Assembly (NCBI GenBank): GCA_009914755.4
Contig: CP086569.2
Span: 2,176,001 to 2,240,000 of the forward strand
Length of the DNA: 64,000 nt
Origin: the human T2T-CHM13v2.0 reference genome, Homo sapiens
Reading direction: 5' to 3'
In this document: positions 1-64,000 of the stretch, one piece after another
Numbering within the stretch: position 1 is the stretch's first letter
Layout of the letters: each line of letters opens with the position of its first letter
Translations under genes and position numbers: made by a program
The notes under the pieces: model-generated
Database searches by the model: none
What the model saw: the letters and a program-made list of their open reading frames with translations, nothing else
Told to the model about the DNA's origin: nothing

Positions 1-233
1 CATGAAACTGTCTACAGAGGCAGAAATAACAGCTCTCTTCTTAGGCTGGACATTTAAGACATTCAGGGCAACGTACACCCCCACCCCCACCACACTGACC
101 CTCTGAACGCTCTGTTTTGGAAAACTGTTATTTTTGAAACAAAGTATCATTTAACCTAACATGGAATTAACATTCCCTTTATTCCAGTTCACAAATAATT
201 GTTTACAGGTTTCTAGGTTTAAATTGAGAATAT

Positions 234-793
234 GGGCTGGGCACAGTGGCGCTCTGTCTGTAATCCCAGCAGTTTGGGAGGCCCAGACTGGAGGATTGCT
301 GCAGGCCAGGGGTTCAAGACCAGCCTGGGCAACATGGTGAGATGCCATCTCTACAAAAAATTTAAAACATTAGCCAGGCGTGGTGGCTCACGCCTGTAAA
401 CCCAGCACTTTGGGGGACCCAGGTAGGAGGATTGCTTCGGCCCATGAGTTTCAGACCAGCCTGGGCAACGTAGCAAGACCCTATTGCTACACAAAAAAAT
501 TAAAACATTAGACAGGTGTGGTGGCTCACACCTGTAATCCCAACAGTTTGGGAGGCAAAGGAAGGAAGATCGCTTGAGCCCAGGAGTTCGAGACCAGCCT
601 GAGCAACATAGCAAGACCCCGTCTACAAAACTTTAAAACATTAGTCGGATGCAGTAGCTGGTGCCTGTAATGCCAGCACTTTGGGAGGCTGAGGCAGGAG
701 GACTGCTTGAGCCCAGGAGTTCGAGAGTAGCCTCGGCAACAGAGCAAGACTTCATCTCTACTTCCTATTACAAAAAATAATAATAATAATAAA
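234..793 (+). repeat. Tandem array of four ~135-bp Alu left-monomer (FLAM / AluJ-left-arm-like) units
   Basis: Four consecutive units (starts ~234, 374, 513, 645). Each reads GGCxGTGGTGGCTCACGCCTGTAATCCCAGCACTTTGGGAGGC...GAGGATTGCTTGAGCCCAGGAGTTCGAGACCAGCCTGGGCAACATAGCAAGACCC...TCTACAAAAAAATTAAAACATTAG. No right-arm sequence between units. Confidence 0.8.
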
Positions 794-1039
794 TTCTGAA
801 CCTGCAAATCTAGGAACAGAAGTTATCTGCATACACAAAACACAGTGGCGGTCATCACTGATGAGTTCAGACAGTGAACGAGTCCTGCAAAGTTGGAGAT
901 CTGTGACTCAGAGATGTTTACAAAGGCCAAGGAAACAAAGTTGCCACTTAACGGGCCTGCCCTCCCCACCAGACCTCCGTGGCTCCCCAGTGCCCGAGAA
1001 GCCGCCTCTGGGCCCCCTCTGGAGACGTCCTCCGGAGAA

Positions 1040-1900
1040 GGGCCCATCCTCACTTACCCTGGGGTGGGTAGGGGTCGAGGTCCCTGGGACGCCCGCTCCT
1101 CCCCTCCGGGGCCTGGCGGGGGCGCGCGGTCACTGGCCGACCGCAGGCGGCAGGCAGAGCCGCCTGATGTCTTGGGCGCGGGGCGTGCGAGCCCCCGGGT
1201 CCCCGGCCATGGCCCGGAGGTGTCAGGGTGCGCGGGGGGGCGGCTGCACGGGGGCTGCTTGGTTGGAGCCCGACCCGGGACAGGCGGGGAGGCCACACGC
1301 GCGGGGAGGGAAGGGTCGGGCCGGGTCGGGCCGGGCCAGGCGCGCAGAAGAGCCGGCGGGGACGGAAAGCGCGGGGCGGGGAGGTCCCAGGCGCGCACGC
1401 CGCCCCCCCCAACCCCCGGCCACACCTCGACCCCCGCCCAGCCCCACTTCCGGGAGCGCCACCGCCTCGCCAAGGTCACGCGGAGCCCCCGCGCCCCCGC
1501 CCCCGAGCCAGCCCGCGCCCACCCGGGTCCCCGGAGCCCTGACCCCTGCCCCGCCCCGCTGACCTGGCTCCAGGAAGCCCCCGCGGCAGCGCCGCAGCAG
1601 CTGCGCCAGGATCACCGCGGCGCCTACCGCGTAGACCCGCAGGGCCGCCCGCGCCGCAGACAATGGCGACATGGCTGCCCCGGCCGCGCCGCCGCCGCTT
1701 CCGCGCCGCCCGCGGGACTCTGCGCCCGCCCGCCCGGACGGACGGCGGAAACGCGCGCGCCCCGGACCGCCCCCTGCCCGCCCCGAACCGCCCCGGCCTG
1801 CGGGGAACCCCCAACCCCAGACCCCGCCCGGGCCCTCTGGGATCCCGCACCGCCTGCAGGACTGGGGACCCCGAGCGGACAACCGACCCCAGCCAGGACA
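1040..1900 (-). promoter_or_regulatory. CpG island spanning the TSS and exon 1 of the minus-strand gene (TATA-less, GC-box-rich promoter)
   Basis: Very high GC with dense non-depleted CpG. Multiple CCGCCC/GGGCGG (Sp1-type) boxes at 1680-1860, immediately 5' (minus-strand sense) of the ATG at 1672. Confidence 0.7.
1564..1672 (-). CDS. DHRSX: First coding exon of a short-chain dehydrogenase/reductase: Met1..Pro36 plus 1 nt (phase 1), ending at a splice donor CCAG|GTCAGC
   Basis: Minus-strand ATG (revcomp of CAT at 1670-1672) in a Kozak context gcagccATGt. Translation is MSPLSAARAALRVYAVGAAVILAQLLRRCRGGFLEP(G/V). It has N-terminal signal-anchor/presequence character and a GT donor after codon 36. 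It matches my recollection of the DHRSX N-terminus (MSPLSAARAALRVYAVGAAVILAQLLRRCRGGFLEPVFPP...), and the phase-1 G fits the next residue Val. In-frame read-through into the intron gives only Gly/Arg/Ala low-complexity sequence. Confidence 0.6.
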
Positions 1901-2700
1901 CCCCCCCCAGGACCACAGACTCCAGCCAGGAACCCCCCCCTGCAAGGACCATAGACTTCAGCCAGGACCCCCCGCCCCAGGACCACAGACCCCAGCCAGG
2001 ACGCCCCCAGGACCACTGACCCCAGTCAGGACCCCCCCTTCAGGACCACAGACCCCAGCAGGGACCCCCCACACACACCCCCAGCCAGGACCACAGACCC
2101 CAGCCAGGAATCCCCCCCAGGACCACAGACCCCAGCAGGGACCCTCCACACCTCCTCCAGGACCACAGACCCCAGCAGGGACCCTTCCCCCTCCCGGCAG
2201 GACTGCAGACCCCAGCAGGGATCCCCACCACCACAAGACCAACAGCCCCAGCCAGGACGCCCCCAGGACTACAGACCCCAGCCAGCACCCAAGTCAGATC
2301 CATAGACTCCTCCCAAGAACACCCCCCAGGACCCCAGACCCCTGCTGGGACCCCCAAGACCACAGGCCCCCCCACTGGGGCACGCCCAGACACCCCACCA
2401 AGAACCCCACCAGGACTACAGACCTCCACCAGGACTCCCCAGTACCACAGATCCTCCCAGGGCCCCCCAGGACCACAGACCTCCACTGGGACCCCCACCA
2501 CCAGGACCCCTCTCCAGGATCACAGACCCCTACTGGGGCCCCCTTCTAGGACCTCCACCTCCATCAGAACCACCCCCCGGACCACAGGCCCCAGCCAGCA
2601 CCCCACAAGACCACAGACCCCTGCCAGGACGCCCCCCAGGACTACAGACCCCAGCTGGACTGCCTCTCCAAGACCCCACACTCCAGCCAAGACCATGGAA
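1860..2700. repeat. GC-rich minisatellite (VNTR-type), ~30-45-bp units CAGGACCACAGACCCCAGCCAGGACCCCCC(n), ~25 copies, decaying into degenerate copies to ~3600
   Basis: Visible periodic GGACCACAGACCCCAGC(C)AGGA[AC]CCCCC units. They generate long Pro/Gln/Thr-rich and Gly/Val/Cys-rich pseudo-ORFs on both strands. Confidence 0.85.
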
Positions 2701-2950
2701 CCCCATTCAAGCCCCAGCCAGGACCCCCACCATGGGATCACAGATCCCCTACCCAGACCCTGCAGGGGACCAGGACCACCACGGGAACCACCCTCCCCAT
2801 CTTAGCCAGAATCATGTAACCCCACGCAGACCTCAGCAGGGACCACAAGGACTTGGACCCCATAGGGAACCCCAGACAACCACCCAGAGCCATGCCAGGA
2901 TTATGGACCAGGACTCCCACAGAGGACTCTGAACAGCTGTAAGGACCATG

Positions 2951-3100
2951 GACCCCACACCCTAATTCGTACTGACACCACAGAACCTGCCCCAAGCACG
3001 GACCCCACACCCCAGTTCCTGCTGACACCACAGAACCTGCCCCAAGCACGGACCCCACACCCCAGTTCCTACTGAGACCACAGACCCCACCCCAATTGCT
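2951..3100. repeat. 50-bp tandem repeat x3 (GACCCCACACCCCAGTTCCTGCTGACACCACAGAACCTGCCCCAAGCACG)
   Basis: 2951-3000 and 3001-3050 are nearly identical. The third unit, 3051-3100, has diverged. Confidence 0.85.
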
Positions 3101-3879
3101 GCCAGGCCACAGACACCACCCACCAAACCTACCCCTCCACTTCCCTGCCCCCAACAACCCTGCAGGGATCACAGACCCCCTTCCCGGCCCCTGCAGAGAA
3201 CTCCAGACTACTTCAGGGACCACGAGCCCCCTCCCCACCCTGATCCCTACTGGGACAGCAGACCCCTACTCAGACCTTGGTTGGGAACCCCAGACAACCA
3301 CAGAGTTACCTGGGCTCCCTCAGGGAACCCCAGACCAGCACAGAACCCCCACCCAGACCCTTACCAGGGCCAAGGCTGAAATCCCACATGGACCCCCCAG
3401 CAGACTCCTACTGGAATTCTTCATGGATCCCCCCACCCAGACACTCAGACCTTCACCCCACCACAACCCTCCCAGTCCCACACCTGGTCCCCCAGGGGAC
3501 CCCAGACCTGGCATCCGGGACTCCACACAGATCCTAACACCCGCTGTGTTTGGGAGACAGGAGCCTGGGAGAGCTGCGGTGACACCATTTTAATCATCAA
3601 CTCCATCTTAAAAACCAGGAAGACACATTCCTTGCCGGTCACGGCCCATGGTCATAAGATGTTTACGGCTGAAGAAATGACTTAATAATGCCTCCAAGGA
3701 CAAACACAGACGACAGCGGAATGTCTGGATGTCGCCATATCGCGTAACCACATATGCTGTTAAAGATAATTACAGTCATGCTTTGACGTGCTTGGGCGCG
3801 AAAATGCAAAGGATGGCTCTCTCTAAATCAACTAAGGAATAAATGTCACGCCGTCAGACATAACCTAGCTTTTACATAG

Positions 3880-4282
<403 letters not shown>

Positions 4283-5049
4283 TAGTTTCTAATAAACTAA
4301 AACTTCCCTGTACTCTTATGACTTACCTTGAATTACTTCTTGAGCAATATCCAAGAACCCACTCTTGGGGGCTAGATCGGGACCCCTCTCCTGCAACACT
4401 GGGACCCTAAATCACCAACCCTATCATCCCCAGGACCCAGACCTCCACCTTCACTCTAGGTCTGCACCCTCATACACGTGCCGATGGGCACCCCCCAGCC
4501 CCTGCCGAGGTCCAGGAGTGAGAATCTCCACCAGCAAGTCACCTGACCCTAGCCAGGAACTCTATCCCTGCTGGGAGCCAGAACCCCACACTCCACATCT
4601 CACTGGGACCCTGGCACCTTGCAGGGCCACAACCTATCTGGAACTTTGGCCCCCATTGGGATGCATCCCCACTCCCATAGGAATTGAACCCTCCAGGCCT
4701 CACTCCCCACAGAACCTCAACAGGCACTAAGGGGCACCCCCAGTGTGCAGGTTGCACCCAGCCAATCTGTATGATTGGAATACAGAGACCTACCCGGCGA
4801 CCTCAGGTGTGGCCAGGTGTGCTCAGGTGTGGCCAGGTGACCAAGCTGGATTAAGAAGGGTCTTTGTGGCCTTTGCAACCCTCTGTCCTACAGATGAGGA
4901 AACTGAGGCCAGGAAGACCAAGGGATGGGGCTGTCCCATTTGGCCAAGTGTGCCAGGTATCTTCACATGTGCCCAAGTATGCTCAGGTGTCGCCAGGTAT
5001 GCTCAGGTGTGGTTCAGTAACCAGGTTGGATTAAGAAGGCTCCTTGTGG

Positions 5050-5198
5050 GCCAGGTGCAGCGCCTCACGCGCACAATCCCAGCACTTTGGGAGGCTGAGA
5101 AGGGTGGATTGCTTGAGCCCAGGCGTTCGAGACCTGCCTGGGCAACATAACAAAACCTGTCTTTATTATTTTTATATAAAAAAATTAAATTAAAAAAG
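5050..5198 (+). mobile_element. Alu left-monomer fragment (FLAM-like) with A-rich tail
   Basis: CCAGGTGCAGCGCCTCACGCGCACAATCCCAGCACTTTGGGAGGCTGAGAAGGGTGGATTGCTTGAGCCCAGGCGTTCGAGACCTGCCTGGGCAACATAACAAAACC. Confidence 0.8.
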
Positions 5199-5204
5199 AG
5201 GGCT

Positions 5205-5502
<298 letters not shown>

Positions 5503-6326
5503 GTTATTCCAGCCTTTGCAACCTTCTGTCCTACAGATGAGAAAACTGAAGCTTTCTCGTTTGGCCATGTGTCCAGATATCCTGAGGCGTGCCTAGGTAT
5601 CCTCAGGTGTGACCAGGTATGCCTAGGTGTGGCCAGGGCACCCAGACAGAAGCATTGGGAAAATCCACAGTCACCCCTGTCCCCACCTTAAAGTTTTCCC
5701 AGGAGAGCTGCCGTTGCATGGGGTGTGAAACCGTGACCCCACTGCCAAATTCAGAAGGACCAAGGATTCCACCAGGAGCAGCAGGGGAGTGGGCTTATTG
5801 TAGCCCGACATGCTCCTCCCTTTGGGGACTTCTGGTAGTTATCTAAAAGGATGTTTGTGAGCAAAAGGATAGTGACGTCTAGAGCCATGAATTGGGGGGC
5901 TAAAAGCAGAATGCATCACCTGGTGCTTCCAGCAATGGTTTGGGAGACACCCCTACCTTCCCCACAACCCACTTATCTTCTCAGAGGCTCATTTCATCAT
6001 CTGTCATATATTGACTTTGATTTCCATGTGAATGTTTTTAGCCACTGCTGTAATAAATGGCCACGAATGTAGCAGCTTTAAACAACACAAAGTTATTATC
6101 TCAAGTCTGCAGGTAAGATGTCCCAAAAACGGGCTCAACCGGGTCACTTGCTCAAGGTCACTGATATGGTTTCGCTGTGTCCCCTCCCAAATCTCATCTT
6201 GAATTGTAGCTCCCATAATTCTCATGTGTTGTGGGAGGGACCCAGTGGGAGATAACTGAGTCATGGGGGCGGTTTCTCGCACACTGTTCTCATGGCAGTG
6301 AATAAGTCTCATGAGATCTGATGGGG

Positions 6327-7061
<735 letters not shown>

Positions 7062-7540
7062 TAAATTACCCAGTCTCAGGTATGTCTTTATCAGCAGCGT
7101 GAAAATGGACTAATACAGTCACAAAAGGTCAAAATGATGATGTCTACCCCCTGGGCTCTTCGCAGGAGGCCCTGGAAAGAATTGGTTTGCAAGCTTATTC
7201 CCATTTTTAGAAAATTCAGTCTCTTGTTGTCATGGGACTGAAGTCATCCTTTCCTCACTGATTGTCATAGAAGGGGTGTGGGGAGCACAACCCTGAGCTC
7301 TTAGAGTCCTCTCTCTGGTCCTTGAAAGTGTCTGCTCCATCTGTAAGCCAGCTCTGCTTCATCTTGAAACCAGCAGGGGCCACTTAGAGTCCAGTTCACC
7401 ATTAGAATCTCACTGACTTTGTGTGCCATGTCCCTCACCTTCTCTCCTCCCTCCAGCCAGAGAAAGTTCTGTTCTTTCAAGGGCTCCCATGTGATCAGAT
7501 AGGGCCCACCAAGGAAATCCAGCATACTCTTCCTATTTAA

Positions 7541-7840
7541 AGGTTCACGCCTGTCATCTCAGCACTTTGGGAGGCCGAGGCAGGCAGATCACCTGAGGCC
7601 AAGAGTTCGAGACCAGCCTGGCCAACATGGTGAAACCATGTCTCTACTAATAATACAAAAATCGGCTGGGCGTGGTGGTGGGTGCCTGTAATCCCAACTA
7701 CTCGGGAGGCTGAGGCAGGAGAATCACTTGAACATGGGAGGCGGAGGTTGCAGTGAGCCAAGCTGGAGCCACTGCACTTCAGCCTGGACAACAGAGCAAG
7801 AGTCCATCTCAAATAAATAAATAAATAAATAAATAAATAG
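7541..7840 (+). mobile_element. Alu SINE with (AAAT)n tail
   Basis: GGTTCACGCCTGTCATCTCAGCACTTTGGGAGGCCGAGGCAGGCAGATCACCTGAGG...GCAGTGAGCCAAGCTGGAGCCACTGCACTTCAGCCTGG, then (AAAT)8. Confidence 0.9.
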
Positions 7841-8356
7841 TTTATAACCTCAATTGCACCTGCAGTGTTCCTTGGTGCCATATATGACATTACCATAGTG
7901 ACAGGTTCCGGGAGATTCAGGTGTGGAAGACTTTGGGAAGGACAGGAGATTATTCAGCCTACAGTAGCGTGGTTTACAAATTCCTGTCTATTTCAGGATT
8001 TCATAAGCAGGTTTGAAATTGCATTCACCTAAACCGGAACAGGCCAGGACAGCAGGGGCAGGAGATGCTCCCTGGAGGAGCTTACATGAAGGACACCCCT
8101 ACTGGAAGAGAGAGAAGGATATTGCAGGGTGGGGGCCCTGTCCTTAGGACTTCTGGTTGACCCAGGGCCAACTTCCCCATCACGCATCCTAAGCTGAGTG
8201 TGAGGATCTCATGAAACTCTTCAGGGTCCATAACAATGCTTTAAGTTAATGTGTCTCAAATCAGAAAAAATATATATAATAATGAATATAAATCATGCAC
8301 ACAGTCCAGAAAATATGTCTTTTTATCAACACAGTTGTAAGATTTATGAGGTCATA

Positions 8357-8939
<583 letters not shown>

Positions 8940-9435
8940 ATATTTTTTAGTGGAAGAGGCAAAGATGGCCACAGTGTGGCCCTTCAGGGGGCCTGATCCG
9001 AAAACATCACCGTGGGCTGGGGTGGTCTGTTCCTGTCAGCCCCTGGTCATGCAGGAGGGCTTCAGTGATGTTAGCCACATTCTAAACAGAAACAGCTTGA
9101 GGTTTCTCCAGGGAATCTTGTTCTGTTAAATAGCACCTGTGGGGTCAAAGTTCAGCCCACTAGCAACAATTCCTGATAGCGCAGTGCCTCCCTCCCGTGA
9201 GATTCTCCTTGAAATTTAGCAGCCTGGAAAGCAACCTTCCTGGTTGTAAGATATGTGGGCCAGTCTCCCTGTGCGTGGGGACACAGCCTCTGTATCTCTC
9301 TCCTATTCCTGGTGCTAATTCTCTCGTGCACATAGTAGAATCCCAGTAAATAACCATGTAATTCATTAGTAATAATATAATAGACTATTGTAATCCATTT
9401 TGATGTCCCAATTGACCTTAGCTGTGATTCATGTT

Positions 9436-9892
<457 letters not shown>

Positions 9893-9907
9893 TAAAAAAA
9901 ATTTTTT

Positions 9908-10198
9908 TTGCTGTAATCCCAGCAGTTTGTCAGGCTGAGGCGAGTGGATCACTTGAGGAATTCGAGACGAGCCTGGCCAACATGGTGAAAACCCGTCTCT
10001 ACTAAAAATACAAAAATTAGTCGGGCGTGGTGGCATGCACCTGTAGTCCCAGCTACTGAGGAGGCTGAGGCAAAAGAATCACTTGAACTAGGGAGGTCGG
10101 GAGGTGGAGGTTGCAGTGAGCTGAGATCGTGCCACTGCACTCCAGCCTGGGCGACAGAGCAAGTCTCCAACTAAAAAAAAAAAAAAAAAAAAAAAAAT
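9908..10198 (+). mobile_element. Alu SINE, 5'-truncated, A25 tail
   Basis: GCTGTAATCCCAGCAGTTTGTCAGGCTGAGGCGAGTGGATCACTTGAGGAATTCGAGACGAGCCTGGCCAACATGGTGAAAACCCGTCTCTACTAAAAATACAAAAATTAGTCGGGCGTGGTGG... Confidence 0.9.
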
Positions 10199-10199
10199 T

Positions 10200-10316
10200 T
10201 ATAGAGATGGAGTCTCACCATGTTGCCCAGGCAGGTCTCAAAGTCCTGGCCTCAAGGATCCTCCCTCCTTGGTTTCCCAGACTACTGGAATTACAGGCAT
10301 GAGCGACCACACCTGG
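10200..10316 (-). mobile_element. Alu left-arm fragment (reverse)
   Basis: TTTATAGAGATGGAGTCTCACCATGTTGCCCAGGCAGGTCTCAAAGTCCTGGCCTCAAGGATCCTCCCTCC...ATTACAGGCATGAGCGACCACACCTGG. Confidence 0.8.
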
Positions 10317-10438
10317 TCTCATGTTTTATTTTGTGTTTCAGTGTTTAATTCCTCAAAGTCATGGGCCCTGTGGCTGAGCACTGGTACATGCCTAGGCAGA
10401 GGTTATCCCCAGAGTAAACTCTCATAAAGAGGTATTCT

Positions 10439-10757
<319 letters not shown>

Positions 10758-10939
10758 TTAGTGGATGGTTTCCGTGGAGTTCGGGATACAATGTCTGGGA
10801 AGTGCTGAAAGATACTGAGCTGAATTATCCGCCATCCGCTTTATATAATGCTTCACATTATCAGACTCCTCACACCTTAATGATCCCTGAGCACATCTTT
10901 GAATATCATTGTGAAAAATCCCCAGAATTCATAGGGTAA

Positions 10940-11345
<406 letters not shown>

Positions 11346-11586
11346 CTCAATGCTTTTTTTATCAAAAAATTCTAAATTATTTGGGCAACTTTTTGACAAT
11401 AAGGATGTTCTACAATACATGCCTGTGATACTTTATATTTTTAGAGTGCCAAGTATCAAATCTGTTTCCATCACAAATAATATCCACCAGCTGGAATGTG
11501 TGGAGACAGCATTGCTCTGTTAAGTTCCATTAAAGGTGTTATTAGCATCTATATTAATCTGGGTTCTCCAGAGAAACAGTACCAAT

Positions 11587-12141
<555 letters not shown>

Positions 12142-13425
12142 CTGGGCAGTATGTGCAACAAAGGTATGGCTCATCTGTTTGGCCGCTGCGTGCTCAAACC
12201 CCTTACAGGATGGAGAGCACGCAGACGGACAGATGCAGAAGCCGGGGCAAACACTTTGGGGATCTGGCCCCATGGTAGCATGAAGGGCTGGGTGCCTGCA
12301 ACTCCTGAAGCCCAAGTTGTTGTGTGTTACAGTGCATTCTTTTGGCTTTGCTGTCCGCAGACAACTTGAGTGTTTGCTCTCTGTGGACAGCTTGTGCCTC
12401 CTTGGTGGCCAAGTCCTTGTCAGTGTCCTGGAAGAATCAGGTCACCCATGGACTTGAAGGATGATGAATGCAGGGGTTTTATTGAGTGGTGGAGGTGGCT
12501 CTCAGCTGGATGGATGGGGAGCTGGAAAGGGAATGGAGTGGGAAGATGGTCTTCCCCTGGAGTTTGGCCGTCCAGCAGCCGATCTCTCCAACCGTCCCCA
12601 GCTAAACTCCTCTCAGCATTCAGACACTCCTTCTCTTCTTTCTGCCAATCTTTTGCTCTTCGGTTCGTCTCCTCCTGGAGCCAGGGGTTTGGGATTTATA
12701 TGGGTACAGGATGGGGGGAGTGGGGGGCCAAAAGGCAACGTTTGGGTGTGAATACAGGCATGCCTGTTCTCATTTCAGGCTGTGGGTTTCCAGGCGTGAG
12801 GGTGGGGCCTTTGCTGGGGAACCACCCTCTTCTACCCAGTATTTCCCTGTCTCCTGCCTGTATCACCTTCAGGGTGATCATTTCCTCATGCCTTGGGGGC
12901 AAGCCTGACAGCTCATTGTTGGGATTGATGCTATGGTCATTAGTATGTTTATTATTATTTTTAATCAGTATCACAATTGCATCTCTCGAGCCCACAAAGC
13001 TTTGATGGGCACAGAACTATGATTTTCATCCACAAGGACATGAAAGCATCAAGGAACTGCTATTTCAGGGCAGAGGTTTATTTTCACTTTGGTTTTGTTT
13101 ACAAGGAGTTTTAGAGATTGGAGTTTCCAGGAATACAAATCACAGGTTTCCATCTATGAGAACGATATGCAGAGACAACCCCCTGCCCAGTCTGGCAGGT
13201 GTGTTCCCAGACCGAACCGAGTGTCAGACCGCTTATTGTCATGGCCCCATAATGAGACGCAGATGAATTGGGAAAGAACAGAGTTTATTTCTGTAACTGG
13301 GTACAGGGAGAAGGCTGGGAAAATATCGCCAGACCAACTCCAAATTACAAAATTTTCCAGACCTTATGTATCTTCTAAAATATATGTCTACATATAAGTG
13401 TGTATCCATCTAAAGACATAAGTGA

Positions 13426-13732
<307 letters not shown>

Positions 13733-14261
13733 GACATAAGTGATTCACTTCTTCTAATCTGTAACTAAGGTCTGAGTCCTGAAGACCTTCCTCTGGAGCC
13801 TCAGTAAATTGACTTAATCTAGATGGTTCCAGGTGCTGGGGTGATTACCCTTATCTTGTCTCCTGCTAAATCATGGAGGTTTGGGGAGTTCCTTTAGACC
13901 CCCAATAAAACTTGTTTGTGGAGGCCTGCAGAGTTCCTTCAGAACCCCAGTAAAACTTGTTTAATCTGAAACAGGTCCTGTTAAGAATTCCTTCGTTATC
14001 TTTTCATGCTTTAAGGCCCAGGAAAGCCCCGGGCAAAACTCTTGGTGGGCTTTTGTTACATTCCAGCCTTTGTATAAGGGCACTGGTTGTTTCAGCTTTT
14101 AATATGTAACTCCACTGGTCAGTGAGTGCTGAAACGGTTGCCACGGAGGCCTGCCTGTTCAGCTGTTAGTGAGACCTGGCCTGCCACAGGTGGGTCTGAT
14201 GAAACTTTCCAGCCCCTGTCCTGAAATTTGACTTTAGAGAAGTTGCATACCAGTTCAGTTT

Positions 14262-14588
14262 CTTGTTTGTTTGTTTGTTTGTTTTGACACGGAGTCTCAC
14301 TCTGTTGCCCAGGCTGGAGGGCAGTAGTACAATCTTGGCTCACTAGAGTGCAGTAGTACAATCTTGGCTCATCTGCCTCCCGGGTTCAAGCAATACTCCT
14401 GCCTCAGCATCCTGAGTAGCTAGGATTACAGGCACACACCACCACGCCCAGCTAATTTTTGTATTTTTAGTAGAGACAGGGTTTCACCATGTTGGCCAAG
14501 CTGGTCTCAAACTCCTGACCTCAAGTAATCTGCCCATCTCGGCCTCCCAAAGTGCTGGAATTACAGGCATGAACCACCACACCCGGCC
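14262..14588 (-). mobile_element. Alu SINE, reverse orientation, with internal 23-bp duplication
   Basis: (GTTT)n tail, then GACACGGAGTCTCACTCTGTTGCCCAGGCTGGAGGGCAGTAGTACAATCTTGGCTCACTAGAGTGCAGTAGTACAATCTTGGCTCA... TSD CAGTTCAGTTTCTT. Confidence 0.9.
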
Positions 14589-14730
14589 CCAGCTCAGTTT
14601 CTTAAGGACTCTGTAACAAGGGAGGGAGAACATCGCCAATTTGGGGCATTCCTTCTGATGCTGAAGGTGCATGATTCTTGCTGTTTCTAACTCTGAGTTC
14701 CAGAGGTGGTTTTTTCAGAAGCAGAGCCTC

Positions 14731-15018
14731 AGCTGGGCACGGTGGCTCACACCCATAATCCCAGCACTTTGGGAGGCCGAGGCAAGAGGATCACTTGAGG
14801 CCAGGAGTTCAAGACCGGCTTGAGCAACAGAGCGAAGCCTCATGTCTACTGAAAATTAAAAAAAAAAAAAAAAAAAAATGAGCTGGCTGTGGTGGCCTGC
14901 ACCTGTGGTCCCAGCTACTTGGGATGCTGAGGTGGGAGGATGGCTTGAGCTGTGATGGTACTATTGCAGCCTGGACAACAAAGCAAAACCCTGTCTCAGA
15001 CACACACACACACAAAAG
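14731..15018 (+). mobile_element. Alu SINE (AluJ-like) with expanded A-rich middle linker
   Basis: AGCTGGGCACGGTGGCTCACACCCATAATCCCAGCACTTTGGGAGGCCGAGGCAAGAGGATCACTTGAGGCCAGGAGTTCAAGACC...A25...TGAGCTGGCTGTGGTGGCCTGCACCTGTGGTCCCAGCTACTTGGGATGCTGAGG. Confidence 0.85.
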
Positions 15019-15630
15019 AAGCAGAAGAAGTTGTTTGGAGCCAGGATGGCTCATTTGCCCACAGGAACTCACAGGAAGTCTGAAAATAGTCAGGTAGAGC
15101 ACATAGAAGCTGCAACAGCTGTGAGCTCCCCCCAGAGTCCCTGAGCACATCTCTATCGCGCGTGGGGGCTGCTGATGCTGGTATCATTTCCAAAACAATA
15201 AGTCAGGATCTCCCAGACAGACGGGAGTGCTGCCGACAGCCTTCTCTGTTTTTCTTTTTTTAAAATTTTTAGTTATTCTACGTATGAAAACCAAAAAGTA
15301 CCTGAGACAAGTCTCCATCAATTTAGAAAGTTTATTTTGCCAAATTTGAAGATGCAGCCTCAGGAACTCCTGACAACATGTCCCCAAAGTGTTTGGGGCA
15401 CAGCTTGCTTGGTTTTATGCATCTTAGGGAGGCATGAGACATCAATCAGTCTATGGAAGATGTACATTGGTTCTGTCCGGAAAGGTGGCACAACTCGAGG
15501 CAGGGAGAGAGCCTGCATTTCATAGGCTGATAAGAGACAAATGGTTGCTTTCTTTCGAGTTTCTGATTAGCCTTGTACTGAAAGCACGATGTACAGGAAT
15601 ACTCACTTATGCCTTAGTCTGGCTTAGTGA

Positions 15631-16009
<379 letters not shown>

Positions 16010-16289
16010 TTAACTATGAGTTATTTCTGTCCTTTGTCTACAAGGAATTTCCCTGTGGGGATATTATGAGGGAAGCATGTAGCTTTTAAACAAATCTTTG
16101 TAACTATCTTATTTTAGAATAGAATGGGAGACGGGTTTGCCCAAAACAGCTCCCAGATCGACTTTTCCCTTTGGCTAAGTGATTCTGGGATCCCGAGATT
16201 TATTTTCCTTTCACACATACATAATAGTTGTACAAATTTATGGGGTACATGTGAGATATATATATATATACATACATATACATATATAT

Positions 16290-16860
16290 ATTTTTTTACT
16301 TTACGTTCTGGGATACAGGTGCAGAACGTGCAGGTTTATTACATAGGTATACATGTGCCATTGTGGTTGGCTGCACCCATCAACCCATCATCTAGATTTT
16401 AAGCCCCGTATGCATTAGGTATTTGTCCTAATGCTCTCTCTCCCCTTGCCCCCCACCCACCCCACATGTGATATTTTGATATCAGCATAGAATGTGTCAT
16501 GATGAAATCAGGATAATTAGGGTACCCATCACCTTAAGCATTTATAATTTCTTTGTGGAAATCACATTCCAATTCCACTCTTTCAGTTATTTTGAAATAC
16601 ACAATAAATTATTGTGAATACAGTCACCCTATGGTTTGGCCAAACACTAGACTGTATTTCTTTTATCCAACTGTATTTTTGTACCCATGAACCATCCTCT
16701 CTTAATCATCCCCTCCCACTAACCTTCCCAGTCCCCAGTCACCATCATTCTACTCTCTATCTCCGTGAGTTCAATTTTTTAAGCTCTCACATATGAGTGA
16801 CGACAAGCAATGTTCTCTTTGACATTTTCCCCTGTCCTTCATTCCATCAAACAAACCTCA
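16290..16860 (-). mobile_element. L1 (LINE-1) 3'-end fragment, older primate subfamily (L1PB/L1MA-like), reverse orientation. Preceded by (TA)n
   Basis: T-run, then TTTACTTTACGTTCTGGGATACAGGTGCAGAACGTGCAGGTTTATTACATAGGTATACATGTGCCATTGTGGTTGGCTGCACCCATCAACCCATCATCTA...CTCTCACATATGAGTGACGACAAGCAATG. This is the reverse complement of the canonical L1 3' UTR/ORF2 end. Confidence 0.8.
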
Positions 16861-16957
16861 TTTTACCATGATGCCACCATGATATAATAACAGCTGCACA
16901 TGCAAAGCCATTGATTGTAACATGACTTCATGACCTGTGCATAAAAAAGCATGCTAG

Positions 16958-17263
<306 letters not shown>

Positions 17264-17323
17264 CTAGTTATGGCCCATCTTTGCTTGTGAAGGATAAAAA
17301 TGATTATAAATTTTTCCCTTTCT

Positions 17324-17628
17324 GGCCAGGTGCAGTGGCTCATGCCTGTATTCCCAGCACTTTGGGAAGCCGAGGTGGGAAGATCACTTGAGCTCAGGAG
17401 TTCAAGACCAGCTTGAGTAACATGGCGAAACTCTGTCTCTCAAAAATACAAAAAATTAGCCAGGCATGGTGGCATGCATCTGTGATGCCAGCTACTTGAA
17501 AGCTGAGGTGGGAGAATCATTTGAGCCCAGGAGGCGGAGATGGCAGTGAGCCGTGACTGCATCACTGCACTCCAGCCTAAGCCACAGAGCGAGAACCTGT
17601 CTCAAAAACAAAAACAAAACAAAAAAGA
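17324..17628 (+). mobile_element. Alu SINE
   Basis: GGCCAGGTGCAGTGGCTCATGCCTGTATTCCCAGCACTTTGGGAAGCCGAGGTGGGAAGATCACTTGAGCTCAGGAGTTCAAGACCAGC... (CAAAA)n tail. Confidence 0.9.
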
Positions 17629-18093
17629 AATGCTTCTTTTCAGCCTCAAGCTTGATTGGTCTTTCCTACTCTGGGCTTTAGACAAGGGATGGTCAGTTTT
17701 CTGAAGCTGTATTTATTCAAAGTTCTGCACAGTTTTACTTTAGCAAATTTCAGACAATGAACATTGTAGGGTTTTTTTGTTGTTTTTGACCTTTTGAGAT
17801 CCTTAGTTTTGGAAGCAGCTGTGATCGTTTCAGTGACTATGTGGGCACTCATAGAATGTTTATATCTGAAGTGTCTGGTGTTGGGGGGGAGATTAAAGAG
17901 ATGGTGTCTTTGAAATCTGTTTCTAAATCTGTTATCCAGTTTAAAATTCTCTTTCATTGTAACGAGCAGAAAGACAATAAGAACAGGTGCAGAGAAGGCA
18001 GGCTGTGTTGTTCTTTCTTCAGAGTGGGAAGCTTCGTAAGATTCAGGGGCTGGCAGTCACCAAACCCCACATAAACCTGTCTGTGTGCTTTCA

Positions 18094-18430
<337 letters not shown>

Positions 18431-18483
18431 CTAATGATGACTACATTTTTGTTTCAGCTCCAATGTATCTTTCTAAGGTCAGA

Positions 18484-18728
18484 TTTCTTCCTTCCTTCCT
18501 TTCTCTTTCTCTCTTTCTCTTTCTTTTCTTTTTTTCTCTTCCTTCCTTTCTTTCTCTTTCTTTCTTTCTCTTTCTTTCTCTTTCTTTCTTCTCTTTGTTC
18601 TTTCTCTCCTTCTTCTTATTCTTTTGTCTTCTTCCCCTCCCTCCCTCCCTTCCCTCCCTCCCTCCGTCCCTCCCTCCCTTCCTTCCTTCTTTTTTCTTTT
18701 CCTTTCTTTTTTTTTCTTTCTTTCTTTC
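18484..18728 (+). repeat. Polypyrimidine (CTTT/CTTC/CCCT)n tract ~245 bp
   Basis: Pure C/T run including (CCCTCCCT)n at 18641-18675. Abuts the reverse Alu fragment at 18730. Confidence 0.9.
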
Positions 18729-18729
18729 G

Positions 18730-18846
18730 AGATGGGGTCTTGCTATGTTAACCAGGCTGGTCTTAAACACCTGGCCTCAAGCAATCCTCCCGTCTTGGCC
18801 TCCCAAAATGCTAGGATTACAGGCATGAGCTACTGTGTCCAGCCTG
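18730..18846 (-). mobile_element. Alu left-arm fragment (reverse)
   Basis: GAGATGGGGTCTTGCTATGTTAACCAGGCTGGTCTTAAACACCTGGCCTCAAGCAATCCTCCCGTCTTGGCCTCCCAAAATGCTAGGATTACAGGCATGAGCTACTGTGTCCAGCC. Confidence 0.8.
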
Positions 18847-19177
18847 AGGTTTCTGTCTTCATTCTCCATTGCATGCTTGTCCACCATAGAGTGTATTCAA
18901 CTACATGTTCTGTAAAAGCATCATAATGGAAAAACATTTTTTCTTTGCTTTACATTCCCATATGTTCCATGTATGAAATCCAGAAAAGGCTAAGTTCTCA
19001 GACATGATCTGCTCCTGTCGGAATTCTAAGGACTGAGGGAGAGTACATTATTCTCACATTCTAAGTCTTAAAGTCATTCTCAGTGCTTTCACTTTCAACA
19101 TTTTTGTCTGAACGATGACCGCATGTTCATTTTTCAGGGTGCATTTTGGTCTCCAGTTTAAATATCCTATCTGTGAG

Positions 19178-20263
<1,086 letters not shown>

Positions 20264-20371
20264 AAAGAAAATTTTTTCCTGATGAGAAAATGTCTGACAG
20301 TTTTCCTCAAAATTTGTATCGTTGTACAGATGTCCAAGTTGGTAGCTCAGGAAGTCTGTAATTACCAACAA

Positions 20372-21505
20372 CATTCTTCATCATCGTCACTGTCATCACC
20401 ATCATCATCATCATCCTCACTGTCACCATCATCACTGTCACCATCATCATCACCCTCATCATCATCATCCTCACCATCATCATCACCATCATCACCATCA
20501 CCATTATCATCCTCACCATCCTCACCATCATCATCATCCTCACCATCATCATCACCATCATCACCATCACCATTATCATCCTCACCATCATCACCATGAT
20601 CATCATCCTCACCATCATCATCACCATCATCACCATCATCCTCACTGTCACCATCATCATCCTCACCATCATCATCACCATCCTCACCATCATCCTCACT
20701 GTCACCATCATCATCCTCACCATCATCATCCTCACCATCATCCTCACCATCATCATCACCATCATCATCCTCACCATCATCATCACCATCATCATCCTCA
20801 CCATCATCCTCACCATCATCATCCTCACCATCATCATCCTCACCATCATCATCCTCACCATCATCCTCACCATCATCATCCTCACCATCATCCTCACCAT
20901 CATCATCCTCACCATCATCATCCTCACCATCATCATCACCATCATCCTCACCATCATCATCACCATCATCCTCACCATCATCATCCTCACCATCATCATC
21001 CTCACCATCACCATCCTCACCATCACCATCATCATCCTCACCATCATCATCCTCACCATCATCATCCTCACCATCATCACCATCACCATCCTCACCATCA
21101 TCATCCTCACCATCATCATCACCATCATCATCACCGTCATCATCACCGCCATCATCCTCATACACATCATCATCATCCTCACCATCATCCTCACCATCAT
21201 CATCCTCACCATCATCATCCTCACCATCATCATCACCGTCATCATCCTCACCATCATCACCGCCATCATCCTCATACACATCATCATCATCCTCACCATC
21301 ATCATCACCATCCTCACCATCATCACTCTCGCCATAATCATCACCATCATCATCCTCGCCATCATCATCGCTGTCGCCATCATCACCATCATCATCCTCA
21401 CCATCACCATCACCACTGTCACCATCATCATCACCATCATCCTCATCGTCACCATCATCATCACCATCTTCATTATCACCATCACCATCATCATTATTAT
21501 CACCA
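20372..21505. repeat. Complex triplet/hexamer minisatellite (CATCAT / CACCAT / CCTCAC)n, ~1.13 kb
   Basis: Uninterrupted strict 3-nt periodicity over more than 1.1 kb (ATCATCATCCTCACCATCATCATCACCATC...). It gives 300-440-aa pseudo-ORFs in all frames (poly-Ile/Thr, poly-Ser/Pro, poly-Asp/Glu/Gly, poly-Met/Val/Arg). Confidence 0.9.
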
Positions 21506-22408
21506 AGCTTAAATGCTTGCTTTGCCCTCTTTTCCAGAGACTCTTGACCTCTGGTTTTACTGTGTGTACCAGAAAAGTCTTCGTAATTATGTGGCCTCTG
21601 ATTGTTTTTTCTAAGAGAGTAAGAGGAATCACGGTGGACGTATTCTGCCTGAATGTGTCGAAACCGTGCTAAGAGCTCTGAACATGAATATTAACATTGG
21701 GTATTTACTTTTCCTGTTCCTACGTGTCTGTTTTTTAAAAAAAACAATTTTATCATGGACATTGAGGATGATACGTTGTGGTGCAGTCAGGTATTTTCCT
21801 TTATAGAAAGAGTCTATTCCTCTATAGAAGAGTCTATCAGACAGTTAGCTTCGCTGGATATACACTTTAATCTTTGTGTTTGCTGAAGTGGGCAGGAGTT
21901 TAAATATCTGCTCAGTTCTTTCAACATCACACTGATGGATTCCTCTTGGTTCTCTGAGGTCTCCCCACACATGCATAATCCAGATGACCAAATATTTGGG
22001 CAGCGTTCAAATCCAGACTTGGAGTTCCCTTAAACCGTTGCATATTCCCCTTTTAAACATTTCCTCCTCGTGTTGCAGGGTCTCTGGCAGCTGCCAGCTC
22101 TCTCGTGACTCTTCAGGCTAGTAAACCTGCAGAAGTTCTCACTTCCCCAGAATTAAGCGACTTTGGGAAGCCCCCTGCAGAAAGGATGTGCAAATGCTAA
22201 TCTTCACAGGGCAGTTCCCCATTTGTCAGAGAGTTCCTCTGCCCACATTTCTGCCTGTTTGGGGCCAAGGGTCTTCACATCGTTTTTTAAAAGGCTTCAT
22301 CCAGAGTTTATCCTTGTGATCTCCGGGACGTTCTGTCCAATACACACTATTCTTCAACGACTGGAAGTGAGAGTCGAGAATTAAGAGCAACTTTAAGGAT
22401 TCAGATTT

Positions 22409-22720
22409 GCCAGGCACAGTGGCTTATGCCTGTAATCTCAGTATTTTGGGAGGCTGAGGTGGGCAGATGACCTGAGGTCAGGAGTTCGAGGCCAGCCTGG
22501 CCAACATAGTGAAACTCTGTCTCTACTAAAAATACAAAAATTAGCCGGGCATGCTGGTGCATGCCTGTAATCTCAGCTACTTCAGAGGCTGAGGCAGAAG
22601 AATCACTTGAACCCGAGAGGTGGAGGTTGCAGGAAGCCAAGATCGTGCCACTGCACTCTAGCCTGGGTGACAGGGTGAGATTCTATTTCAAAAAAAAAAA
22701 AAAAAAGAAGAGAAAAAAAA
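22409..22720 (+). mobile_element. Alu SINE
   Basis: GCCAGGCACAGTGGCTTATGCCTGTAATCTCAGTATTTTGGGAGGCTGAGGTGGGCAGATGACCTGAGGTCAGGAGTTCGAGGCCAGCC... A/GA tail. TSD AAGGATTCAGATTTG. Confidence 0.9.
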
Positions 22721-23066
22721 GGATTCAAGTTTCAAGTGGTCAAGCAAGAGAAGGCTTTGGCCTCAGAATTCGAGTCTCAGCACTTTCATCTGTCATGAAA
22801 ACATTACGTCATGTCTTATGACTTAGCTCCTGGTATGGCGAGGCCTTTGAAGTGAGATGATTTGAGAGAAATCTCACATTCTAAATGTGAGGTTTTTAAA
22901 ATTACATAAGTAATATTATATAAAATATCGGTCATAATGATTGTATGCAGTAAGTGCTCAATAAATACTAAATGTGATTTTTGTGATGTGCGATACATTT
23001 CAATGCTTCACTTTAAAAATTGGTCGAATTACACTTGTGATTATTTTACTATTAAAAACAAAATGT

Positions 23067-23400
<334 letters not shown>

Positions 23401-23720
23401 TTATTATTATTACACAGAAGTTTGCTCATTGTTAAGCCTTCTCATACTCAATATTGGATATTTTCTCCACCGTAATAACACCAGAAACCTATTATCCACT
23501 GTTTCAATAAGGAAATTAAATCACTTAGAAGTGTTTCGTTTTCAAAAATCTACTGACGCGTTTCTTAAGTGTGTGTAGGACATAATGATTTTCTCCTAAA
23601 ATGTACAGCATGGGAAAGAGGCCGGGGGAAGGATAATTTTTTAGTGAAGAAAGCTGACAAACACCATCTCGACCAGATAACTGAGGTCAACATGCACTGT
23701 GAGAAGTCTTGTGGTTGTGA

Positions 23721-24105
<385 letters not shown>

Positions 24106-24144
24106 CCCAAACCCCATCTAATCATGAAGAAAACATCAGAAAAG

Positions 24145-24365
<221 letters not shown>

Positions 24366-25269
24366 ACATGAGAAAAATCCCAATAAAAGGACTTCCGTCA
24401 AAAGGCTTGCCCAGTGCTTTTCAAAGCTGTCCAGGTCATTCATCTGAATCAAGAAACGTCTGGAAAACTGTCCCAGCCAAGAGGGAACCCAGGTAGAAGT
24501 AATAACTAAACACCCTGTGGAACTGTGGGGCCTGTGAAAGGAAACTAACCCGGGCCCCGACAAGCTGGGAAGTGCCCAGGGCAAATCGGCCTCTCATTTT
24601 ATTCAAGGTCACCCCTCTGCTTACTGAGATAGACGCATATTCTAATTGCCTCCTTTGGAGAGGCTAATCAGAAACTCAAAAGAAGCAACCATATGTTTCC
24701 CACCTACCTGTGACCTGGAAGCTCCCTCTCTGCTTCCAGTTGTCCCCGCCTTTCTGGAAGGAACCAATGGACTTCTTACATATATTGATTGATGGCTCAT
24801 GTGTGCCTAAAATGTATAAAACCAAGCTGTGCCCCGACCACCTAGGGCACATGTCATCAGGACCCCATGAGGCTGTGTCACAGGTGCGCGTCCTTAACTT
24901 TGGCAAATAAACTTCCTAAAATGATTGACAATTGTCTTCTAATTTTCTTGACTGACAGACCCTGGATGGGATCCTAAACATTAGAAAAAAACTAAAGAAA
25001 TCTGAATAGGGTATGGGCTGGTTAATAGTAATGTATCAAGAGTGGTTGGTTAATTGCCACAAATGCACCGTACTAATTGAAGATGTTTATGACGGGGGTA
25101 TAAAAGAGCTCCTTGTGGTATGTTTGAAACTTTTCTGCAAATCTGAAATCATTCTGAAACAAAAAATGTAACTTAAATCGACATTAAATGTCAAATTGCA
25201 CTCTGTTAAAGAATCAAGATTAAGATTCAAGTTCCTCTCAATAAACTACAGATTAAAAACCCCTCAAAG

Positions 25270-25588
25270 GGCCGGGCACAGTGGTTCATGCCCTGTAATC
25301 CCAGCACTTTGGGAGGCTGAGGCAGGTGGATCACCTGAGGTCAGGAGTTTGAGACCAGCCTGGCCAACAAGGTGAAACCCCATCTCTACTAAAAATACAA
25401 AAATTAGCCATGTGTGGTGGTGTGTACCTGTAGTCCCAGCTACTCGGGAGGCTGAGGCAGGAGAATCGCTTGAATCCGGAGGTGGAGATTGTAGTCAGCT
25501 GAGATCGTGCCGTTGTACTCCAGCCTAGAGACAAAGCAAGACTCTGTGTCAAAACAAAAACAAAAACAAAAAACAAACAAACAAAAAC
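25270..25588 (+). mobile_element. Alu SINE
   Basis: GGGCCGGGCACAGTGGTTCATGCCCTGTAATCCCAGCACTTTGGGAGGCTGAGGCAGGTGGATCACCTGAGGTCAGGAGTTTGAGACCAGCC... (CAAAA)n tail. Confidence 0.9.
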
Positions 25589-26312
25589 CCTCCAACGATC
25601 TCCTCAATCTCTTCTAACTCTATGCATGAGAATCTGTAAATATTATAGCAGCAGGCAGCATTACAGAGCCCCAAAAGACCTATGTTCGTTCAACATGCCC
25701 TGATTCACTATTTCGCCCAAGGAGACTCTGATAGCAGAGGCGACATGTCAGTTCATCTTTTATTCAATGCAGAAGTGTCCCAGATTGATTCTGTCTTCAG
25801 AAACTGTGCTGACTGCAATACTCTAAAAACTGAGCCTATACCTGGGTAAGCTGGTTTTCTGTGAAACAAGTTTATAGGAGAAGCATCACAGATCACCCAG
25901 TGTTTAAAATATCACTGCATTCAAATATCATTATTTAAAAGAAATGAATACAATCATCATAATAAAAATGCAATCTTTCCAGCATGAGTTTCTGGGGAAT
26001 CTGCATATTTTTGATCCTCTTGGGTCCTGTGTCATCCTCCCTGACACGGAGATAACATTGTAAACGTGAGGTTTTTGAAATTACGTAAGTGATATTCTGT
26101 GAAATATCAACCATAATGATTGTATGCAGTAAGTGTTCAATAAATACTAAATGTGATTTTTGTGATGTGCGATACATGTCAACGCTTCACTTTAAAATTG
26201 GTGGAATTACTCTAATAATTATTTTCCCATGAAAAATGTGGTATTTAGCACTTTTATTGGCATCTTACACACAGTGTGTCTGTTATTCCCCCAGACATTG
26301 TAGGTTAGTCTT

Positions 26313-26443
26313 CGCTTCCCTCCCATTTCCTCTCCTCTCCTCCCCTTTCCTTTTTCCTCACTCTCTTCCTCCCTTCCTCTCTCTCTCTCACCCTCTCTTT
26401 CCTTCTTTCTTCCCTCCCTCCCTCCCTTCCTTCCTTCCTTCTC
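26313..26443 (+). repeat. Polypyrimidine (CCTC/TCCC/CTTC)n tract ~130 bp
   Basis: Pure C/T run ending (CCTCCCTCCCTCCCTTCCTTCCTTCCTTC). Abuts the reverse Alu at 26444. Confidence 0.9.
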
Positions 26444-26731
<288 letters not shown>

Positions 26732-26999
26732 TGATAGAGTTATTTTTTTCTTATATTTCATCACATATCCATGCCTGGGTTACCTTCCATAGTGTTATTT
26801 TACCACAACGACAACAAAATTCCTTTAAAAATTTTTTTCTAGAAATCCATAAATACATATGTCAACAAAGTTAAGCTGTTGAGTTAAGCCTAGTTAGGTG
26901 AAGGTTTGCCTTAGAGGTAGTGTGTTTAGACTTGACTTGGGAAAAATAGACACATATTGGAGGAATCCTCTGGAATTTAAGGGCACGGAAGAATGTTGG

Positions 27000-27352
27000 T
27001 GATATGGTTTGACTGTCCCCACCCAAATCTCATCTGAATTGTAGCTCCCGTATTTCCCACGTGGTGTGGGAGGGACCAGGTGGGAGATAACTGAATCATG
27101 AGGGCGGTTTCCCCGATACTGCTCTTGTGGTAGTGAATGAGTCTCAAGAGAACTGATGGTTTTATAAGGGGAAACCCCCTTCACTTGGCTCTCATTTTCT
27201 CTTGCCTCCACCATGTAAGATGTGCCTTTCGCCTTCCACCATGACTGTGAGGCCTCCCCGTCACGTGGAACTGCGAGTCCATTAAACCTCTTTTCATGAT
27301 CAATTATCGGGTCTCCTCAGGTATGTCTTTATCAGCAGAGTGTGAACACAGT
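27000..27352 (+). mobile_element. THE1-type MaLR solo LTR, intact (~350 bp)
   Basis: TGATATGGTTTGACTGTCCCCACCCAAATCTCATCTGAATTGTAGCTCCCGTATTTCCCACGTGGTGTGGGAGGGACCAGGTGGGAGATAACTGAATCATGAGGGCGG...CACCATGTAAGATGTGCCTTTCGCCTTCCACCATGACTGTGAGGCCTCCCCGTCACGTGGAACTGCGAGTCCATTAAACC. Confidence 0.85.
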
Positions 27353-28504
27353 TGGTTTCCTGGTAATTTGCAGTGATAGCCAAAGGGTCTGTGCAGTGCA
27401 TAGACACATATTTCTAGGGCAAGAGGGCAGGGGCTGTGCACACACAGATGGGTGTAGCAGGAAGAAGGTGGTGCAGGCAAGCTGAACAGTGAAAGAGGTT
27501 TTAGTGCAGGGACTCTTTACTGAAGTCTAGCCAGAATGTTAGGGAAAGCATTCAGAGATGGTGCAGAACCTGCAGGCTGGGAAACAGGAGTGCTCACCCC
27601 CAACTCGAGAATGATGGCAAAGGAAAGAGAGAGAGGCTAGAACCCAGCGAGGGAGAACTCAATGAACAACGCCACCTGACAGGTGCTAGGACACTGGATT
27701 AGAGGAGAAAGCCAATGTCAGATGGAACCCAGGGCTAAATCCCTCCAACTTTACTCTCCTCCTGTCTCCAACCTCAGTGGCAATTCCCCAGGGTCAGAAC
27801 CAAAAATGGCAGCCAGAAGGCAAGAGAACCCTATGGATGTAGTATCTGTGAGTCATCCTCAGCCTCCTTGCCTCCCCATTCCCCCTGCCACTCTCCCCTG
27901 GGTTGAGAAGGTTGGAGAAGTGTACAAAGTGGGTCAGAGAAACAAAAGGAAGAAAGTTGGCACAAGCATTCAAGAAAAGTGATAGCAGGTATAGGAGAAA
28001 GGGATGTGCCATGCTTTTGTACCATTGAAACATTTTAATAGGGGAACAAAAAACTCTAATTAGTATGTGACAAAGGAAAAACAGAAGGGACTGAGGAAGG
28101 CGGGGAGGGAGAGCGTTTATTCATTTAGCAGAGATGTCTGACTGCCAGGCGGACGCAGGACCTGAAAAACACCCAGGGACTGTAGTGAATCAAACTCAGC
28201 CCTGTTTGTTTCGAATGCACTCAACGTTAGCCCCGACTCCGGCGAGATTTCATCGTTTTGGGAAAGATTCGTTGGCATCCTCTCTAAAAGCATTTGCCCA
28301 AATATGTTTTTAGAAAGCAAGCACGTTTTTTTCCCCTTGGATCACTACATGAAAAAATACTTGGAAATAGTGCTAATATGTGAATGTAATTAATGTCACT
28401 GCATGGTACACTTAAACATGATTAACACGGGGCCCCGGATGTTTTATATATATATTATCATAATTAATACATATTACATTTTAGCATCCTTTACCTCCCT
28501 CCAC

Positions 28505-29195
28505 GTATTAGTCCATTTTCATGCTGCTGATAAAGACATACCTGAGACAGGGTAATTTATTTTTTATTTTATTTATTTACTTATTTTTTTGAGACAGAAT
28601 CTCCTTCTGTTGCCCAGGCTAAAGTGCGGTGGTGCGATCTTGGCTCACTGCAACCTCCATCTCCTTTGATCAAGCGATTCTCCTACCTCAGCCTCCCTAT
28701 TAGCTGGGATTACAGGCGTGCAGCACCACGCCTGGCTAATTTTTTTATTTTTTAGTAGAGATGGGGTTTCACCATGTTGGCCAGGCTGGTCTCAAACCCC
28801 CAACCTCAGGTGATCTGCCTGCCTCGGCCTCCCAAAGTGCTGTGATTACAGGCGTGAGCCACCATGCCTGGCCAAGACTGGGTAATTTATAAAGAAAAAG
28901 AGGTTTAATGGACTCAGAGATTCACGTTGCTGGGGAGGTCTCACCGTCATGGCGGAAGGCGAAAGGGATGTCTTACATGGCAGCAGGCAAGAAAGAAAAT
29001 GAAAGTCAAGTGAAAGGGGAAACCTCTTATAAAACCATCAGATTTCATGAGACTTATTTACTACATGAGAACAGTGTGGGGGAAACCGCCCCATGATTCA
29101 ATTATCTCCCACTGGGTACCTCCCACAATAAATGGGTATTATGGGAGCTATAATTCAAGATGAGATTTAGCTGGGGACACAGCCAAACCATATCA
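28505..29195 (-). mobile_element. THE1-type MaLR solo LTR, reverse orientation, carrying a nested Alu (28561-28873)
   Basis: TATTAGTCCATTTTCATGCTGCTGATAAAGACATACCTGAGACAGGGTAATTTAT | Alu | AAGACTGGGTAATTTATAAAGAAAAAGAGGTTTAATGGACTCAGAGATTCACGTTGCTGGGGAGGTCTCACCGTCATGGCGGAAGGCGAAAGG...AGATGAGATTTAGCTGGGGACACAGCCAAACCATATCA. Confidence 0.85.
28561..28873 (-). mobile_element. Alu SINE, reverse orientation, nested in THE1
   Basis: (TTTA)n/T-rich tail, then GAGACAGAATCTCCTTCTGTTGCCCAGGCTAAAGTGCGGTGGTGCGATCTTGGCTCACTGCAACC...GGCGTGAGCCACCATGCCTGGCC. TSD GGGTAATTTAT. Confidence 0.9.
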
Positions 29196-29877
29196 CCCCC
29201 AAAACACAAGACACACAAATGCATAGACACAAACAGACACACACACACTCAAGGATTTAATGATTCTATTTTTTGAATGTGTGTTTACTTAAACTATACT
29301 ATTAATCTTCATACAAACTAAATTTGTTCTCACCTTTTCTGGAAGAATCACATGATCAAAGATTTGAGTTCTCCATGAGAGAATGGGGGGAAGAATTCAC
29401 ACCACAATTCCCAGCCTAATATCAGAATATCAGACATCCAACTAGAAGCTAAGGTGCTTTTCCTGAGGCAGTTTAGTCATGAATGGATGTTTGTTTGTTG
29501 TCGTGTTTATATATAGCTTCTACCCTACTTTATTCTAAAATGGCCATGGCATTGATAGCTGAAAATAATGTCTGAACCTCTTTAAAAAAAATGTCTTTCC
29601 AAGTTTTAAATGCATTTACAGCCCAAGGATTGCAAGATTCTTGTGAATTGGTTTGGCAAAGATTCCCCCAGGCATTGCACCGTCATGGCTGGGTCACCTT
29701 CCAGAGTGCTGTTTTCAAATCATTGGTTTTCTTCTACAATTTTTCTTCTAAAAATCTATAAACATATGTTACCATATGTCAACAAAGTTAAGCCATTTAG
29801 TTAGGCCAATTAGGTAAAGCTTTGTATTGGCAGCAGTATCACTACAGGTGATTGGGGAATAGGTGAGAATTGGATAG

Positions 29878-30300
<423 letters not shown>

Positions 30301-30353
30301 TAATGGTGCTTTCCAAATGTTTCCTCTGCATGGCTGTATATCTATTGAGGCTA

Positions 30354-31316
<963 letters not shown>

Positions 31317-31808
31317 GAATAAAATCATATCTTTTGCAGCAACATGAATAGAGCTGGAGTCCATAATCCTGTCAATTAATGCTGAAACAGAAAACCAAAT
31401 ACCACATATTCTTATTTATAAGGGTGGGGCTAAGCATTGCGTACACGTGGACTTATGTCATGGGAAGAGCAGTCACTGGGGAATACAAGTGGGGGTAGAG
31501 AATAGGAGGATAAGGGTTGAAAAAGCTCCTTTTGGGCACTATGCTCACTACCTGGGTGACGGTTTCATCTGTACGCCAAATCTCAGCATCACACAATATA
31601 CCTTTATAACAAACCTGCACAGGTACCCACTGATTCTAAAATAAAAGTTGAAAAACAATTAAAAAAATAAAGTGGTGCTTGCCACTCTTGGAACAGGCCT
31701 TGGTCCAGTCTGAACCAGCCTTTGCAAATGAATTGGTAGAGACGCAAAGTTTCTACTCTAAATAGGTCAATAATGCCTTCTGGAATTGTAAGAAATAAGG
31801 AAATTCTC

Positions 31809-32168
<360 letters not shown>

Positions 32169-32434
32169 CTAAAAAGATCAGCATGAAAGGATATGAAACT
32201 TCCAAAGAGTCTCCAATATTTTCTCATCTCCTGGCCTCTCCTTTGTAATTTAAAATAAAATTACTGGACCTCACACCAAAAACTTAGTGCTTCTCTCAAG
32301 CCAAGTACCTACATTACATTTGACAGGCCACCACCCCCAGATGGCCTTGGTTTTCTTGTCTGCAAAATGGAACAGGATGGACACATGCCCTTTGAGACGT
32401 CCCCAAGATCCAAATTCGATTTGTGCTTTTACTA

Positions 32435-33622
<1,188 letters not shown>

Positions 33623-33759
33623 CTGGTAATTAAATATTTGATGCATGAATTGGTTACGGGTCGAAGTATATTTCCTGTCCCCCAAAGATACGCTAAAATG
33701 ATAACCCTTGGGACCTATGAGTGTGACTTTCTTTGAAACCAGAGTTCTTCTACATATTA

Positions 33760-34260
33760 TTAATTACATGAAAACGAGATCATACTGGATTAAGGTGGGC
33801 CCTGATCCAATCACCTGTCTGTGCTGCTATCACGAAAATATCATAGACTTGGTGGCTTGTAAACAACAGACATTGATTGACTGGGTGTCTTATAAACAAC
33901 AGACGTTTATTGACTGGGTGGCTTATAAACAACAGATAGTTGTTGACCGGGTGGCTTATAAACAATAGACATTTATTGCTCACCTTCTGGACGCTGGAAG
34001 TGCCAGATCAAGGTATGACAGATTGAGTGACTCGAGGGGACTGTCTCTGTTTCCAAGATGGCGCCCTGTTGCTGTGTGCTCACGTAGCCTTAGAGCCCAG
34101 CCTGTTCCCTCCAGCTCTTTTACAGAGCGCTAATCCCATCCATTAAGGCAGATCCCTCATGAGTTCATCACTTCCTAAAGGTCCCACCTCTTAATAAGGT
34201 TGCATCGGGGATTAAATCTCAACAGGACTTTTGGAGGGAGGCTGTTGTCATTTCACCTTT
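33760..34260 (+). mobile_element. Ancient LTR-like interspersed repeat (MaLR/MLT-type; family uncertain) containing a 32-bp x4 internal tandem duplication at 33838-33975
   Basis: ...GGATTAAGGTGGGCCCTGATCCAATCACCTG...(GACTGGGTGGCTTATAAACAACAGACATTTATT)x4...TCTGGACGCTGGAAGTGCCAGATCAAGG...GCTAATCCCATCCATTAAGGCAGATCCCTCATGAGTTCATCACTTCCTAAAGGTCCCACCTCTTAATAAGGTTGCATCGGGGATTAAATCTCAACAGGACTTTTGG. I recognise this as an old mammalian repeat. Confidence 0.5.
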
Positions 34261-35083
34261 CAGCACAGACCAAACATCGCCCCTTAAAAAACCAGGAAGC
34301 TTCCCCAGAGAGAATATAAATTATGTCACTAGATTTTATCTGTGTGTCCTGCGTCTCTCTGTTTCACGTTCTGTGGGACTTCTTATCCTTCAGTGAATTA
34401 TTTGAACTGGATCTCTAGGGCATGTTTCTGAAGGGCTTGACTTGTTTTAAAAATTGAACAAATACATTATTCATCTTAGCTTATTTCCTGTTCTGAGTTT
34501 TTTTTTCTTTAATGGGAGACAGAAGAAAGCCAATTTATATAACAGATCTGATTGCCAAATCAGTAGTCTTTACATGTTCTTGCCTTTCAGCTAAAACTGC
34601 AAGTTAAAACTAGAGTTTTTTTGTCTTTTGTTTTTGTGCATTTAAATCCTTCTATTTTAAAATAATATGCTTAAAAAAATAAAGAAAAATAGCCACCCAT
34701 GCAACTCTCTCTCATTTGATATTTTCATTCACAGCCGGTGTTGGTCCCACCCGTCAGATATCTAGACTGTCATTTGGTGATGAGATTTTCCCACCTGGGT
34801 GCTAAAGAGACCACCAGGTTTTTCACCGTGTTACTCAACGCTGGCACTTAGCTCCAGTTCTCAACAATAGACAGTTTTCACAAGGCCTGTTGCTCACAGG
34901 GTCTCTGCAGAAATATTTTGACATCCTAAAATCTGCTTCCTGTTGGTGTACCTCCTTCTGTGGAAGAAAAAGAGGATAAAAAGCACATCTTTCTTAAAAC
35001 CCAGTCTTCATTGAGTAACAGAACATCTTTATGGAGCATTATTCATCTCCTGAAGACCAGATGATGTTGCTCATTCATCAACT

Positions 35084-35770
35084 TGATCATTAAAAAGTCA
35101 GGAAACAACAGATGCTGGAGAGGATGTGGAGAAATAGGAACGCCTTTACACTGTTGGTGGGAGTGTAAGTTAGTTCAACCATTGTGGAAGACAGTGTGGC
35201 GATTCCTCAAGGATCTAGAACCAGAAATACCATTTGACCCAGCAATCCCGTTACTGGGTATATACCCAAAGGATTATAAATCATCCTACTATAAAGACAC
35301 ATGCACATGTATGTTTACTGCAACACTGTTCACAATAACAAATACTTGGAACCAACCCAAATGCCAATCAATGATAGACTAGATGAAGAAAATGTGGCAC
35401 ATACACACCATGGAATACTATGCAGCCATAAAAAAGGATGAGCTCATGTCATTTGCAAGGACATGGATGAAGCTAGAAACCATCATCCTCAGGAAACTAA
35501 CACAGGAACAGAAAACCAAACACTGCATGTTCTCACTCATAAGTGGGAGGTGAACAATGAGAACACATGGACACAGGGAGGGGAACATCACATACCAGGG
35601 CCTGTCAGGGGGTGGGGGCCTGGGGGAGGGACAGCATTAAGAGAAATACCTAATGTAGATGACAGGTTGATGGGTGCAGCAAACCACCATGGCACGTGTG
35701 TATGTATGTAACAAAACTGCACGTTCTGCACATTTCCCCAGAACTTAAAGTATAATAATAAAAAATAATA
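35084..35770 (+). mobile_element. L1 (LINE-1) 3'-terminal fragment (L1PA-like), forward orientation
   Basis: ...AGATGCTGGAGAGGATGTGGAGAAATAGGAACGCCTTTACACTGTTGGTGGGAGTGTAAGTTAGTTCAACCATTGTGGAAGACAGTGTGGCGATTCCTCAAGGATCTAGAACCAGAAATACCATTTGACCCAGCAATCCC...GGGAGGGACAGCATTAAGAGAAATACCTAATGTAGATGACAGGTTGATGGGTGCAGCAAACCACCATGGCACGTGTGTATG...TAAAGTATAATAATAAAAAATAATAATAA. Confidence 0.9.
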
Positions 35771-36339
35771 ATAATTTTTTTTGATGAAAGGACATAGTTG
35801 AAACTGCATCTTTAAGTGGTGACCTCCCTGGCTCTGGCTTCTTGTCCCTTTGTGGGCAAGAGGAGAAAGACATTCTGCTTGAATGGAAACCGAAGGTTTC
35901 TCCAAGCATGAAGGAAGAAGAGGGGGGTTACCAAAGATTGTTAGAAGTCAGGACTTACCTTGACATATAGCAGAAGCAAGGAACCAGGGTTTCCACTCTG
36001 TGAGTTTGGAAGAAGCTGAGCAGGAACAACAGAGATATGTCCCTGAGGGTGGACCTCATTCTTCGAGGTCCTATGCTAGCAAAACAGGTGCTGGAGAGGA
36101 GGATGTACTCATTATTGCTTTATTTCATTCTACCATTTTTTTTCTTCAGATATGATACTTACTTCTATCCCCTATATTTCTTAGCTTTGCTTTTATACTT
36201 CCTATTTCTTTTTCCTTTTTCTTTCTATGAAATTTCTTCTATCTTGTCTATAATTTTGGTGATTTCTCCCTCACCTATATACATTCTGCTGTTTATCTAC
36301 TGAAAAATTTATTTCATTGATTATATTTTTGCAACCTAA

Positions 36340-36708
<369 letters not shown>

Positions 36709-37194
36709 CCTTTTTTATTTTTTAGTATGCTTACTCGATGGATTATATATTATTATCCTGATAAAAGAAAAACTTCAGCCAAACTAAATTTAAAGGAGTT
36801 CAATTAAGCAATGAATTTAACGGATCGGGCAGAATCACTGCAGATTCACAGAGACTCCACCGCAGCCATGTGATGCAAGAAGATTTATAGACATACAAAA
36901 ATAAAAGGGAAATGACATACAGAAATCAGCAGGGAGGTACAGAAACAGCTGGCTTGGTTACAGGTTGGCATTTGCCTTATTTGAACACGGGCTGAACTCT
37001 CAGCAGTGTATGAATGGTTGAAGTATGGACGCTGGGATTGGCCAACACTCAGTTACGGTTACAGCCACATAAGCCTAAGTTAGGTTTTCAATCTTGCCTG
37101 CCTATTAAGCTAGGTAAGAGTTCATCCACAAGGACTCAAATATAGAAGTATGGACTGCTTCCCAGGCAATATTTAGTTTGATTTAACAATTCTC

Positions 37195-37518
<324 letters not shown>

Positions 37519-39234
37519 CCTCAATATTCTGTTTGCTTTTGTGAAATCTTTATTTAATATGCTAGATTTTTTTAAATGTTGATGCTTTGGAAAAGCGTTG
37601 TTATCTTTGCCTATGAGCAAGTTTTTCCCGGAGTATTTGGCTTTTCTGTGAAGTAACCCCATGTCCTTTTGAAAGACTGTTTCTGGAAATGCAGCTGCCA
37701 AGTTGGGAGGAAACCCAAGCAACCATTTGGGAATGACCCCACGGAAGAGAAACAAGGCCTCTGGCCAACACCCCCAGCTCTTCCGAGGTACCTGCCAGCA
37801 ACAACTCTCAGCCATGTGAATGAAGTCACTTCGGACTCTGCACCTGCCTCAGTGCTCCAGCCACCACCACCACATTCAGCAGAACCACCTGGCCAACCCA
37901 TCAGATAATGAGAACTCATATATTAAGTCCTTAAAAAAAAAAAAAAAAAGCACCAGCTGATGCCGTCTTTGCCTGCTGACACCTTCACCACACCCTTTGC
38001 TCTGAAAAATTCAGTTGACAAAATTAGTTTGAAATGCGAATGCCAGGGCTTTATTTATTGTCATTATTTTGGACAATATCCCCAGTACGTTTGGGACATT
38101 TTATCACCGTTCAAAGGACCTCTTAGTGTGGAGAAAACTGAGCCTATTTCGGATTTCAAATAAGTAGGAGAGAGATTTAAAATTACTCTGACCTAGTAAA
38201 CTCTCAAAAAAAAGTAATGCATTTCCCTAGAATGAGATGATATTTGAAAAGCTGATTATAAATCATTTCATTCTACTCACTAAATCAGGGCTGCGTTGCT
38301 CTGCTATCTATTAGGACTTTAATAATGTGTTACCTTTTGAATGCAGTAAGAATTCAATCTTTGAAACTCTCATAATACAAAGCTTAGGATAATATAAACT
38401 CAGTCAAAGTGAGATTCTTTGACATGAACTCTTCATGTTTTTTCATTCAAAGAGGAGAACTCTGTCCTTTCCTTCATTCTCCCTTTTTTAGTAGAAAAAG
38501 TAATTCTTGTAGAAGATACGTATTCCTTCAGATCTCTCAAATTTCCTCTCTAGTGACATCTGCTTCACCAACATTCCTTTTTTCCCCTTTTCCTTGTTCT
38601 TGTTCATTTTCCTTTATCGTCTGTGTTTTTCTCATACTTAATTTGCTTCGTGATTTAGGAACTTTTGTTTTACTGGGATTTGTCACTTGAAAGTCCCAAT
38701 CCTTTCACGGTCTATCCAGGCCTTTCAACCGTGCCAATAACCGGCTAAGTCTGCAGTAGTCTGGATGGAATTGTTTTGCACAAGGTCCAGACGGCGTCCA
38801 GTCTTTGTCTCTGCAAGCCTGCTTCTCATTGACTCTTAGATCGGCTCTCCTGTTCCAGCTGCAATTTTCCACAGTGCCTCTTTGTTTCAGAATTGGAGCA
38901 GTAACCCCTTTTCTTTTTATTTCCAGTCAGCTTTTTTTCCTGCCCCCAAGTAGCAGAGACTGCAGTGCACATAAAGTTAGGGACTCAGCTTGTGTCTGTA
39001 TAAATATTTGACCTGAATCTAGACAAGATGCAGGTGCGTGGTTTTTCTGATTTATTTTTACACTCAGGCAACTCATCTTTTTTGCTGCTTCTACCCTCGT
39101 GAGAGGTAAGAGCTGGGAGTCACACCAGATTCAATTCAGCCAGTGTGCTGCTATCCGTTTCTTTTAGGCTGACTCTCTCTACTGTTTGACACAGCTGCCT
39201 CGCTAGCTCATGGCCATGTGTAAAATCAGCATTA

Positions 39235-39576
<342 letters not shown>

Positions 39577-39811
39577 TTATTGACTGGGCTTTCAGGCACC
39601 ATTGTTTAAAAAGACTTGCTGAAAAACAAAGCAAGCTTACCCCATTTCCTCTACTCCATCCGGAGTCAACTGTCACAGCTAAGAGTTGTGATGATCTCCA
39701 AAAAGTGTTGGATATTGGAAGCCTTGATGTTCGAACTGCAGAGATTTTTCTACAGCAGAAGTGGAAGAAGGTTTTCTGGTGAAGGACAGACTTGAAGATA
39801 GCTCACCATGA

Positions 39812-40177
<366 letters not shown>

Positions 40178-40755
40178 TCAGTACCATACGTTTTACTATA
40201 GATATCATCTCCAAGGAGGGCAGAGAGAAGAGTAAAAATAGCAAAATTCAGAGATGGTTACACACTTTCTTTTTGTTGTTATTGTTTTCATTCCTTTGTC
40301 CTCTGCTACATCACAGGCTTTCAGTTCTCCAAGTGGGATGCGCTGTGGTGCTTATTTAATTTCAGTCTCCTTTTCCCAGTCACCTGTTAGGAAGCTGTGG
40401 GTTCGTCCTTGTTCAATTAGTCATGGAATTTGAACACTGATAATGGCTTCTGAAATGTAATTTAAATTGTAGATTTGTGATATCTGCTAGTATGTATTCA
40501 TTCTCAAAGCCAGCCTCATTTTTATTAGTCACAGTTTTGAATTATTTACTAGTTTCTTTCATTAGAATTGAAAAATGATATTTTAGATTGTTTCAGATGT
40601 CTGTGCCTTAAAGTAAATGAAAATGGGAGCTGAAAGAAATCTATATCTTTCTTACTCTGAGAGCAATTCATGGACATTCCCTTCTGTTTATAGTTTCATA
40701 GGAGTTTTAAGTGATTTTAAAATACAGGGCTTCCAGTTATATTGGGGGAATAATT

Positions 40756-41055
<300 letters not shown>

Positions 41056-41057
41056 GA

Positions 41058-41363
<306 letters not shown>

Positions 41364-41439
41364 TGATTTATCAGTGCAAGTTGTTTTATTACTGATAAAC
41401 TACTGGAGAATGGATGCACATTTTTCTTGAACTTTCTGT

Positions 41440-41602
41440 TTTTCTTTTTTTTTGACAGGGTCTAGCTCTGTCACCCAGACTGGAGTGCAGTGGCAGGATC
41501 ATGGCTCACCTTAGCCTTGACCTCCCAGGCTCAATGATCCTCCCATCTCAGCCTCCCGATTAGCTGGGGACTGCAGGCACACAACATAATGCTCAGCTAA
41601 TT
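41440..41602 (-). mobile_element. Alu right-arm fragment (AluJ-like), reverse orientation
   Basis: T-run, then GACAGGGTCTAGCTCTGTCACCCAGACTGGAGTGCAGTGGCAGGATCATGGCTCACCTTAGCCTTGACCTCCCAGGCTCAATGATCCTCCCATCTCAGCCTCCCGATTAGCTGGGG. Confidence 0.8.
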
Positions 41603-42092
<490 letters not shown>

Positions 42093-42350
42093 TGAGCTGT
42101 TTTCCTTGTGGATCATTGAAAGCTACGCCCTCAAAAGGCAAAAATGGGCAGCTCCCTGCATCTTGCATTCAGGTTTCTGAAAAAAAAAAAAAAAAAAAAA
42201 AAAAAAGCTTAAGTCACACTGACTGCTGGTTTTTTCTTGTCATATTGAATCTCCAAGATGTGCCTTCAGACATTTCCTCTGGGTCTGTTGGAGGATAGGT
42301 TTCGTTTGACCTGAGATTTCATTAATTTTCTCCGAGAGGCGTTTGCTTAG

Positions 42351-42725
<375 letters not shown>

Positions 42726-42988
42726 TACTTTCTTACTTAACCTGATGTAATGTCTTTCACGTGTGTTGGAGTTTATGGAACTTCAATTTCATTGATGGAC
42801 GACTACCCCAGGCACTTCCATTTTATTCCTTTCACCAGATGTTCCTGTTTAATTCTCTCTTATTAATGTCATAACCTGCTCGTGTTCTTTTGTACAAATA
42901 ATAAACGTTCATTCATGGGAATACCTCAATGCAAAAACGTGTACTCACCATCCTTCCTCAATTTAAGTGCTTAAAAAAATAACCTCTA

Positions 42989-43689
<701 letters not shown>

Positions 43690-44639
43690 TTATAATAAGA
43701 AAAAATTATTGAACATAATTATGTTACTCATGATGTGTCCATCCTCACTCCCCCAAAAAATTGGCATCAAAATCTCACTTTGACTCCAGATGTTTACCAA
43801 AATGCATTCACTTTCAGCTGAAAGATGTTTTGTGGCCAAAAAGAAAAAAATAACCTGGAAATAGACCAATGTTTCCTCATGCTGCAAAAGGTCTGCTTTG
43901 GCTTGATAAGGCGATCAGGTGTTTGCAAAACATTTCCACCCTCTTTTTTTTTTAGTAACAGAAAAGTTGGCACTTCTGCTAGCCCAACATTTTTGCACAC
44001 AGAAGTTTTCTCAGTTAAAAGCTGCCTGGGACGGTGCCTCCAGCTTGAAATTCTTCTGCATCTCTGCACAGCACTGTGCTGAATTTTGCAAGTGCCGCCA
44101 ACAAGAAGCTGCGGCAGGGTGCTGGGAATTTCACAGAAAGCTATTCCCTTTTTCCTACCTGGTTATAGAAACTGCTTTTTCTTTAGAATGTTATAGTTAC
44201 CCTTTGAATAGTGGCTTATCATTTCAATACATTTTTGTATGAATTTTAAATGCCTATATTCAACCCAACTTTTTCCTTTCTCCTAGGGGGCTGATACCGT
44301 CAGGACAGCGGCTTGCTGAAAGTTTTAACAATGAATTCTGCAAAAAAAAAAAAAAAAAAAAGAAACCCTGGTCAGAGCCTATGCCAATTTCTCTGGTGTA
44401 AATTTTCCTCTTGTGGTTGATTTAAAGGTACTCAGGTGAGATTATGGAATGCGGATTTGGAAAGAGATAATGCCCTGTTGGTTCTCATAAGCTCATACGA
44501 GCTACTCCTAGCACCCCTGTATGTCAAGGTGTACAAGGCAGAGAAAGATGACAAGCTGGTGATCTTGGGAGGGAAAACCTTAGTCCCCACAGGTGATTGG
44601 TTCAAAGGGCGCTATGACCACTGCAGCAGGAGCACAATC

Positions 44640-45060
44640 TGATATGGAGTTCAATGCTCCTGGGAAGATGTGTTTAGACCGGGGATCTCCAACCCCTAGC
44701 TGCAGATTTGTACCAGTCTGTGGCCTGTTAGGAACTGGGATGCCCAGCAGGAGGTGAGCAGAAGGCACCTCTATTTACATCTGTATTTACAGCATCTGTA
44801 TTTGCAGCTGCTTCTGATCACTGCCATTACCATCTGAGCTCTGCCTCCCGTCAGGTCAGTGGTGGCATTAGATTATCGTGGAAGCATGAATCCTATTGTG
44901 AACTGCCCATATGAGAGATCGAAGTTGCATGCTCCTTATAAGAATCTAGTGCCTGATGATCTGTCACTGTCTCCCATCAACCCCAGATGGGACCATGTAG
45001 TTGCAGGAAAACAAGTCACGGCTCCCACTGATTCTACATGATGGCAAGCTGTAGACTTAT
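44640..45060. mobile_element. Interspersed repeat, family not confidently named (I recognise the sequence as a common mammalian repeat)
   Basis: ...GGCCTGTTAGGAACTGGGATGCCCAGCAGGAGGTGAGCAG...CAGTGGTGGCATTAGATTATCGTGGAAGCATGAATCCTATTGTGAACTGCCCATATGAGAGATCGAAGTTGCATGCTCCTTATAAGAATCTAGTGCCTGATGATCTG... It matches a consensus I recall (GCGGCATTAGATTCTCATAGGAGCGCGAACCCTATTGTGAACTGCGCATGCGAGGGATCTAGGTTGCGCGCTCCTTATGAGAATCTAATGCCTGATGATCTGAGG). Confidence 0.4.
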
Positions 45061-45329
45061 TTCACTATGTATTCCAATGTAATAGTAATAGAAATAAAGT
45101 GCACAATGAATGCAGGGTACTTGAATCATCCTGAAACCATCTGCCCATCCCCTGGTCCACGGAAAAATTGTCTTCCGCAAAACCTGTCCCTGGTGCCAAG
45201 AAGTTTGGGGACCACTGGTGCAGACCTTTCTCCCCTCCTTCTGAAAATCTTCTGGCCAGAGTCCTGCTGTGTGACGGTTAGGATTGAGGGTCAACTTGAT
45301 CGGATTGAAGGATGCAAAGCATTGTTCCT

Positions 45330-45822
45330 GGGTGTGTCTGTGAGGGTGTTTCCAAAGGAGATTCACATTTGAGTCAGTGGACTGGGAGATGCAGACCCAC
45401 CCTCATTGTGGGTGGGAACGATCTCATCAGCTCCCAGTGTGGCTAGGATAAAAGCAGGCAGAGGAACATGGAATGAGAAGACTTGCTGAGTCTCCCGGCC
45501 TCCATCTTCCACCCGTGCTGGCTGCTTCCTGCCCTCGAACATCAGACTCCAAGGTCTTCAGTGCTTGGACTCTTGGACCTACAGTGGTTTGCCAGGGGCC
45601 TATCGGGCCTTTGGCCACAGACTAAAGGCTGCACTTTCAGCTTCCCTACTTTTTAGGTTTAGGGACTCGGACTGGCTTCCTGGCTCCTCACCTTGCAGAT
45701 GGGCTATTGTAGGACTTCACCTTGTGATTATGTGAGTCAGTTATCCTAGTAAATTCCCCTTCATATATACATCTATCTGATTAGTTCTGTCCCTCAAGAG
45801 CACCCTGACTAATATATACTGG
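45330..45822 (+). mobile_element. MLT1-type MaLR solo LTR
   Basis: ...GGTGTTTCCAAAGGAGATTCACATTTGAGTCAGTGGACTGGGAGATGCAGACCCACCCTCATTGTGGGTGGGAACGATCTCATCAGCTCCCAGTGTGGCTAGGATAAAAGCAGGCAGAGGAAC...GCTTGGACTCTTGGACCTACAG...CTTGCAGATGGGCTATTGTAGGACTTCACCTTGTGATTATGTGAGTCAG...ATATATACATCTATCTGATTAGTTCTGTCCCTCAAGAGCACCCTGACTAATA. Confidence 0.6.
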
Positions 45823-46019
45823 AAATGGCCTCTGTTACCCAGACATGTGCCTCCAAGGAGAAAGTTCTTGGAAGCCAGATGAGTTCTCTCTATGACCTTC
45901 AATTCAACACGTGGATGAAGGTGTGGAATGAGGCAGTAGGAAGGGCTCTGAGCCAGGCATGCTGAGAGCTTATCATCACATAACAACACTGGGATTGTCA
46001 GGCTCTTCAGAGATACAGA

Positions 46020-46412
46020 ACTAATATAGTTTGAATATTTGTCTCCTCCAAATCTCACTTTGAAATTTGGCCCCTAATGTTGGTGGTAGGGCCTAGTGGG
46101 AGGTATTTGGGTGATGGGAGCAGATCTCTCATGAATGTCTTTGTTCTGTCTCTACAGTAATTAATGAGTTCTTGCTCTGTTTGTTCACATGAGAGCTGGT
46201 TGTTTAAAACAGCCTGGCACCTCTCTCTCTCACCTCCTTTCTCACCCTGTGACATGCCAGCTCCACTTCACCTTCCACCATGAGTGGAAGCTTCCTGAGG
46301 CCTCACCAGAAGCAGATGCTGGCTCCATGCTTGTACAGTCTGCAGAACTGTGAGCCAAATAAACCTCTTTTCTTTATAAACCACACAGCCTCTGGTATGC
46401 CTTTAGAGCAAT
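46020..46412 (+). mobile_element. MST-type MaLR solo LTR (forward)
   Basis: TAGTTTGAATATTTGTCTCCTCCAAATCTCACTTTGAAATTTGGCCCCTAATGTTGGTGGTAGGGCCTAGTGGGAGGTATTTGGGTGATGGGAGCAGATCTCTCATGAATG...CCTGTGACATGCCAGCTCCACTTCACCTTCCACCATGAGTGGAAGCTTCCTGAGGCCTCACCAGAAGCAGATGCTGGCTCCATGCTTGTACAGTCTGCAGAACTGTGAGCCAAATAAACC. Confidence 0.7.
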
Positions 46413-46797
46413 GTGTATTAGTTTGTTCTCACATTGCTATAAAGAACTATCTGAAGCTGGGTAATCCATAGAGAAAAAAGGTTTAATTGGCTCATGGTTC
46501 CATAGGCTATACAAGAGGCATGGCTGGGGAGGCCTCAGGAAACTTACAATCATGGCAGAAGGTGAAGAAGAAGGAGGCACTTCTTACATGGTTGGAGTAG
46601 AAGAAACAGAGTGAAGCAGGAGGTGGTACACACTTTTAAACAACTAGATGTCTTGTGAACTCACTCACTATCACACAAACAGCAAGGGGGGAATCCACCC
46701 CTTGATCCAGTCACCTCCCACCATGCCCTCTCTCCATTATTGGAGATTACAATGGGATGTGAGATTTGGGTGGGGACACAAATCCAAATCACATCAC
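46413..46797 (-). mobile_element. MST/THE1-type MaLR solo LTR (reverse), abutting the previous LTR tail-to-tail
   Basis: TGTATTAGTTTGTTCTCACATTGCTATAAAGAACTATCTGAAGCTGGGTAATCCATAGAGAAAAAAGGTTTAATTGGCTCATGGTTCCATAGGCTATACAAGAGGCATGGCTGGGGAGGCCTCAGGAAACTTACAATCATGGCAGAAGGTGAAG...GATTTGGGTGGGGACACAAATCCAAATCACATCA. Confidence 0.75.
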
Positions 46798-47520
46798 ATT
46801 GCAAAACAGACTAAGACAAGAACCAGACAAATAAACATATAAAACAGGATTCACTCTGGGAATTGGCCCACATGATTATGGAGGCTGAGAAATTTCATGA
46901 TCTGCCATCTGGAAGCTGGAGAACCAGGGAAACGGGTGGCACAAAACAGTCAGAATCCAAAGGCCTAAGGGTGGGTGTGGAAGGTGCGGGGAACTGAGGG
47001 GCTCTGCTCGTGTAAGTCCTGGAGTCCAAAGACACAAGAACCAAGAGCTCTGCTCTCTGAGGAGATGGATGTCCCAGCTCAAAAACAGAGAGGAAGTTTT
47101 CCCTTCCTCTACCTTTTTCCTCTACTTGGGCCCTCCATGGATTGAGTGATGCCCACTCCTAGTGGTGAGAGTCTTCTTTACTCAGTCTGCTTGTTCAAAT
47201 GCAAATCTCTTCTGCAAACACACTCACAGACACACCTAAGGGTTTTACCAGCTACCTGGGCGTCCCATAGCCCAGGCAAGTTGACATGTACAGTTAACCA
47301 TCACTTCCACCTACACATCGGCTGAGTTCCTCCATCTGCCAGGACTCCCTGGCCAATGTGGAATAACACTCTCTTGGCTTCCTTCTGAGGCTTGCTGGGG
47401 AATCAAATGAGAATTTGCAAGCCTGAAAGTTTGTATTAAAGAGTGTGATGCCAGTTTTTGATATTTGGTTGCTGACAACTTCCAAGTGCACCCTCTCAAT
47501 TCCCGTGGAATGGAGATATC

Positions 47521-47760
47521 TTTATTTGTCTGGTTCTTGTCTTAGTCCATTTTGCATTGTGATGTGATTTGGATTAGTGTCCCCACCCAAATCTCACATC
47601 CAATTGTAATCTCCAATAATGGAGAAAGGGCATGGTGGGAGGTGACTGGATCAAGGGGTGGATTCCCCCCTTGCTGTTTGTGTGATAATGAGTGAGTTCA
47701 CAAGACATCTAGTCTGTTCTCCCCACAAATGATGACAAAGCACATCTTGGCAAACTGCTG
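47521..47760 (+). mobile_element. MaLR LTR 5' fragment plus ~40 bp of flank. This is an inverted duplicate of 46640-46838
   Basis: TTTATTTGTCTGGTTCTTGTCTTAGTCCATTTTGCATTGTGATGTGATTTGGATTAGTGTCCCCACCCAAATCTCACATCCAATTGTAATCTCCAATAATGGAGAAAGGGCATGGTGGGAGGTGACTGGATCAAGGGGTGGATTCCCCCCTTGCTG... Confidence 0.75.
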
Positions 47761-47815
47761 ATAAAGCCCAGGTGCTTGCTCCTTTGGTGCCAGTGGGAGC
47801 TTGAAATCAGGTAAG

Positions 47816-48161
<346 letters not shown>

Positions 48162-48416
48162 CTACCCTGCTCCTTACCCACAATAAAAATTCAATCTAGA
48201 GTTTTTTCTTTACCATCTTGGTCTATTCTGGATCAGCTTGGAAGATCTTTCCTGCTCTCCCACAAAAGCTGTATTATGTAAGAAATATGTGTTTGCATAC
48301 TCTGTTTGTATGTGTGTATGTGTGTATGTGGGGGGTGGGGTGGGGGGGTCATGAGTCTTGACATCCTGACCAAATTTGGGAGGAACAGGTGCATCCTATT
48401 ATTTCAAGATGGCCTC

Positions 48417-48721
48417 ACCAGCGCAGCATGGTGGCTCATGCCTGTAATCTTAGCATTTGGGGAGGCCAAGACAGGAAGTTCGCTTGAGACCAACAGTTTC
48501 AGACCAGGCTGTGCAACATAGCGAGATCTTATCTCTCTAAAAAAAATTAGCCAGGCCTGGTGGCACGCACCCCTATAGTCCCAGCTTCTCAGGAGGCTAA
48601 GAAGAGAGGATCACTTGAGCCCAGGAGTTCAAGCCTTCAGTGAGCCATGATTCCACCACTGCACTCCAGTCCCAGGCTCTTAGAATGAGACCTTGCTTTA
48701 AAAAAAAAAAAAAAAAAAAAA
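48417..48721 (+). mobile_element. Alu SINE (AluJ-like)
   Basis: CCAGCGCAGCATGGTGGCTCATGCCTGTAATCTTAGCATTTGGGGAGGCCAAGACAGGAAGTTCGCTTGAGACCAACAGTTTCAGACCAGGCTGTGCAACATAGCGAGATC... A22 tail. Confidence 0.9.
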
Positions 48722-48757
48722 GGCTATGGCTACACTAGTGTCCTTGGATAAAAGTAA

Positions 48758-49093
<336 letters not shown>

Positions 49094-49619
49094 CACAAGG
49101 CCATAATTCAATTGTGAAGTTCCCAGTTGCCGATGATCCTGGCCTGCCTTCCTCAGTTAGAACCTTCTAGGCATGCACACAGGTGGGGTGGTCTGTGTTT
49201 TTCTTTTCCTTTTTCCATTTACATGGGATTTTAGACACACTGTGTAGTTGGAAGACTGGAAGATTTCTATTTGTAAATGAAATTCGACCTGAATGAGAAA
49301 GAGTCGTAACTCTACAGGGATCATCCATCAATGCCTAAGTTCCTTCCATCCCCAGTTTGAACACATCTGTTATGCATGAGACTCCTTAAGCTGCACAAAA
49401 AGCACACACTCATTTCATGCGATGGACAGCCGGAAGCAGTGCATCCTGCAGGCTAGGATGTGTTGCTTTGTTGAAAGCTTTGCCGGACAGCCTGTAATTT
49501 GGAGGGAGAACGGCCTGAAGCATTCAGATTCAGCAAAAGGCTCTTCTTTTGAAACCAGATCATACTGTTATCACCAGAAAGAGGTCCCGATCCAGACCCT
49601 CAAGAGAGTATTCTTGGAT

Positions 49620-50160
49620 CTTGCCCAAGAAAGAATTTAGGGCGAGTCCATAAAGTGAAAGCCAAGTTTATTAGGAAAATAAAGGAATCAAGAATGGCTA
49701 CTCCATAGCCAGAGTAGCCCCAGGACTGCTGGTTGCCCATTTTTATGGTTATTTCTTGGATATGCTTAACAAGGGGTGGATTATGGTTATTTGTATGGAT
49801 ATGCTAAACAAGGGGTGGATTATTCATGCCTCCCCTTTTAGACCATATAGGGTAACTTCCTGACGTTGCCATGGCATTTGTAAACTGTCATGGAGCTGGT
49901 AGGAGTGTAGCAGTGAGGACCACCAGAGGTCACTCTTGTGGCCATCTTGGTTTTGGTGTGTTTTCGCCGGCTTCTTTACCTGTTTATCTTTTACCTGTTT
50001 TACCAGCAAGGTCTTTATGACCTGTCTCTTGTACCGACCTCCTATCTCATCCTGTGACTTAGAATGCCTTAACCATCTGGGAATGCAGCCCATAAGTGTC
50101 AGCTTCATTTTGCCCAGCCCCTATTCAAGATGGAGTTGCTCTGGTTCAAACACCTCTGAC
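49620..50160. mobile_element. ERV-type LTR, copy 1 (family not named). Contains an internal ~38-bp tandem duplication (49742-49825)
   Basis: ...AATAAAGGAATCAAGAATGGCTACTCCATAGCCAGAGTAGCCCCAGGACTGCTGGTTGCCCATTTTTATGGTTATTTCTTGGATATGCT...TGCCATGGCATTTGTAAACTGTCATGGAGCTGGTAGGAGTGTAGCAGTGAGGACCACCAGAGGTCACTCTTGTGGCCATCTTGGTTTTGGTG...CATTTTGCCCAGCCCCTATTCAAGATGGAGTTGCTCTGGTTCAAACACCTCTGACC. About 85% identical to 54772-55217. Confidence 0.6.

Positions 50161-64000: not shown

What the first reader, a model, noticed from the sequence alone, without database searches (positions are those of the whole stretch)
20372..21505. 1.1-kb uninterrupted CAT/CAC/CCT triplet-periodic array that mimics coding sequence in every frame
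The array keeps a strict 3-nt phase for about 1130 bp. It is therefore open in essentially all six frames, with pseudo-ORFs of 305-441 aa: poly-Asp/Glu/Gly and poly-Met/Val/Arg on the minus strand, and poly-Ile/Thr/Leu, poly-Ser/Pro and a His-rich frame on the plus strand.

No start-codon context, splice sites or unique flanking coding sequence support a gene. The structure is a complex microsatellite or minisatellite built from hexamers (CATCAT, CACCAT, CCTCAC) with higher-order motifs about 36 bp long. Triplet arrays this long are unusual in human DNA and are expected to be length-unstable.

Gene predictors are likely to be fooled by this region.
Basis: seen in the sequence. Interest (0 to 1): 0.5.

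Follow-up and report, generated by a model that had tools for sequence, protein, structure and literature searches.

The report
Non-coding CAT-triplet minisatellite upstream of DHRSX
This is a real but ordinary 1.1-kb non-coding tandem repeat, grown from a CAT triplet, about 18.7 kb upstream of the DHRSX gene in the X/Y pseudoautosomal region; its protein-like open frames follow from the repeat's three-letter vocabulary and do not indicate a gene.

Summary
The array is real and sits at the stated coordinates (20372-21505). In one phase, 347 of 377 triplets are CAT, CAC or CCT, and no indel breaks the 3-nt phase.

Two details of the observation are wrong:
- It is not open in all six frames. Four frames have no stop, one has 2 stops, and the sixth (TGA phase, minus strand) has 222.
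- The higher-order periods are 15, 27, 69 and 84 bp. 36 bp is not among them.

A pure (CAT)n is stop-free in five of six frames by construction, so the "coding mimicry" is automatic.

The window holds DHRSX exon 1 at 1672-1564 on the minus strand. The array therefore lies in primate pseudoautosomal region 1 (PAR1), about 18.7 kb upstream of that gene.

Nothing supports a gene:
- The two most protein-like frames (Asp/Glu/Gly and His/Pro) contain no ATG.
- No related protein turned up in 5.8 billion clusters or 1.84 billion representatives, although a control shows a copy would score E <= 1e-40.
- There is no Pfam match.

Neither strand folds, there is no canonical G-quadruplex motif, and there is no PRDM9 motif.

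Best reading: a compound triplet-derived minisatellite that grew by in-register slippage and unequal exchange. Its length instability is plausible but could not be tested with these tools. Low interest.

The parts
20372..21505 (.). Whole triplet-phase tandem array, 1134 bp. The + strand is C/A/T with only 18 G in the 1131 nt counted (20373-21503).
20372..20702 (.). Degenerate 5' zone. It holds 11 of the 30 variant triplets (TGT, TAT, CGT, GAT and others) and a 69-bp block duplication (20457-20520 = 20526-20589).
20703..21134 (.). Homogeneous core: 144 consecutive triplets that are only CAT, CAC or CCT. It is built of 12-bp and 15-bp units (27 bp when paired). It contains an exact 71-bp repeat at lag 84 (20783-20853 = 20867-20937).
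21135..21505 (.). Degenerate 3' zone. It holds 19 of the 30 variant triplets (CGT, CGC, ACA, TAT and others). A block carrying CGT...CGC...ACA occurs twice, about 102-114 bp apart.
20597..20599 (+). TGA, the first of the two stops that break the Ser/Pro (+TCA) frame.
21335..21337 (+). TAA, the second stop in the Ser/Pro frame.
21611..21628 (-). Acceptor-like string ttcctcttactctcttag just upstream of the array on the minus strand. This is only a resemblance to the consensus and was not scored.
   Evidence: read from the sequence
20360..20368 (-). Donor-like string TTG|gtaatt just downstream of the array on the minus strand. It overlaps the TAA that closes the Asp/Glu/Gly frame. This is only a resemblance to the consensus.
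   Evidence: read from the sequence
20000..20264 (+). Context: the 3' part of a MaLR (THE1/MST-type) LTR, ending about 100 bp before the array. I recognised it from memory of the consensus and did not test it.
   Evidence: own knowledge
1564..1672 (-). Context: coding part of DHRSX exon 1 (MSPLSAARAALRVYAVGAAVILAQLLRRCRGGFLEP), followed by the donor CCAG|gtcagc. It places the window in PAR1.

Best explanation
The array is a non-coding, compound minisatellite (VNTR-type array) derived from a (CAT)n = (ATC)n/(GAT)n trinucleotide repeat. It lies in intergenic DNA of primate pseudoautosomal region 1, about 18.7 kb upstream of DHRSX exon 1.

Proposed history, which is inferred:
1. A CAT microsatellite picked up two point variants: CAT to CAC, a T>C transition, and CAT to CCT.
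2. Blocks carrying these variants (CATCATCATCCTCAC, CATCATCCTCAC) were amplified by replication slippage and unequal exchange between misaligned copies.
3. Misalignment is only stabilised when the underlying triplets are in register. Every gain or loss is therefore a multiple of 3, and the phase is kept without any selection on a reading frame.
4. Continued turnover keeps the centre homogeneous, while the two edges, which exchange less, accumulate substitutions.

The open reading frames are a by-product. The + strand has almost no G, and its A is nearly always followed by T or C, so TAA, TAG and TGA cannot form. On the minus strand only the phase complementary to TCA reads a stop (TGA). A pure (CAT)n gives exactly this five-of-six pattern.
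For: Shown here:
- Strict 3-nt phase and a restricted triplet vocabulary.
- Unit lengths of 12 and 15 bp, and block duplications at lags 27, 69, 84, 123, 213, 297 and 381, all multiples of 3.
- The 30 variant triplets cluster at both ends, with none in the central 144 triplets.
- One frame holds 222 stops, as a CAT-derived array predicts.
- The Asp/Glu/Gly and His/Pro frames hold no ATG.
- Codon use is almost monotone: GAT 209 against GAC 11, GGT 81 against GGC 5, and Pro only as CCT.
- Protein searches were negative: four frames against 5.8 billion clusters gave nothing or one weak plant zinc transporter.
- An exhaustive HMMER search of 1.84 billion representatives gave only two unrelated low-complexity proteins. 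One is a 2006-aa protein with EPKEGRSPG repeats (86 bits, 29% identity). The other is a 332-aa protein with GESDD repeats and an LPYTG motif near its C-terminus.
- The control shows that even half of the core would score 155-165 bits, E <= 1e-40, at that database size.
- No frame has a Pfam match.
- Location: the DHRSX exon 1 peptide matches proteins named 'Dehydrogenase/reductase X-linked', and the exon is followed by a splice donor.
- The same 15-bp unit occurs independently in an unrelated contig, so the motif arises easily.

From the literature:
- PAR1 has a 17-fold excess of male crossover, and many of its PRDM9 peaks are minisatellite-like repeats of period 4-101 bp (PMC4102438).
Against: - No second haplotype or orthologous copy could be obtained, so variability, the defining property of a VNTR, is not shown.
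- Transcription and translation could not be examined.
- Consensus-like splice strings bracket the array on the minus strand (acceptor-like at 21628-21611, donor-like at 20368-20360). An unannotated exon is therefore not formally excluded.
- There are no frame-breaking 1-2-bp indels next to 30 variant triplets. This is mildly fewer than neutral decay might give. My rough estimate, from the usual indel-to-substitution ratio of about 1:10, is 2-3 expected, so about 5-15% chance of seeing none.
- The protein collection has imperfect recall. Full-length human DHRSX was not returned.
Confidence: 0.88

Rival explanations
1. The array is an unannotated, lineage-specific coding exon on the minus strand. 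It would encode an acidic Asp/Glu/Gly-rich disordered segment and be spliced in through the acceptor-like and donor-like sites that flank it. The alternative is a His/Pro-rich segment on the plus strand.
For: - Both frames are stop-free over 442 and 388 codons.
- The strings ttcctcttactctcttag|A (21628-21611) and TTG|gtaatt (20368-20360) bracket a 1245-nt open stretch whose length is a multiple of 3.
- The commonest variation, CAT to CAC, is synonymous in the His frame.
Against: - Neither frame has an ATG.
- No related protein was found in 5.8 billion clusters or 1.84 billion representatives, although the control shows high detectability.
- There is no Pfam match.
- Codon use is monotone and unlike human coding usage (the human usage figures are my own knowledge).
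- Openness is fully explained by the triplet vocabulary.
- The flanks are transposon remnants and unique non-coding-looking DNA, and the array lies outside DHRSX.
Confidence: 0.03
2. The array is a functional cis element of PAR1 and not neutral DNA. It could be a platform or hotspot for meiotic double-strand-break machinery, by analogy with the mouse PAR mo-2 minisatellite. It could also be a length-dependent regulator of the neighbouring DHRSX/ZBED1 promoter, like ATRX-bound VNTRs.
For: - It lies in PAR1, 18.7 kb from the DHRSX CpG-island promoter.
- The literature proposes that repeats contribute to PAR recombination in mouse and possibly human (PMC9575207; PMC4102438).
- ATRX affects ancestral-PAR genes, including Dhrsxy, in mouse (PMC7432156).
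Against: - The array holds no PRDM9 13-mer (CCNCCNTNNCCNC). All 10 window matches lie elsewhere.
- It has no canonical G-quadruplex motif, and only one G run exceeds 2 (a single run of 3).
- Neither DNA strand folds; the minimum free energy is 0.
- The G4-capable, GC-rich arrays that fit the ATRX model are at 1877-3121, not here.
- No binding or break data can be consulted with these tools.
Confidence: 0.06
3. The length or internal order of the array is an assembly artefact: a collapsed, expanded or mis-ordered repeat in the source assembly.
For: Long low-complexity arrays are hard to assemble, and the source and technology of the window are unknown.
Against: - The array has a coherent architecture, with degenerate edges, a homogeneous core and unique junctions on both sides.
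- Nothing in the sequence (runs of N, abrupt breaks) suggests misassembly.
- Even a wrong length would not change what the element is.
Confidence: 0.03

Closest known systems
Human minisatellites / VNTRs, including the classical PAR1 minisatellites (DXYS14, DXYS15, DXYS17, DXYS20; recalled from own knowledge)
   Same: - Head-to-tail array about 1 kb long.
- Units of 12-15 bp with interspersed variant repeats and higher-order blocks.
- Located in the recombination-rich pseudoautosomal region.
- Homogeneous centre with diverged edges.
   Different: - The classical hypervariable minisatellites are GC-rich, with a G-rich strand and core or PRDM9-like motifs.
- This array is 46% GC, has no PRDM9 13-mer, and is built from a triplet, so all its units are multiples of 3.
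- Its variability has not been shown.
Imperfect or compound trinucleotide microsatellite, (ATC)n/(GAT)n class
   Same: - 3-nt periodicity throughout.
- CAT is 56% of triplets.
- Five of six frames are open, as for pure (CAT)n.
   Different: - It is far longer than typical trinucleotide microsatellites (378 triplets).
- It is organised into 12/15/27/69/84-bp higher-order units and is not a pure tract.
Protein-coding tandem-repeat exons (for example DSPP, mucins, acidic-repeat proteins such as ACRC/GCNA; own knowledge)
   Same: Triplet-phase repeat, long open frame, monotone codon use, and an acidic or Ser/Pro-rich translation.
   Different: - The protein-like frames hold no ATG.
- No homologous or identical protein exists in the collections searched, and there is no Pfam match.
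- It lies in intergenic DNA next to an LTR remnant.
Structure-forming unstable triplet repeats (CAG/CTG, CGG/CCG, GAA/TTC) and G4-forming ATRX-target VNTRs
   Same: A triplet-based array that is expected to misalign during replication.
   Different: - Neither strand forms hairpins (MFE 0).
- It is not a homopurine/homopyrimidine tract; the + strand is 71% pyrimidine.
- It has no (G3+N1-7)4 motif.
Mouse PAR mo-2 minisatellite (PMC9575207 and references therein)
   Same: A minisatellite array inside a pseudoautosomal region.
   Different: - There is no sequence relation.
- mo-2 forms large clusters that bind the break-forming machinery. No such data exist here, and this is a single 1.1-kb array.

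Membership tests
Minisatellite / VNTR | Head-to-tail tandem copies of a unit of about 10-100 bp, many copies | tested here: met
   TRF finds period 15 x 75.8 copies, 27 x 40.8 and 69 x 16.2. Parsing gives 15-bp units (14 copies) and 12-bp units (6 copies) plus variants.
Minisatellite / VNTR | Interspersed variant repeats and higher-order block structure | tested here: met
   Exact block repeats lie at lags 27, 69, 84, 123, 213, 297 and 381. Variant triplets cluster at the edges.
Minisatellite / VNTR | Copy number varies between haplotypes | not testable with these tools
   No other copy of the locus could be reached. The flank scan of metagenome contigs gave 0 hits. The core-motif scans gave one unrelated contig and 0 genome contigs.
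Classical hypervariable GC-rich minisatellite (recombination-hotspot type) | G-rich strand with a core or PRDM9-like motif | tested here: not met
   The array holds no CCNCCNTNNCCNC. It is 46% GC, and only one G run on the G-bearing strand exceeds 2 (a single run of 3).
Trinucleotide microsatellite (ATC/GAT)n | A 3-nt unit repeated in phase | tested here: met
   Self-identity is 0.69-0.79 at multiples of 3 and 0.15 at other lags.
Trinucleotide microsatellite (ATC/GAT)n | An essentially pure tract of one unit | tested here: not met
   CAT makes up only 211 of 377 triplets. CAC (88) and CCT (48) are organised in longer units.
Protein-coding repeat exon | Open frame with a start codon or demonstrated splicing | tested here: inconclusive
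   The frames are open, but the Asp/Glu/Gly and His/Pro frames have no ATG. Splice-like strings are present but were not scored, and no transcript data are available.
Protein-coding repeat exon | A corresponding or homologous protein is known or predicted elsewhere | tested here: not met
   Searches were negative or gave only unrelated low-complexity hits. The control shows a copy would score E <= 1e-40. Exact look-ups were negative, and there is no Pfam match.
Protein-coding repeat exon | Frame conserved across species with synonymous-biased change | not testable with these tools
   No orthologous sequences are available.
Structure-forming unstable triplet repeats | Single strands form hairpins, triplexes or G4 structures | tested here: not met
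   The DNA minimum free energy is 0 kcal/mol for both strands, no better than shuffles. There is no canonical G4 motif, and the + strand is 71% pyrimidine.
PAR meiotic-break platform (mouse mo-2-like) | Binding of REC114/MEI4/IHO1/ANKRD31 and enrichment of meiotic breaks | not testable with these tools
   Only the location in PAR1 is shown.

The most novel reading that the evidence does not exclude
The array is not neutral. In the first version, its strictly maintained reading phase reflects use as a primate-specific coding or translated exon for an acidic Asp/Glu/Gly-rich peptide, spliced through the flanking acceptor-like and donor-like sites. In the second version, it is one of the human PAR1 repeats that helps recruit the machinery for the obligatory X-Y crossover, a functional analogue of mouse mo-2 that works without a PRDM9 motif.
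Probability: 0.05. Interest if true: 0.6.

Novelty: already known. Interest (0 to 1): 0.1.

Why it matters
- It matters little as a discovery. It is one more tandem array in a region known to be rich in them, and the appearance of coding sequence has a trivial cause.
- It has some practical value. ORF-based or composition-based gene callers should mask it: it offers four stop-free frames of 388-453 codons and splice-like strings at both ends.
- As a long in-phase array in PAR1 it would be a convenient locus for measuring in-register slippage and unequal exchange in male meiosis, using long-read pedigrees.
- The more relevant repeats for DHRSX regulation are probably the G-rich arrays right at its promoter (window 1877-3121), not this one.

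Tried and rejected
**Searches that led nowhere**
- No paper contains the core motif in either orientation.
- The Rfam scan of the whole window found nothing.
- The exon-1 peptide was too short as a 36-aa query and was repeated with 44 aa.
- Concatenated Met/Val/Arg, His/Pro and Ile/Thr/Leu translations against 5.8 billion protein clusters gave one weak His-rich plant zinc transporter. The Asp/Glu/Gly frame gave none.
- An exhaustive HMMER search with the Asp/Glu/Gly frame gave two unrelated low-complexity proteins.
- Exact look-ups of the 441-aa and 358-aa ORFs found nothing on record.
- The aim of fetching other alleles or orthologs by DNA failed. The left-flank 29-mer had 0 hits in metagenome contigs. 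The 37-mer core gave one unrelated 1.2-kb contig and 0 hits in prokaryotic genome contigs.
- The repeat finder on the array only reproduced the periodicity.

**Ideas considered and rejected**
- Hairpin-driven instability: the minimum free energy is 0 for both strands.
- G-quadruplex or ATRX-target VNTR: no G3 runs. Only two-tetrad-type GG motifs are present, and I judge these too weak. With G-quadruplexes allowed, the fold chose only a G-U hairpin.
- H-DNA: the array is not homopyrimidine.
- PRDM9 hotspot array: no motif.
- A known protein domain: none.
- The phage, plasmid and E. coli BLAST collections were not used. They cannot contain a primate locus, and their low-complexity filter would remove the query.

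Full report

Yes, with corrections. The region 20372-21505 is a continuous tandem array.

TRF reports it at 20378-21505 with periods 15 (75.8 copies), 27 (40.8) and 69 (16.2), and scores of 968-1055. It is the highest-scoring tandem repeat in the 64-kb window.

Read in the CAT phase, 347 of 377 triplets are CAT (211), CAC (88) or CCT (48).

Base identity between the array and itself is 0.69-0.79 at every shift that is a multiple of 3. It is 0.15 on average, and at most 0.18, at all other shifts. The 3-nt phase is therefore never broken.

A 22-nt core, allowing up to 2 mismatches, matches 53 times. All matches lie inside the array and in one phase, against none in 100 shuffles of the window. 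None of 1000 shuffles of the array has even one stop-free frame.

- The array is not open in all six frames. Four frames have no stop: +CAT (His/Pro), +ATC (Ile/Thr/Leu), -GAT (Asp/Gly/Glu) and -ATG (Met/Val/Arg). The +TCA (Ser/Pro) frame has two stops, TGA at 20597 and TAA at 21335. The sixth frame reads TGA 217 times and has 222 stops in all.
- The proposed higher-order period of about 36 bp is not a peak; lag 36 scores 0.727. The peaks are at 15 (0.790), 69 (0.782), 54 and 27.

Splitting the array at CCTCAC gives these units:

| Unit | Length | Copies |
|---|---|---|
| CATCATCATCCTCAC | 15 bp | 14 |
| CATCATCCTCAC | 12 bp | 6 |
| longer variants | various | remainder |

**2. Anatomy**

The array has three zones.

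| Zone | Coordinates | Content |
|---|---|---|
| 5' edge | 20372-20702 | 11 of the 30 variant triplets |
| Core | 20703-21134 | 144 triplets, only CAT, CAC or CCT |
| 3' edge | 21135-21505 | 19 of the 30 variant triplets |

The variant triplets at the edges include TGT, CGT, CGC, TAT and ACA.

Exact internal repeats of 55-71 bp occur at shifts of 27, 69, 84, 123, 213, 297 and 381 bp, all multiples of 3. Blocks of units have therefore been duplicated in register.

The + strand has only 18 G in the 1131 nt counted, and the array holds 10 CpG. The seven TGT triplets are plausibly deaminated CGT; this is inference.

**3. Why it looks like coding sequence**

This follows from the vocabulary alone.

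- The + strand has almost no G, and its A is nearly always followed by T or C. TAA, TAG and TGA therefore cannot form on that strand.
- On the other strand, only the phase complementary to TCA gives a stop (TGA).
- A pure (CAT)n is open in exactly five of six frames. The two stops in the Ser/Pro frame come from single substitutions.

No selection on a reading frame is needed.

The absence of 1-2-bp indels is only mildly notable. There are 30 variant triplets, some of them copies of one event. With the usual ratio of about one small indel per ten substitutions (own knowledge, rough), I would expect two or three. The chance of seeing none is on the order of 5-15%, and turnover also removes out-of-register copies.

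**4. Where it is**

The minus strand at 1672-1564 encodes MSPLSAARAALRVYAVGAAVILAQLLRRCRGGFLEP, followed by the splice donor CCAG|gtcagc.

This peptide matches two short proteins:

| Hit | Identity | Name given by the source |
|---|---|---|
| P0002, *Rousettus aegyptiacus* (bat) | 81% | Dehydrogenase/reductase X-linked (UniRef) |
| P0001, *Prionailurus iriomotensis* (cat) | 89% | hypothetical protein |

From memory, the peptide is identical to the N-terminus of human DHRSX.

The exon sits in a CpG island: 800-2200 has GC 0.73 and CpG observed/expected 0.69. Alu-derived ORFs are scattered through the window, so the source is a primate.

DHRSX lies in pseudoautosomal region 1 (PAR1) of X and Y (own knowledge). 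The array is therefore intergenic PAR1 DNA, about 18.7 kb upstream of the DHRSX start codon and outside the gene.

Immediately to its left is the 3' end of a MaLR (THE1/MST-type) LTR, ending near 20264. I recognised this from memory and did not test it.

PAR1 has a male crossover rate 17-fold above the genome average. Many of its PRDM9 binding peaks are minisatellite-like repeats of period 4-101 bp (PMC4102438). The window itself carries several other arrays.

**5. Is it a gene?**

No evidence says so.

- The two most protein-like frames, Asp/Glu/Gly and His/Pro, have no ATG at all.
- Codon use is monotone: GAT 209 against GAC 11, GGT 81 against GGC 5, GAG 49 against GAA 3.
- Stop-to-stop translations including the unique flanks were searched against 5.8 billion protein clusters. 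The Met/Val/Arg, His/Pro and Ile/Thr/Leu frames together gave one weak hit, a His-rich plant zinc transporter at E = 9e-4. The Asp/Glu/Gly frame gave none.
- An exhaustive HMMER search of 1.84 billion representatives with the Asp/Glu/Gly frame gave two proteins, both unrelated low-complexity sequences. One is a 2006-aa protein with EPKEGRSPG repeats (86 bits, 29% identity). The other is a 332-aa protein with GESDD repeats and an LPYTG motif near its C-terminus.
- Exact look-ups of two window ORFs found nothing.
- No frame has a Pfam match.

Low-complexity queries can be silenced by HMMER's composition filters, so I ran a control. At the same database size, the query finds the following at E between 1e-40 and 1e-173:

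- itself;
- a 10%-mutated copy;
- the core alone;
- half of the core;
- the core embedded in a random protein.

The negative results are therefore informative.

Two caveats remain.

- The collection's recall is not perfect: full-length human DHRSX was not returned.
- On the minus strand the array is bracketed by an acceptor-like string (ttcctcttactctcttag|A, 21628-21611) and a donor-like string (TTG|gtaatt, 20368-20360). A predictor could build a 1245-nt pseudo-exon from these. I found no sign that any has.

**6. Physical properties**

- Neither strand of the core folds as single-stranded DNA. The minimum free energy is 0 kcal/mol, no better than shuffles. One strand lacks G and the other lacks C.
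- There is no canonical G-quadruplex motif. G runs are 1 or 2 long, apart from a single run of 3.
- The + strand is 71% pyrimidine, so it is not a triplex-forming mirror tract.
- The human PRDM9 13-mer occurs 10 times in the window, never in the array.

Any instability would therefore come from plain misalignment of repeats, through slippage or unequal exchange. Structure-forming strands or an embedded hotspot motif would not be the cause.

**7. Mechanism**

The shown steps are the triplet ground plan, units of 12 and 15 bp, block duplications in register, a homogeneous centre and degenerate edges.

The inferred history is as follows. A CAT microsatellite acquired CAC and CCT variants. Blocks carrying them were amplified by slippage and unequal sister or homologue exchange. 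Misalignment is only stable in triplet register, so all length changes are multiples of 3. Turnover homogenises the centre while the edges decay.

The same 15-bp unit, four exact copies within a ~300-bp tract of CAT/CAC-type triplets, occurs in an unrelated metagenome contig with different flanks. The motif therefore arises independently and easily.

**8. What could not be done**

No other haplotype or orthologous copy could be reached. The tools hold no human or ape assemblies and no transcript or peptide data.

It is plausible given the array's length, its homogeneous core and its PAR1 location.

**9. Verdict**

This is a real, ordinary, non-coding compound minisatellite of triplet origin in PAR1. 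The 'six frames' and '36 bp' details are wrong. The 'unusual' and 'unstable' claims are untested, and the 'fools gene predictors' claim found no support in the collections searched. Interest is low.

Noticed in passing
window 1564-1672 (minus strand); CpG island about 800-2200: The coding part of DHRSX exon 1, followed by the splice donor CCAG|gtcagc, sits in a CpG island (GC 0.73, CpG observed/expected 0.69). This places the whole window in pseudoautosomal region 1.
   Followed up: partly
window 1877-3121: A block of GC-rich minisatellites directly beside the DHRSX promoter, with units of 33, 40, 50, 70 and 77 bp (consensus GGACCACAGACCCCAGCCAGGACACCCCCCCCA). It is C-rich on +, so G-rich on the DHRSX-sense strand. 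Eight of the window's 13 minus-strand canonical G4 motifs lie in 1512-3479. This is the kind of repeat linked to ATRX-dependent expression, which has been reported for mouse Dhrsxy (PMC7432156).
   Followed up: partly
window 1671-2549 (+) and neighbouring ORFs in 861-3593: Several long overlapping ORFs of 130-353 aa lie on both strands, rich in Pro, Gly and Arg. They most likely reflect the high GC content and the GC-rich repeats, not genes.
   Followed up: no
window 56061-56549: A 50-bp minisatellite with 9.9 copies and 84% matches (unit GGGATTAGGACGTGGACATCTTTGGGGGCCATTATTCTGTCTACCACATG). It is the second clearest true tandem array in the window.
   Followed up: no
window 60496-60883: A 130-bp unit repeated 3 times, itself built of GATG/GATA tetramers: a microsatellite organised into a higher-order repeat. 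It parallels what happened to the CAT array.
   Followed up: no
window 9438-9740, 18484-18727, 58967-59121, 11589-11735: Long impure tetranucleotide tracts of (TTTC)n, (CCCT)n, (AAAG)n and (GATA)n types. Together with the arrays above, they show a high density of tandem repeats in this 64-kb stretch.
   Followed up: no
L001 (Ga0126335_1110529) about 455-720: An unrelated 1.2-kb metagenome contig, probably eukaryotic, carries four exact CATCATCATCCTCAC units within a ~300-bp tract of CAT/CAC-type triplets. Its flanks are different, so this is an independent origin of the same unit.
   Followed up: partly
window 21611-21628 and 20360-20368 (minus strand): Acceptor-like and donor-like strings bracket the array. 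They would delimit a 1245-nt pseudo-exon that is open in the Asp/Glu/Gly and Met/Val/Arg frames. No matching protein exists in the collections searched.
   Followed up: partly
(protein collection): The DHRSX exon-1 peptide retrieved only two short fragments, from bat and cat, and not full-length human DHRSX. The word-indexed protein search can miss expected relatives when the query is very short.
   Followed up: no
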